Assembly (NCBI GenBank): GCA_965214095.1
Contig: OZ243938.1
Location: 1,664,001-1,728,000, forward strand
Origin: Candidatus Poribacteria bacterium
GTDB lineage: Bacteria > Poribacteria > WGA-4E > WGA-3G
Direction of reading: 5' to 3'
DNA length: 64,000 nt
Part shown: in pieces, positions 1 through 64,000 of the stretch
Layout of the letters: every line of letters begins with the position of its first letter
How positions within the stretch are numbered: the first letter of the stretch is position 1
Program-made: the position numbers and the translations under genes
Notes under the pieces: generated by a model
Seen by the model: the letters and a program-made list of their open reading frames with translations, nothing else
Databases searched by the model: none
Told to the model about the DNA's origin: nothing

Positions 1-2
1 CA

Positions 3-110
3 GCAGGGACGATTGAACAAAGCATTGATGCTGGCGTGAGAATATGCGGTTCCGGTGAAGAAACTGCACGCATTGGACGTGCATACTCTGGTAGGACAAT
101 GCCTGTCTAA
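3..110 (+). CDS. 3' end of a gene truncated by the window edge (product unknown)
   Basis: Open frame AGTIEQSIDAGVRICGSGEETARIGRAYSGRTMPV ends at TAA 108-110, just upstream of the next RBS. Confidence 0.5.
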   Translation, partial: AGTIEQSIDAGVRICGSGEETARIGRAYSGRTMPV

Positions 111-151
111 TAATTGAACAGGAAAGACACTATAATAATTGAGGTAAATTT

Positions 152-886
152 ATGGCATTAACAGAACAAGAAATGTTAGCAGAATTACGGAACTATGATA
201 CACCTTCAATAACAAATGTGGTAGCAACTTATCCGGGGAACTCGCTTTGTCTTGGGTTATACAATCCGTGGACAGAGAATTGGTACACAGACACAACTAT
301 CCGATGCATGTATCCAGAGTTAGGGGCAGTTGTAGGGTATGCTGTAACATGTGTCTAAGGTTTGCTAGACCCTGGATTTTCCGAACTTTCCTTTATGGAT
401 GTTATTGATGCAATGGATGCCTCTAAAAAACCGACTATATTTGCCTTTCAACAGAAATTTCCACCTGAGTTAGCGAACAAAGTAGGATTAGCAGGGGGAA
501 ACATGACAGCTGCTATGAAATCTGTGGGTTGCTTAGGGGCAATTTCAAACGGACCTTCACGTGACATTGATGAAATTCGTCCGATGGAATTTCAGTATCT
601 GTTGAGCGGTATAAGTCCTGGACATGGCGGAATGGCGGTTCAAGCAGTTAATGTACCCGTTTCTATCGCAGGTATGGATGTTGCACCGGGTGAGATAATA
701 CACATGGATGAAAATGGTGCATGCAAGTTCCCTGGTGACCAACTGGAAGCGGTGTTGACAAATGTTAAGGCATTGATAGCAGAGGAAGGGGATCGAATTG
801 GACAATTGTTGTCAGGACCTAAATCAGCGAAACAGGTTCGAGCAATCTTCAGTGGACATACTTATTCCGAAGATGAGGATGAATAA
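152..886 (+). pseudogene. RraA/HMG-aldolase-like protein with an in-frame TAA at 356-358
   Basis: ORFs 152-358 and 362-886 are in the same frame (AVTCV*GLLDPG). RraA-type motifs DTPSITN, GYAVT, RDIDEI and VAPGEIIHMDENG are present. Confidence 0.75.
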
Positions 887-1082
887 TTGATGAGTTTGAC
901 GGTATACCAACAAACGTTGTCAGTGAATTCCTACACACTCTCCGTTATGTTTATTTATCGGATGAACCAAGGGCAATTTATAGTGTTTGTATCGTTGGTG
1001 TAAAAAGCATCACACAACTTAACTATGATCGTTCAATCTCTATGCACATTTAGATCAATTCATCAGAACTATAAATGCTGGT

Positions 1083-1370
1083 ATGTTCCTTGAAGTTCAA
1101 ACTGGACGAGGCAGGATAGACCTTATTATACTCTACAAATCTCGTAAATACATCGTAGAGACGAAAATATGGGAGGGTGATAGGTATTATCAAGCAGGTA
1201 AGAAGCAGCTGGCAGCGTATCTCAAATCGGAAAAAGTTGATGAGGGATACTATATCGTGTTTGATCACCGTACGCATCCAGAAGAGCGTGTTGAAACAGA
1301 GGAATTAGATGGTGTGTTAATACGAACAGATATCATTCCTGTCTTACAAGAAAAACCTTCATCTTTATAG
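1083..1370 (+). pseudogene. C-terminal PD-(D/E)XK nuclease-like fragment, probably a remnant of an AAA-ATPase/nuclease gene
   Basis: GRGRIDLII...IVETK and QLAAYL motifs; no N-terminal domain. Confidence 0.5.
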
Positions 1371-1390
1371 TGTGATTGAAGAATACCGAT

Positions 1391-2698
1391 TTATTTTGAA
1401 GTAAACCTGCTAACTCGGACTTGCCACAACCACCACAAAATGGCAGGAATAAGAGGAAGTGCGGTCATTCCCAATAAAACAAGACGAACCCCAAAGATAT
1501 CAATTAATGCCCCGACAGTTGCTGTAGCGATGCCACCCATCAGAGTAAACAGAGCAAACTCAGTGCCAAAGATTCGTCCTCTTATTTCGTTAGGAGCCTT
1601 CTGAAGAAGAAGCTGCGTTGAAAACACCCATGCAATACCGCCACCAACGCTCCGCACAAATCCACCAAATATAAAAACAGGAAAACTCAATAATGGGGCA
1701 GCGATCCCAAGTCCAATCGCACCTATCAGATATCCAAGACTGATACTCCTCCGAAGTGGTTTGTCTCGGTCACCAGTCCAAATCCTGGCAACAATGGGTC
1801 CTATACCGCTCCCAACTCCACCCATACAATACATCAGTCCAAGACTGATCGCACCATCAATTCCTATGATAAAGTGACTCTTTGCAATTTCAACCTGTGC
1901 AACCATAAATCCAGATGACAATAAGAGTGCTATAGCAGCCTTATGTAGTGTTATAAATAGAATATCTGGGTGTCTGGACATATAACCGAGTGCAGAAAAC
2001 CTTGAACGTTCCTGTAATGAAGTCTTGGATGTAAATTGTAATGGTAATTTAATCTGTGTGAGGAGACCAGCAGAAACGAAAAAGGTAAGTCCATCAATTA
2101 CAAATGCCGTATAAACACCAAAGAAACCTGCTGTGAACCCGCCGATTGCCGCGCCAAAAGCGAGCATGACAGACCACGTTGTCGCACTCAATGCATTGGC
2201 TGTACCAAGTTCATGATGAGCCGTAATATCCGGTAATATTGCACTACGAGCAGGACTGAAAAATCCGCTTACCCCAAATAGAAGTGTCGTGAGGACATAA
2301 AGCAGCCAAATATCATTTTTATCTCTGACAAAGAGATATCCGATAAGCAGTAATCCTCGGATGATGTCAGTGTAAATTAGAATATGTTTACGGTTATAGC
2401 GATCAGCACATATTCCCGCTAAAGGTGCGACAAAGAAAGGGGCAAGCATTCGAATTGTGAATAACACGCCTACTGCCAATCCAGAACCCGTAATTTTATG
2501 GATCAGTATTGCGGATGCGATGATATTGAACCAGTCCCCTAAGAGACTGACTAACTGTCCTGCCCACAGCCAACGAAAGTTAGAATTCGTTCGAAGTAGT
2601 TCAAAGTAACCTACAGTCTTATCTACTTTTACTGTCGTCCCTTTATTGTCAACGGACTTATCAGATGTCTCATCAGATGCATGGACTTTATCGGACAA
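1391..2698 (-). CDS. MFS transporter (H+ antiporter/macrolide efflux-like)
   Basis: NFRWLWAGQLVSLLGDW, G.CADRYNRK motif A, about 12 hydrophobic segments. Confidence 0.9.
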   Translation of the reverse strand: MSDKVHASDETSDKSVDNKGTTVKVDKTVGYFELLRTNSNFRWLWAGQLVSLLGDWFNIIASAILIHKITGSGLAVGVLFTIRMLAPFFVAPLAGICADRYNRKHILIYTDIIRGLLLIGYLFVRDKNDIWLLYVLTTLLFGVSGFFSPARSAILPDITAHHELGTANALSATTWSVMLAFGAAIGGFTAGFFGVYTAFVIDGLTFFVSAGLLTQIKLPLQFTSKTSLQERSRFSALGYMSRHPDILFITLHKAAIALLLSSGFMVAQVEIAKSHFIIGIDGAISLGLMYCMGGVGSGIGPIVARIWTGDRDKPLRRSISLGYLIGAIGLGIAAPLLSFPVFIFGGFVRSVGGGIAWVFSTQLLLQKAPNEIRGRIFGTEFALFTLMGGIATATVGALIDIFGVRLVLLGMTALPLIPAILWWLWQVRVSRFTSK

Positions 2699-2714
2699 CT
2701 ATAACCCCCACCGT

Positions 2715-2957
2715 TCATTTATCTACGCCATCTAAATCAACTGTTGAGAGCATAGTGTCAGTATCGTCAAACACTTGTGGTTTTTTACCTGTTACCTCTT
2801 TGACGCGGTTGGCGAAGTTGTCTGCTTTATCTTTGATTGCCTCGCACATCGCAACGAGTTCTACTGTGTCGGGGACTGTGTTATGAATGGTAAGGTATGC
2901 GTTGAGATGACCGTTTGCCATGCCACCGCAACCAATAATCGCAATCCAAATTGGCAT
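2715..2957 (-). pseudogene. Truncated Gfo/Idh/MocA oxidoreductase (Rossmann N-terminus only)
   Basis: IAIIGCGGMANGH...LVAMCE...DLDGVD then stop after about 80 aa. Confidence 0.7.
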
Positions 2958-3075
2958 AAGTTTTCCTTTGGCTATTATGTGTATTATTCTGTGAGACATT
3001 ATGATATGAAACGGAATTAAGAATACCACAGATACGATTTTTATTTATCAAGGTATTTGATTAGTAAGTGTGTAA

Positions 3076-3291
3076 TACCAATTCTAAAAATGATTTTCGC
3101 TTTTTTATTTACGGTAAATTATTGAATTCGTTTTACACATTGCTGAGGCGAGGTTAGGAAACCTCGTCTACCGTTGATAGAAAGTGTAAATATAATTTTA
3201 TATGCTTCACCATAAATGTAAGAGGCGCAATGAATTGCACGACTACAAACCAGCTACTTCTTTAATGGTATGTTTTTAATTAGAAATGGTG
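3076..3291. mobile_element. MITE-like element (TACCAWTTCTAA terminal inverted repeats) with a second MITE nested at 3110-3214
   Basis: TACCAATTCTAA at 3076 and TTAGAAATGGTG at 3280. The internal segment 3110-3214 resembles 26895-26997 and 54783-54885. Confidence 0.6.
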
Positions 3292-3438
3292 TAACACTCC
3301 TGTCTTCGCAACTAACATTAGGTAATTCATGTTACAGCAAAACTGTTATTAAAACACTAAAAAGAATCGTAAGAATATCCTGTAAATTGAAGATTCTATG
3401 GAAGGAAGTAGTCTGATTGGAAAGATTTTGTTGAAATG

Positions 3439-3469
3439 GTGAGAGGTAAATATTTCAATTACCTCTCAC
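3439..3469 (-). terminator. Hairpin downstream of the sigma-4-like gene
   Basis: GTGAGAGGTAA-loop-TTACCTCTCAC perfect stem. Confidence 0.55.
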
Positions 3470-3499
3470 GATGATTAACTAATAACTTAATTTTTGTAG

Positions 3500-3874
3500 C
3501 TACGGATAGTGTATTCCCATTTTGCGGCACAGTTTACGTATTTTGTTAATAGCACCGCCGATTCTCCGGCCATCCCGGGTAACACCAAACAGATGTTGAC
3601 TGACAACTCTACGTGATATACCGAGTATATCCCCAATCTCATCCTGCGTTTTACCTTCATAGAAGTATAGTTGGACACAATCATTCTGACGCGCAGTGAG
3701 TTCTTTAGCAATAATCTGACGTATCTGTGATAAGACTTTTTGTCGTTTAACTTGACGGATCTTAGTGTATTCGTCAGTCGGGGGTTGATACCAGAGGTGG
3801 TCTTCCGTAGTTAATTGGTCAAAATATTCGGGTGCTACCGGAATTTCCCAGAAGTCGGGATTAAACTTGGACAT
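3500..3874 (-). CDS. Stand-alone sigma-70 region 4 / HTH protein
   Basis: LTARQNDCVQLYFYEGKTQDEIGDILGISRRVVSQHL is a typical sigma-4 HTH. No region 2; GAGGAG RBS. Confidence 0.75.
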   Translation of the reverse strand: MSKFNPDFWEIPVAPEYFDQLTTEDHLWYQPPTDEYTKIRQVKRQKVLSQIRQIIAKELTARQNDCVQLYFYEGKTQDEIGDILGISRRVVSQHLFGVTRDGRRIGGAINKIRKLCRKMGIHYP

Positions 3875-3927
3875 AGATATCGACTCCTCTGTGTGAGGCG
3901 AGGTACCTATGCCATATCACATCAATA

Positions 3928-4005
3928 TTATGATAATGGACAGAGGCACCATCGCCTTAGACACAATAAGTTAGGATTAAGGGTGGTGTTGTTGTAAGAC
4001 ATCAT
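3928..4005 (-). CDS. Putative 25-aa leader peptide MMSYNNTTLNPNLLCLRRWCLCPLS
   Basis: AAGGAGG RBS 8 nt upstream, downstream of a TTGCAA-17-TATACT promoter; below the ORF track cutoff. Confidence 0.45.
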   Translation of the reverse strand: MMSYNNTTLNPNLLCLRRWCLCPLS

Positions 4006-4142
4006 AATGGTCCCTCCTTGTTTATTTAGTTAAATGTAAAAGTTATAAAGTAAATGGATGCCTACAGACATCCATGACATTTCATGTATGGACTATTCAT
4101 TAAGTATACAATATAGGTATAAAAATTGCAAACTTTCTACTA

Positions 4143-4168
4143 ATACACAATTTTGGATGCACTTTTAA
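4143..4168 (-). promoter_or_regulatory. Repeated motif, copy 1 (ATACACAATTTTGGATGCACTTTTAA)
   Basis: 26/26 identical to 4546-4571; lies just upstream of the -35 of a minus-strand TTGCAA-17-TATACT promoter. Confidence 0.6.
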
Positions 4169-4188
4169 ATTCTACACCAAAAATATAA

Positions 4189-4322
4189 TACCATTTCTAA
4201 ATGATAATTTACCATTATAGAGACACGCGTTCGTAGTCGCGCAATTCCGCAATTCATTGCGCCTCGGACATTCACAAAACCTCGTAACTCTTCTAATGCG
4301 ACTTTATTTCTTAGAATTGGTA
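4189..4322. mobile_element. MITE-like element with TACCATTTCTAA/TTAGAATTGGTA ends and an internal GTAG hairpin
   Basis: Terminal inverted repeats match those at 3076-3291 and 37390-37501. Internal GTAGTCGCGCAATT...ATTGCGC. Confidence 0.55.
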
Positions 4323-4545
4323 TAATAATATTCTATTGAAAGCGATTTGCAGAAATTGCAATGAAATGGGGACAGAGGATAAATCCTCTGTCCCGCCAGA
4401 AAGTGTGCGACACTTAGTGTCACACCATAGGGCGTAACACTAAGTGTCACACCTCCTCTGATTTGATAACATAACAAATACCTCCTTTTCCGCAATTCAG
4501 CGGCATTAGGATACCATTACCATTAAAAATGATAATGATTCACCT

Positions 4546-4571
4546 ATACACAATTTTGGATGCACTTTTAA
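4546..4571 (-). promoter_or_regulatory. Repeated motif, copy 2
   Basis: Identical to 4143-4168; about 33 nt upstream of a TGg-TATCCT extended -10-like box. Confidence 0.6.
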
Positions 4572-4605
4572 CTGTATTACAGAAATATTTGGCATAAAGA
4601 GGTAT

Positions 4606-4887
4606 TTATGATCCTGGATTCCGCCAGACAATTCGTCCGCGAGTTAGATCGTAAGGAGAAAGTTCAACAGTAACTTGGTCACCTGGCAGCACCCAGATTT
4701 TGTGCTGCATCATCTTACCCGCAAGATATGCCACAACTTTGTGGTCATTTTCTGTCAACTCCACACTAAATAAGTTACCGGGCAGAGATTCCAAGACTAT
4801 TCCGGGGACACGAATTGCAGCATCTTTTGTTGTTTCAAGACCTTCTTCCAAATTTTCTTCATTCGCTTTTGTGTTTTTATCCCTCAT
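4606..4887 (-). CDS. infA: Translation initiation factor IF-1 with an acidic N-terminal extension
   Basis: [53 protein letters not shown]; AGGAG RBS. Confidence 0.93.
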
Positions 4888-5069
4888 TTTTCTACTCCTT
4901 CAATTTTCTATTGTGAACATTTCAATGACTTATTCTTGTATTATTGACGCTACTGGCACAATGGTAAGTAACCTGAGAACCTCACGAATATCAAATTTTC
5001 AATATTAATTATTTGGTTTTAGTATAAGTGCGTAGTATGAAAGTTATTAATTCTAATAATTTTGATTTA

Positions 5070-5091
5070 ACACTATATTGGATGCACTTTA
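5070..5091 (-). promoter_or_regulatory. Repeated motif, copy 3, upstream of infA
   Basis: ACACTATATTGGATGCACTTT shares the 13-bp core TTGGATGCACTTT. Confidence 0.5.
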
Positions 5092-5225
5092 TTAATGTCC
5101 TGTTCAGTAATTAACGTAATGTTTGATATTAAAGTTGACATGCCGTGTAAAAGTTGATAAGATATATTGAAGTTGTTCCATACACCATAAGGGTTGAGTA
5201 ACAGTAACATGAAGGAGAAGACAAG

Positions 5226-6029
5226 ATGAGCCAAGGGTTACCGTTAATTGCATATCCTGATCTTGAAGACCAAGTCAAAGCGATGGAAGAAGATGGGTAT
5301 GCGTATTTGCCACAAGTTATCAATTCTGAAAAACTTGCAGAACTCCGTGAGGCGATGGATAAATTAACTGCAATTCCTGAGAGTTTTGATAAACATAGTG
5401 TTCCAGAAAATGGGAGCGGATTTCTCAATAAACATATCAATAACGCATTTAATCGCGATCCAGTATTCCTGAGTTACCTTGACAAACCCCCTGTCATTGA
5501 GTTAGCGGAAGCAGTGCATGGTGGTGATTGTCATGTGATTGGAATGACAGCTTGGATAACAGGACCTGGCCGTCCTGACCAAGGACTCCATATAGATTGG
5601 TTACCAATCCCACTTCCAGCAGATGTATTGGAAGACCCTCGAGTTAAAGTCCCGATATTCATCACAACTGCTCACTACTATCTTGATGACCTATATGAGG
5701 ATCTAGGTCCAACGAAGTTTGTGCCGGGTAGCCATCTTTCTGGACGTAGACCAGATGGCGACACGGAATGGAAAGGAGCAACAGAGAAGAGTATTCTCTG
5801 CAATGGTGGCGACGTTGTGATTTTTAGGAGTGAAGTCTGGCATAGAGGAACAGCAAACCGTAGCGACCAGACCCGTTATCTGTTGCAGGTCCATTACGCA
5901 AACCGTATGATAACACAGAAGTATCCACCCTATTTGAATCGGTTTCAATTTGACGCATCAATTTTAGAAGTGGCGACAGAACGTCAACAGCGACTGATGG
6001 GTAATCATCGTCCAGGTGCTTATGATTAG
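5226..6029 (+). CDS. Phytanoyl-CoA dioxygenase (PhyH) family Fe(II)/2OG oxygenase
   Basis: EEDGYAYL, LHID (HxD), GPTKFVPGSH, GDVVIF...WHRG.AN.S...R. Confidence 0.9.
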   Translation: MSQGLPLIAYPDLEDQVKAMEEDGYAYLPQVINSEKLAELREAMDKLTAIPESFDKHSVPENGSGFLNKHINNAFNRDPVFLSYLDKPPVIELAEAVHGGDCHVIGMTAWITGPGRPDQGLHIDWLPIPLPADVLEDPRVKVPIFITTAHYYLDDLYEDLGPTKFVPGSHLSGRRPDGDTEWKGATEKSILCNGGDVVIFRSEVWHRGTANRSDQTRYLLQVHYANRMITQKYPPYLNRFQFDASILEVATERQQRLMGNHRPGAYD

Positions 6030-6070
6030 TATTACGGGGAAAACGCGATCGATGAGGACATCAGTACCAT

Positions 6071-6991
6071 TTGAATAGAAAAGAACCCATTGGGACATCA
6101 GTAAACCGACAGGTTATCAGCGAGGATCCTCACGGCAAGATAATCGCTCTCACTTTACTCCTTGCCTTTCTTTGGGGTGGAAATTCACTATCAATAAAAA
6201 TTGGTTTGGAAGACATGCCACCGATGGCATTGGCGTTTGTGCGCTTTGTTATCGGTTTGATTGTTGTTGGTGTGTGGTCGTTGTATCGCCGCGTTCCACT
6301 CGGATTAAAACGAGGGGACTTGTCCCAACTACTCCTCCTCACTGCGATTTTCATATCGCAAATCATCACACTTAACGTTGGCACCGTCTACACGACCGCT
6401 TCTCGTTCAACTATTTTTATTAATACCTACCCTTTTTTTACAGCCATATTTGCACATCTCTGGATACCAGGTGAGAAACTGTCGGTTACAAAGACCTTCG
6501 GGGTTATTGTTGCCTTTAGTGGGGTCTTTGTCACCGTCGCGCAGGATCTTGGCAGTGGTGAAATATCTCTCCTTGGTGATATATTGGTTCTTGTGAGTGG
6601 AGCATTTTTAGGTCTACGTGTTGTCGTGACGAAATTGTTAGTCCAATCCATTCACCCGTATCGTCTGTTGGTCTGGTACTTAGCCTTGAGTCTCCCTGTT
6701 TATGGTCTATTGAATGTACTATTTGAACGCGGAGCGACCTACGATTTAACACTTGATTGCAGTTTAGTACTTCTCTATCAAGGCGGTGTCATTGCTGGTT
6801 TCTGTTTCTTGGCTTGGACAGCAGTCCTTGAGAGATATAGTGCAAGTAAACTTGTTGTGTTCTTCTTTGCTACGCCGTTATCTGGTGTTCTGTTTAGTCA
6901 TCTGCTGTTAGGGGATAAGTTAACTTTTGAGCTATTAGTTGGTTCTGTTCTGGTGGCAGCTGGAATCTATCTGGTAAATCTGCAGCGTTGA
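6071..6991 (+). CDS. EamA/DMT family transporter
   Basis: LLAFLWG, PPMALAFVRF, about 10 TM segments; paralog of 56004-56915. Confidence 0.9.
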   Translation: MNRKEPIGTSVNRQVISEDPHGKIIALTLLLAFLWGGNSLSIKIGLEDMPPMALAFVRFVIGLIVVGVWSLYRRVPLGLKRGDLSQLLLLTAIFISQIITLNVGTVYTTASRSTIFINTYPFFTAIFAHLWIPGEKLSVTKTFGVIVAFSGVFVTVAQDLGSGEISLLGDILVLVSGAFLGLRVVVTKLLVQSIHPYRLLVWYLALSLPVYGLLNVLFERGATYDLTLDCSLVLLYQGGVIAGFCFLAWTAVLERYSASKLVVFFFATPLSGVLFSHLLLGDKLTFELLVGSVLVAAGIYLVNLQR

Positions 6992-7053
6992 ATTGGAATG
7001 TAAGAGGCGCGTGAATTACAAGCCTACTTCGTAAAATGGTATTGGATGACCAT

Positions 7054-8971
7054 TTAGAACGGCAAACGGATTTGATTTGTATACTGTTTTATTCGTTCAT
7101 GTGCCAGTTTGATGTATTCTTCTGCAATATCGTATCCGACGTAGTGTCTATCGGATTTTGCGGCACTCAAACAGGTTGTCCCACTGCCACAAAATGGATC
7201 TAAAACGACATCGCTTTTGAAGGTGTATAACTGAATTAAACGGTGCGGAAGTTCTTCAGGAAACGGTGCGGGATGCCCTATACGTTTGGCAGATACAGAT
7301 GGAAATGTCCACACGCTTTTTGTCCACTCTAAGAAATCCTCTTTAGTAATGGAATTTTCCTTGTCGTTACGTTGTCGTGAAAAGGAGTCTTTTGAGAATA
7401 CGAGAATATATTCATGGACATCTCTGAGGACAGGATTTGCGGCAGATAGCCAACTCCCCCATGCCGTTGAACTACCCGCAGATGCAGCTTTGTCCCAGAT
7501 GATTTCTCCACGCATATAGTAACCTATTTCCAACATATCTTCTATGATGTGACTATGCAGCGGGATATACGGTTTACGTCCTAAATTCGCGATATTAATG
7601 CATGCCCTTCCACCTGTCACCAACTTCTTGTAGGTTTGAACTCATAGCGAGTAACATCTAAGCATCGTTGAAAGTTGCTCGAAAATTTATCATTGAATAT
7701 GCTAAATTACGAAAACCTAAACGTGTTTCTTTGAGTTTATCATAACTTAGAACGAGTCTTCGGTAAGTATCTTGCCACCCGAAAGTTCGCTCTACTTTAT
7801 ACCGGTCTTTGTATATATCTTTTCTAAACCACCGGAACTTGCGAGCGATAGCGATAGGTTCTTTAGTGTTTCGTTTGTTAGGGTAGATCACTGGGATCAG
7901 TCCTTGTTCTTTAATAATCTTATGATTCACCTTGGAATCAAAACCAGAATCCAGCGTTAGCGCGGAACCATCAAGTGCCATGCCAATCCGATTGCTGAAG
8001 GAGATGAGTTCGGTCAATGCCTCGGGCAAAATCGTTGTATCATGTTGGTTCACTGGTTTGAGGGTTATTGGACCAATGATAAAACCTTTATTGTCGGTGA
8101 TAGCCACCTCTTTTTCACCTTTTTGATGTTTATGACCTGAATACCCTATGGTGTCACCCCTTTTTTTACAACAGTGTTTGAACCATCACCATGTAAACAA
8201 GAGGTGTCAAGTTGATCACTATCATGAAGATGTATGACAGATGCTTCAAAAAGTTTCTCATAAGAACCATCTTTTGACCAACGATTATGCCATTTATAGA
8301 CGTTAGACCAATGGAGTTCATTACGCCGTGTGCGGAGTTGATCCCATTGAATACCGGTATGTAAAACATAGAGGATATAGTTGAATATCTTATAGAAAGA
8401 CAGTTTCGGTTTGGGACCTTTTATGCGTTTCTTTAGATGAGGTTTGATATAACGATTAAAATCCTTACGTGAAACCTGCTTCGGAATACCATTGTATCTG
8501 AGGGGCTCTTGAACCTTGTCTGCCATAACAACACCTTTCAATAAGTTATAGATATATGAAGTGAAAGAATAGGACATAAATAAACTCTTGTGTTTCCCTA
8601 TTATATAGCATTATTATGTTTTACTCAATATGAGTTCTTTCAGCAAATACGTTACGTAAGAGTTCTCTATACTCGTCTAATGACAGGTCATCGTCGTATT
8701 CCTTTTTGGCGTTATATGGAGGCGATGTCACCATAAGATGAATGCTGCCATCAGGAATCTCTGACATTTTCTCGCTTGAAGCACAATAGAGTTGGTCAAG
8801 GTTTTCAGGTGGTATAGGGTTTTCTATCCACGTTTCGGGTTCAGGTGGTGCTTGGTTTGCGTAGAGTTTTCCCTTGTAGAATTCAGTGGAGTCGTGGTTG
8901 ATCCTTCCGGTAGTTCCGAAAGTACTTGTTTTTGTGCCTTGTTCCTGTGATTCTATATTTGGTTTATGCAT
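7054..8971 (-). pseudogene. Beta-class N4-C/N6-A DNA methyltransferase interrupted by an IS5-family element
   Basis: N-part 8638-8971 has TSPPY. C-part 7054-7637 has HPAPFP and DPFCGSGTT. Removing the IS and one TTT restores ...VFAETYKKLVTGGR... Confidence 0.9.
7638..8637 (-). mobile_element. IS5-family insertion sequence, 1000 bp, two-ORF frameshifted transposase
   Basis: TIRs GAACTCATAGCGAGTAA and GAACTCATATTGAGTAA; 3-bp TTT duplication (7635-7637, 8638-8640). ORF A has TGIQW/VYKWHNRWSKDG; ORF B has DSGFD and RYKVERTFGW. Confidence 0.93.
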
Positions 8972-8974
8972 AAT

Positions 8975-10186
8975 TCAATACCGATCTGGATACCAAAAGA
9001 GAACGTCACGTTTCGGAAACAACACACTTAGAAAGGCAGAGACTTCATCAGAAACTGACACATCTGCTTTTATCTCCTCCCATCCGATTTCACCGAACAG
9101 CAGTTGCCAAAAATCTTCCGCACGCATTTCTAATTGATCAACATCATGTGCATCGTTCAAAATTTGAATAGTGGTGTTACCATCGTATCGTAATACTGGC
9201 TGTTGATTGTTCACAACTGGAAATTTCACAGCGAGTGATGGAAACGATTGTTCCGCTTCAGCAATTGCTGCTTCCCAGCCAACAACAAGACGACGTAGCA
9301 GAGTAGGTAAGCAGACAGCATAGAGCATCATCGTAGTATCTGTGAACTTTGTAACTTCATCTTGGCACCTTGAGATAAGCTGCGCCACAAGCGGATGTTT
9401 CGGTGAGAAAATGCCATGCATCTCTTCAATCTGTTCTGTTTCACAGACTTGCATAAGATAGGATAGCAATGTATCCAAAACTTCAGGTGTGTCGGGTTTG
9501 TAACCAACTTCAAGCACTTCAACAGATTCCTCATGACTATTGTAGTTTAGATATCCGCATAAGTTTCCATTTCGGTGTGCGATCACAGTGGGGAGGATTC
9601 CACGAATTCGGGAGGGTTCCATATCCCAATATGCTCGGGTACGCGAAAGCGTTCCGCTCTGTTGTGCATTAGATAGGTCGTGTATTGATGCGATGGTATC
9701 TATATCGGTTTCTAAATTGAAAGCACGCACCTGAAAGTGAGATTGACTTTCTGCTAAAGTGGCAGATTTGCATTTTATCTGAAACCCGTGGAGAGGCAAG
9801 GATGTCCATCCAAGTCTGCGGTAAAATTCCTCTGGTATGATAGTGAAAAGCACGCCGATGTCACAACCTGCTTTCTTGAGATAGTCTATTGTTTGCCGCA
9901 TGAGTGCGGAAGCATAGCCGACACCCCGATATTTTTCGTGTGTGCAGACACCGCCGATTCCACCCATCGTTACAAGTGACGCACCGATTCTAATTCTCCG
10001 TTCCCAGACGCGCAACGTTGAAACGACCATATCATTCACAACAACGACTCGGGTTTGTGCGAGCCTGTAGCTGCTATCGCCGCGGAGATACTGCCAGTAA
10101 CGTTCATGTTGGTTCGGGTTGAACGCTTGGCAGTTGAGTTCTACGACCTGTTCTAATTCTGATTCGCGTGCTGCTCTGATTTCCAT
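8975..10186 (-). CDS. Eis-like GNAT N-acetyltransferase
   Basis: MGGIGGVCTHEKYRGVGYAS acetyl-CoA motif, FYRRLGW, tandem GNAT-sized domains. Confidence 0.85.
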   Translation of the reverse strand: MEIRAARESELEQVVELNCQAFNPNQHERYWQYLRGDSSYRLAQTRVVVVNDMVVSTLRVWERRIRIGASLVTMGGIGGVCTHEKYRGVGYASALMRQTIDYLKKAGCDIGVLFTIIPEEFYRRLGWTSLPLHGFQIKCKSATLAESQSHFQVRAFNLETDIDTIASIHDLSNAQQSGTLSRTRAYWDMEPSRIRGILPTVIAHRNGNLCGYLNYNSHEESVEVLEVGYKPDTPEVLDTLLSYLMQVCETEQIEEMHGIFSPKHPLVAQLISRCQDEVTKFTDTTMMLYAVCLPTLLRRLVVGWEAAIAEAEQSFPSLAVKFPVVNNQQPVLRYDGNTTIQILNDAHDVDQLEMRAEDFWQLLFGEIGWEEIKADVSVSDEVSAFLSVLFPKRDVLFWYPDRY

Positions 10187-10203
10187 ATTTCTCAAACACC
10201 GAT

Positions 10204-11253
10204 TTACTTCATTGTAAAGATAACACCTAATGCTTCCTCTGGGGTTTCTATCAATTTATCGCATGCATCGGATGCTTGGTCAATTGGCACTATGTCTGTG
10301 ATAATATGTTCTAAGTTGACTTTGCCTTCCGATATTAATCTGAGTGATAGTTCTAAGTTGCGTTGTGTTGGCCACGGGACTAACACGGGTGGATAATCTG
10401 CACCGTGTTCATAATCTTCATCGTGGTAGCCTGGACCGGTACGTGCTGCACTGATAACATCCACGTTTCCAAGTCCTGCCGCGAAACCGTGTGTAATGCT
10501 TGCCCCACCCACAATAACAATCCGTCCCATTCTGTGTGTATCTGGAGCAAGTTTTAACATTGAGCGAATTTGCTGGAACGCACTCGTGGCATCTCCACCG
10601 AAGGCGATAATACCACAGTCCATCCCGTATCCGTTGGTGAAATCCTGTGAGATCGGAATCGGGTCAGTTTCTGAAACATTTATTGCGCGACCTATACCAG
10701 ATTTTTCAGCAATTTTTAACCTTAACGGAAGTTTGTCCAACCCGATTACATAAGCACCGGCAGTTTTTGCAACCTGACTTGCCAATTGTCCAAGCATCCC
10801 TAATCCAGCAATGACAACGTTTTCACCGATGCGAATCCGTCCACGCTGTACTGCGTGGAGTGCTGTAGCAGTGAGGTGAACAGATGCCGCCGCCTCATAT
10901 TTGACGTCTTTTGGTATTTTGGCACAGAGGTTGTGCGGCACACATGCATACGTTGCATGGAGTGCGTATCCACCACCCATTCCTGCTACTCTGTCACCGA
11001 TTTCAAATTCATCACAGTCTCCCTCTTTGCCGATGACAATACCCGCGTTGGTATATCCGAATGGACGTTTTTGTGTTGGGTCTCCTGGGTTTTCGCGTCT
11101 CCGTTTCATACCACCGAGTTCTGTGCCTGGACTAACCATAGATGCGTGGACTTCAATTAGTAGTTGACCGGGTTTCGGTGCAGGTGTTTCCTGTTCTTCT
11201 GTTGAGACACGTCCTGCGTCACTTCTCATCACAACTTTTCTTGTTTTGCTCAT
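10204..11253 (-). CDS. Zinc-binding alcohol dehydrogenase (MDR) family protein
   Basis: SMVSPGTE, GYTNAG, GDRVAG, VVIAGLGMLGQ. Confidence 0.88.
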   Translation of the reverse strand: MSKTRKVVMRSDAGRVSTEEQETPAPKPGQLLIEVHASMVSPGTELGGMKRRRENPGDPTQKRPFGYTNAGIVIGKEGDCDEFEIGDRVAGMGGGYALHATYACVPHNLCAKIPKDVKYEAAASVHLTATALHAVQRGRIRIGENVVIAGLGMLGQLASQVAKTAGAYVIGLDKLPLRLKIAEKSGIGRAINVSETDPIPISQDFTNGYGMDCGIIAFGGDATSAFQQIRSMLKLAPDTHRMGRIVIVGGASITHGFAAGLGNVDVISAARTGPGYHDEDYEHGADYPPVLVPWPTQRNLELSLRLISEGKVNLEHIITDIVPIDQASDACDKLIETPEEALGVIFTMK

Positions 11254-11386
11254 ATAGGCTTCCTTTGATGATTTATTTGATGTTGTTCGTATTTTAATCA
11301 AAATCAGTTTTGTTGTCAATCTATAGTCTATTCATAATCCATTGCAGTCAGTGCCAAAACATTACACACCCTCAATTAGTTTTTAT

Positions 11387-11432
11387 TTGCATAAAATCAG
11401 CAATTTGTAGTATAATAATTGATAATTATCAA
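11387..11432 (+). promoter_or_regulatory. Sigma70-like promoter (TTGCAT-18-TATAAT) followed by a Fur-box-like palindrome TTGATAATTATCAA
   Basis: Perfect 14-bp palindrome at 11419-11432 directly after the -10. A second TTGACA-17-TAAACT promoter lies at 11473-11501. Confidence 0.45.
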
Positions 11433-11680
11433 AATAATTACTGAAATTGTTCTATTTGAAATCTAATTTGACTTGACAACGTTTTTACATTAGTATAAAC
11501 TAAATTGTTAAGTATACAACCACGTTTGAGCGATTCGCCTTAATACATATAGCGACAACAAATATTTGTTAATGTGTCCATAGATTTCCGGTGAACCCTC
11601 TCCTCAAACAAGAAATTTGATTAATACCGAAAGGTAGAGAAAACGTCACAAAAAGTAAATGAATTAGTAAGGAGTGTTTT

Positions 11681-14029
11681 ATGAATAATCAGCTTTTGAA
11701 CAGGAAATTGTTATTTTCCTTGATGGCTGTAATAATGTGTTTGGGATTCACAGCACTGAGTTACGGTGCAGCCACCGTATCTGTTGATCCCGCTACTGTT
11801 GAGTCTCCCGCTGTCGGTGAACAACTCACTATAAATATTAATATTGCTGGTGGTGCTGGTGTGGGCGGTTTCCAAGCAACCGTCAATTATGACAATACTG
11901 CGCTTAGTTATGTTTCCGCTGCAAAAGGAGCTTATATTCCTGGAGATATACTTGCAGGAACATTTTTCCCAGTTATACGACCAGGTGATTCTCTTGTCGT
12001 CATTGGTGGAACGTCTGTTGGTGCAGGAACTGCAGATGGTGATGGAACGCTTGCTACGGTAACCTTTGAGGTGCTTGAGGTAAAAGCGTCATCTATCACT
12101 CTGTCAGACGTTATCGTTTCTGATGCTGCTGGAGCGAACTTAGAAGCCACAACTGCAGACGGCGCGGTTACTGTACCTACTCCAGAAGAGGAAACCACTG
12201 AAGAAACTACAGAGGAAACCACTGAAGAGACTACAGAAGAAACCACTGAAGAAACTACAGAAGAAACCACTGAAGAAACTACAGAGGAAACCACTGAAGA
12301 AACTACTACAGAGGAAACCACTGAAGAGACTACAGAGGAAACCACTGAAGAGACTACAGAGGAAACCACTGAAGAAACTACAGAGGAAACCACTGAAGAA
12401 ACTACAGAGGAAACCGTTGTAGCAGAACCTGTTATCCCCGATCCACAAGTGTTCGCTATTACCCTCACCAACCTAACAGAAGGTGAACCGGGAATGGGTG
12501 GACAGATCTTCTCACCTCCAATCTTTGCAGCACATCCTGCTGCTAAACTCTTTGAAGTTGGTATGCCCGCGTCCCCAGCACTTGTCCTGCTCGCTGAAGG
12601 TGGAGACACCTCAGGCCTTGCCGCACTCGCAGCAGCTGTTGGAGCAACTCCTGTCATGGGAGAAGGTATGGTTCTACCCGGTGCATCCGTTACCGTTATG
12701 GTTTCAGCAGATGCGATGAACTCTGCACTTTCACTCGCAACAATGTTGGTCTCAACAAATGATGCATTTATTGGAACTACTGACTTAGCCTTGTATGATG
12801 AAATGGGAATGCCTATTAACACAACATTATATCTAAGGTCTTACGATGCTGGTAGTGAACAGAATACGGAACGTGGTACAGATATTCCTGGTCCAGTTGG
12901 TCTGCCTGCAGATGAAGACCCGATGGGGTCTAATGCACGTGTTCCCACTGAAGGTGGCGTAATCACACCGCACCCTGGAATCCAAGGTGTAGGTGATGTC
13001 TTACCATCATTTGCATGGGAAGAACCCACAGCGATGGTTACAATTGCACCTTATGTGCCAGAACCACCACCAGAACCACCACCCGTATTGCCTACTTATG
13101 ATGTCAAACTCGCAGCGGGACTAAACATGATCTCTGTTCCGTTGATGCCGACAGAACCCTACACAGCAAAATCTCTTGCAGAAATGTTAGGTTCAACGGT
13201 TGTCATCAGGTTAGATGCCTATTCACAGACTTTTGATGGTTATGTCGTTGTTGATGATGATGATGGCTTCGCAATAGAAGGTGGCAAAGGTTATATCGTC
13301 AATACACCGGCAGGTGGAACGGTAACATTTAGTGGTAATGCATGGTCTAATGAACCGGCAGATATGCCGATGCATGAAGGCACAATGGATGAAGCCGCTG
13401 CTGCACCTAAGATTACTACTTCAAGTGCTTGGGCATTTATCGTTACAAGTAACTTGCAGGAGAAAGTAAGTGGTGCTACCTACACAATGGTTGGCAAAAA
13501 CCTCCGCACTGGTGTAGTTTCAACCAAAACAGTTACCAGTGAAGATGGATATGTTTCGGCTGTTTGGGCAGATCTGAGCGAGAAGAGCGTCGTGCAAGCT
13601 GGAGATAAAATTGAGATCTCTGTTCTTGACGAAGATGGCACTGTTGTGTCCGGTCCGTTTGAACGCACAGTCCAAAGCACAGATATTCACAACGCATATA
13701 TGGATGTGGAAATGCGTGTTGGCGATGTACGTCCAAAAGATAGTATTCTTGGACAGAACTTCCCCAATCCGTTCAATCCTGAAACTTGGATTCCATATCA
13801 GTTGAGCAGTGATTCCAATGTTATGATTACGATCTATGATGTTTCTGGTCATACAGTTCGTGAATTAAACTTGGGTCATAAGTCAACGGGTTCGTATATG
13901 ACGAATTCATCAGCGGCCTATTGGGATGGTAAGAATGAAACGGGTGAACATGTTTCGAGCGGTATCTATTTCTATTCGCTCCAAACAGCGACTTTCTCCG
14001 CGACCCGTCGCATGGTCATACTCAAGTAG
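11681..14029 (+). CDS. Secreted protein: cohesin + (EETT)n linker + Spondin_N + C-terminal FlgD-Ig/T9SS-type sorting domain
   Basis: Signal peptide. Cohesin pattern VGEQLTININI...FQATVNYDNTALSYVS...GDGTLATVTFEV. Spondin_N motifs FSPPIFAAH, SPALVLLAEGG, MLVSTNDAF, YDAGSE.N. C-terminus LGQNFPNPFNPETWIPYQL...WDGKN..GE.VSSGIYFY. Confidence 0.8.
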   Translation: MNNQLLNRKLLFSLMAVIMCLGFTALSYGAATVSVDPATVESPAVGEQLTININIAGGAGVGGFQATVNYDNTALSYVSAAKGAYIPGDILAGTFFPVIRPGDSLVVIGGTSVGAGTADGDGTLATVTFEVLEVKASSITLSDVIVSDAAGANLEATTADGAVTVPTPEEETTEETTEETTEETTEETTEETTEETTEETTEETTEETTTEETTEETTEETTEETTEETTEETTEETTEETTEETVVAEPVIPDPQVFAITLTNLTEGEPGMGGQIFSPPIFAAHPAAKLFEVGMPASPALVLLAEGGDTSGLAALAAAVGATPVMGEGMVLPGASVTVMVSADAMNSALSLATMLVSTNDAFIGTTDLALYDEMGMPINTTLYLRSYDAGSEQNTERGTDIPGPVGLPADEDPMGSNARVPTEGGVITPHPGIQGVGDVLPSFAWEEPTAMVTIAPYVPEPPPEPPPVLPTYDVKLAAGLNMISVPLMPTEPYTAKSLAEMLGSTVVIRLDAYSQTFDGYVVVDDDDGFAIEGGKGYIVNTPAGGTVTFSGNAWSNEPADMPMHEGTMDEAAAAPKITTSSAWAFIVTSNLQEKVSGATYTMVGKNLRTGVVSTKTVTSEDGYVSAVWADLSEKSVVQAGDKIEISVLDEDGTVVSGPFERTVQSTDIHNAYMDVEMRVGDVRPKDSILGQNFPNPFNPETWIPYQLSSDSNVMITIYDVSGHTVRELNLGHKSTGSYMTNSSAAYWDGKNETGEHVSSGIYFYSLQTATFSATRRMVILK
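12188..12415 (+). repeat. Coding tandem repeat: about 18 EETT units (12-nt unit, 24-nt higher-order period)
   Basis: Alternating GAGGAAACCACT / GAAGARACTACA units, with one EETTT variant. Confidence 0.95.
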
Positions 14030-14053
14030 ATTTCATAACTAAAACTGAATAAC

Positions 14054-14126
14054 AAAAAACGCCCCGACTGCCGGTTTTCCGACCGCGAATCAATTTGATT
14101 AGCGTCGGCGGCGGGGGCGTTTTTTC
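14054..14126 (+). terminator. Long GC-rich stem-loop between the cohesin and dockerin genes
   Basis: AAAAAACGCCCC...GGGGCGTTTTTT outer stem enclosing an inner CCGAC...GTCGG hairpin. Confidence 0.65.
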
Positions 14127-14134
14127 ATGTTATT

Positions 14135-17100
14135 ATGAGGGAGGTACTTTTGAATAAACGAAACAAGACATTTTTTCTTTGTAGCATGCTTGTACTCTTG
14201 TGTGTAGCAAGCAGTAGTAGTGTATTTGCCTTTTCTTCTAATCCACCAGATGAACTGACTGGTGCTCCAAATGAAGGGAACTGTACGCAATGTCATACAG
14301 GTAATGACTTGAATGTTGTGGGTGGGTCATTGATGTTAACAGTGCCTGGTGTCTATACTCCCGGCATGGAATACGATATTGTTGTTGAATTAGCACGTGC
14401 AGGACAGAGTCGGTGGGGATTTCAGATTACCGCGCAGGATAGCAAAAATGTGCGCGCAGGTACCTTCGCCACTTCGGATACAAATACTCGATTAGAAAAA
14501 GCGAACAGTAAACAATATATTGAACATACATCCGTAGGAACTGCTGCAGGTACAAGAAACTCAAACAGTTGGACATTTAAATGGACTGCTCCATCCAATG
14601 ATGTTGGACCGATTACGTTTTATGCAGCTGGGAATGCAGCGAATAATGCTAATGGTGCTTTGGGTGATTATATCTATACACAGAGAGCAACATCAGATTC
14701 CATTGCTTATGGCGTTTCATTAGCTGGCGTTGGTTCATTGAATAAAACTGTAAATACGGGGATAGAGACAAGATATACTCTCACAGTAAAGAACACTGGT
14801 AATTCAAGAGATACAATAAGTTTGTCTACTTCTGGAATTGCTTCAGCAAGTTTAAACCAGTCATCTGTTACACTTGACGCGGAAACTTCTGCCAACGTGA
14901 CTTTGACAATTCCCGGTTCAGCCTTAACGAGTGCAGGAGAATATAAGGCTACGGTCACTGCCTCGTCACAAGGGGATAGTTCAAAATCTGCTGAAGTTAT
15001 AACTACTACAACTATTCTTCCTGCATACAGTGTTAGTTTAGCAGGCGAAGGTAGCTTAACAAGGCAGACAACAGATGCAAGTAATGGTGTGCGTTATACG
15101 GTCAAAGTCACCAACGATGGCAATACAACTGACACGATACGTTTATCTACTTCAGGTGATGCTTCAGCAACAATAAGTCCGAGTCCTGTCACACTTAGTG
15201 CAGGTGCTTCAAGAAACCTATCATTGACAGTTTCTGACAGTAAACTCGTACAAGCGGGTGAATACAAAGTAAAAGTTACAGCTACATCGCAAAATGACAG
15301 TTCAAAAACTGCTGAAATTACTACCACTACAACTATTTTGCCTGTCTACGATATTGCGATTGAAGGTGTCGATGAACTGACGACTGAAACTGCAGATGCA
15401 AGTGACGGTGTAAGTTATGCACTCAAAATAACTAACAACGGAAATACGGATGATGTAATTGATTTAGCAACATCCGGCACTGCAGCCACGTTAAGTCAAG
15501 AGTCTGTTTCGCTTACATCAGGTGCTTCAGCAGAAGTAATGTTGACGATTTCAGGTGATGTGCTTGCTTTAGCAGATACATATCAAGTCAAGGTTACTGC
15601 TACTTCGCAAGGGGATGATACCCAAACCGTTGAAATCACAACGACTACGACTATCCTGCCTGTCTACGACATATCATTAGAAGGTGTCGGTGAACTGACA
15701 ACTGAAACTGCAGATGCAAGTGATGGTGTAAGTTATACGTTGAAAGTTACAAACAACGGAAATACGGAGGATACGATTGATTTGACAATATCCGGCACTG
15801 CAGCAATGTTAAGTCAAGAGTCTGTTTCGCTTGCATCGGGTGCTTCAGCAGATGTGATGTTGACGATTTCTGGTGATGTGCTTGCTTTGGCAGATAGTTA
15901 TGAAGTCAAGGTCACTGCTACTTCACAAGGTGATGCTACAAATACTGCTGAAATCACAACGACGACGACTATTTTGCCTGTCTTTGACATATCATTAGAA
16001 GGTGTCGGTGACTTGACAACTGAAACTACAGACGCAAGTGACGGTGTGAGTTATACGCTGAAAGTCACAAACAATGGAAATACGAATGATACGATTGACT
16101 TAGCAACATCAGGCACTGCAGCAACATTGAGTCAAGCGTCTGTTTCGCTTGCGTCAGGTGCTTCCACAGAAGTAATGTTGACGATTTCGGGTGATGTGCT
16201 TGCCTTAGCAGATACATATCAAGTCAAGGTTACTGCTACTTCGCAAGGTGATGATACCCAAACCGTTGAAATCATAACGACAACGACTGTTCTCCCCGTA
16301 TACGGCGTGACTTTAACAAGTGATACACTCACTGGTGCAACAACGGAAGCGAATATAGGTGTAACTTATACACTCACAGTAACAAATACCGGTAATACTA
16401 ATGATACGATAGTTCTCGGTTCCTCCGCTGAAGTAGGAATCACCGGTGCTGTTCTGGGTTCGTTCAACCTGCCTAACTCTGAAGAACCTGACATGGCTCA
16501 ACTGGAAATAATGCTTGCTGCAGGGGAATCCGCAGAGGTAGCGTTTATTGCTTCTGGTGATTTGTTGACACAGCCCGGTGAATATGAAATTGTGGTTACA
16601 GCGACTTCACAAGGAGATACTACGAAGTCTGCTCAACTTACCACAACAACCACGATAACTGCTGTTCCACCGGAATACGGTGTCATGTTGCAGGGTAAAG
16701 ACGAACTCACAGGTGAGACAATGGACATCTTAACAGGTGTCACTTATACACTTATCGTTACAAATACGGGTAACACCGATGACACAATTGTTCTCAGTTC
16801 TTCAGTAGAGGTCGGAATTGAAGGTAACGTTCTCGGTTCGTTCAGCCAATCTGACGATCAAGAAATGTCCACAGCTCAGTTGCAACTTACACTTGCTGCT
16901 GGCGAAACTGTAGAAGTAGAATTCACTGCTTCTGGTGATTTCTTCACGAAGCCGGGTGAATATGAGATAATGGTTACCGCAACTTCACAAGGCGATACTA
17001 CGAAAATTGCTGAAGTTACGACCACAACTACGATTGAACCTGTGCCGTGGGATCTGAATGCTGATGGCACGGTGAATATCTTGGATCTGGTCGCGGTTGC

Positions 17101-17239
17101 TAACCAATTCGGTGAAACAGGTGAAGGACTTTCTGGTGATGTGAATATGGATGGCACGGTGAATATCTTGGATTTAGTTGCGGTTGCTAACCAATTCGGA
17201 AAATCACAAGCAGAGATTGTCCAAGCAGCTAACCAATAG
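14135..17239 (+). CDS. Secreted protein: CxxCH-containing Reeler-like (choice-of-anchor V) domain + 7 Ig-like repeats + type I dockerin
   Basis: Signal peptide; TGAPNEGNCTQCH, GFQITA, FKWTAP...GPITFYAAGN. Seven ~106-aa repeats with VTNxGNxxD. Duplicated DxNxDGTVNILDLVAVANQFG. Start may be TTG 14150. Confidence 0.8.
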   Translation: MREVLLNKRNKTFFLCSMLVLLCVASSSSVFAFSSNPPDELTGAPNEGNCTQCHTGNDLNVVGGSLMLTVPGVYTPGMEYDIVVELARAGQSRWGFQITAQDSKNVRAGTFATSDTNTRLEKANSKQYIEHTSVGTAAGTRNSNSWTFKWTAPSNDVGPITFYAAGNAANNANGALGDYIYTQRATSDSIAYGVSLAGVGSLNKTVNTGIETRYTLTVKNTGNSRDTISLSTSGIASASLNQSSVTLDAETSANVTLTIPGSALTSAGEYKATVTASSQGDSSKSAEVITTTTILPAYSVSLAGEGSLTRQTTDASNGVRYTVKVTNDGNTTDTIRLSTSGDASATISPSPVTLSAGASRNLSLTVSDSKLVQAGEYKVKVTATSQNDSSKTAEITTTTTILPVYDIAIEGVDELTTETADASDGVSYALKITNNGNTDDVIDLATSGTAATLSQESVSLTSGASAEVMLTISGDVLALADTYQVKVTATSQGDDTQTVEITTTTTILPVYDISLEGVGELTTETADASDGVSYTLKVTNNGNTEDTIDLTISGTAAMLSQESVSLASGASADVMLTISGDVLALADSYEVKVTATSQGDATNTAEITTTTTILPVFDISLEGVGDLTTETTDASDGVSYTLKVTNNGNTNDTIDLATSGTAATLSQASVSLASGASTEVMLTISGDVLALADTYQVKVTATSQGDDTQTVEIITTTTVLPVYGVTLTSDTLTGATTEANIGVTYTLTVTNTGNTNDTIVLGSSAEVGITGAVLGSFNLPNSEEPDMAQLEIMLAAGESAEVAFIASGDLLTQPGEYEIVVTATSQGDTTKSAQLTTTTTITAVPPEYGVMLQGKDELTGETMDILTGVTYTLIVTNTGNTDDTIVLSSSVEVGIEGNVLGSFSQSDDQEMSTAQLQLTLAAGETVEVEFTASGDFFTKPGEYEIMVTATSQGDTTKIAEVTTTTTIEPVPWDLNADGTVNILDLVAVANQFGETGEGLSGDVNMDGTVNILDLVAVANQFGKSQAEIVQAANQ
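15341..16294 (+). repeat. Three near-identical 318-bp intragenic repeats (Ig-like units 3-5)
   Basis: CCTGTCT.. unit starts at 15341, 15659 and 15977, with highly similar DNA. Confidence 0.85.
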
Positions 17240-17305
17240 TTGTAATTTAGTAATTATCCGATGGGCGCGCATTCTTTTGCGTGCCCATACCTTATGGAGA
17301 TGAAT

Positions 17306-18373
17306 ATGGCATCAAAATATCGGGTCGGTATTATCGGATGTGGTGGAATTGCCAACGCACATGCCCGAGGATATGAAGGCGTTGAGCAAACTGAAATCGT
17401 CGCCCTTGCAGACCCTATTCAGGCTGCACTTGATAGGTTTTCAGACACCTACGGCGTTTCAAAGGAACACTGTTATTTAGACCCACGAGATATGCTGGAT
17501 AACGAAAATCTTGATATTGTCAGTATTGCGACTTGGCACAAACTTCACGCACCGATGACAATCGCAGCGTGTGCACGAGCACCAAAGGCTGTCCTCTGTG
17601 AAAAACCGATGGGTGTTAATCTGGGTGAGTGCGATGAAATGTTGATTGCTGCAAACCGAAACAGTGTCAAACTTGTTATAGGCCACCAACGTCGGTTTAA
17701 TTCCGCATGGACAGATGCACGCAATCTCATCGCTGAAGGGGCAATCGGTGAACCCCGACAGATCGTCTGCCACGGCGGACAAGGATTGTTAAATGATTGC
17801 TCACATCTCTTTGACATGATGCGATATGTCCTCGGTGATCCTGCTCCTCAATGGGTCATCGGTAACGTTGAACGCAAAACGGAACGATATGAACGGGATA
17901 TTCAGATTGAAGATCGAAGTGCGGGTATCGTCGGATTTGCGAACGGATGTATCGGTATGCTAACGCAGGAAATTGGTAGACCAAATTATCAAGGTGGGAT
18001 TGTCTACGGAACTGACGGAATAGCAGATGTGACAGAGGGACGCGTGCGTCTACTCAACAATAAGGCTACAGATTGGGAAGAACGTCCTTCTGATGGAACA
18101 AACCAGCACATTGCACAAGCACAAGAATTAGTTGAATGGATTGAAGATGGAGCGGAACACCGTGGCGAAGCAAAACATGGACGTGCTGCTGTTGAGATTA
18201 TAATGGCGATATACGAATCAGCACGTATGCACGAAGTGGTACAACTGCCGTTACGCACCCATGCAAACCCGCTTGATTTAATGATTGAAAGCGGTGATTT
18301 ACCCATTGAACGTCCGGGTAGATATGACATACGAGCGTTTTTGCTACGCGGCGAATCCATGAAACCTGAATAA
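17306..18373 (+). CDS. Gfo/Idh/MocA oxidoreductase
   Basis: VGIIGCGGIANAH, LCEKPM, GHQRRF. Confidence 0.9.
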   Translation: MASKYRVGIIGCGGIANAHARGYEGVEQTEIVALADPIQAALDRFSDTYGVSKEHCYLDPRDMLDNENLDIVSIATWHKLHAPMTIAACARAPKAVLCEKPMGVNLGECDEMLIAANRNSVKLVIGHQRRFNSAWTDARNLIAEGAIGEPRQIVCHGGQGLLNDCSHLFDMMRYVLGDPAPQWVIGNVERKTERYERDIQIEDRSAGIVGFANGCIGMLTQEIGRPNYQGGIVYGTDGIADVTEGRVRLLNNKATDWEERPSDGTNQHIAQAQELVEWIEDGAEHRGEAKHGRAAVEIIMAIYESARMHEVVQLPLRTHANPLDLMIESGDLPIERPGRYDIRAFLLRGESMKPE

Positions 18374-18402
18374 TTTCCGCCTATAAATGCAAATTTAATA
18401 CC

Positions 18403-19644
18403 ATGCAGATAACACAAGGCGTTAGTGTCGGATTAGCAGCACTCAGTCGTAACAAATTACGTTCTGTCCTCACAACGTTGGGAATAATCATCGGTATTGC
18501 AGCAGTCGTTGCAGTCGTTTCTGTGGGTGGTGGCGCAGAACACCTTGTCCTCATAGAAATGGAACGGATAGGTGGAGCGGGGATGATCGTCTGCTTCCGA
18601 AAAGACCATATTCGCAGAGATGATGGTTCGTATATTCAAAACAAACATCCAGAATATATTGAATACAACGACCTTGCTTTCATACTTGAAACGTGTCCAT
18701 CCATAAAAACTGCAACAGCACAATCCGGGATGCATCTCCGTGTATCACACAGATACAACAATCGCTCACTACAGGTTCACGGTGTTACCCCTTCCTTTCA
18801 AGAAGTCAACAACTGGTACGCTGAAAGAGGTAGGTTCTTTACTGAAAACGACATGGAACTGCGAGACACTATCTGTGTGATTGGATCTGAAGTCCAAAAA
18901 GAACTATTTGATATGTCGGATCCGATAGGACAAGAATTAAGAGTTGGATCAGGACGATTCACCGTTATTGGTGTCATGGAGGAAAAAGGCAATAATATGG
19001 CAACTGAGGGATGGGATAATCGTGTGATTATACCCCTCACGACTATGAAAACCCGTTTTGTTGGTGATAGAAAAGGATGGCTTATATTATTTGCACAGGC
19101 GATTAGTTATGAAAAAGTTGAACAAGCAATCGCTGAAATCAAAATCGCCTTCAGACAACAACACGGTGATGAGAAATACTTCGATTTTTTCTCTGCAAAG
19201 CAAGTAATAGAACAAGTAGGGAATGTTAGTCGTATAATTCAGGTTCTTCTCGGTGCAGTTGCCAGTATCGCTCTATTTGTCGGTGGGATCGGCATTATGA
19301 ATATTATGCTGGTGTCGGTTACGGAGAGAACACGTGAAATCGGTTTACGGAAAGCCATCGGTGCAAGACGCACAGATATTCTTATTCAATTCTTGATTGA
19401 GGCGGTCGTCCTAAGCATCTGTGGTGGGTTGATAGGTATTTTTATTGGGAGTGGACTTGCAACAGGTTCAGGGTGGGTCATCTCTAAATTTGTGATTAAA
19501 GATGCGGCTTGGCCTGCAGTCGTGTCTATTCAGGCAGCGTTGATTGCGTTTGGTGTTTCAGCTTTCATCGGTGTGTTTTTTGGTATCTATCCAGCAAACA
19601 AAGCCGCAGGTCTCATGCCAACTGAAGCATTGCGTCATGATTAA
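18403..19644 (+). CDS. ABC transporter permease, MacB/FtsX family
   Basis: NKLRSVLTTLGIIIG, GGIGIMNIMLVSVTERTREIGLRKAIGA. Confidence 0.93.
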   Translation: MQITQGVSVGLAALSRNKLRSVLTTLGIIIGIAAVVAVVSVGGGAEHLVLIEMERIGGAGMIVCFRKDHIRRDDGSYIQNKHPEYIEYNDLAFILETCPSIKTATAQSGMHLRVSHRYNNRSLQVHGVTPSFQEVNNWYAERGRFFTENDMELRDTICVIGSEVQKELFDMSDPIGQELRVGSGRFTVIGVMEEKGNNMATEGWDNRVIIPLTTMKTRFVGDRKGWLILFAQAISYEKVEQAIAEIKIAFRQQHGDEKYFDFFSAKQVIEQVGNVSRIIQVLLGAVASIALFVGGIGIMNIMLVSVTERTREIGLRKAIGARRTDILIQFLIEAVVLSICGGLIGIFIGSGLATGSGWVISKFVIKDAAWPAVVSIQAALIAFGVSAFIGVFFGIYPANKAAGLMPTEALRHD

Positions 19645-19665
19645 AGAAGGAACCAGAGTAGACAA

Positions 19666-20901
19666 CTACAGATACGGCACAAGCACGTCATCCACAGAAC
19701 GCGTATTTGGAAACCAACCGACAATCTTCCGCAACACTTCATCAAGTAAAATATCCGGACAAGATGCACCAGCAGTCAAAACGATGTCAACCGATTTGCC
19801 ATCAGGACGGTCAGTCGGCAGCCAATCCTCAGTAACATTCACCTCTTTTGTTTCAAGTGATAAATGTCTGATTTTACTCGGACTGAGCAACTCATCTGCA
19901 TCTCTGACAAAAAAGGTTGGTAACTTATGTTCACAGAGTTCTACCAGATGACTTGTATTTGAAGAATTATATCCACCCACAACGACTGCTACATCACCAC
20001 CTTCAGCAATAAGTGCGAGTGTCGCGTCCTGATTTTCTTTTGTGGCATAGCAGAGGGTATCTTTCGTATCAGCAAAATGTTCAGAAAGATTCTCCGCTCC
20101 GTATCTTGTACCAACTGCTTCCCGCAATAAATCAGCAATAGTTTGTGTCTCTGTAGCTAACATCGTGGTCTGGTTGACAACACCGATGCGTTTGAGATGG
20201 ACATCTGGATGGAAACCATCTGAATAACGATCAGCGAATTTTTCAAAGAAAAAGTCAGCATCTGCTTCACCGCGAATCACTTTTGCAAGATCTTCTGCTT
20301 CCGCGAGGTCACGGACAACAACGACAGGTGCTTCTGCTTGTGCATGCGAAAATGTAGCACGAGTCTCCTCATGATACCGCTTGCCATGCACAACAACGGT
20401 GTAATCTTGCTTTCCAATCTCTTGGCTCCGCTTCCATACCTTTTCAACAAACGGACACGTTGTATTATAGGATGAAAGTGTCACACCCCGATCATTAAGT
20501 TCCTGCTCAACTTCCAACGTCGTGCCGAAGGCAGGAACAATAACAACATCATTAGGCACTAACACATCAAACGGTAGCAACGGTTTACCTTCAGTATCTG
20601 AAAGAAACTGCACGCCGTGATGTCTTAAATTGTCGTTGACGCGGGGATTGTGGATTATCTCTGATAGTAGGAAAATTCGCTTGTTTGGATTCTCCTCAAG
20701 TGCACGATATGCTATTTCAACAGCATTTTCAACACCATAACAGAATCCGAAGTGGCGTGCGATCTTAAATCGGACAGGTCCAAAATCTAATACGGAGGGA
20801 GATAAGTCTCGTTTACGTGTATCCATATTCCGCCGCGATGCCTTAACGGTGGAAATAACAGGACTTTCATAAAAGCGGGGTATATTAAATGTACGTGGCA
20901 T
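19666..20901 (-). CDS. ispH: 4-hydroxy-3-methylbut-2-enyl diphosphate reductase
   Basis: GFCYGVENA, IIHN, TTCPFV, QTT, LCYAT..NQ, GGYNSSNT, AGASCP. Confidence 0.95.
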   Translation of the reverse strand: MPRTFNIPRFYESPVISTVKASRRNMDTRKRDLSPSVLDFGPVRFKIARHFGFCYGVENAVEIAYRALEENPNKRIFLLSEIIHNPRVNDNLRHHGVQFLSDTEGKPLLPFDVLVPNDVVIVPAFGTTLEVEQELNDRGVTLSSYNTTCPFVEKVWKRSQEIGKQDYTVVVHGKRYHEETRATFSHAQAEAPVVVVRDLAEAEDLAKVIRGEADADFFFEKFADRYSDGFHPDVHLKRIGVVNQTTMLATETQTIADLLREAVGTRYGAENLSEHFADTKDTLCYATKENQDATLALIAEGGDVAVVVGGYNSSNTSHLVELCEHKLPTFFVRDADELLSPSKIRHLSLETKEVNVTEDWLPTDRPDGKSVDIVLTAGASCPDILLDEVLRKIVGWFPNTRSVDDVLVPYL

Positions 20902-20925
20902 CTTTCAAAATGTATGTTGTCTTCG

Positions 20926-21060
20926 TTATGCACTGAGAACTTTTCTACCCTTTGCCCTACGACGTGCAAGTATCTTTCTTCCATCACGGGTAGACATACG
21001 TTTCCGAAATCCGAGTTTGTTTTTTCTTTTCCGCCTATGTGGCTGATACGTACGTTTCAT
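20926..21060 (-). CDS. rpmH: 50S ribosomal protein L34 (44 aa; not in the ORF track)
   Basis: Manual translation gives [44 protein letters not shown]. Confidence 0.96.
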
Positions 21061-21322
21061 AACAATTCCTTTCTATTTCTTACCATAAAATACGTGCAGT
21101 TTTCGCTTTTCTACAATAAAAAGGATACACGATTTTTGCCAAATTGTCAAATCTTTCTGTTGATTAGCAAGCTAATCTCTCTTGATGTCAAGATATAGTT
21201 CAGATTGATAAGAAATCAGAACATATACAAACGGAAATAGTGTTAACTTAATTCAGTGGTATATCGTTAAATAATTGTGAAATTATCATATTGAAATTCA
21301 ATATTTATGACAGGAGAAAAAC

Positions 21323-21779
21323 ATGGATCAAGCAAAAAGAGACGTACTCATTGAAGAATTGACAAAAGTATATTGGATGGAATTGGAAGCGACAATTAAT
21401 TATCTTGCGATATCTGTTGATTTAGATGGCATACGTGCTGAAGAGATTAAGAAGTCTTTGGCAGCAGATATTCAAACAGAAATAACACATGCACAAGATT
21501 TGGCATCCCGTATTAAGGAAATCGGTGGAAATGTTCCCGGTTCGTTTGCGTTTAAAGCAGTTCAGACTTCGTTACAACCACCTGAAAATACGACTGATGT
21601 CCGTTGCTGCTATTAAAGGCGTTATTGAAGCAGAGAACGATGCAATTGATCAGTATAATAAGATCATTCGCTTGTGTGATGGTGATGATTATGTGACACA
21701 AGATCTTTGCATCAGACTTCTTGCAGATGAAGAGACGCACCGCAGAGAATTCAGAGGGTTTCTCAAGGAATACGAATAG
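21323..21779 (+). pseudogene. Ferritin/bacterioferritin-like diiron protein with an apparent 1-nt insertion near 21601
   Basis: Frame 1 has MELEA and EITHA; frame 2 continues VAAIKGVIEAE...ADEETH. GATGTCCGTT carries an extra C. Confidence 0.75.
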
Positions 21780-21804
21780 ACTATAATCTTTCAATGATAG
21801 ATAC

Positions 21805-21843
21805 AAGAACGAACAACTGACTACATGTCAATTGTTCGTTCTT
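21805..21843. terminator. Hairpin between convergent genes
   Basis: AAGAACGAACAACTGAC-loop-GTCAATTGTTCGTTCTT. Confidence 0.65.
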
Positions 21844-21867
21844 TGTTGTATGGTATGACGAAAACAA

Positions 21868-22506
21868 TTACTGCTTTTTAAGAACCATTATGTTTTCATC
21901 TGAACCTGTAGCTTCAAGTGTAAGGGTTTCACCCTCAATTGTGATTCGGGTTTTGGCAAAGGGTTTGAACACATGTGTGTTGAATTTCTCAAGTATCTCA
22001 TTTTTTGCCACTACCACATTTACCTCAAAGAAAGTCTCAAAGAAATCTTCAGGAATAGATTTAATACCCACATCTGTTTCTGCCTTGACTAATGATAGGA
22101 CATCATCATCAAAACTATATGTTCCTGTCCAAACACCCGCTAATTCAATCTTTCCTGCTTTCTCAGGATCATTTCTATTTGGATCTTCAGGAAATTCTAC
22201 CATTTCAAATTTCAGATTTAGAGTCCACTTATTATCTTCAGCAAACTCAAAATAATAGGTCTCGGTATTTATTTTCGGTCTGTCCTCTTCATCAGGTTCA
22301 TCTGCATTGACAAACGCTAAGGGATCTTCGTCATTGATTGAAATGACCTCCCAAGAAGCAATAAACCCTTCAGGTGGTAACGTTGGTTCAGTCGTAGTTG
22401 GTTTAGTTGTTGGTTCCACAGGTTTTTCCTCATCACTACCGCAGCCGAACATACCGAATAATATCAAGCAAACAAGTAGTGTTGAGATAGAAAAAAGTTT
22501 CTTCAT
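21868..22506 (-). CDS. Lipoprotein, lipocalin-like beta-barrel
   Basis: Lipobox MFGC; FIASWEVIS and WTGTYS patterns. Confidence 0.6.
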   Translation of the reverse strand: MKKLFSISTLLVCLILFGMFGCGSDEEKPVEPTTKPTTTEPTLPPEGFIASWEVISINDEDPLAFVNADEPDEEDRPKINTETYYFEFAEDNKWTLNLKFEMVEFPEDPNRNDPEKAGKIELAGVWTGTYSFDDDVLSLVKAETDVGIKSIPEDFFETFFEVNVVVAKNEILEKFNTHVFKPFAKTRITIEGETLTLEATGSDENIMVLKKQ

Positions 22507-22719
22507 TATTTTCCTTTATGTTGAGTAGATTAGTTTTGTACTTATGTATTTATAAACGTGAATATGTTTTGTGTGTTTACTTAAATTGCCACGCCGGTTC
22601 TACTTATATCGTAATTGGATTGTGAAAAGAAATTGCGTATCAGACTTGATATATAGTATAATTGCAATAAGTATATTTACCATATATATTACACATCATG
22701 TAAGTAGAGAAGGATAAAT

Positions 22720-23982
22720 ATGAACGATAACATTCAGCACATGATCCAGTCAAAAGCACGAAAAGCAAAAGCAGCGATGCGTATTCTATCTCGGAGTTCA
22801 GCAGATATCCGAAACAACGCACTCTTAGCAATGTCGGAAAACATACTAAAAGCGAAAGATGATATTCAGGAAGTTAACCGATATGATCTTGAAAACGGTG
22901 AGAAAACAGGATTAGAGAAACCATTAATGCAGCGTCTCCTTCTTGACGACGGAAAAATTGCACGTATGGCAGACAACTTACGGCAAGTTGCTGCACTACC
23001 TGACCCAATCGGTGAAGTAATTAGCATGGGGGAACGTCCTAATGGACTTAAAATCGGTAGAGTACGTGTTCCGATAGGTGTCGTTGGTGTTGTGTACGAA
23101 TCTCGTCCAGACGTGACCGTTGAGGTATCAGCACTCTGTATCAAATCTGGCAACGGTGTTATTTTACGGGGTGGTTCAGAGGCAATTCATTCCAATAATA
23201 TACTTGCAAGTATCCTCAGCGATACGGCTGCCAAAGAAGGTGTGCCTGATGCTATCCAATTCGTTGACACCATTGATAGACAAGCCGTCTATGAACTTAT
23301 ACGTCTACCTGAATATATCGATCTGGTAATTCCACGCGGCAGTAACGAATTCGTCCAGAAGTTGATGCGGGAATCTGATATTCCTGTGCTTGGACATGCA
23401 GATGGTATTTGTCATATCTATGTTGACGAAGCAGCGGACCTTGAGATGGCATCTAAGATTTGCATAAACGCAAAAGTCGGGTATAAAGTCGCTGTTTGTA
23501 ATGCTTTAGAGACATTACTTGTTCATACTGATGTTGCGGACACGTTTCTCCCTGCTTTCTGTGAGTCATTGCAAGAGCAAAATGTAGAAGTTCGTGGATG
23601 CAAGAAGACGCAACAGATTGTCTCCACTGCTAAACCTGCAACTGAAGAAGATTGGAAAACAGAATATCTTGATTATATCCTCTCTATTCGCGTGGTAGAT
23701 GATATTGACACTGCGATTGACCATATTGAAACTTACGGTTCACATCATTCCGATGCGATTATCACAGAAAGTTATAGTGCATCGCAACGTTTTCTCAAAG
23801 AGGTAGATTCGGCTGCGGTTTATGTCAATGCAAGTACCGTCTTTACGGATGGTTATGAATTTGGGTTGGGTGCTGAGGTAGGAATTAGCACACAAAAACT
23901 TCATTCTCGTGGTCCGATGGGTCTTGAAGGTTTGACGAGTTATAAGTATATAATCTATGGGGATGGTCAGGTACGTGAGTAG
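22720..23982 (+). CDS. proA: Gamma-glutamyl phosphate reductase
   Basis: VPIGVVGVVYESRP, LRGGSEA, CNALETLLVH, EVGISTQKLHSRGPMGL. Confidence 0.96.
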   Translation: MNDNIQHMIQSKARKAKAAMRILSRSSADIRNNALLAMSENILKAKDDIQEVNRYDLENGEKTGLEKPLMQRLLLDDGKIARMADNLRQVAALPDPIGEVISMGERPNGLKIGRVRVPIGVVGVVYESRPDVTVEVSALCIKSGNGVILRGGSEAIHSNNILASILSDTAAKEGVPDAIQFVDTIDRQAVYELIRLPEYIDLVIPRGSNEFVQKLMRESDIPVLGHADGICHIYVDEAADLEMASKICINAKVGYKVAVCNALETLLVHTDVADTFLPAFCESLQEQNVEVRGCKKTQQIVSTAKPATEEDWKTEYLDYILSIRVVDDIDTAIDHIETYGSHHSDAIITESYSASQRFLKEVDSAAVYVNASTVFTDGYEFGLGAEVGISTQKLHSRGPMGLEGLTSYKYIIYGDGQVRE

Positions 23983-24060
23983 ATAGAGTCAAATTAAGAC
24001 ATATTTTGCGCCCTATTGTTAATAGGACTACACAACTGTAGTAAGATAATCTTGGAACTA

Positions 24061-24285
24061 ATGCAAGAATCTAAGTTTTACCAACGCCAAAGCGAGAAAA
24101 TCATCAGGGAAACTACCATTAAACACATTTTGGCAGTGCTCAACACAAAATATTCTGCTGATATTGTGAGTGCTATAACGCCTATGATTCAAAACATCAA
24201 CGATTTGCAACGACTTGACGATTTACATACGGCCGCAGCAAAGGCACAGAACATTGAGACATTTACGCAAATGTTGAATAAATAG
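24061..24285 (+). pseudogene. Short ORF resembling the C-terminus of Rpn/PD-(D/E)XK-family proteins
   Basis: MQESKFYQ...ILAVLNTKY...IQNINDLQRLDDLHTAA pattern. Confidence 0.4.
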
Positions 24286-24340
24286 AAACACAGGAGAGTG
24301 AGCATAAGATAAATTGTGAGGACTAATGCTTTTAAACATA

Positions 24341-25189
24341 CTACCGTCGTCGCTTCCGTCTCTTTGAACGCGGTGTTTCTTTCTCTGGTTCAGGTATTTG
24401 CATTTCAGATTCCGCCGCGACCCTTGGACGGTTATGCATCCACACAGTAAAGAAAATCCCAAAACAGATGAGGAGAATACTCACAACTTGCGGGGATGTC
24501 AACCAATGTAAAGAGGATGTCTCTGGAAATACGCGCGGTGTCAATCGCCAAAATTCTACGAAAAACCTTTCCACGCCAATCAAAATAAGACTCACACCAA
24601 AAACGAACCCTGGGATTGATACGTATTTTTTTCGTTGCGACCAGATGACTGCAAAGAAGGTGACTGATAGTAACGTTTCATAAATAGGTGTTGGGTGAAC
24701 TGGGACATTCGTTGGTACAGTGCCGTTTGGAAATGCCATTGCCCACGGTAAGTCGGTAGGCGGTCCGTAGTCTCCATCTCCTGCAAGCAGACATCCAATT
24801 CTACCGATGCCATATCCAAGCAGTAGTAGGGGACCGAGCACATCAACAGTCGGGAGGAAAGGGTTAGGCGAACGATGTATAATCCAACTGACAGCAGCAC
24901 TGCCACCAATCAAACCACCATACCAAACCAACCCACTCGGCGAAAAGATTTCGTCCACCTCTATCTTACCATCAAGGAAAATAAAGTAGATTTTCGCGCC
25001 GACAATCCCGCCAATAGCACCTGCGACAATAATCGTTGTGGCTACATCTCCTTCATAGCCTCTCCTGTTTAATTCATGCTTTAATATGATGCTACACGTA
25101 ATGAATGCAGTGGCTAACATAACACCATAACTATGAATACCGAGGGGGAAAGAAAATATCGTGCCAAAATCAATTAGCGTCGGATACAT
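24341..25189 (-). CDS. lgt: Prolipoprotein diacylglyceryl transferase
   Basis: SYGVM, GLVWYGGLIGG, GRIGC, HPTPIYE, RFFVEFWR. Confidence 0.93.
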   Translation of the reverse strand: MYPTLIDFGTIFSFPLGIHSYGVMLATAFITCSIILKHELNRRGYEGDVATTIIVAGAIGGIVGAKIYFIFLDGKIEVDEIFSPSGLVWYGGLIGGSAAVSWIIHRSPNPFLPTVDVLGPLLLLGYGIGRIGCLLAGDGDYGPPTDLPWAMAFPNGTVPTNVPVHPTPIYETLLSVTFFAVIWSQRKKYVSIPGFVFGVSLILIGVERFFVEFWRLTPRVFPETSSLHWLTSPQVVSILLICFGIFFTVWMHNRPRVAAESEMQIPEPEKETPRSKRRKRRR

Positions 25190-25195
25190 ATTTTT

Positions 25196-25900
25196 TCATT
25201 CTCCAAGGTATGCTTGTCGGACACGTTCGTCAGCCAAAAGATCGGTAGATGCACCTTCAATAGTAATTTCACCTGTCTCCATCACATAACCTCTATCTGT
25301 CAGATTTAACGCAAGTTGTGCGTTCTGTTCAACTAACAGAATCGTTGTTCCCTCTTCATTGATTTGTTGAAGTATTTCAAATATCTGTTTGATAATCAAT
25401 GGCGCAAGTCCTAATGAAGGTTCATCAAGGAGCAGCAGTCTCGGGTTTGACATCAGGGATCTACCGATGGCTAACATCTGCTGTTCACCACCACTCAGAC
25501 TACCGCCACGTTGTTTTCGTCGTTCTGCAAGCACAGGAAAATAACCAAAAATCTTGTCTAAATCGTTTCTTATTCCCCCAGAATCGTGCCTAATGTATGC
25601 ACCGAGTTCAAGGTTTTCAAGGACAGTCATTTCAGGGAAAATCAATCGTCCTTCAGGCACTTGCGAAATTCCATAAGTTACACGTTGTTCAGCGGAAGAT
25701 TTCGTAATATCCGATTCTTCAAATAGAATCTCCCCTTCAACAGGTGTGTAAACACCGGAAATTGTCATCAGGGTAGTAGATTTACCGGCACCGTTCGCGC
25801 CGATCATACATACCTTTTCGCCTTCGTTTACCTTAAGGGAAATACCGCGCACCGCACGGATATTTCCATAGTAAGTATGAATGTCATGCAGTTCAAGCAT
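25196..25900 (-). CDS. livF: Branched-chain amino acid ABC transporter ATPase
   Basis: GANGAGKST, VPEGR, LSGGEQQMLAIGR, LDEPSLGLAP, VEQN. Confidence 0.93.
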   Translation of the reverse strand: MLELHDIHTYYGNIRAVRGISLKVNEGEKVCMIGANGAGKSTTLMTISGVYTPVEGEILFEESDITKSSAEQRVTYGISQVPEGRLIFPEMTVLENLELGAYIRHDSGGIRNDLDKIFGYFPVLAERRKQRGGSLSGGEQQMLAIGRSLMSNPRLLLLDEPSLGLAPLIIKQIFEILQQINEEGTTILLVEQNAQLALNLTDRGYVMETGEITIEGASTDLLADERVRQAYLGE

Positions 25901-26681
25901 CGTCAGATGTTCCTAAGTATGCGGCGATAACACGTTCATCATTCTGAACGACTGAAGGTTCACCATCGCTGATCTTTTCGCCATGATCCAGCACAGTGAC
26001 CCAATCTGATATTTGCATCACCAATTTCATATCGTGTTCAATTAGCAGCACAGAGATACCTTGTTCACGAATAGTATAGATTAAAGAAATAAGTTCTTGG
26101 GTTTCAAGCGGATTCATGCCTGCGGCAGGTTCATCAAGCAGAATTAGTAAAGGTTTGGTTGCTAATGCTCTTGCGATTTCAACACGACGTTGGTCACCAT
26201 AAGATAGATTTCCCGCTGTTTGGTCGCTAACATCCAATAATCCAACAAAGTTGAGCATCTCCTGAGCGTATTCAGTAATCTCTGACTCTTCTTTTTGTTG
26301 TCTCTTGGTGTGAAACACAGCCCCCATAAAATTGCTAACTGTCCGACAGTGTCGTCCGATTTTAACGTTGTCAAGCACCGTTAACTCTGTAAAAAGTCGT
26401 ATATTCTGAAATGTCCTTGCTATACCGAGTTCTGTGACTTCATCCGCACGTAATCCTGTGATCGGTTTCCCCAGAAAATTTGCGCGTCCCAACGTTGGTG
26501 TATCTAAACCGGTAACGCAATTGAAGAGCGTTGTTTTACCCGCACCATTAGGACCAATCAAACTGGAAATTTGACCAGGGTGAATTTCCATCGAAACTTC
26601 AGATAAGGCGATTACGCCACCATAGTGTCGACTCAACTCTTGTGTCTCAAGGATATTAATAGGTTTATCTGCCATCAACAT
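25893..26681 (-). CDS. livG: Branched-chain amino acid ABC transporter ATPase
   Basis: GPNGAGKTT, ARTFQNIRLF, LSYGDQRRVEIARAL, LDEPAAG, IEHDM. Confidence 0.93.
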   Translation of the reverse strand: MLMADKPINILETQELSRHYGGVIALSEVSMEIHPGQISSLIGPNGAGKTTLFNCVTGLDTPTLGRANFLGKPITGLRADEVTELGIARTFQNIRLFTELTVLDNVKIGRHCRTVSNFMGAVFHTKRQQKEESEITEYAQEMLNFVGLLDVSDQTAGNLSYGDQRRVEIARALATKPLLILLDEPAAGMNPLETQELISLIYTIREQGISVLLIEHDMKLVMQISDWVTVLDHGEKISDGEPSVVQNDERVIAAYLGTSDDA

Positions 26682-26894
26682 CTCCTATTCTAAATCTTCT
26701 CCTCTATAGGATACCTTAAATAGTGATACGGTGTCAATTGTTTTCTATTGTAATATTCATCAATATGTGTTACAATTAATATGGTAATTATGATAATTGA
26801 AAGTTAATTGCACATATAGGATTTGTAGAAGGGAACTTCGATTCCTGACTGTCACTGAGTTAAATCGCAAAATTTGCCCTATTCCATCTCTATT

Positions 26895-26997
26895 TATAGT
26901 GAAGCATAGAATTATATCTACACTTTCTATCAACGGTAGGCGAGGTTTCCTAACCTCGCCGGTGCAGAGTGTTCAAGTAATTTCAAAATCTACTATA
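26895..26997. mobile_element. 103-bp MITE-like element (TATAGT...ACTATA) with a central GTAG-REP hairpin
   Basis: Reverse complement aligns to 54783-54885. Core GTAGGCGAGGTTTCCTAACCTCGCC. Confidence 0.7.
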
Positions 26998-27014
26998 ATG
27001 AGAGTTGCTTCAAT

Positions 27015-28010
27015 ATGCCGCATACCACCAAATCAGATGAAGAGAGAAATCGTGAATATTTGTTTGCACTTGCATCTGTTGATGGAATTGGTCCCGTTCG
27101 TATCAAATGTTTAATAGAACGATTTGGTAATGTAGAACAAATTTTTGAGGCAGAAATTGTTGAGATTGCACAATTACCTCAATTTAATCATACTTTAGCA
27201 TTACGGATACTTGCAATACCTAACAGACTCGGAGCATTACGTCAAAAATTAGACGAAATTGCAGATCAAGGCATATCCGTTCTCATTCCTGATGACACCG
27301 AATATCCTACACTCCTGAAGTCTGTACGAGACGCACCGACAGTGCTATGCAGAGTCGGCGAATTATCTGATATAGGTGAAAAGTGTGTAGCAATTGTGGG
27401 TACAAAACACCCAACGGCCGCGAGTATTGATGTAACACTTGGACTTACGATCCGTCTGGTTGAAGCAGGCTTTACCGTTGTAAGCGGGTTAGCAAATGGT
27501 ATAGATACGGCCGCACATAGTGGAACATTGGAAGCAGATGGAACGACTATCAGTGTGTTATCTACAGATTTGTCAACTATCTATCCACCTGAAAACTACA
27601 CTCTCGCGCGAGAAATATTTGAGACAGGATGCCTTTTCTCGGAACATCCTTTCCCCACGCAACCAACCCCGGCGAACCTTGTCCTACGTAACAGAATTAT
27701 CAGCGGTCTTTCTATGGCGACAGTAGTTGTAGAGACACCAAAGGATGGTGGAGCGATGCATACTGCACGCTACGCAGAATTACAAGATCGACCCGTTTTT
27801 GCTTGCAATTGGAGGACAGAAAATCAAAAGAGTGATGGAACACGCCATCTTATTAATAAGGGGGCATTCTCTTTCCTACCAGATCAACTTGATAAAGTCG
27901 TAGACATGTTAGGACACCCGGAAAATCTTCAAAATCATACACAGGAAACTACAGCAGAACAGATTGAACTCTTTAAGAACAAAGAAATTGAATCTCAGTC
28001 AAACTTATAA
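27015..28010 (+). CDS. dprA: DNA-processing protein DprA
   Basis: VAIVGT, VVSGLANGIDTAAH, RNRIISGLS, GGAMHTA. Confidence 0.93.
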   Translation: MPHTTKSDEERNREYLFALASVDGIGPVRIKCLIERFGNVEQIFEAEIVEIAQLPQFNHTLALRILAIPNRLGALRQKLDEIADQGISVLIPDDTEYPTLLKSVRDAPTVLCRVGELSDIGEKCVAIVGTKHPTAASIDVTLGLTIRLVEAGFTVVSGLANGIDTAAHSGTLEADGTTISVLSTDLSTIYPPENYTLAREIFETGCLFSEHPFPTQPTPANLVLRNRIISGLSMATVVVETPKDGGAMHTARYAELQDRPVFACNWRTENQKSDGTRHLINKGAFSFLPDQLDKVVDMLGHPENLQNHTQETTAEQIELFKNKEIESQSNL

Positions 28011-28490
28011 AAAAATCAAAAAAATGTATCATTTTTTCTTGATACGTGTTATAATATATGCTAATCTTTAGCATATTTCAAATATTTAAAATTTCCACTT
28101 TACAAAAAAATACTCTTTTTGTATAATTGTTAGTGGAAAATCGATTTTTTTTTAACCTTTACAGATTTTGCAATTTTTGCTAAACTTAAAGGTAATCAGT
28201 TTGAGCGTTGACTTTCGGAACTGAAAATTGTCTATCCAATGGTAAAAATAGCAACAGTTCCGTAGAAGTTTTATTCTCAAAGCATCGTCTATCCTCTTAT
28301 ATAATTGAGGAGGACAACGAAATAGTCTGAAATTACTTGACTAAATATAGATATGATAGTTGGTTTCCAATACTTTCGTCAAAATAAACGAATAATAAAC
28401 TCGGAAACCTTGTTAATATGAAGTTTTTAACCCGTATCCATTTAGGATACATTATATTCTGATAAACCTTAATTAAGGAGTTACCTACTC

Positions 28491-29135
28491 ATGAAACTTT
28501 TTTTTAGAACCTTGGCAATAGTCATGGCGGCGTTGCTTGCCGTTTCATTGGTTGGCTGTGGTGGAGACGATGAACCTAAAACTCCAGATGCAGCATTTGT
28601 TAGTGCCTCACCCGCAGATGGAGATCTGGCAGCAAATGGCAGTATTAGCGTCACATTTGACAACAACCCTGGTGATGTAACAGTTACTGGTGGCGGTACA
28701 GCTACCACTTCCGGCAAAACTCGGACTATCGCACCACCAGCAGACGGCTACCCAACTGGTGCACTTACCATTACAGTTACGTGGACCAACGGCGATGGAT
28801 CCCAGGATCTTACTTATAACGTAATCGCCGCTGATGAAACCGCACCGTCAGTTACAGATAGCAGTCCTGAAGACGGTGAAGAAGGGGTTAGTCCTGATTT
28901 AGAAGAGGTATCAGTTACCTTCGACGAACCTGTAACTGGGAGCCTTATGCTACTTGATGGCGATGATGATCAAAATTGGGAGCAATCTACTGATGGCAAC
29001 ACAATAACCCTCACTATTATTGCTGGGGCAGAACTTGGCAACGAAACCGAGTACAAAATTGCTGGTACAGTCAGTGATGGTGCTGGCAACGACACCGATG
29101 TTGAAATCACATTTGTCACTGAAGCTAAAGAGTAA
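28491..29135 (+). CDS. Lipoprotein with bacterial Ig-like (Big_5) domains
   Basis: Lipobox LVGC; DETAPSVTDSSPEDG..V...VSVTFDEPV...VSDGAGN. Confidence 0.8.
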   Translation: MKLFFRTLAIVMAALLAVSLVGCGGDDEPKTPDAAFVSASPADGDLAANGSISVTFDNNPGDVTVTGGGTATTSGKTRTIAPPADGYPTGALTITVTWTNGDGSQDLTYNVIAADETAPSVTDSSPEDGEEGVSPDLEEVSVTFDEPVTGSLMLLDGDDDQNWEQSTDGNTITLTIIAGAELGNETEYKIAGTVSDGAGNDTDVEITFVTEAKE

Positions 29136-29152
29136 ATTTTCGACTATTTCAC

Positions 29153-29191
29153 AAAAAAAGACAACGTATCATTGATACGTTGTCTTTTTTT
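29153..29191 (+). terminator. Rho-independent terminator
   Basis: AAAAAAAGACAACGTATCA-T-TGATACGTTGTCTTTTTTT. Confidence 0.85.
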
Positions 29192-29472
29192 GTTTATTGC
29201 AATTTTAAACAGTCTATAAATGGAATTTACAGAGGCATTTTGAGTACTTCAGTTGAATGAACATGTAATGTTGATCCAGTATTGATCTGTGATATTGTCC
29301 AATTACATGATTAAAAATACCTTCAGGTTTTCGTTGAAGTTTTTTTAATTATCTACTACCCGCACAATCTGGCAGAATGTGCTACAAAGAACCACAATCT
29401 GGCAGAATGTCTATTATTGGCGTTTCACATATACTTTTTTCTTTACAATATATGAATATATGCTATAATGTG

Positions 29473-29541
29473 CGGAGGATATTTGAACAGTTTTTAATGT
29501 TCGGAGAATATTTGAACAGTTTTTAAAATGGTATTGTCTAA
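29473..29541 (+). promoter_or_regulatory. ECF-type promoter (TGAAC...GTCTAA) with a tandemly duplicated -35 region
   Basis: CGGAG.ATATTTGAACAGTTTTTAA at 29473 and 29502; GTCTAA at 29536, upstream of an ECF gene. Confidence 0.5.
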
Positions 29542-29568
29542 ATATACAGAAGCCGAAGGAGAATTTTC

Positions 29569-30159
29569 GTGGAAAGAACTGAAGCATTACTCATTGATGA
29601 TCTCCGTGAAGGAGACGAAACAGCGTTAGCACCGTTGGTTGAAAAATATAAACGGATGGTACATCGCCTTGCGATGCAAATTACCAAAAACCACGAAGAC
29701 GCTAACGATGTAATGCAAGAAACCTTTATTAAGGTATATCAGTCCATACACACCTTTCGGCAGGAGGCAGCATTTGAAACATGGATATATCGTATAACTG
29801 TCAATGAAGCACTGAACTTCGTCAAACGACGCGAACGCCGACGTGAATCTCCGCTTTCCACTACTGAAGAGACCGAATACGATCCAATCGTCAGACAGAA
29901 AGCAGAGATGACGAATGATCCACAAATTAACGCAGAGAAAACTGAACTACGGCAATGGGTAACAAAGGCTGTCAATAGTCTCTCATTAAAGCATCGAGTT
30001 GTTGTGATCCTTCATGAACTGGAAGGTTTGACACACGCAGAGATCGCATCTATCTTGAATTGTTCAGAAGGAACAGTTCGTTCAAGATTACACTATGCAC
30101 GAAAACAGTTGAGATCATTGCTAAAGCCTTATGTTGATGCAACCTCCAATTTTGAGTGA
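29569..30159 (+). CDS. ECF RNA polymerase sigma factor (RpoE/SigW-like)
   Basis: DANDVMQETFIKVY, FETWIYRITVN, EIASILNCSEGTVRSRLHYAR. Confidence 0.94.
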   Translation: MERTEALLIDDLREGDETALAPLVEKYKRMVHRLAMQITKNHEDANDVMQETFIKVYQSIHTFRQEAAFETWIYRITVNEALNFVKRRERRRESPLSTTEETEYDPIVRQKAEMTNDPQINAEKTELRQWVTKAVNSLSLKHRVVVILHELEGLTHAEIASILNCSEGTVRSRLHYARKQLRSLLKPYVDATSNFE

Positions 30160-30247
30160 GTTGCATGTTTTCATAATTCAAAGTATTTAGATGATCCTAC
30201 AGGGAGCGGTTTCAAAGCACAGTGAGAACATTGAAACCGACAGACTT

Positions 30248-31168
30248 ATGAAACTGAAGTGTAATACCATACAACGTCTTATCTCAGATTACATAGATAA
30301 CACACTATCAACGAACGACACAGCAAAGGTCAAGGAACATTTAAAGTTCTGTCAATCCTGTCAAAAAGAAGTCGCTGCGCTCAAAAAGACCCGAGACCTT
30401 GTTGTAGGTTTCTATGTCGCACCTGAAGTGTCTGACACATATTACCATCAATTTGAAGTGGAATTACATCGTTTCATTGAGAAGAAAGGTCCAACACCTA
30501 TAAGTCTACGCATAAAATCATTGGTAAGTCAGTTCACATGGTCATTACTCACACAAGTGCGGCAAAGTTTTGGACGATATAACTTCTTCCATAGACATCT
30601 GTTACCAATAGGCACACTCTTGTTGATGATAGCAGCAGGGTATGTTACGCACTTGTTAAATCAGCATGATTCTCTATCATTAGAAGAATACTCTAGACAG
30701 ATAGGAAAACCGATGATTGCACAAGAACGCACGACCGTTGACGAAAATTCAGGATTGATACAAGACATGCACAATGATTATATAATGAATCGAAAAGCTC
30801 CAGACCAAGTAACTTCATCTGCCGATACAGCAAATGGTGAAAAAGTTGGTTACTGGAAATTAGCAGACCCCATATCTACTGAAACAGAAGGACATATCAT
30901 CGTGATGCATGTCAGTGAGGATCGTTCTGTGCCGAGTGAGGCTACTGAGTCCGAGTTGATTGTTTATGCACAACCAGACATATTAAGCAAAAAATCACCC
31001 TTACAAGATAATGGGTATGCAACGTTTCCATCGGGCATGCCAGTGGAACTTTTCTTGGCAAAATACCAACGGAAACATCGGCAATCACCAAGGTTTGTCA
31101 ACAAATTGATGTATGAACATTCTAAAATACCTTATATACCGGAGTTATACGACTTAAGTAATTTGTAA
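30248..31168 (+). CDS. Zinc-finger (zf-HC2) transmembrane anti-sigma factor
   Basis: C...LISDYID...HLKFCQSC (HxxxCxxC), one TM segment, directly after the ECF gene. Confidence 0.85.
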   Translation: MKLKCNTIQRLISDYIDNTLSTNDTAKVKEHLKFCQSCQKEVAALKKTRDLVVGFYVAPEVSDTYYHQFEVELHRFIEKKGPTPISLRIKSLVSQFTWSLLTQVRQSFGRYNFFHRHLLPIGTLLLMIAAGYVTHLLNQHDSLSLEEYSRQIGKPMIAQERTTVDENSGLIQDMHNDYIMNRKAPDQVTSSADTANGEKVGYWKLADPISTETEGHIIVMHVSEDRSVPSEATESELIVYAQPDILSKKSPLQDNGYATFPSGMPVELFLAKYQRKHRQSPRFVNKLMYEHSKIPYIPELYDLSNL

Positions 31169-31343
31169 CCATATTTTTTCTACGATGCAGTCTTAATGTG
31201 TCGTAGCATGACCTTGATGAAACATTAAGGTGAAACTTTACAGACAGGGTGGATGTTATGTTCCCACCCGTCTCTGATAATTAACGGGGTCGAAAATATT
31301 CCCATTACCCCGTACGTATTTTATTCATTTAAAGGAGAATATA

Positions 31344-34300
31344 ATGAATCCAAGAATTTTAGGTATAATTGGCGGACTTGCCTTGATAGTCGCGCTTATT
31401 TCACCTTTCATGATGGGTAGTTCCAAAAAGGTGGAGGAACTCTATTATGCCGCTAAAGAGTTATCTGATCAAGCGGATTATGAAGGGTCAATCGCCAAAT
31501 ATACTGAAGCACTTGAAGAGTCCCAGAAACGTGGTGTAAAAACTGAAGTTATTGACAAAGATTTCACCACACTTGCACATTTTCAAATTGCAGTCAACTA
31601 TTCACGATGGGCAGAAACAAGTGGTGATGTCAATCACTATGAAACCGCTCTTAATCACATTGAGCAAGTTACCCCTAATGCTACCATACCCAAACACCAA
31701 GAAGGGTTAATATACCTTTGGGGACATATTCTGTACAGAACAGAACAATATGAAGTGGCTGAAGCAAAGTTTAATCAGTTGATTGAAAACTTCCCAAATA
31801 GCCTACAAGTAGAAAATGCGTATTACGCTATTGGGCAGCTGAACTATAAGTTAGGCAACTTTGAGCCATCACGAACTGCCTTCAGTAATATTCTGGCAAA
31901 CTTTCCAAACTCAGAATTTAAAGACGATGCACAGCTGCTTATCGCGCAATCTTTCCTTGATGAAAATTTATATGAACAGGCATATCCCGAATTTGATAAG
32001 TTTGCAACAGAAGAGTTTAAGAATTATCCTGAACTACAAGCCGAATCAATGTATAAAGCTGCGTTCTGCTTGAACCAACTGGACAGACATGATGAGGCAA
32101 TCAGTCGTTACACGAACTTTATTACACAGTTTCCAGACCACAATCTCGTAACCGCGGCATATTTTGATCAGGGTGTGATCTACGCAAAGCAGAAAGACTA
32201 TGACAACGCACGCGTTAACTACGAGTTGGCAATGCAAAATACAGCAGATCGTGCACTTCAAGCTGAAATTCAGTCTGCTATTGGACAAACATATTTTGAG
32301 CAAGCAGATTATGAAAACGCTGTTGTGGAGTATACCAAACTCTTAGAAGAATACCCAGAGAGTACCTTCATCGGTGATGCACGCCTTGGTATAGCAGATA
32401 GTCAGTACAAATTGGAACAATGGATTGACGCAGTTGAGTCATATCAATTGGTTATTGAATATGAACAAGGTGAAGGTGGTGGAGAAAACGCAGAACTTGA
32501 CTATACACCTTACTGTTCATTTCAAATTGCTGAAGCATACTTTCAACAGGGCACAAATCAGGACGATGCTGGTCAGGAAGTAGAGGCAAATGCAACTTTT
32601 GTACTCGCTTTGGAATGGTACCAGAGAACAGTTGACAATCATCCCGATAATCCTGTCGCACCGCACGCATTATACGGTGCTATTTGGACACTAAACGAAT
32701 TAGACCGTAAGGAAGAATTGGAAAGAGTTGCTCGGGATTTTATTGATAAAAACAAGGAAGATAACGAGTACGATATTATGGCAGCTGAGGTACAACTACG
32801 TTTTGCAGACATGAAGCGTACCGAATTCAATCAATATCTGGAAGCTGCAGAAGAATACGCAAAAATATGGGAATACCGTCCACTTCCAAAATTCCATGTC
32901 GTCAAGTTGATGGGAAAATTCTTTGAAGGACGTTCCTACTATGAAGCAGCAAAACCTGAAGGATATCAAGAAGGAGATCCATCCTTAAACTTCAATACTG
33001 AATACCTTCAAAAATCTGTAACGGCATATCAGGATGCAATCAACATGTTTGCCGATGAGACGTTCCTTCCTGGCATTGCTGAAGGACGTTATCAAGACTT
33101 CCCAGAACGGATTGCACAAGTAGAAGCATGTCTAATGAATGAAGCACTTTCACACGAAATGCTTGAGGCGTGGGATACTGCACGTCAACGTTACGCTGCA
33201 ATTCCTGACACGAGTGAGTATTACCAACGCGCACTCCTGCTCACAGCAGATAGTTATGTGAAGCAAGGCGATAAAACACAAGCCATTACGTATTACAACG
33301 GTATCTTATCTGAACTTACCGATGCCAACAATCTGTCGTTAGCGAAAATTAAACTTGCTGACTTGTTGCGTGCCGAAGGTCGTTTTGAAGATGCCGCCGT
33401 TCAATATCAGGCAGTCGTTGATGATGACCCGACTGGTGAATATGCAGATGATGCTTTATATCTTGTCGGATTGTGTTACTATAATGCATCCGAGAATAAT
33501 CCTGATCTCGTAACATTGTCCGAAGACGCTTTCAACAAAGTCATTGCTGAACATGGCAATGAGGCGAATGCAATTGATGCATATTACGGTTTGGTGCTGC
33601 TCTATCGGGATTCTGCACAAAAACAGGGTGATACATCCAAGTGGTCACTTGTGATGCAAACTGCAGAAGCTGCAAGCCAAGCATTTGCAGATAGCACCGA
33701 TGAACAAACCCTAAGGACACTCGGACACATTGAACTCATCAAAGCAACAGCAATAGAAAACACCAACGCTGATGATATTGATAGTCTGATTGCCAGTTTG
33801 AAACAGATTGTTGACAACCCTGGCGCGCCCGACGATGCACGCATCCGATCACAGCTCAAGATTGGGCACACGTACTACAAAAAAGAACGGTATGATGAAG
33901 CACTTGCTGCGTATAAAATGTTTGTAGATAATTTCCCAGACAGTGAGATTGCACCTGGGGCACAGTATCAAGTCTCAGTTTGTTATTACCAGATTGCTGT
34001 GAAAGCGGGGGAAGCAGATGATACCGAATCTGCCCAACTTGCTTATACCAATGCTATTGGCGCATCTATGAAAGTTGCTGAGATGACCAATAATGTTGAC
34101 AACCTTGTCAGTGCAGGTTATACGCTCGGATTGGCTAAATTGGGATTGAAAGATAACAAAGGTGCTATTGAGGCATTCAAGCAGGTTACTGCTTTGGAAG
34201 GTCAAACTGAAGATGAAGATCGAAAGAATCTTATCTCCCAAGCACATTCAAGACTTGCTGAATTACACAATAATGTTGGTAATTATCAAGATGCTGTAAA

Positions 34301-36056
34301 AGAGTATCAATACATTATCACAAATACTGAAAACCCCGACCTGAAGGGCCGTTCCTACTTCGCAATAGCGTATGCTCAAGATGAACATCTTAAGATGTAT
34401 GATGGCGCATTGCAGAATTATCAAAACGCGGTTGACTTGGCAGACAACGTTGTCAAAGCACAATCCTACTATAGAATGGGATTGATTTATCAAGAGAAAG
34501 TCAATGAACTGGATAAAGCGTTGGAAGTGTTCCAAACTTTGATTGCAAATCATAGTACAGAACAGAACACTGGTGTCGCTTCAATGGTTGCAGATGCAAG
34601 CCTACGACGTTCTGAACTATATGTCAAATTAGGACGGTTAGATGAGGCTATCGCTGAAGCAGTGAGTTCAGAAGTACTCAAAGAAAATTCATCCGCATCT
34701 GTTTCACAGAAAGCTGCTGCACAATATAACCTCGGCTACCTCTATTCTGATAAAGCACGGTCACTACTGCCACCAGAACCGACTCCAGGTTTTGATGCAA
34801 AACCTTACATAGATATGAGTGGACGCGCAGCCGCTGCGTTCTATGAAGTCAGCAAACTTGCTGCACCTGTTGAAAAAGCAGACAAGCAGACGGTCATACC
34901 CTATGTGCAGATGTCGCTTTTCCAAGCAGGTCAGATATATTACTCTGTCGGTATAGGTTTCAAACGCAGACCAGAGTTATTACTCTCTATTGACCCGATT
35001 GCTGATTTCATCAAACATGCAAACGCAGGTGTATTTCCAACATCACCTGAGCTTGCAAGCAATGTACAGACTGCATCAACCTATTTGGCATCCGCCAACT
35101 TTGACCTCGGTCGCATGCAAGTCGGTCTAGATGAGGAGATGTCTACGCAAGCAGTCGCATACTTCAATAAATCGGCTCAGTTATTTAAAGGGTTAGTTGA
35201 GAGTTACCCAAATGCTGAAGATGCTGCACTCTGGCAATATCAAGCAGGTGAAGCGTTTTATACTACGGAGCAATTTGATAAAGCGATTGCTGAATACAAT
35301 AAGGTCAGACGGGTAAATAAGACGCACGAAAAAGCCGCTGAATCCTTATACGCTATCGCTACCTGCTACCAATACCTTTCTGAAACAGCGAAAGAAGCAG
35401 GGAACGCAGCTGAAGAACAAACGAACCTTGACAAACTATTTGCAACAAACGAAACGCTTGTCAATGAATATCCGAATAGTAAGTTCGCTGGTGAAGCCTT
35501 TATTAATATCGGTAACAAGCACTATAATGCAGCATTGGATCCCGATCTTGAAGCAGAAGAGCAAATTCGTCTTTTCCGAGAAGCAATCAAGAATTATCAA
35601 CGAGCATTGTCTTCTGCAGGTATCAGTTCAGAATCAAAAAATAGTGCACAAACTTACATTAATGAGACTGCCGGCATACTTGCACATAACGAATACAAGT
35701 TTGCGGATACATCACTTGGTAACGCACAAAAATCTGGCAAAAAGACTGACATTGAAGATGCAATTAAGCTTTTCAAGACAATTGCTAAAGATTATTCAAT
35801 GACAAAGTACGGCGATCTTTCTTACGGTAAATTAGGTGAAGCATATACAATCCTTGCAAATAATGAGGAAAACTATTATGCAGATGCATTGTATTACTTC
35901 CAAGTATTACCTAAGAAATATGCGACAAGGCCACCACCTGATACGCAGGTTGAAGATGTTATTAACTACTGTATTCAGAAGGCAAGTGAGATTAAAAGTT
36001 ACATGAGGTCGCAGAACATTCCAGAACGGCAAGCTCCGCCAGACGATAGCGAATAA
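31344..36056 (+). CDS. 1570-aa membrane-anchored TPR-repeat protein (BamD/CpoB-like repeats)
   Basis: N-terminal hydrophobic anchor; many F..LI..FPNS...A.Y.IG-type repeats. Confidence 0.88.
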   Translation: MNPRILGIIGGLALIVALISPFMMGSSKKVEELYYAAKELSDQADYEGSIAKYTEALEESQKRGVKTEVIDKDFTTLAHFQIAVNYSRWAETSGDVNHYETALNHIEQVTPNATIPKHQEGLIYLWGHILYRTEQYEVAEAKFNQLIENFPNSLQVENAYYAIGQLNYKLGNFEPSRTAFSNILANFPNSEFKDDAQLLIAQSFLDENLYEQAYPEFDKFATEEFKNYPELQAESMYKAAFCLNQLDRHDEAISRYTNFITQFPDHNLVTAAYFDQGVIYAKQKDYDNARVNYELAMQNTADRALQAEIQSAIGQTYFEQADYENAVVEYTKLLEEYPESTFIGDARLGIADSQYKLEQWIDAVESYQLVIEYEQGEGGGENAELDYTPYCSFQIAEAYFQQGTNQDDAGQEVEANATFVLALEWYQRTVDNHPDNPVAPHALYGAIWTLNELDRKEELERVARDFIDKNKEDNEYDIMAAEVQLRFADMKRTEFNQYLEAAEEYAKIWEYRPLPKFHVVKLMGKFFEGRSYYEAAKPEGYQEGDPSLNFNTEYLQKSVTAYQDAINMFADETFLPGIAEGRYQDFPERIAQVEACLMNEALSHEMLEAWDTARQRYAAIPDTSEYYQRALLLTADSYVKQGDKTQAITYYNGILSELTDANNLSLAKIKLADLLRAEGRFEDAAVQYQAVVDDDPTGEYADDALYLVGLCYYNASENNPDLVTLSEDAFNKVIAEHGNEANAIDAYYGLVLLYRDSAQKQGDTSKWSLVMQTAEAASQAFADSTDEQTLRTLGHIELIKATAIENTNADDIDSLIASLKQIVDNPGAPDDARIRSQLKIGHTYYKKERYDEALAAYKMFVDNFPDSEIAPGAQYQVSVCYYQIAVKAGEADDTESAQLAYTNAIGASMKVAEMTNNVDNLVSAGYTLGLAKLGLKDNKGAIEAFKQVTALEGQTEDEDRKNLISQAHSRLAELHNNVGNYQDAVKEYQYIITNTENPDLKGRSYFAIAYAQDEHLKMYDGALQNYQNAVDLADNVVKAQSYYRMGLIYQEKVNELDKALEVFQTLIANHSTEQNTGVASMVADASLRRSELYVKLGRLDEAIAEAVSSEVLKENSSASVSQKAAAQYNLGYLYSDKARSLLPPEPTPGFDAKPYIDMSGRAAAAFYEVSKLAAPVEKADKQTVIPYVQMSLFQAGQIYYSVGIGFKRRPELLLSIDPIADFIKHANAGVFPTSPELASNVQTASTYLASANFDLGRMQVGLDEEMSTQAVAYFNKSAQLFKGLVESYPNAEDAALWQYQAGEAFYTTEQFDKAIAEYNKVRRVNKTHEKAAESLYAIATCYQYLSETAKEAGNAAEEQTNLDKLFATNETLVNEYPNSKFAGEAFINIGNKHYNAALDPDLEAEEQIRLFREAIKNYQRALSSAGISSESKNSAQTYINETAGILAHNEYKFADTSLGNAQKSGKKTDIEDAIKLFKTIAKDYSMTKYGDLSYGKLGEAYTILANNEENYYADALYYFQVLPKKYATRPPPDTQVEDVINYCIQKASEIKSYMRSQNIPERQAPPDDSE

Positions 36057-36086
36057 CCGAGGTATACGAATACCTTATTTCATTAC

Positions 36087-36118
36087 ATAGGGATAGGTCT
36101 GATACCTATCCCTATTTT
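36087..36118 (+). terminator. Rho-independent terminator
   Basis: ATAGGGATAGGT-loop-ACCTATCCCTATTTT. Confidence 0.75.
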
Positions 36119-36138
36119 CTTGAAAGGAGTTTCAAAAA

Positions 36139-37320
36139 GTGTATGATGAACTGAAAGTACCACCACGTATCCTTCTCGGTCCTGGACCAAGCATAGCGAA
36201 TCCGCGCGTCCTCAAAGCAATGACAACACCGATGCTTGGGTATTTGGATGCAGATTTTGTTGAGATAATGGATGATACTGTCGCTTTGTTACGACAGGTG
36301 TACGGCACTCAAAACACAATTACATTCCCTGTCTCTGGCACTGGCACTGCAGGGATGGAAACAGCCCTTACAAATGTTATTGAACACGGTGATCATGTAA
36401 TCGTGGGGATAAACGGTTACTTCGGCAGTAGAATCGCAGATATTGCAGAAAGGTGTGGTGCGACAGTTACACCCGTGCATGCTGAATGGGGAGATATTAT
36501 TAAACCGGAACAGATCGCCGATGCGTGTAAGCAAGTATCACCGAAATTGGTCGCAGTAGTCCACGCAGAAACGTCTACAGGTGTTTTACAGCCTTTAGAA
36601 GAGATTATAGAGATTGCACATCGGCACGATGCACTATTACTTGCGGATTGTGTCACATCGCTTGGGGGACAACCTGTGGAATTAGATGCGCGTGGTATTG
36701 ACATCGCCTATAGTTGCACACAAAAGTGTCTCGCAGGTCCACCCGGACTCTCACCTATCAGTTTCAATGATCGCGCAGCTGATGTGATTCGGAACCGCAA
36801 AACGAAGATTCAAAGTTTCTATATGGACGTTACACTACTTGAAGAATATTGGATGGGAACTACCCGAAAATATCATCACACCTTGTCTATGTCCATGGTT
36901 TACGCGCTCCGTGAAGCACTCCGTGTGGTTATAGAAGAGGGTGAATCAGCGCGATATGAACGGCATGAACGCAATGCGCGTGCTCTGATCGCAGGGGCAG
37001 AGGCTATCGGTTTGGAACCTGCCGCTGTCGAAGACCATCGCGTACCGATGTTAACAACATTACGTATCCCTGATGGCATTGACGACGGAACCGTCCGAAA
37101 ACGTCTCATTCAGGACTTTAATATTGAAATCGGTGGTGGATTAGGTGTTTTCGCTGGAAAGGCATGGCGAATTGGTCTTATGGGTGATGCTGCAAATGAA
37201 CAAAACGTACTACTCGTTTTGAATGCTATTGAACAACTCTTAATCGAGTTTGGTCATAACGTTGAAATTGGAACAGCCGTGAGTGCCGCTGCTGCAGCAT
37301 ATCAGAACAGTAATGACTAA
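36139..37320 (+). CDS. Alanine-glyoxylate/serine-pyruvate aminotransferase (class V)
   Basis: LLGPGPS, GTGTAGME, VHAETSTG, DCVTSLGG, SCTQKCL. Confidence 0.93.
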   Translation: MYDELKVPPRILLGPGPSIANPRVLKAMTTPMLGYLDADFVEIMDDTVALLRQVYGTQNTITFPVSGTGTAGMETALTNVIEHGDHVIVGINGYFGSRIADIAERCGATVTPVHAEWGDIIKPEQIADACKQVSPKLVAVVHAETSTGVLQPLEEIIEIAHRHDALLLADCVTSLGGQPVELDARGIDIAYSCTQKCLAGPPGLSPISFNDRAADVIRNRKTKIQSFYMDVTLLEEYWMGTTRKYHHTLSMSMVYALREALRVVIEEGESARYERHERNARALIAGAEAIGLEPAAVEDHRVPMLTTLRIPDGIDDGTVRKRLIQDFNIEIGGGLGVFAGKAWRIGLMGDAANEQNVLLVLNAIEQLLIEFGHNVEIGTAVSAAAAAYQNSND

Positions 37321-37389
37321 GGACACATCCTAGTGTAGGAAGGGTTTCTAATCCCAATGTTAAAGTCTATTTCTCTCAAATCGTTGTTA

Positions 37390-37501
37390 TACCATTTTTA
37401 ATAGAAAACGCCGCATTTTTGTAGCATAAACTGCCAGTTTGTGCAGTCCTTCAAGAGATTCTTAACAAATGTTAATGGGACAAACATTTTTAGAAATGGT
37501 G
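37390..37501. mobile_element. MITE-like element (TACCATTTTTAA/TTAGAAATGGTG ends) carrying a different GTAG hairpin
   Basis: Internal GTAGCATAAACTGCCAGTTTGTGC, related to the reverse-strand copy at 29362-29385. Confidence 0.55.
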
Positions 37502-37521
37502 TTAGAAACCGAAGTTCCTGG

Positions 37522-38334
37522 TTAATGAAATTTATTTGCTCGTTTTACCGCTGTTTGGATAGATAACATGTGCGTTTTGACGCGAGTATCCAAATCTAAT
37601 TTAGTTGGTGTTTCAAGAATCAGGCAACGTGTATTAATCTGTTCAGCCAAATATCTGCCGCGTGTCCATCCTTTTGTTGTAACTGAGTCAAGAAGTGTTA
37701 TTACACCGTTATCATTCCGGTGGTCTTCAATCATGCACTTCTGATTAATCGTGCATACCTGTCCAACTTGCTTCACAACTTCATTACCAATCGGTAGAGT
37801 CGTAGAAGCACGACGTTCCCATAGATAGAACCCGATGCTGTCTCTATCTTCGTGTAAATCCAACGCGAGTCTGACTTCAGTATTGTTGTTTTGTATTTGT
37901 GTACGTAGGAGTGATTCTGCAATGAAGGTTGTTTCAGTATATTGGCAGGGGTGTTCAAACATCCGATTGAGGTCGAGTCCAGCAGCATTTTCTCGGATGT
38001 CATGTTCATACCCGTAAGGGTTGTCGCAAGGTGAGATGATCCAATTGTATTTGTCAAACGGAAATGGAGACAAATCGTACTGTTGTGCTTCTGCCAGCAA
38101 TTCAATAAGGCGGATTGCACATTCAACACCTGCTGGTTCATCACCGTGTATTCCTGCAGATACATATATCAAGGCTGCATCCACTTGCTTCGCAGCGTAA
38201 TGCACACAGTACAACGGATATGATTGAGATGAACTTCTGTGCCAGACGGTGAGACGGTCAGATTTTTCAAGAGCAGTAAGGATGCGGGTTACAACATCTG
38301 TATAGTTTCGGACTTCCACCCGAATTACTCCCAT
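37522..38334 (-). CDS. M14 metallopeptidase / succinylglutamate desuccinylase-aspartoacylase family
   Basis: [29 protein letters not shown]. Confidence 0.85.
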
Positions 38335-39866
38335 TCAATCGTACTTGGCGGTTTTGAACTGATGTCGTAAACAACGCGGTTGATACCTTGTACCTCATTG
38401 ATGATTCGTGTGGAAATCCGTGCTAATACGTCGTCGGGGATTCTCGCCCAATCCGCTGTCATAGCATCACTGCTTGTGACAGCACGTAGTGCAATTGCAT
38501 TTTCATAGGTGCGTTCATCACCCATCACACCGACGCTTTTTACTGGCAGAAGTACTGCCAACGCTTGCCAAATCTCATCATATAAACCTGCATCTTTGAT
38601 TTCATTGATGAAGATTGCATCCGCTAAACGTAAGACTGCTAAACGTTCTGGTGTAACCTCACCGATTATCCTAACAGCGAGTCCTGGTCCGGGAAACGGA
38701 TGTCTGCCGAGGACGTGTGAAGGCACATTTAGTTCTGCTCCGACTGCTCGTACTTCATCTTTGAAAAGTTCACGGAAAGGTTCAATCAGTTCAAATGGCA
38801 TATCTGGTGGGAGTCCACCGACGTTATGATGCGTTTTTATGGTAGCGGAGGGTCCTTTTGTGGAAACGCTTTCTATAACATCTGGGTAAAGTGTGCCTTG
38901 TGCGAGAAAGCGACAGGCACCAAGCTGCTTCACTTTTGCTCTGAAGGTTTCAATGAACTGTGCTCCAATAATCTTACGTTTCTGTTCAGGATCGACGACA
39001 CCTGATAATGCATTGAGGAATGAGTCTGTTGCATCTGCAAACTCAATATTAATTCCGAGTGTCTTACAAGTAGATAAAACTTGTTTCGCTTCATCCTGTC
39101 GTAGGAGTCCATTATCTACAAAAACAGAGATCAGATTATCGCCTATTGCTTTGTTGAGCAGTGTCGCTAACACCATTGAGTCTATTCCACCACTGACAGC
39201 ACAAAGGACTCTTTCGTCTTTCACCGTTGCTTGGATGTGCGCTATGGCTTCGGTGATAAACGCACCCATTGTCCAAGTTGCTTCACATCCACAGATTTTT
39301 CGGACGAAGTTGTGTAAGATTCTATCAGCATCGCGTGTATGTTCAACTTCAGGATGAAATTGTAATCCGTATAATGTGCCATCTGCGTTGACCATCGCTG
39401 CAATAGGCGAGTTCTCTGTTTGAGCGATTGTGTGGAAGCCATCTGGAGGTATGTCGATTTTATCACCATGGCTCATCCATGCGGTTACTTCCGATGAAAG
39501 CCCATCAAACAAGGGTTCAGAAGCGGCATTGACTTGGAGTTGCGCGTTGCCATATTCTCGCTCAGAGGCAGGATGCACTTTGCCGCCTTCCAACAGATAA
39601 GCGATGAGTTGCATACCGTAGCATATTCCTAAAACTGGAATGCCGAGTTTGAAAAGTGCAACATCTATCTTGGGGGCATCTGTCTCGTAAACACTCGCGG
39701 GGCCACCGGAAAGGATAACACCTTTTGGTGCCATCTTTTCAATCTCGGTAAGGGGTAGGCTGTAAGGTTGTATCTCACAATAAACCTGCTGTTCCCGAAC
39801 ACGTCGAGCAATCAATTGCGTATATTGCGAGCCAAAGTCTAAAACGACAATAGCGTCACGCTTCAT
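38325..39866 (-). CDS. guaA: GMP synthase (glutamine-hydrolyzing)
   Basis: [42 protein letters not shown]. Confidence 0.98.
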
Positions 39867-39988
39867 GTCATTTCTCCATTTTCGATAGTTGGGTTTGAAC
39901 AGAAATGATTGAATGATATATCAGGTTTCGTTCAGTTAAATACCTATTTATAGACTTCAATGATGTTTAAAATATAGAATCTCACAAA

Positions 39989-40273
39989 TCATCGTTTCGG
40001 ATCACAGTCAATGATCTCACCAGTTTCAGGTGCAAAGATCACACCGTAATATCCTTGCGGAGCAAATTCCACATCGTCCCACATTGCTAAGTTTGTATTT
40101 GCATCTTGTAGATAGTAGCAGCCTGTGTATGGATGTCCTTCTGCTTCAATTGTCCGTATATGATAGCAATGGTTATGGAACTGGATTGTGTTTCCGTAAA
40201 TTATGATGTATCTGTCACCAAATAAGTTATGGGCAATCTGATTGACTATATAAGGATCAATTGTTTTCTGCAA
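39989..40273 (-). CDS. Hypothetical protein
   Basis: 94-aa ORF co-oriented within the gene run; no recognised motif. Confidence 0.5.
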   Translation of the reverse strand: MQKTIDPYIVNQIAHNLFGDRYIIIYGNTIQFHNHCYHIRTIEAEGHPYTGCYYLQDANTNLAMWDDVEFAPQGYYGVIFAPETGEIIDCDPKR

Positions 40274-40302
40274 TAGCTGCGATGCCTATAGTATGTAATT
40301 AT

Positions 40303-41961
40303 CTATTGTGTTCTACTGATGACTATGTCTATTCTGCGGTTTTTTTCATGTGCGTCTTCATCAATCAGTTGTGATTCCCCTAATCCGACAGCAGTCATGC
40401 GATTTTCGGGTACTTTTCCTGTATCAATCAGAAAAGTTTTGACAGCATTTGCGCGCTTTTCTGTCAATGCCAAATTTGTTTTCTCTTCACCAAGTGTATC
40501 GCTATGACCTTCTATTCTCACAACATAACTACCAAATTCATCTTGTAGCAATATAGCAGCAAGTTTTATGAGTGTTGGATAGAATTCTTCTTTAAGCCGT
40601 GTGCTGGTTGTTGCAAAAAGGTTTCCGCTAACTCTGACGATAACACCTTCCTCAAGTACTATGATCTCAGCTTTTGGAATTTGCTTTGTAGCTTCAATGA
40701 GAGTTGTCTGGGCAGTCTTCTGCAGTTCAGTTTTTTCAATAGCGCGTTGAAGGTAATCACTGCTTTGTTGTGCGGCATCTATAGTAGCGGAATATTCCTT
40801 TTTTGCGAGTGCTTCTTCCGCAGTTGCAAGAGCTGATTCTGCGAGTTCAAATAGTTGTGGTGCGATCTGTGGGACTTTCGTTTCTCTCTGTTCTTCAATA
40901 GATGCTTTGATTGATGCGACATCATTTTCCGCTCTTTTGATTCTGGCTGTGAGTTCCTGTTGTGCTCGCAGACGATATTCAGCAACTTCAGAAGTCGTAA
41001 TAACTTTATCTGCAGTCTGCTCAGCACTTCCAGCAGCTTGCTTGGCTGTATTATAACGTTTTGCTTGTAATTCTTTTTTCGCTTTGTCTAATTGGGTTTG
41101 TGCTTGTTGGAATTGTTTTGGATCGTGTGTAGGTGCATTTAGTGCTTCTGCTCGCTGTACTTTCAGTTCTGCGCGTGTAATAGCAATACGGGCACCGGTT
41201 TCTGCAGTTGCACGATTCTGCTGATTCTGTGTTGCGAGATCAAAGAGTTTATCGGCTTGTGATTGTGCATCTTTCGCGATTTTTTCCGCTTGATCGAACT
41301 CCTTCCGTTCAAGATGAGATTTTGCTTGTGTAATTAACGCTTGAACACGTTCATGCTCTGCAGTTTCCACAATTTCAGGATAAGTACGTATAGCAAAATT
41401 AACGACGATTTCTGCTCCGGTAATCGGTATGTTGATTACCGCATGACGAATGGCATTGTTTGCATCTGCCAGATCGGATGTGAGTGAACCGGCGCGTTTT
41501 CTCTCTGTTTCAATTTCTTGCATCGCTTGTGCATTTTCCGCTGCTTTCATCTCATTACGTATCTTTACCATTTCTATTTCATAGTCTTTTTGTGTGATAA
41601 CTTCTTGGTACAGTTGTTCTTGTATTGAGATGAGTTTTGTGCGTGCTAACTGTTGTTTTGTTTTGTATAAAGCGATGTTTGCTACAAGTTCAGCTTGATA
41701 TGCGAATTCCATGCTCTGTGCGATGTCTTCGCGATCCTGAGCTTGCTGTGCAAATTTCAAGAGTTTTAGGGCGCGGTTGTAATCTTCGGTTGCTAATTGA
41801 TCAGCCCCCAATTCTCCTGCGTTTGAAATTGCCTTTTGTCCATTTTGAAGTTGTGTATCTAAAATGACAGTATCAATCGGAGGACGCGAAGCACAACTAT
41901 AACTTATCAGACTGATAATAAGAAGAAACCATACATAAAACCGCATTGGACTATCCTTCAT
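40303..41961 (-). CDS. OmpA-family lipoprotein with DUF4398-like helical repeats
   Basis: Lipobox SYSC; C-terminal IEGHSD..G...NLALTEKRA.AV...NRRIDI. Confidence 0.85.
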   Translation of the reverse strand: MKDSPMRFYVWFLLIISLISYSCASRPPIDTVILDTQLQNGQKAISNAGELGADQLATEDYNRALKLLKFAQQAQDREDIAQSMEFAYQAELVANIALYKTKQQLARTKLISIQEQLYQEVITQKDYEIEMVKIRNEMKAAENAQAMQEIETERKRAGSLTSDLADANNAIRHAVINIPITGAEIVVNFAIRTYPEIVETAEHERVQALITQAKSHLERKEFDQAEKIAKDAQSQADKLFDLATQNQQNRATAETGARIAITRAELKVQRAEALNAPTHDPKQFQQAQTQLDKAKKELQAKRYNTAKQAAGSAEQTADKVITTSEVAEYRLRAQQELTARIKRAENDVASIKASIEEQRETKVPQIAPQLFELAESALATAEEALAKKEYSATIDAAQQSSDYLQRAIEKTELQKTAQTTLIEATKQIPKAEIIVLEEGVIVRVSGNLFATTSTRLKEEFYPTLIKLAAILLQDEFGSYVVRIEGHSDTLGEEKTNLALTEKRANAVKTFLIDTGKVPENRMTAVGLGESQLIDEDAHEKNRRIDIVISRTQ

Positions 41962-42359
41962 TATTTCTGTGCATCCCGTTCTGATTTGAGCCTTTCAAGG
42001 TTGTTGAGAACACCTTCTGTTGCCTGCTGTTGGAGTTCTAATCCGGCTTGTGCCTCTAATACTTGTGATTCTTGTCGGACTGCTAAAGCTTTCTCTGTTG
42101 CGATTCGTGCATGGAGAAATGATCGTAGACCGAGACGATATGCGCGTTCTACATTGCCAGATTGCAGGGAGTGTTCTGCGTTGATAAGCATGTCTTCAGC
42201 GGATTTGATTTCTGTAGTGGCATCATCGCGCGCGCCAACTTTCTCTGCAGAGTCAATACTAACACGTGCATTGTTCATCGTTTCAATAGCTAATTGATGG
42301 ATTTGTGTGCCATTACATCCGACTGTGATTAGAAATATGAGTGGGATAATCCATTTCAT
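41961..42359 (-). CDS. DUF4398-like lipoprotein
   Basis: Lipobox TVGC; AEKVGA...EIKSAE helical pattern; coupled to the OmpA gene. Confidence 0.7.
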   Translation of the reverse strand: MKWIIPLIFLITVGCNGTQIHQLAIETMNNARVSIDSAEKVGARDDATTEIKSAEDMLINAEHSLQSGNVERAYRLGLRSFLHARIATEKALAVRQESQVLEAQAGLELQQQATEGVLNNLERLKSERDAQK

Positions 42360-42463
42360 TTTAAGTTCCTCAGTATGATGTTAATCTGGGGTGAACCCCT
42401 TCCAATTGAACGAATAACAATCACTGCATTTATCTGCGGAATTGATTGCATAGTGCAATAAGC

Positions 42464-42494
42464 AAAAAAGCCTCACACGGAGGTGAGGCTTTTT
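42464..42494 (-). terminator. Terminator after rpmA
   Basis: AAAAAAGCCTCAC-loop-GTGAGGCTTTTT. Confidence 0.8.
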
Positions 42495-42503
42495 ACGGTA
42501 CGT

Positions 42504-42770
42504 TTAGAACGCAGGTCGTTCAGTATAAACACTCACCTTACGACGGAATTTGTCTTTTCGTTCAAACCAGACAAATCCATCAATTTTTGAGAAGAGGGTA
42601 TAGTCTCTGCCAACTCCCACATTATTTCCAGCGTGCAGATGTGTTCCCCGTTGTCGGACGAGAATACTGCCGGCGGTGACGTAATTTCCCGAGAATCTTT
42701 TTACACCAAGCCGTTTCCCGATACTGTCACGACCGTTCCGAGTACTTCCTCCACCTTTCTTATGTGCCAT
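42504..42770 (-). CDS. rpmA: 50S ribosomal protein L27
   Basis: [22 protein letters not shown]. Confidence 0.98.
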
Positions 42771-43122
42771 CGTTTTCGACCTCCTCTCCGTCATTAGCGG
42801 TTGTTTCCTCACCACCAATTGCGGTTATTTTAATTCTTGTATATGATTGTCTGTGTCCCGATTTACGTTTGTAACCTTTTCGGCGTTTGGACTTAAAGAC
42901 GATTATTTTCTTTGCCCGTCCTTGTTCAACGACTTCACCTGTAACCTCGATGTTTTCAAGGTATGGTGTTCCAGTTTGCAATTGACCATCTTCACCGGCA
43001 ATCGCTAAAACGGAGGGAAATGTAACTGTTTCACCGACAGCATTGTCTAACTTTTCCACATCTATGAGGTTTCCTACCTCAACCCGGTGCTGTCTCCCGC
43101 CGCTTGCAAATACTGCATACAT
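42760..43122 (-). CDS. rplU: 50S ribosomal protein L21
   Basis: [14 protein letters not shown]...[17 protein letters not shown]. Confidence 0.98.
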
Positions 43123-43262
43123 ATTGTTTTCACTCCTTTTAGGTGTAGAAACTCCGAAGAATATTTGAGAATGTTCTATTTTCTATTTTGTGCTCTGGAC
43201 TGCATTGTGAAGTGAGCGTTGGGCGCACCTATCCGCCCATGTTTTGTAATTCAGTCAAATAC

Positions 43263-43291
43263 ATTATGCCACATTTTTGTGTGAAAGTCAA
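43263..43291 (-). promoter_or_regulatory. Sigma70 promoter of rplU-rpmA
   Basis: TTGACT-17-CATAAT with extended TG. Confidence 0.65.
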
Positions 43292-43319
43292 GTCTTTTTG
43301 TAAGAAGCAAGGATGAACA

Positions 43320-44867
43320 TTAATCCAAAAAGAGTTCTTCACCGTTTGCGGCAAATATGCGATAGTCTTCAAGATGGAGGTCTGCGTCTGATTCAAGTGA
43401 CAAATCAAGTTTCAACGATTTTTTTAGATCACGATATTTTGCGGACATCTGCGTGTTGAGATGTGTGACAATGTGGTCATTCGCGATGATTCTCAGTTTA
43501 GATTGTCGTGTTTTGCGATGTGCTCTTTTTATTGTGCGGAATAGGCTTATAACAACAGTTTCTATTGAAAGTACTGTGCCATGTCCTTCACAATATGGAC
43601 ACTGTTCAGTTAACAGTGTTGAGAGGCTTGGCCGTGTGCGTTGTCGCGTCATCTCAACGAGCCCCAAATCAGAAAAGTGTAAGATATTGGTGCGTGCTCT
43701 ATCCTTTCTTAATGCCTCTTGCAGCATTTTGAAGACCTGTCTCCGGTGTGAAGGTTCGTCCATGTCAATGAAATCAACGACGATAATTCCCCCTAAATCT
43801 CGCAATTGGATTTGTCTTACGACTTCATCAACAGCTTCAAGGTTCGCGCTCAATATAGTATTATCAGGGTCAGACTTTCCGACGAATCGTCCTGTGTTGA
43901 CATCAATGGAAACCATTGCTTCAGTCTGTTGAATAATGATGTGCCCACCACACTGCAGCCATATTTTTTCGCTGAGAGCTTTTTGCAGTTCTTGGTCTAC
44001 GCTGTAAGCAGCAAAGAGTGTAGTGTCTTCATCATAAAGGGTAATCCGCTCTTTCATACTTGGCATTACAGAGGTAACATAATCAATCATTTCCTTATAG
44101 CCGGTTTTTGAATCAATGAGAAGATGTTTGACATCTTTGGTAAATTTATCACGTACAATTCGGTTTATAAAGCTGAGGTCTCTACCTACTAAACTTGGTG
44201 CGGTCTTATGTTTTGAACGTTGTAATGACTGTTTCCAGTGATTGATGAGGTATCGTATTTCAGCTTCATATTCCTCTTCGCTTAAGCCTTCTGATGCTGT
44301 TCGGATAATAAATCCGCCTTCAACATCTTCTTTAAAGGTTTGTGCTAAGTTCCGCAATCGTTCACGTTCACTTTCGGATTCGATTCTTCGTGAAACTCCG
44401 ATAGTAGAAGAGTTTGGTAGATAAACGACATACCTTCCGGGGAGTGTAATATTGGTTGTGACTCGTGCTCCTTTACTCCCGATAGGTTCTTTGCCGACTT
44501 GTACGAGAAGCTCTTGATTTTTCGAGATGAGATCAGTTATAAGATACGGAAATCCTCTTCCCCCGCGTGTTTTGTTTGCTGGCGTTGCCTGCAAATCAAT
44601 AGTAGGTAATCCATCATCAGCATTTCCATCTTCAGCGTTATTGTATTTCAGGTCTGAAATGTGTAGAAAAGCGTGGCGTTCTAATCCGATGTCAACAAAA
44701 GCGACTTGCATACCCGGTAAGACGTTTTCAACACGTCCTTTGTATAGGTTTCCTAAAACAGGTTTTACCGCTTTCCGTTCAATTTGAATTTCGTTTAGTA
44801 CTCCTTTTTCAAGAACAGCACACCGCGTTTCAAACTCATCGTCAGAAATAAGTATCTCCTTTTCCAT
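43320..44867 (-). CDS. rng: Ribonuclease G/E family
   Basis: GNLYKGRVENVLPGMQVAFVDIG, IDVNTG, LRDLGGIIVVDFIDM, CPYCEG. Confidence 0.93.
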   Translation of the reverse strand: MEKEILISDDEFETRCAVLEKGVLNEIQIERKAVKPVLGNLYKGRVENVLPGMQVAFVDIGLERHAFLHISDLKYNNAEDGNADDGLPTIDLQATPANKTRGGRGFPYLITDLISKNQELLVQVGKEPIGSKGARVTTNITLPGRYVVYLPNSSTIGVSRRIESESERERLRNLAQTFKEDVEGGFIIRTASEGLSEEEYEAEIRYLINHWKQSLQRSKHKTAPSLVGRDLSFINRIVRDKFTKDVKHLLIDSKTGYKEMIDYVTSVMPSMKERITLYDEDTTLFAAYSVDQELQKALSEKIWLQCGGHIIIQQTEAMVSIDVNTGRFVGKSDPDNTILSANLEAVDEVVRQIQLRDLGGIIVVDFIDMDEPSHRRQVFKMLQEALRKDRARTNILHFSDLGLVEMTRQRTRPSLSTLLTEQCPYCEGHGTVLSIETVVISLFRTIKRAHRKTRQSKLRIIANDHIVTHLNTQMSAKYRDLKKSLKLDLSLESDADLHLEDYRIFAANGEELFLD

Positions 44868-45253
44868 TATTAGTGTTTCCTCCTATCATGCCTTTCACCT
44901 GAAAGACATCTCGGTTAGTGAATTCTGTCATTTCAAAAAGCGGCAGCTTTATGTATGATAAATTCCGATGTTTCAATTTCTGTGGTATGATGGAAGGAGA
45001 ACGGACAGAACGTTGATGCTCGGATCGTTGCATATTGCAATGAAAAGGGTTAACATTGATTACCATAGTCATTATATTTCCTGATAGATTATAGTGGTTA
45101 ATACCACTAAAAATAGTCATTTTTTCAAGAGGCGTGTTCTCCGATGCCGATCAAGTGTGTTGATAATCGGGGTTCGGAGTTTCGTCCTATATGTCAATAA
45201 TGTCCAAATAAAGTCTATCATATTTCAGTTTGGAAACGGATAGATAATGTATC

Positions 45254-46828
45254 TCATCTGTTTCTGGGAGTTAGGGTTACCACAGGTGTGATCAGTTCTC
45301 CTAATGAAATACCACCATGTTGGAACCCACCCTGAAACTGCCGCTTGTATTTGTAAAAGTCGTTTGGATAGACGAAATAATAATCGTCTTTTGCGAGAAT
45401 ATAATCCTTGCTTGCGGTTTCAGCGGGTAGTTGATAATCCAGTGGATTCGGAATATATACCGCTTGGTTATCATCGCAAGCCAAGTTATTCCCAATTTTA
45501 AATCGGAGGCTTGTGCTTGTGTCTCGATTGCCGTAAGCCCGTGTTGCTCTGTTGCAGAACTCAGAACCGTGGTCGGTTGTGAGGACTACGTGTGCCCCTT
45601 GTTCAGCAATGAGTCGTAAAATATCAAAGAGTGAAGAATGTGCGAACCAAGAACGTGCTAAAGCTCGGAATGCGGGTTCATCTGGTGCAAGTTGTTGCAA
45701 TACTTCCGATTGTGAACGTTGGTGTGTTAGTATATCTATGAAGTTAACAACTAATGCTGATAAACCGACTCTTGTGGCAGCTGCGACACGTTTTTTATAT
45801 TCAGTTCCTCCGCGTAGGTCAAAAATTTTGAAATATTGGACTCCAGGTTTTATCCTGATTCCATTCCTTTTTAAGTATTCTTCCAGCATTTGTCGTTCAA
45901 ACTGGTTTGTGCTTGTACCTCCATCAGATTTCTCTTGCCAAAATTGCGGATAATTTTTCGCCAATTCTGCTGGAAACATTCCGCTAAATAAAGCGTTCCG
46001 TGAATACATTGTTGCACTCGGCAAAATTGAAAAACTATAGTTTAAATTGATAGAGAAATATGGATATAAGAGTGGTTCTATTGCCATCCAATGGTCAAGC
46101 CTGAAGCAGTCAACGACAATAAAATAGGTTGGGACTTTATCTTGTAGTAGTGGCATCACATGCCGGTCTAAAACATCAACAGACAATGGGGGTCTTTCTT
46201 GTCTACCATTTACCCAATCGGGATAATTTGCTTGAACATAATCAGAGAATTCAGCATTACACTCTTTTTTCTGTTCTATATGCGTTTCTTCTAAACCTTG
46301 TTGAGCCAATTGGTCCGATAGGAGATCCCATTCCAATAGTTTCACATAAATGTCAACCCAATCTTGCCAAGTTGGTTGAGATGCCTTCACCGTACTAATC
46401 TTGTTAAAGTCGTTAGTGTATCTTCCAGGTATTTGTGTTTCCACAATATGTTTTTGGTCAAGTACCCTTTTTAACGTAGAAGCTATCTGTGCAACTCCGA
46501 TAGGTTTAACTAAAAAATCCGTCACCTGTTTTCCAAGTGCGACATCAACAAATCTGTCGTCACTTGATTGTGTTACCAGAATGACAGGTACTTGTGTGTT
46601 AATAGTTCTAATAATATCTAATGTTTCCATGCCATCCTTACCGGGCATAACTTGGTCAAGTAGAATAGCATCGTATTGATTATCGGTCTGTTTTAGCAAT
46701 TCAATTCCGTCTTCACCGTTTGTAGCAGGGGTGACCTTGTATCCGCGTTTTTCAAGGGAATGTCTATGCGGCAGCAGTGCCTCTACTTCATCATCTATCC
46801 ATAGGATTTTATGAGTTTTTTGTTGCAT
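45254..46828 (-). CDS. PorX-like response regulator (receiver + PglZ/alkaline-phosphatase domain)
   Basis: ILWIDDE, LLDQVMPGKDG, VDCFRLDHW, ILPSATMYSRNALFSG, TTDHG, FQHGGISLGE. Confidence 0.88.
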   Translation of the reverse strand: MQQKTHKILWIDDEVEALLPHRHSLEKRGYKVTPATNGEDGIELLKQTDNQYDAILLDQVMPGKDGMETLDIIRTINTQVPVILVTQSSDDRFVDVALGKQVTDFLVKPIGVAQIASTLKRVLDQKHIVETQIPGRYTNDFNKISTVKASQPTWQDWVDIYVKLLEWDLLSDQLAQQGLEETHIEQKKECNAEFSDYVQANYPDWVNGRQERPPLSVDVLDRHVMPLLQDKVPTYFIVVDCFRLDHWMAIEPLLYPYFSINLNYSFSILPSATMYSRNALFSGMFPAELAKNYPQFWQEKSDGGTSTNQFERQMLEEYLKRNGIRIKPGVQYFKIFDLRGGTEYKKRVAAATRVGLSALVVNFIDILTHQRSQSEVLQQLAPDEPAFRALARSWFAHSSLFDILRLIAEQGAHVVLTTDHGSEFCNRATRAYGNRDTSTSLRFKIGNNLACDDNQAVYIPNPLDYQLPAETASKDYILAKDDYYFVYPNDFYKYKRQFQGGFQHGGISLGELITPVVTLTPRNR

Positions 46829-46847
46829 CTAATTTCCTCTGCAGTCG

Positions 46848-48332
46848 CTATGAAACGCTTGTTGGCAACCGTATTTCAAAAGTTGTCTTACCTGGTCTAC
46901 TTTCGATTAATCGTATGCTACCGTGATGATATTCCCTAATAATTCTTTGTACAATTGTCAACCCAAGTCCCCATCCGTGCGTTTTTGTCGTCATTCCTGG
47001 TTCAAAAATGGACCTTTGATTTTCGCTTGGGATTCCGCTACCGTTGTCGGAATATCGTATGATAACTTGTTTCTGCCGTTCATCATAGGTCGGCTCAATT
47101 TCAATGTGTCCTGCTTTTTTTTGTATTGCATCAAGTGAGTTACGAATTAAGTTCTCAAAAACCCACTGTAGCAAAAGTGCATTTGCCGAAATTGAAGGTA
47201 CATCATGTAGTTTAATATTTATATCTATATTGCGACTGATCTGTGGTAGTCGTTTCTCAAAATATGCAAGAACATCGGCAAGAACTTCCTGAATGTTTAC
47301 CGTAGTTTTTGTTGGTTCTGTGCCGATCATTCCAAATCGTGTCGTTGTTTTTTGCAGGCGTTCAAGGTCGCTCTGCATGTTTGTAGAAAGTTCAGCAAGA
47401 ACATGATCTCCGGTCTCTTGGCTTCGCTCATCTAACAGTTCTGACCATGCGAGTAATGCAGAGATAGGCGTTCCGAGTTGATGTGCGGTTTCTTTTGCTA
47501 ACCCACCCCATATTGCTGCATGTTCATAAGATTTTATCCGTCGATAGACAAGAATAGAACCAAATGCGAAGAGTGGCAAGACAATAGAGAGTACAATTGG
47601 TGTAATCAATAAACCGTAGAACGATTTAATTTCGTAATAGAAATACCCCTCTTGCCAATCAGGTGTTGTTTGAAGTGCAGCGAATGCGGGTGTATTTTGA
47701 ATAAAGATTTGGGCACGTTCTTTTTCCTCTGGTGTTGCATTCTCTGCAGTGATGACATCTTTCCACATCTGCCATTTTTGAGGTATTTTTTCAGTGTCAG
47801 TTATAGCAAAAGGGAGTTGTGCCATTTCACTTGGTGATGCATCTCCATAGTAGAAATACCCGGTTATCTCTCTATCTTCTTTTAGGAACGGTATCTTTCG
47901 TCGCTGATTCTTGTTTTTCATCCGTTCCAATGTTGTTGTTAGTAATTCCTCCTCATCATGTGTTAACGTAACGATGTCACTTTCGTTGACCTTCTCATCC
48001 AATTGCGTCTCAATACCTTGTACAATTTCCCATTTTCCATCTGCATCAGTGATAATAAATGAAAACCTTCTTGATCTATTTTCGGCGTATAATTCCTGTC
48101 TCACGACAGTGAGAAGTCTTTGTTGTAGGTCTCTGTTTTCAATACTTGGCAATTCAACTACGAGACTAACGAAAATTTCAATTTGTGCTTCAATATCAGC
48201 GTTTAATTGAGAAATTTGACGCGAATAATACGTAAAAACGAGGACCAATATACATACTCCGACACCGAAATATATGATCATTAGTCGTCCAGTTGAATAA
48301 GTAGAAGTAATACTACGTTTCCACCTCGACAT
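46848..48332 (-). CDS. Sensor histidine kinase
   Basis: Two TM segments; AKETAHQLGTP H-box, ENLIRNS, DNGSG, GWGLGL. Confidence 0.93.
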   Translation of the reverse strand: MSRWKRSITSTYSTGRLMIIYFGVGVCILVLVFTYYSRQISQLNADIEAQIEIFVSLVVELPSIENRDLQQRLLTVVRQELYAENRSRRFSFIITDADGKWEIVQGIETQLDEKVNESDIVTLTHDEEELLTTTLERMKNKNQRRKIPFLKEDREITGYFYYGDASPSEMAQLPFAITDTEKIPQKWQMWKDVITAENATPEEKERAQIFIQNTPAFAALQTTPDWQEGYFYYEIKSFYGLLITPIVLSIVLPLFAFGSILVYRRIKSYEHAAIWGGLAKETAHQLGTPISALLAWSELLDERSQETGDHVLAELSTNMQSDLERLQKTTTRFGMIGTEPTKTTVNIQEVLADVLAYFEKRLPQISRNIDINIKLHDVPSISANALLLQWVFENLIRNSLDAIQKKAGHIEIEPTYDERQKQVIIRYSDNGSGIPSENQRSIFEPGMTTKTHGWGLGLTIVQRIIREYHHGSIRLIESRPGKTTFEIRLPTSVS

Positions 48333-48709
48333 AACGTCACCAAGTAAATTTATTACACTTCATACACAACGGCATATTAATATTATATCCTAAATAGAAT
48401 GATATTTCAAGGAAGTTCTGCATTGAGGGTGTGTTGTAGTAATGCATAGAATGTGCTGAAGTCAAGCGGGACAAGGAAGAAGATGTGTTTCTGCATTTCT
48501 TCTTATGTTCTTAGTTTACTATGGACATTCTGTACGCTATTTTGCGTATATTCATTATGTAATAATACTTATAACACAAATAAATGTGTTTGTCAAGTTA
48601 GATTAATATGTGTATAAAAAAGGCGATTATTTGTCCGATTGTTTTGGACAAGCAATCGCCTAATCTTCAATTTGCAATACTAAGAAATCTGTAGGTGTTA
48701 TTCCAAAAC

Positions 48710-51154
48710 TTACTCACCTTTCTTAATGGTAAGTCGGTAGTGTTTTCCGATCTTCTTAGTGTCAAGAATGTCATGCCCATCGTTTGTAAGACTCTTTGGG
48801 ACGTTCTCAAACGGTTCGCCGTCGTCAATTGTGATCTCTAAGAGTTGACCAACATCCATTGTTTCCAGCCGAACTTTCGCTTGGACATAGTTGAATGGAC
48901 ATGCGACACCTTTTAGATCAAGACTATCAGCGATTTCCTGAACAGGTTTTTCTTTTTTGATGACTTTCGGTTTGGCTGCAGGACGAGATTTGCGAGTTTT
49001 GCGTTTACTGGCTTCCTCTTCCTCTTGTTTGATACGCATACGATTATAAACATTATGCGATTCTTCTACGAAGAGGGTAGCTTCTTCCACGCGGCGGTGC
49101 GCCAATTCTTGGTCAAACGTTGAGGCATCTTCTTCTGTTGCCTTGAACAGATGTGCGCCGTATCCTACAAAGAAGTTGCCCGGGTCAAAGAAATGTTTTC
49201 GGAATTCTTCAACCGTTGTTGCATCGTCAATGTATTGCATGCCGACTGTCGTTAGGAGTCCATCAGCAGCTCGTATCATAGCATTAAATGCTGTATTTGC
49301 ACATTCTTGATAAATGCCTTTTTCCAAACTTAGACCAGATTCATAAATAAGTCTATCGGCTTCTTCCAACTTCATAGAAACAAGCGCGACCACCTTTCCA
49401 GCACATTCGCCGACACCTGTTTTGAGTTGGAAATCTTTCGTATCACCAGTGTCTACATAGAATTCAGGTGCTTCTTCGTAACTTGGTATGGTATCGTACT
49501 TAGATAGTATTGTCTTAATTTCCGCTTTACCAAGCCGCGCCACATAATCTGTGAAGGTTTCCGCATCTTGCTTTTCATCGCTATATTTGCCAGTTAATTC
49601 CTCAATGAATTGGGGAATAAATTTGCCGTGGATTTTTCCTGTAGCGAGTCCATAAGAACTTGCGTTTTCCACCATATGTCCACCAAGTAGCACTTGGTAA
49701 TAGGGTGCGGTACGTCCATCTATACGACGAGTAGAACCGAAGAATCCTATATTTGCTATGTGGTGCTGTCCGCATGAATTGGGACATCCACTAATCTTAA
49801 TTCGGAAGTCCTCAATCTCATGCTCCAAACCGTTTTCAATGAAATGGTTTCGTAGATGTGCTGCCAAACCGCGTGAAGAAGAAACACCGAGTTTGCAAGA
49901 GTCAGTACCGGGGCAAGCGACAATATCTACTAATGATTCAGCACCTGGTTCTCCCAGACCGATTTCCTTTAACTCCTTATAAAGAGCAGGCAAGTCTGTC
50001 ATTGTCACCCAACGAAGTACAATGTTCTGTTCCACGGTTGCCCGTATTGTGTCTTTCACATATTTTCGTGAAATGTCTGCCAAAGCCCGTGTTTGGTCAG
50101 CAGTAATATCTCCCAGCGGAAGTGTTATTGTCACAAATGCGTATCCAGGCTGTTTCTGTAAGCGGATATTGGAATCATACCACTCATCAAACCCTTCAGG
50201 TTTTGAAGCACCGTTTAGTTGTGTCGGAGGTTTTAGTGGACTTTCATCGTAAGCATCTAAATTGTCAAGATATGCTGTCCATTCAGGATCGTGTCTGAGT
50301 GTTTCACGGTCTTCATAGACAAGTCTACGGAATTCTTCAATACCGTATTTGGCAATTACAAACTTCAGACGTGCTTTATTCCTATTTCTCCGTTCCCCTA
50401 ACCGTGTGAAAACTCTGCAGATTGACTGTGAAATTGGTAGGAGTTCTTCAGCAGGGAGGAATTCATCAAGAATCTTCGCTTGATGTGGCACCGCTCCGAG
50501 TCCACCACCGACATAAAATTTAAATCCTTTTTTGACTTCACCGTCAACTTCTTTGACAGCAGCCACTGCCCCGATGTCATGCATATTCGCTAAACCACAT
50601 GCGTGTTCTTCGCATCCAGAAAATGCGATTTTGAACTTACGTCCGAAATCTTTTGCATCTTCATGTCCTAATAGGAACGCGGACAACGCTTTGGAATAGG
50701 GTGTTACATCAAATGTTTCATCATGACAAACACCGCTGATGGGGCATGCTGTGACGTTCCTCACGACATTGCCACAAGCTTCTTTCGTAGTAATATCAAC
50801 GCTTGCAAGGCGGCGCATCAACTCTGGTGTGTTTTCAATATCTACATAATGGTATTGCACATCTTGTCGTGTTGTTATGTGGATGATATTGTCCGAAAAT
50901 TCTTCAGCAACATCCGCTAACATTTCAAGCTGCACTGCGGTGAGTCCGCCAAATGGGATTTTGACACGGATCATCTGCGACCTATCATCACGTTGTCCAT
51001 AAACCCCGTGCCGAAGTCTAAATTCTGTCCAAGTAGCCTCTTCAACTTGACCCGCTTTAGACCGATCAAATTGTATTTCATAAATCTCAATTTCGCGGGC
51101 AATATGAGCGGGAATAGCCGATGCATCGTAAGCTCCCGCATATTCAATAGCCAT
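48710..51154 (-). CDS. Siroheme nitrite/sulfite reductase fused to a C-terminal TusA/SirA domain
   Basis: HITTRQ, GNVVRN, RKFKIAFSGC, CPGTDSC, GCPNSC; C-terminus LDLKGVACP. Confidence 0.9.
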   Translation of the reverse strand: MAIEYAGAYDASAIPAHIAREIEIYEIQFDRSKAGQVEEATWTEFRLRHGVYGQRDDRSQMIRVKIPFGGLTAVQLEMLADVAEEFSDNIIHITTRQDVQYHYVDIENTPELMRRLASVDITTKEACGNVVRNVTACPISGVCHDETFDVTPYSKALSAFLLGHEDAKDFGRKFKIAFSGCEEHACGLANMHDIGAVAAVKEVDGEVKKGFKFYVGGGLGAVPHQAKILDEFLPAEELLPISQSICRVFTRLGERRNRNKARLKFVIAKYGIEEFRRLVYEDRETLRHDPEWTAYLDNLDAYDESPLKPPTQLNGASKPEGFDEWYDSNIRLQKQPGYAFVTITLPLGDITADQTRALADISRKYVKDTIRATVEQNIVLRWVTMTDLPALYKELKEIGLGEPGAESLVDIVACPGTDSCKLGVSSSRGLAAHLRNHFIENGLEHEIEDFRIKISGCPNSCGQHHIANIGFFGSTRRIDGRTAPYYQVLLGGHMVENASSYGLATGKIHGKFIPQFIEELTGKYSDEKQDAETFTDYVARLGKAEIKTILSKYDTIPSYEEAPEFYVDTGDTKDFQLKTGVGECAGKVVALVSMKLEEADRLIYESGLSLEKGIYQECANTAFNAMIRAADGLLTTVGMQYIDDATTVEEFRKHFFDPGNFFVGYGAHLFKATEEDASTFDQELAHRRVEEATLFVEESHNVYNRMRIKQEEEEASKRKTRKSRPAAKPKVIKKEKPVQEIADSLDLKGVACPFNYVQAKVRLETMDVGQLLEITIDDGEPFENVPKSLTNDGHDILDTKKIGKHYRLTIKKGE

Positions 51155-51335
51155 TCTATTCTCCTTATAACCTCATAATTGTAGCGTACATAAATTAACG
51201 TCCAGTAAACATTGATTTTGGTTAAACTTGCAAGCCGATATAACTCCTGATTTCCATGCCGTAAATAAAGGAAACATCGTATTAAGTAGTATAGTTTACA
51301 TTAAAAAGCAACCATAGTCAAGTGTAATTAACCTC

Positions 51336-52430
51336 TTAATCTTTCGGGGCATCCCCCCAATCTGGAATTGGTAGTAATTCGCCGTCTCTTAGTGCAGATT
51401 CATGTGCGACAATTCCAGGGGCACAATAACGTACTGCCTCCCATACGTTGATACGCGGCAAACGTTGACGATTGACTGAATCCACGAATTCATGGACCAG
51501 ATATGCGTGGGAACCGCCATGTCCACCTAAATTATCCTTAAGCTCCTCTGGCAGGAATTCGTGCATTTGTTCAGCTTGGACAGGCTGTGAACCTTGCTTA
51601 TCTGCCCACACCTTTCCTGCAAGACTCTGTTCATAACTTCCTTCCGTACCATAGATTCCGCTTACGCGTTCACTTCCGGGGTGACCAATTCGTCTGAACT
51701 CACAGATCTGCATTGTGGCACCGTTGCTCATCTTGAATAGACCGACCTCATTGGAAAACGGGTTTTTGTAAATAGTGTCTAACCGAAACCAATCATCGTT
51801 GGGATAGATATATCCTTGTGCGGAAACCGATGTGGCGTGTGCATTCATTACAGAGATTGGGAAACAAGTTGAGTGTGTTGGATAATACATTGGTATGAAA
51901 CCAGTTTTATCCCGACCAAACTGATCACCCCAACGGTTTTTTAGCACGTTATATAGTCCATGATCCATGTCATGGAAGTATTCGGCGCGACAGTGCACGA
52001 ATTCACCAAATGCGCCTTCCGCGGCTTTTTGTCGGCAAAATGCGGTTTCTGGACGAAAATAACTTGTCTCACCGTTCATGTATATCATGCCGGTCTTTTC
52101 TACTGTTCTAATCAACTGTTCACATTCGTCCAATGATACCGCAGCGGGAACAGCAGTGTAGACATGCTTTCCGGCTTCCATTGCCTGGATAGCTTGCAGT
52201 GCGTGCATCCAATGCTGTGTTATGATAACAAGTGCATCCAGATCCGATTTGCATATTTCGTCAAGACTTGTATAGGTTTCAGAGATCTCAAACTGTTGTG
52301 CCCATTTTGACAATCTGTCAGGTTGTAAATCGCATAATGCAAGACGATGTACATCTGGATGTGCTTTGTAGGACTGGATAAATGAGGGACCGAACATCCC
52401 TAAACCTACCATTCCGATGCTAATACTCAT
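51336..52430 (-). CDS. Gfo/Idh/MocA oxidoreductase
   Basis: IGMVGLGMFG, AMEAGKHV, GGHGGSH. Confidence 0.88.
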   Translation of the reverse strand: MSISIGMVGLGMFGPSFIQSYKAHPDVHRLALCDLQPDRLSKWAQQFEISETYTSLDEICKSDLDALVIITQHWMHALQAIQAMEAGKHVYTAVPAAVSLDECEQLIRTVEKTGMIYMNGETSYFRPETAFCRQKAAEGAFGEFVHCRAEYFHDMDHGLYNVLKNRWGDQFGRDKTGFIPMYYPTHSTCFPISVMNAHATSVSAQGYIYPNDDWFRLDTIYKNPFSNEVGLFKMSNGATMQICEFRRIGHPGSERVSGIYGTEGSYEQSLAGKVWADKQGSQPVQAEQMHEFLPEELKDNLGGHGGSHAYLVHEFVDSVNRQRLPRINVWEAVRYCAPGIVAHESALRDGELLPIPDWGDAPKD

Positions 52431-52519
52431 CCGGTTGCTCCTCAAGATAAAATATGTGAGTGATAATTGATGCAAGATAGCATGTATACGAATTGGTGTC
52501 AAGGGAATACTTTGTAAAT

Positions 52520-52548
52520 TTGACATTTCTTTGAAACCCGTGTATACT
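52520..52548 (+). promoter_or_regulatory. Sigma70 promoter of tRNA-Leu
   Basis: TTGACA-17-TATACT. Confidence 0.75.
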
Positions 52549-52561
52549 AATTCATTGTGAT

Positions 52562-52647
52562 GCCGGGATGCTGGAATTTGGTAGACAGGCTAGATTCAGG
52601 TTCTAGTGTGCAATTTGCGCGTGAGGGTTCGAGTCCCTTTCCCGGCA
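52562..52647 (+). tRNA. tRNA-Leu(CAG), CCA not encoded
   Basis: Acceptor GCCGGGA/TCCCGGC-A, anticodon arm CTAGA-TTCAGGT-TCTAG, long variable arm, GGTTCGAGTCC T-arm. Confidence 0.95.
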
Positions 52648-52675
52648 TATCATTTTTGAGGGTATTGGTTAAGTT

Positions 52676-53518
52676 ATGAAGCAATTTTACTCACTAAAAC
52701 TTTTTACCTTCTTCCTACTTATGTGTATGTTGATATTTTTGAGTTGTTCAGAAAAACAGACAGATCGATTGATAATTCGCGAGGAATCTGATGATCAGAA
52801 ACGTTGGAATTACATTTATGATGAAGAGAATGTCATCATACCGCCACTCCCTGAAGTGACACATACGAAATTATTTGCTGAACTTTCTCAACTCAGACAA
52901 CAATTCCCCGGCAATCTTTCAGAGGATAACTTTCATATCCTCCGAAATCTCACTTCCTCACAAAACTATATTTCGTATTTAACAAAGACAATCACCAGAG
53001 ACAAACATTTTGAGACGCTTGAAGAGTTTTGGAAATTACAACCACCCGATACCAATCAAATCCGCTTATTGTTTGATAGTCTCCTTGAAAACCCAGACGC
53101 TAAACAGATTACTTACGTACATTTTGGGATTCTATCTTGGCAATGCAGCATATTGGACACTCTCATAAACCAAAGTTTGCAGAGCAAATGTGGGGTAAAT
53201 CCTTTTTCTACCAATATTAAGTTCAAACTATCTCCCGCCCTTCAAAACGCAATTTATTTTGGATCTCATCAAAATCTTTGGGATTTGGCACCAGGTGAAG
53301 AATGGGGAGAACCTTGGATTGAAGATCTTCAGGGTCGATATCAAAGATATGCAGAAAAAACCGTTCACATTAATAGCAAAAAAATACGCGGTTTTTTCAG
53401 TATATATGGTGTTAACAACGGTCTCTTATGGTTAGCAATACAGGATCCAGATCTTGTAGGTTTCGTCCTCAGCAACTTTACAAATGAAGACCTATTTCAG
53501 TGTTGGATTAATCATTAA
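52676..53518 (+). CDS. Hypothetical lipoprotein
   Basis: Signal peptide with FLSC lipobox; no recognised domain. Confidence 0.6.
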   Translation: MKQFYSLKLFTFFLLMCMLIFLSCSEKQTDRLIIREESDDQKRWNYIYDEENVIIPPLPEVTHTKLFAELSQLRQQFPGNLSEDNFHILRNLTSSQNYISYLTKTITRDKHFETLEEFWKLQPPDTNQIRLLFDSLLENPDAKQITYVHFGILSWQCSILDTLINQSLQSKCGVNPFSTNIKFKLSPALQNAIYFGSHQNLWDLAPGEEWGEPWIEDLQGRYQRYAEKTVHINSKKIRGFFSIYGVNNGLLWLAIQDPDLVGFVLSNFTNEDLFQCWINH

Positions 53519-53562
53519 TCTTCGGGCATTCCTCCCAATCTTTTAGGTTTGGGTGCTATGAC

Positions 53563-54741
53563 TTATTCTCTTTGTAGGGTCTCAGGAACTAACCAAAGGA
53601 AGATAATGACTGCCAAATAACCGATTCCCCCTAAAGCGAATCCAGAATACCCCAATCCGAATAGGTCCGCGATATTGCCGACGACAACAGGTCCTGCTGA
53701 TCCTCCAAAGTCTCCAGTGAGTCGCCATAACCCGAGGAATTCTCCTGTGCCATCAGTTGGTGCTAAATCTGCCCCGAGTGTCATCATTGTCCCCGATGCG
53801 ATACCGTTCCCGAATCGCATCAGAACTGCGGCAAGGAGAAGCCATGTAAAAGAGCCTGTAAACGGCATCAATAACATACCCGTAGCAAAGATAGATATTC
53901 CGGGTACCGTTGCATATCTCCTACCGAAGCGATCCATCATTGCACCTGCAACAGGAAACATTGACATATCCACTGCAGAAGAGATCATTTCCACCAAACG
54001 GACACCTTGTGTGCTTAAACCTACTACATCTTTAGCGTATAACGGAATAATAATATGGCATCCGCGCCGTAGTGTCTGAACACAGATCTGTCCGACACCT
54101 GCCGTTGCAAGTAGTTTATAGTGTTGTTTAGAGACGTGGATAAGCTGCTTTAGATAGGGTTGTGTGTTTTGTGTATTATCCTTTGATTCTCGTTTTGTAT
54201 CCGATATTGAGAATATACAGATAATAAATGTCAGTACAGCAATTACTGCATAAACGAAAAATGGAAGTTGTAGATTTGCTCCGAGGAAGATTGCCCCAAA
54301 CTTTCCTGCGAAAGTTCCCATACGATTGACACCACCGAACAAGGCAATAGACCTACCCCGCTTTACCAGTGGAATTACATCTGTCATATATGCATGCCGA
54401 GAGAGCATCCATAGCGCATTACCGATACCACCGATCAGTTGTGCAATGACCAAATGTGTAAGCTGCTGTGCTATTCCCATTCCGATAGCTGACACGGCTA
54501 TTAGGAATAATCCGAGCAACATTGCGGATTTTCTGCCTATTCGTTCAACCAGAATTCCTGCGGGGATATTTCCAACAACACCGACAGCTATGACAATAGT
54601 GGTCAAGGTGTAGGATATATTAAAAGATTTTATGTAGATTGCATGCGTGGGTGAGATGATTCCCGCGCCTGTTGAAAGGAAAAACGCGGGGAGGTAGATA
54701 GGTAGAATTAGTGAGACACGACTAAATTTATTGGATGCCAA
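53563..54741 (-). CDS. MFS transporter
   Basis: GILVERIGRK and GAMMDRFGRR motif A; about 12 TM segments. Confidence 0.9.
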   Translation of the reverse strand: MASNKFSRVSLILPIYLPAFFLSTGAGIISPTHAIYIKSFNISYTLTTIVIAVGVVGNIPAGILVERIGRKSAMLLGLFLIAVSAIGMGIAQQLTHLVIAQLIGGIGNALWMLSRHAYMTDVIPLVKRGRSIALFGGVNRMGTFAGKFGAIFLGANLQLPFFVYAVIAVLTFIICIFSISDTKRESKDNTQNTQPYLKQLIHVSKQHYKLLATAGVGQICVQTLRRGCHIIIPLYAKDVVGLSTQGVRLVEMISSAVDMSMFPVAGAMMDRFGRRYATVPGISIFATGMLLMPFTGSFTWLLLAAVLMRFGNGIASGTMMTLGADLAPTDGTGEFLGLWRLTGDFGGSAGPVVVGNIADLFGLGYSGFALGGIGYLAVIIFLWLVPETLQRE

Positions 54742-54782
54742 ATTGGGATTGACTCCTTAGGAGTGTCGTATATTATCTATGG

Positions 54783-54885
54783 TATAGTAGATTTTGAAAT
54801 TACTTGAACACTCTGCATCGGCGAGGTTAGGAGACCTCGCCTACCGTGGGTCGAAAGTGTCAACTAATATTTATAATTCACTATA
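54783..54885. mobile_element. 103-bp MITE-like element, inverted copy of 26895-26997
   Basis: TATAGTAGATTTTGAAATTACTTGAACACTCTGCA...CGAGGTTAGGAGACCTCGCCTAC...TTCACTATA. Confidence 0.7.
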
Positions 54886-54948
54886 AATGTATGTTGTGAG
54901 AACTACGGTAGGTATGAATAAAGTAACCACACCTACCGTAAAAACAAT

Positions 54949-55941
54949 CTATTCGTCAAGCCAACTCATCATACTGCGTAGGTTTTTGCCAACTTCTTCA
55001 ATCTGCTGTTCTGATTCCTGTCGACGTAGTGCTTGCAGGACTGGTTGATTTGCTTGATTTTCCAGTACCCACTCACGTGCGAAGATTCCACCTTGCACGT
55101 CTTTAAGAATCTGACGCATTTTTTCGCGAACACTATCGTCAATGAGTACGGGACCACGCGTTAAATCACCATATTCTGCAGTGTTACTAATATCGTTTCG
55201 CATTTTGCTGAGTCCTCCTGCATAGAGTAGGTCAACAATGAGCTTCAATTCGTGTAGGCATTCAAAGTATGCCATTTCAGGTTGATAGCCTGCTTCAACG
55301 AGTGTATCAAATGCGGCTTTGATGAGGGCAGCAGTGCCACCACATAATACGGCTTGTTCACCGAATAGGTCGGTTTCAGTTTCTTCACGGAACGTGGTTT
55401 CAATCACCCCTGCGCGTGTACCGCCAATACCTCTTGCATAAGCGAGTGCGATATCTCGCGCAGTACCTGTTGTATCTTGATGTATTGCGATGAGACACGG
55501 CACCCCACCACCACCTTCAAACACATCACGGACAAGTGAACCGGGCCCTTTCGGTGCAATCATGGTCACGTCAATATCGTTAGCAGGTACAATCTGACCG
55601 AAATGTACGCTGAATCCGTGCGAAACCATGAGCATGTTGCCTGCTTGCATATTCGGTTCAATCTCATCTTGGTATACAGCAGAATGTTTTTCATCGGGGA
55701 TGAGTATCTGAACAATGTCTGCCATTGCTGATGCTTCTGCAACATTCTTGACGGTAATCCCATCTGCTTCGGCGCGTGGTATAGAACGACTACCTTCGTA
55801 TAATCCAACAACGACGTTTGCACCGCTATCTTGAAGGTTAAGTGCTTGTGCTCTGCCTTGTGCACCATAACCGATGATGGCGACGGTACGTTCTTTCAGT
55901 AAATCAAAATTGGCATCACTATCGTAATATATTGTTGCCAT
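54949..55941 (-). CDS. ilvC: Ketol-acid reductoisomerase
   Basis: [31 protein letters not shown]. Confidence 0.97.
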
Positions 55942-56003
55942 AAGTATGTTCCTCTCTTACGAATTTTCCTAATAAAGTTATATTTAATCAATGCTAATGT
56001 GAT

Positions 56004-56915
56004 TCATTTTACTCTTTCAAGTTGCAGGTTCACCAGATAAATTCCTACTGCCACTAATCCAGTTCCCGCTAATAAGTTGAAAGACAGTTTATCTCCTAAT
56101 AACAAGCTGCTAAACAACACTCCCGACACTGGCATGAGAAAAGAAAAGACCACCAGTTTGCTTGCTTTGTACTTTCTTAGCACAGATGTCAAGGCTAAAA
56201 AGCAGAAACCTGTTATAACCCATCCTTGATAGAGCAAACCCATACTGCTTGCATAAGACCACTCAATTGCTTTCTCACTCTCAAAGAGATAACTTAAAAC
56301 GAAAAAAAACGGAGCACTTAAACCTAATAACCAGACGAGTAGTCGATATGGGTAAATCTCTTGAACAAACAATTTTGTGAGTGTAATGCGAAATGCCAAC
56401 AAACCAGCCGATAGCGTTACAATCAAGTCTCCGATTAAGTATTCTGCCCCACCGATTCCTTGTAAATTTGGTGCAAGTACTACAAATATCCCACCGAAGG
56501 CGGCGAGAATTCCAAATAACTTTGTGGTAGAAAGTCGATCACCTGGTAGTAAGAAATGACCGAACAGAACCACAAATACTGGATACAGTGTATGACAAAT
56601 AGTAGAATGTGAAGCCGTCGTGAATTGAGTACCGACATTCATTGTAATTATATGTAATGCTTGGAGTGCTGCCAGCAAGAGTAACCGGGGAAATTCTACC
56701 ATGCGCATTCGCATGGACACGCCATAGATGAATCCTATCCCTCCAACAGCGATAACACCTAATATGCTGCGAAACAGTGCCATTTTTAGTGGTGGGAATC
56801 CTTGTAAACCAATTTTTACAGATAATGATCCCGCGCCTAAAAGGGAAACAACAAGGAGTATGAGGCCTATAATCTTAGCAGGAGGGTCTTCATTTCTAAA
56901 TTCTTTTTCAAGCAT
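56004..56915 (-). CDS. EamA/DMT family transporter
   Basis: Paralog of 6071-6991 (EDP.AKII...GIYLVNLQ). Confidence 0.88.
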   Translation of the reverse strand: MLEKEFRNEDPPAKIIGLILLVVSLLGAGSLSVKIGLQGFPPLKMALFRSILGVIAVGGIGFIYGVSMRMRMVEFPRLLLLAALQALHIITMNVGTQFTTASHSTICHTLYPVFVVLFGHFLLPGDRLSTTKLFGILAAFGGIFVVLAPNLQGIGGAEYLIGDLIVTLSAGLLAFRITLTKLFVQEIYPYRLLVWLLGLSAPFFFVLSYLFESEKAIEWSYASSMGLLYQGWVITGFCFLALTSVLRKYKASKLVVFSFLMPVSGVLFSSLLLGDKLSFNLLAGTGLVAVGIYLVNLQLERVK

Positions 56916-57158
56916 AAATACTTTCTTTCCCTCTATTGTTTCATTAAACTCCAATAATTCTATAGAAGGAGAATTGTGTTTTCTGTTCTTCTGTGTGGCG
57001 TATTTATGTTGCAGTACAAAATACAAAACATAACACAATCAAATTGCTTCGTTTCTAATATTACCTCCGTTGTTATGATACAATCTATCTTTAGGAAACT
57101 GTTTGAATTCTATAATGAATAGGAATGTATGAAAATTGAAAGGTTTCACTATCAAGTG

Positions 57159-57656
57159 CTAATTTGTGCCACCGCGCATCATTGCAATTTTGCCGGTACG
57201 CGCTAATTCAAGGATACCGTAGGTGTTAAAAATCTCTATTGCTGCTTCTAATTTCCCTTCATCACCGGTAATTTCAAGCACGAGTGAGGAAGGTTTTGTA
57301 TCTATAACGCGTGCACGGTATACCTCTGCGACTTGTAGAATCTCCGCACGTTTTCGAGGATCATCCGTGCTAATCTTGAGAAGTAGGAGTTCTCGTTCTA
57401 CATGAGTGCCTGTGGTGAGGTCTGTAACCTCAATGACATCAATAAGTCTATTTAGGTGTTGATAGATTTGCTCAATGATCTGGGCATCCCCATGTGTAAC
57501 CAAGGTGATCTGTGAGACGCTCTTATCATGTGTTTCCGCGACGTTAAGGCTGTCAATATTAAAACCGCGTCCACTAAAAAGTCCTGCGACGCGCGCTAGG
57601 ACTCCAAATCGGTTTTCAACCATTACCGAGAAAATGTGTCGTTCTTCTTTGCTCAT
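57159..57656 (-). CDS. ilvN: Acetolactate synthase small subunit
   Basis: VENRFGVLARVAGLFSGRGFNIDSL, ELARTG. Confidence 0.96.
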   Translation of the reverse strand: MSKEERHIFSVMVENRFGVLARVAGLFSGRGFNIDSLNVAETHDKSVSQITLVTHGDAQIIEQIYQHLNRLIDVIEVTDLTTGTHVERELLLLKISTDDPRKRAEILQVAEVYRARVIDTKPSSLVLEITGDEGKLEAAIEIFNTYGILELARTGKIAMMRGGTN

Positions 57657-57728
57657 TTTATTTAGTATTACTTCAATAGTTGTCCGTTGTTATGGCGCAC
57701 TTTGAAAGCGCGCCTACTGTTTTGAAGA

Positions 57729-59405
57729 TTAAGAAAGCCCGCGAATTACATCTCCAAGACCTGCGCCTGCGGGAACCATCGGAAATACGTTCTCCTCTTC
57801 AGCAACGATGAAATCAATCACGACAGGACCATCATTGATGCCTTTTGCCTTTAGTAATGCAGGTTCAACATCTTCGGGATGTTCCACTCGGAGACCAGTT
57901 GCCCCGAATGCCTGTGCCAGCAACGCAAAGTCAGGATTGTCGTGGTAATCAACAGCAGAGTAACGTTTATTATGGAACAGTTCCTGCCATTGTCGGACCA
58001 TGCCTAAATACATATTGTTGATGATGAAAATCTTAAGTGGGAGTTTCATCGTAATCGCAGGTACTAACTCCTGAATAGTCATGATGTAGGATCCGTCACC
58101 ATTGATATTCACAACGGTTTTATCAGGACATCCGAGTTGTGCCCCTATTGCTGCAGGCAAACTGAAACCCATTGTGCCAAGTCCGCCTGAGTTTAGCCAA
58201 GTTCTTGGGTCTGTAAATTTGAAGTATTGTGCAGCCCACATCTGATGTTGTCCAACATCCGCAACGACTATGGCATCACTATAATGCTCATAGATCTTTT
58301 CTATGACATATTGCGGCATGACTTTATTGCCTTTCTGCTCGTATTCAAACGGATATTTCTGTTTCCATTCCTGAATTTGATTACGCCAGGGGTCAATATC
58401 TGCGGTATCAACCAACTTATTTAATTCTGTAAGTACGTTCTTGGCATCCCCAACAATAGGCACATCAACAGGTACATTTTTTCCGATACAGGATGGGTCA
58501 ATATCAATGTGGATTTTTTTAGCTTTTGGTGCGAATTTGCCGAGGTCTCCTGTAACCCTATCATCAAATCTTGCGCCGATAGCAACAACAAGGTCTGCAT
58601 CTGTAAATGCGTAATTTGCACAGCATGAACCGTGCATTCCAGGCATCTCCATCGCCAATGGATGTGTTTCTGGAAATGCCCCAAGTCCCATCAACGTGAC
58701 AGTAATAGGTATCTGTGTATTGAGGGTCAATTTTCGAAGTTCTTCACTTGCATTTGCGAGCACAACCCCACCACCAGCATATAACATCGGACACTTCGCT
58801 TCTTTAATTAAAGCTGCCGCTTTCGCAATTTGTGCTGGGTCACCATTCACTTGTGGTTTGTAGCTGCGGAGATCAACTGTTTCCGGATATTGAAATAGTG
58901 TCTCTTCTCTTTGTGCATCCTTAGCGATGTCAATAATGACGGGACCTTGTTTTCCTGTGCTGGCCAGATGAAATGCTTCAGCGACAACATCTGCGACTTC
59001 ATCGCAACTTTTGACAAGGTAACTATGCTTACAGATTGGTCGGGTAACACCGATAACATCACATTCTTGGAATGCATCACTCCCGATAAATTGCGTCATT
59101 ACCTGTCCAGTTATTGCAACCATAGGGATTGAATCCATATATGCAGTTGCAATTCCGGTAACAAGATTTGTTGCTCCGGGACCGGATGTTGCGAGTGCGA
59201 CTCCAACTTTACCAGTGGCGCGTGCATATCCATCTGCGGCATGAGAAGCACCTTGCTCATGACGCATAGGGATCAATTTTACTTCTGTTTCATCGTAGAG
59301 GGCATCGAAAATCGGCATTGCCGCGCCACCGTTCACACCGAAGATATATTCGACACCTTCACGTTTGAGACCATCAACCAGGATTTGTGCTCCTGAAAGT
59401 TCCAT
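57729..59405 (-). CDS. ilvB: Acetolactate synthase large subunit (start at MELSG)
   Basis: RHEQGA, TSGPGATN, DVGQHQMW, GDGS...NN.YLGMVRQWQ; GAGGA RBS. Confidence 0.97.
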   Translation of the reverse strand: MELSGAQILVDGLKREGVEYIFGVNGGAAMPIFDALYDETEVKLIPMRHEQGASHAADGYARATGKVGVALATSGPGATNLVTGIATAYMDSIPMVAITGQVMTQFIGSDAFQECDVIGVTRPICKHSYLVKSCDEVADVVAEAFHLASTGKQGPVIIDIAKDAQREETLFQYPETVDLRSYKPQVNGDPAQIAKAAALIKEAKCPMLYAGGGVVLANASEELRKLTLNTQIPITVTLMGLGAFPETHPLAMEMPGMHGSCCANYAFTDADLVVAIGARFDDRVTGDLGKFAPKAKKIHIDIDPSCIGKNVPVDVPIVGDAKNVLTELNKLVDTADIDPWRNQIQEWKQKYPFEYEQKGNKVMPQYVIEKIYEHYSDAIVVADVGQHQMWAAQYFKFTDPRTWLNSGGLGTMGFSLPAAIGAQLGCPDKTVVNINGDGSYIMTIQELVPAITMKLPLKIFIINNMYLGMVRQWQELFHNKRYSAVDYHDNPDFALLAQAFGATGLRVEHPEDVEPALLKAKGINDGPVVIDFIVAEEENVFPMVPAGAGLGDVIRGLS

Positions 59406-59464
59406 GTCAATTTCCTCATAGACGGTAGTAGACACATTCTTTTGTGCCGTAGGTTGTTGAAAGT

Positions 59465-59828
59465 AAAAAACCTTCTCGTTCCAACTTTGGAGACGAGAAG
59501 GATGCGGCTTTAATAGCACGTTTCGGCTTGTGTATATTACCGAAACCGACCTTACCGTGGTACCACTCCAATTCCTTCCCTCGTTCACTATGGAAATAAG
59601 ACTTTTGAACGACCACTAACGAGGAAAAGCACTCTTTGGGATGCGATAACGGACATCACACCGACTAACCCTACTGATGTATCACGATTGGGAAATCACT
59701 CTAACAACATGTTCAGATTAGTTGCTCCAGGGCGACCTTCAGCCTTAGGAACTTGGGGTGACCTTTCAGCCTATGAGTCACCTTCTCTTACAAGTCCAGA
59801 GGACCTACTTCTCCCCTTCTCCGCATTT
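59465..59828 (-). promoter_or_regulatory. T-box riboswitch, probable Val (GUC) specifier
   Basis: Stem I with AGAGA and GCTGAA boxes. T-box GGAG-TGGTACC-ACG pairs with CGT-CTCC. Terminator CCTTCTCGT...ACGAGAAGG-TTTTTT. TTGACT-17-TATAAT promoter at 59906-59934. Confidence 0.88.
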
Positions 59829-60653
59829 ACTTATATTCAATCTTTTATGTACACCATTCTTATATATCTGTTAGGTGTTTGCGAAATTTTCTCTATACCG
59901 ATGTAATTATAATACTTCTCAATGAAAAAGTCAAGAAAAATCAGTGTTATTAGTTTTATAAATTGCCAGTTGATGAGTTTTACTAAGAGTTAGGTTTGAA
60001 TTGTAGCGATGCATAGTTGTAGGCACACGCCGTGTACCGTAATTTCCTCTCAGGTGGACGGCATGCGGAGCGTACCTACTACCATGTTTGTTCACAAGCT
60101 AACCCGCAAGTGGGCATTGGTCAGAAAACAGCAATTACTCAACGATTGAATACCTCTGCGTATGTCATGAATGTTTGCATTAATTGCATTAATTTCTATT
60201 ATAATTTGGATTTATTTATGAAAAAACCTTCGCGAAAAAATAGAGTTAGATTCAGTCATAATAAGAGATTATCAGTGATCTGGGTGTACTTCTGAGAGTT
60301 ATACCAAATTAATCCGATTTGTAGCGCATGGAAAATAATTGATGCGAAAATTTCTGAGTGTTTGAGGAAATAAAAACGCAGACTTGCCAATGTGTACTGT
60401 CAGTTTACTATATTAACGCAAGTTGCTACCTAAACAATATAACGGTTCGTCCAGCCTGTTCAGGGTTCTTTCACATACCGCTCCAGCTGAAGATTAAGAA
60501 ATAAATTGGGTAATTTCTTGAGGGGTCTGTCAGCATAAGCGTTAGGTATGCTGAATTGGTTAGGAAACCGCACCTAACGGGGAGTGTGCATGTATTTTTA
60601 TATTTCAACATAAAAAGGGGTAGTTAGGACTACCCCTAAAAGTAGGTCAGGTT

Positions 60654-61265
60654 CTACGCATTTGCCTCATAGATTTCATTGACCTTTGACCAGTTGATGA
60701 CATTTTTCCACGCGTCAACATAATCTGGACGACGGTTTTGATAGTTCAGATAATAGGCATGTTCCCATACATCAATACCGAGTAGCGGGGTATGTCCCTG
60801 CATAATTGGACTATCTTGATTTGCTGTAGAGTAAATCTCTAATCCACTATCACCGATAACCAACCATGCCCAACCGGATCCGAAACGTTTGGTGGCTGCC
60901 GTAGTGAATTCTTCATTGGCTGCTTCAAGTGATCCAAATGCAGATTTTATCGCGTCAGCAAGTGCTCCACCTGGGTTACCGCTATCGCCTTCGGGACACA
61001 TGATAGACCAGAAGAGTGAATGGTTTGCATGTCCACCACCGTTGTTGATGACTGCTTGCCGTATGTCTTCTGGGACTTGGTCAATATTTCTAAGTAGTTC
61101 TTCAACATCTAATTTTGCGAGGTCGTCATGACCTTCTAATGCAGCGTTGAGGTTATTGACATATCCTTGATGGTGTTTTCCGTGATGAATTTCCATCGTT
61201 TGTGTGTCAATAATAGGTTCTAAAGCATCGTGTGCATAAGTGAGTTCTGGTAATGTGTGTGCCAT
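60654..61265 (-). CDS. sodA: Superoxide dismutase, Mn-type signature
   Basis: [29 protein letters not shown]. Confidence 0.95.
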
Positions 61266-61535
61266 TTATAATAATAGCCTCCTTAAGTATTTTGGTTGTA
61301 GGAGAGTATAACAGAATTGCACAAAGTGTGCAAGGATTTTGTTATTTCTACAGGATTCTTTAGGCTTCGTAATTTTAGTGAATTCTTATCACAACCCATT
61401 GTTTTCAGAATCACGGATTACACAGATTTGGCTGATTATTGAGTTTGTACTAATAAATTCCTATTGAAGGTTTGATCAAAATCTTATGAAACGGAATGTG
61501 TCCTCCCTGACTCCCATCCGTATAATCCGAGGCCG

Positions 61536-61629
61536 GTAGGTTCGGTTTCCTAACCGAACCGAATTTGTGCCAATAGTGTTCAAAAAGGTTTTCGCAGAAG
61601 ATCCGGTTCGGTTAGGAAACCGAACCTAC
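61536..61629. repeat. REPIN-like doublet of inverted GTAG-REPs
   Basis: GTAGGTTCGGTTTCCTAACCGAACC (61536-61560) and its exact reverse complement (61605-61629). Confidence 0.8.
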
Positions 61630-61712
61630 CTGTCCAGGAAGGACGCTAAATTGACTCTTATGATGCCAAAAACTTTACACGCCCCTACTTGTAATCTATT
61701 GAATATTGTGTT

Positions 61713-62108
61713 ATGTTTTCATGTATGATAGTATTTGATAATTACCCTTATCAAACTCACAGAATCGGTATCCCAAACCCAAAAATAGCGTCATATAAAG
61801 CCCGAGGCAGTGTGTGGCATCAAAAAAACCGAAAAGCGAACCATATTCCCGAAGGTGGACGGAACCTTGATACCGATGCGAGTTGGTCAACAAGCAAGTA
61901 TTGTGGATGGATTTATAGTTATGGAGTGCATTTGACAACCACTGCCAACGGGTTTCCGATACTCGCAAATGTTCGGACCGCTTCTGTGAACGAAAAACAG
62001 GATTTGATCAAAAGACTGAGGCACTTCTGGCGAGAAATATCAAATATGTCGTGGTGGATGTCGGATATTCGGTATAAAGGAGTGTCCGCGTTGTTTGGTG
62101 GTAAGTAA
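61713..62108 (+). pseudogene. Degenerate DDE transposase fragment
   Basis: DTDASWSTSKY.GWIYSYGVHL...ASVNE resembles IS4/IS982-type transposases; the frame breaks down afterwards. Confidence 0.55.
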
Positions 62109-62187
62109 TAGTTGACTGTCGCAGCGAAGCCTCATACATCGATTCAATGATTTGCTCTGCATGCCCCACCGTGAGATGTTTATCTAT

Positions 62188-63188
62188 GAACTCATATTGA
62201 GTAAAACATAAGAATGCTGTCCAATAGGGAAACACAAGAGTTTATTTATGTCCTATTCTTTCACTTCATATCTATAACTTATTGAAAGGTGTTGTTATGG
62301 TAGACAAGGTTCAAGAGTCCCTTAGATACAATGGTATTCCGAAGCAGGTTTCACGTAAGGATTTTAATCGTTATATCAAACCTCATCTAAAGAAACGCAT
62401 AAAAGGTCCCAAACCGAAACTGTCTTTCTATAAGATATTCAACTATATCCTCTATGTTGGACATACCGGTATTCAATGGAATCAACTCCGCACACGGCGT
62501 CCTGAACTCCATTGGTCTAACGTCTATAAATGGCATAATCATTGGTCAAAAGATGGTTCTTATGAGAAACTTTTTGAAGCATCTGTCGGACATCTTCATG
62601 ATAGTGATCAACTTGACACCTCTTGTTTACATGGTGATGGTTCAAACACTGTTGTAAAAAAAGGGGTGACACCATAGGGTATTCAGGTCATAAACATCAA
62701 AAAGGTGAAAAAGAGGTGGCTATCACCGACAATAAAGGTTTTATCATTGGTCCAATAACCCTCAAACCAGTGAACCAACATGATACAACGATTTTGCCCG
62801 AGGCATTGACCGAACTCATCTCCTTCAGCAATCGCATTGGCATGGCACTTGGTGGTTCCGCGCTAACGCTGGATTCTGGTTTTGATTCCAAGGTGAATCA
62901 TAAGATTATTAAAGAACAAGGACTGATCCCAGTGATCTATCCTAACAAACGAAACACTAAAGAACCTATCGCTATCGCTCGCAAGTTCCGGTGGTTTAGA
63001 AAAGATATATACAAAGACCGGTATAAAGTAGAGCGAACTTTCGGGTGGAAACCAGATACCTACCAAAGACTCGTTCTAAGTTATGATAAACTCAAAGAAA
63101 CACGTTTAGGTTTTCGTAACTTAGCATATTCAATGATTAATTTTCGGGCAACTTTCAACGATGCTTAGATGTTACTCGCTATGAATTC
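62188..63188 (+). mobile_element. Second copy of the IS5-family element
   Basis: Near-identical to 7638-8637; TAT duplication (62185-62187, 63189-63191); A7 slippery site at 62656-62662. Confidence 0.92.
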
Positions 63189-63235
63189 TATGTAAACCAT
63201 TGATCTATTTTCTCCTTTGTTTTTGCTATGGAAGC

Positions 63236-64000
63236 CTATGCATCACCTTTTTCCTTGAACCTCGCAATCGCACCACGTTCTGCCATCTCCGCTCTTGCAT
63301 AATGTGCGGGCATCTGTGAGTTCTTCCATCTGCCAGCGACTTGTAAATCTACAACTGTTGCACCGGCTTTCGCGAGAGAGACCGCAGAACCGACACGCAA
63401 GGAATGTCCAGAGATAAATCCATCCACACCGGCATCCGCAGCCCGTTTTTTGATAATCCGTCTGGCAGAGACATCCGCAAGCCTACCCGGTTGAATATGG
63501 TCACCACGACGAACTGGACGGAATAATGCACCGCGAGTAATACCCGATTTCTCTTGATACCGACTAATCACCTTACGTGTATCACTGGTAACATACAAAG
63601 CTACACCAGAACCCTCTTGATCTGTCTTGGAACGCTGGACAACCAAAGTATTCTGTTTGAAATGCCCACAGTTGACAGCGACAACTTCAGAGACACGCAA
63701 CAAGCAGTCAGACATCAGCCTAATCATCGCACTATCCCGAAGCCCCGCTTATTGGTGTTATCTGCTTCAGCAAATGCACACACGCGTTCAACGTCAGCCC
63801 ACGTCAAGCCGTCAACTTGACCCCGTCCCCGACCCTTTGCATCTCTGCGGATTGTCCGTAATCGCTTTTGACTCATCGGGAATTGGACATCAACGGCTCG
63901 CACATTCACAAAATACCATTTCACTGCTGCGACACACATACTGAGCGTGGCTGGGGCAACGCCTTGTGTGTCTAATGTGGACAGGTAAGCTGCTAATTGC
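63236..64000 (-). pseudogene. Cre-like tyrosine recombinase, apparent frameshift near 63750; 5' end lies outside the window
   Basis: LLRVSE, RSKTDQ, GHSLRVG, GRW, AHY catalytic residues; the upstream QVDGLTW segment is in another frame. Confidence 0.8.

Follow-up and report, generated by a model that had tools for sequence, protein, structure and literature searches.

Two adjacent genes in the window (the whole 64,000-nucleotide stretch of Candidatus Poribacteria DNA analysed) combine a cohesin and a dockerin with a spondin and a Reeler-like domain, which raises the question of what the pair serves to hold together. An initial annotation, made from the sequence alone, had read it as a split F-spondin mimic in which docking joins Reeler and Spondin on long spacers. 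The evidence assembled here points, with moderate confidence, to another arrangement, in which gene A would encode an exported anchor and gene B a tail-less cargo displayed on it through cohesin-dockerin binding, with a haem head carried on a stalk (Table 1).

Domain content of the two proteins

The two open reading frames are separated by 105 nt on the forward strand. Protein A consists, in order, of a signal peptide, a cohesin, an acidic linker, a spondin domain, two small beta domains and a T9SS type A tail. The cohesin was assigned with PF00963 (aa 35-165, 1.3e-13, 51.8 bits, cut-off 24.1), the spondin domain with the NCBIfam model NF038123 (aa 257-455, 2.7e-37; 22.3 bits for Pfam Spond_N, slightly below its cut-off of 24) and the tail with TIGR04183 (aa 694-780, 1.9e-8, 34.2 bits, cut-off 23), which places it among the type A C-terminal domains. 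In relatives both the unit and the length of the cohesin-spondin linker vary (about 11-498 aa). Fold comparison showed the second beta domain to be a sandwich of generic Ig or transthyretin-like type; the ESM Atlas matches were to unnamed clusters only (0.82-0.83). The idea that they are hidden cohesins was discarded, as the fold matches listed, with Z 8.2 at best, included no cohesin, the first domain being barely probed. These two domains had not been recorded in the initial annotation, nor had the CTQCH motif, the intergenic hairpin or the TTG start of gene B described below.

Table 1. Coordinates of the features of the locus, given as positions in the window
Feature	Position	Strand	Remarks
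Gene A	11681..14029	+	predicted secreted scaffold/anchor, 782 aa
Cohesin, N-terminal tip of A	11774..12178	+	PF00963
(EETT)n acidic linker of A	12187..12415	+	18.7 copies of 12 nt
Bacterial spondin domain of A	12443..13054	+	NF038123
Two conserved beta domains of A	13091..13726	+	aa 471-559, aa 582-682; no Pfam name
T9SS type A sorting tail (FlgD_ig / Por_Secre_tail) of A	13733..14026	+	TIGR04183
Conserved intergenic stem-loop	14054..14125	+	A run on one side, T run on the other; ~15 nt before the B ribosome-binding site
Gene B	14135..17239	+	predicted secreted stalk protein, 1034 aa, without T9SS tail
Choice-of-anchor V / Reeler-like head of B	14231..14704	+	begins at predicted mature N-terminus
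CTQCH haem c-type motif	14282..14296	+	mature residues 18-22 of B
Seven Ig-like repeats of B	14714..17035	+	1-24 repeats in relatives
Terminal dockerin of B	17051..17197	+	PF00404, two near-identical halves

The likelier start of gene B is TTG at 14150, with GGAGG at 14140-14144. The head, which follows the signal peptide, is a member of the choice-of-anchor V family (NF041895, aa 23-184, 5e-31, 107.7 bits, cut-off 42) and also matched Reeler (PF02014, aa 72-164, 26.4 bits, cut-off 21). Three of the Ig repeats are recent 318-nt duplicates. The dockerin (Dockerin_1, PF00404, aa 973-1020, 5.3e-8, 33.4 bits, cut-off 22.9) is of a type common in Poribacteria; both Ca2+-loop/helix repeats are present and the D/N residues of the loops were invariant in 25 aligned rows. 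Profiles of the cohesin matched cellulosomal (type II) and C. perfringens cohesins in the PDB (best 1.5e-12) and those of the dockerin matched PDB dockerins (best 4e-11), and one solved complex, 2Y3N, has chains matched by both profiles, which favours docking of B on A.

Profile searches thus bore out the earlier domain calls (cohesin, spondin, choice-of-anchor V/Reeler, dockerin and seven Ig repeats), and the array described as (EETT)18 was measured at the length given in Table 1. No glycoside hydrolase, in agreement with the initial annotation, and no CBM was found in either protein with Pfam and NCBIfam profiles. A non-cellulolytic cohesin-dockerin pair, as that annotation had proposed, is the likely link between them. 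Its claim of homology to the two N-terminal domains of F-spondin was likewise upheld: compared with the PDB as single sequences, the head and the spondin domain gave chance matches only, and profiles were needed, with which the head matched the F-spondin reeler (5.5e-5) and the spondin domain matched the FS domains of mindin and F-spondin (9.9e-9 and 0.0046). Three acidic residues of the spondin domain (D107, D135 and E139) were invariant among the relatives aligned, and none of 52 bacterial spondin domains contained a cysteine.

Conservation, export and the intergenic hairpin

The pair was found to be kept across one Poribacteria family (61 distinct loci). All but one of the 57 complete B proteins end in a dockerin, the remaining one being split with its dockerin in the next open reading frame, and none of the 57 carries a T9SS tail, while every intact upstream A (54/54) has a cohesin. 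This complementary loss of the tail favours an anchor and its cargo, as do the tails borne by 32 of 150 distant head relatives themselves and family G080, where head, dockerin and tail occur on one protein and no A gene lies within the 12 kb fetched. In the source genome A is the sole tailed open reading frame with a cohesin and without a dockerin, which points the same way; against it, of nine loci retrieved from two sister families, seven have A-type cohesin genes without B. The cohesin-dockerin pair also gave the highest partial distance correlation among 12 A-B domain pairs (0.32), near the controls of tail-dockerin (0.26) and other A domain-dockerin (0.22), in a comparison of kin that are not independent. 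The adjacency to which the initial annotation had looked as a check does hold across the family, but unrelated neighbours are conserved equally (upstream gene in 34/44 loci, downstream oxidoreductase in 74/82 and permease in 70/82) and gene order is therefore weak evidence.

Among the T9SS components searched for in the genome, seven PorV-family genes scored above the cut-off and a SprA-like gene (1.6e-42) below it; in the part of its text that was available, PMC3909097 reports no T9SS structural genes.

The hairpin between the genes (z -3.88) occurs once in the genome and was kept in 53 of 55 relatives, with low covariation (1/23 pairs). It was missed by the terminator scan because of its long loop. 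It is likely to be a partial terminator or a processing signal and would probably let A transcripts outnumber those of B. A riboswitch was considered and rejected, since Rfam gave no match at E 1 or below and so few pairs covary. In assembled contigs of related strains (4 RNA runs among 24 runs listed, two of which resemble one data set), those covering A stop at 14047, 14065 and 14093, at or inside the hairpin; parts of B also occur, and no contig spans both genes. These ends are a weak hint and do not rank the expression of A against that of B. The sponge-associated lineage assumed in the initial annotation agrees with the relatives, which are Ca. Poribacteria, and with transcripts of one relative in a sponge metatranscriptome.

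The head domain and alternative readings

The head of B has the CxxCH of c-type cytochromes in an exported domain. A CxnCH motif was present in 148 of 150 representative head relatives, and at the position of CTQCH the two cysteines and the histidine were kept in 98/98 aligned rows. The best match of the head in a wide structural comparison was cytochrome f (Z 11.5, 141/158 residues aligned from residue 2, 12% identity). In cytochrome f the CxxCH lies about 20 residues past the aromatic first residue, just after the mature N-terminus. Fusions of the head to a PQQ dehydrogenase-like domain (4/57 long relatives) and to a SoxA-like cytochrome (1/57) were observed, all below family cut-offs, and the genome encodes a CcmF-like protein, CcmE and three PF01578 genes, which make up a maturation system. 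Because of the near-invariant motif, the cytochrome f match and the PQQ dehydrogenase fusions, the head is probably a haem c domain, and what the stalk bears at its end resembles a haem protein more than one half of a mimic of animal F-spondin. Other observations count against this reading: Foldseek ranked the F-spondin reeler first, with cytochrome f absent among the matches listed; cytochrome f stood only 1.4 above the reeler and a cohesin, each with Z 10.1 (VIA); and no redox partner was found in the 21 dockerin proteins scanned, WD40-rich ones excluded. It is conceivable, if rather unlikely, that docking proceeds as proposed with a haem-free head, in which the cysteines form a disulfide or, with the histidine, a metal site at an adhesin or metal-binding tip. 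The spacing of the motif does vary (Cx2, Cx3, Cx4 and Cx5), the second histidine is replaced by Gln in 16/98 rows, the fold is common to pilins, cohesins and YcnI (Z 8-10) and a long Ig stalk is a usual trait of adhesins; such a head would, however, have to account for invariant C, C and H placed, like those of cytochrome f, directly past the mature N-terminus, for the fused PQQ dehydrogenase-like and SoxA-like domains and for the Ccm genes. Doubt also attaches to the partner of B. The genome holds 49 dockerin open reading frames, of which 17 also encode a cohesin and 32 do not, and six of its 22 cohesins (two at most per open reading frame) are free; this imbalance and a motif that the B dockerin shares with most of the 49 make an exclusive A-B bond doubtful. 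Dockerins occurred in 41/41 genomes of the phylum (3-76 matches each), and in this genome others are found on sulfatases, LRR, WD40, cadherin, VWA and solute-binding proteins. At E<=1e-11, 21 other dockerin open reading frames gave no match to a glycoside hydrolase or CBM, and the combination that defines a cellulosome (dockerin-borne glycoside hydrolases with a multi-cohesin scaffoldin bearing a CBM) was not found. Promiscuous cohesins and dockerins may then form a surface mesh, or the dockerin alone may be a Ca2+-binding or sorting tag, with A and B in a stable gene block; this is a tentative alternative, on the unlikely side. It would suit the equal synteny of the neighbours and a second tailed gene, without detected cohesin, which at another place in the genome stands ahead of a gene with a terminal dockerin, and it is opposed by the source genome, where A and B are still together though the usual upstream neighbour has shifted 0.65 Mb off, by the retention of every cohesin against the loss of spondin at five loci, and by the sequence-conserved hairpin, behind which scant space is left for a promoter of B's own.

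That docking unites Reeler and Spondin for host-matrix adhesion or immune modulation, as first proposed, is now very improbable. Both domains are homologous to those of F-spondin and, although each occurs only once in the genome, the two lie side by side, with spondin on only 1 of 80 tailed open reading frames; spondin is retained at 49/54 loci, and a flexible linker with the 1-2 Ig repeats of many relatives makes contact geometrically possible. The adjacency probably arose once and so counts as one event. Reeler and spondin do not obligately co-occur, given that a spondin-less A stands beside an intact B at 5/54 loci and that spondin occurs without any Reeler-like gene in 21/36 genomes of two sister families. 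Outside Poribacteria, none of 25 head loci has a spondin or cohesin neighbour and 20/25 genomes lack a spondin match; no fusion of the two was found in 150 head relatives (own profile, 57 also with NCBIfam) or 120 spondin relatives. Furthermore, a docked head would sit beyond 1-24 Ig repeats and a variable linker, it carries a haem-type motif, and both domains occur widely among bacteria (6086 head clusters). The purpose ascribed to the pair was not supported. In a broader proposal, which is improbable, the whole phylum runs a surface system of cohesins and dockerins on a T9SS-like exporter, and a tail-less, cytochrome-f-like haem protein B, with its stalk tuned between 1 and 24 repeats, is exported and displayed by docking to a tailed A, the head and the spondin domain working together; if it were true, the pair would be the functional equivalent, in bacteria, of the N-terminus of F-spondin, and the animal Reeler domain would be tied to a haem-binding bacterial relative.

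If, as we favour, A displays B in this uncultured lineage, then A would enter the periplasm by its signal peptide and reach the surface by its T9SS-type tail, presenting the cohesin at the tip of the long acidic linker. In the periplasm the Ccm system would probably attach haem c to the CTQCH of B, whose Ca2+-binding dockerin would probably clip to the cohesin of A, either before export (riding with A) or at the surface. The Ig stalk, of lineage-variable length, would hold the haem head off the cell, where it would serve, tethered, as a carrier of one electron or a sensor of a ligand; one haem on such a stalk could not by itself be a wire to the membrane. The spondin domain would be an optional accessory of A. 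Cohesin-dockerin clips would then display a haem protein in an abundant sponge-associated phylum and possibly export a protein without a T9SS signal of its own. This would also open a way into a family of over 6000 clusters with a fold that connects the Reeler domain and cytochrome f, and it advises caution in taking 'eukaryote-like' domains of symbionts for mimicry of the host where such modules are common in bacteria. Literature searches found nothing related on Poribacteria dockerins (subscription papers or supplements may already list these domains), no paper on spondin and reeler in bacterial symbionts, on choice-of-anchor V or on a reeler-cytochrome f link, and no Poribacteria title among those listed on T9SS with cohesin and dockerin.

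Comparison with known systems

The Reeler and FS domains of animal F-spondin and mindin are homologous to the head of B and the spondin domain of A. The acidic residues of the mindin D..DAGTD motif have a Ca2+ role, and they are kept at the same positions in the bacterial spondin domain. In contrast to F-spondin, the domains of A and B lie on two chains, in the opposite gene order and far apart, and no match to thrombospondin type 1 repeats was found in the pair; the one-chain Reeler-Spondin_N-TSP1 order is absent; the bacterial spondin is, moreover, cysteine-free and optional, and the head has a CxnCH. Cytochrome f resembles the head in its beta-sandwich, matched from the N-terminus, and in the placement of CxxCH; the head differs in lacking the small domain, the membrane anchor and the b6f complex, and its haem is putative. 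Among NF041895 proteins, of which the head is one, C-terminal anchors vary (tails in 32/150, dockerins in 14/150); B stands apart in that a second protein would serve as its anchor and in that its stalk can reach 24 repeats.

In architecture the pair is close to the anchoring scaffoldin and dockerin subunit of type II cellulosomes (B. cellulosolvens 2Y3N, A. cellulolyticus ScaB), where a surface-sorted protein likewise carries a single cohesin and its partner likewise has Ig-like domains and then a terminal dockerin; the cip-cel operon, as described in the accessible part of PMC4423207, also has a stem-loop between co-oriented genes. Unlike these systems, A has a T9SS-type tail in place of an SLH or sortase anchor, and the cargo is a probable haem domain without glycoside hydrolase or CBM. 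The NagJ cohesin and hyaluronidase dockerin of C. perfringens (PDB 2OZN, 2JNK) extend cohesin-dockerin binding beyond cellulose breakdown, as A and B would. The cellulosome-like complex of Ca. Stygibacter, also inferred from genomes alone, is similar to A in that its scaffold has a C-terminal sorting domain for surface attachment, and differs in that its scaffoldin is multi-cohesin, against one cohesin in A (PMC8542988, from the portion of text available). The partners in C. perfringens and Stygibacter are hydrolases or peptidases, whereas A would hold a single, genetically linked and non-hydrolytic partner on a stalk of variable length.

The gene pair and the sequence between its members

Two genes on the same strand were identified, encoding predicted proteins of 782 (A) and 1034 (B) amino acids. 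In a domain-family search of both proteins, A matched a cohesin at aa 35-165, NF038123 (bacterial spondin) at aa 257-455 and a T9SS type A sorting domain (the tail), and B matched choice-of-anchor V (the N-terminal head), Reeler, Ig-like repeats and Dockerin_1; no glycoside hydrolase was matched in either, and ORFs and domains were as the initial annotation described. Searches of the PDB with profiles built from relatives reached mindin and F-spondin FS domains, the F-spondin reeler, cohesins and dockerins; the homologies, including that claimed to the first two domains of F-spondin, are therefore genuine. The closest relatives were Candidatus Poribacteria at 55 of 80 loci. A and B are a genuine gene pair, family-wide, not found described in the literature searched; the best reading, which we moderately favour, is of a T9SS-type anchor (A) and a dockerin-borne stalk (B) with a probable haem c head.

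Features of the window and of related regions (G000, genome holding the window; L-numbers, extracted loci with their own coordinates)
Feature	Location	Strand	Remarks
ORF A	11681-14029	+	
ORF B	14135-17239	+	
Stem-loop	between A and B		72 nt; A run before, T run after; z -3.88
N6/N4 DNA methylase gene	7054-8971	-	seemingly broken by IS5-type transposase (two ORFs, 7658-8577)
SprA-like ORF	G000:C1:2569438-2576025 (L186:8438-15025)		2196 aa; 1.6e-42, under cut-off
Paralogue of C-terminal part of A, then dockerin gene	L184:457-3489		also in L084 and L098
Dockerin protein, ~540 aa	L208:124-1767		
Dockerin protein, ~540 aa	L219:85-1695		
Sulfatase	L205:196-2262		
Sulfatase	L205:2290-4296		
WD40-repeat protein set	L186:873-8293		C-terminal free cohesin
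WD40-repeat protein set	L187:757-13341		C-terminal free cohesin

The intergenic hairpin is single-copy in the genome, and a pattern search recovered it at 53 of 55 related loci, with a divergent match at one of the 53; it had no Rfam match and its stem showed little covariation. It ends ~15 nt upstream of the ribosome-binding site of B, which would probably be produced through read-through or processing. At two loci (L074, L078) a duplicate of A lacking cohesin and spondin sits between A and B, and in L078 the hairpin was duplicated along with it.

Conservation of the pair and the F-spondin reading

Domain retention was assessed at 61 distinct loci (57 complete B, 54 intact upstream A). The dockerin was terminal in 56/57 B and a tail present in none (0/57), while Ig repeats numbered 1-24 per B across the 61 loci; cohesin was retained in 54/54 A and spondin in 49/54, the linker between them ranging from about 11 to 498 aa. 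In two families without B, A-type genes remain (cohesin, spondin and tail in 7/9 loci examined), and in one genome (G080) head, dockerin and tail form a single 644-aa protein near ispH, with no A in the fetched region; ispH lies 2.4 kb from B in the window. The constant partners are therefore cohesin with tail versus dockerin without tail. Cohesin-dockerin also gave the highest partial distance correlation among 12 domain pairs (0.32), with two control domains close behind (0.26 and 0.22; 48 loci throughout, kin not independent).

Spondin was found in 115/151 genomes and choice-of-anchor V in 100/151 (97/99 in the window's family, 0/36 in two sister families, 2/4 in a fourth). Among the matches listed, 80/101 for choice-of-anchor V sit 1.1-4.6 kb behind a spondin match on the same strand, 14 spondin matches lying outside this count. 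The remaining 21 comprised one that proved adjacent (G107), three behind a spondin-less A (G024, G089, G113), two from the fourth family and 15 with a contig end at most 1.8 kb upstream. The adjacency noted in the initial annotation was kept in relatives, but so were unrelated neighbours: an upstream gene in 34/44 loci and, at 82 loci not de-duplicated, a downstream oxidoreductase in 74 and a MacB-type permease in 70. The whole block is stable, not A-B alone, which weakens gene order as evidence. In the window's genome the usual upstream gene was relocated and A-B remained together.

That A and B mimic F-spondin, as first proposed, is improbable. Single-copy homologues of its first two domains (one match each over cut-off) are indeed neighbours in the genome, but spondin is dispensable, being missing from 5/54 intact A, and is widespread without the head, and no fusion of the two occurred in the sets surveyed (0 among 57 longer head relatives scanned, of the best 150). 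Outside Poribacteria it was absent from 20 of 25 genomes with the head and adjacent to it in 0/25 cases, and docking of A to B would leave long spacers between head and spondin, one at either end. That the two genes are neighbours probably goes back to a single ancestral event; functional coupling of head and spondin may still exist, while nothing found speaks positively for mimicry.

The head of B as a putative haem c domain

After its predicted signal peptide B begins FSSNPP, with CTQCH at mature residues 18-22; its C, C and H were kept in 98/98 aligned rows. Among the best 150 of 6086 representatives, 148 carried CxnCH (126 Cx2, 6 Cx3, 12 Cx4, 4 Cx5), one of the exceptions beginning past the motif and the other having Trp for the first Cys. 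The F-spondin reeler was the top Foldseek match of the predicted model (pLDDT 96); in a wide structural search the top match was cytochrome f, with 141 residues aligned from residue 2 onward at Z 11.5 and rmsd 3.1, and a reeler and a cohesin came after it (each Z 10.1). Cytochrome f binds haem through CxxCH near residue 21-25 and its N-terminal amino group. Four of the 57 longer relatives were fused to a PQQ dehydrogenase-like domain and one to a SoxA-like cytochrome, and CcmE and CcmF-like genes occur in the genome. The head is likely to be a haem c domain; a head without haem, a doubt separate from how the proteins dock, appears unlikely.

Docking partners, export and known systems

Pfam matched 51 dockerins and 23 cohesins in the genome, the dockerins being carried by sulfatases, LRR, WD40, cadherin, VWA and solute-binding proteins. 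That B draws on a shared docking pool, instead of forming a dedicated pair with A, is a possible but less probable reading. In its favour, the dockerin motif of B is common to most others in the genome, and dockerins are present in 41/41 genomes of the phylum. Six of 22 cohesins have no dockerin directly behind. Of 49 dockerin ORFs found with custom profiles, 17 also encode a cohesin and 32 do not, and among 80 tailed ORFs A was the sole one with cohesin and without dockerin. In 17 ORFs genome-wide a cohesin is followed at once by a dockerin, often ahead of a tail; such ORFs could be adaptors that link up end to end and build a mesh on the surface.

The two ~540-aa proteins begin with a dockerin, have a motif of the CxxCH type around residue 110-120, lack a tail and had no Pfam match at E<=1e-11; they are candidates for further docked haem proteins. 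Both sulfatases combine a twin-arginine-like leader with a dockerin and a T9SS tail. In the two WD40-repeat sets, proteins ending in a free cohesin lie directly upstream of further WD40 proteins, which have a pair of cohesins and end in a dockerin; one set adjoins the SprA-like gene. The dockerin gene behind the A paralogue encodes 270-280 aa with a terminal dockerin; in the window's genome this paralogue has neither cohesin nor spondin by custom profiles.

PorV-family matches numbered 15 genome-wide, and seven genes over cut-off, together with the SprA-like ORF, suggest a T9SS-like exporter; PMC3909097 reported no structural genes of the T9SS in earlier Poribacteria single-cell genomes.

Cohesin-dockerin systems outside cellulosomes are already known (PDB 2OZN; PMC8542988), and A-B is therefore a variation on a known kind of system. 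In the cip-cel operon (PMC4423207) stem-loops set subunit ratios, and the A-B hairpin may be likened to them.
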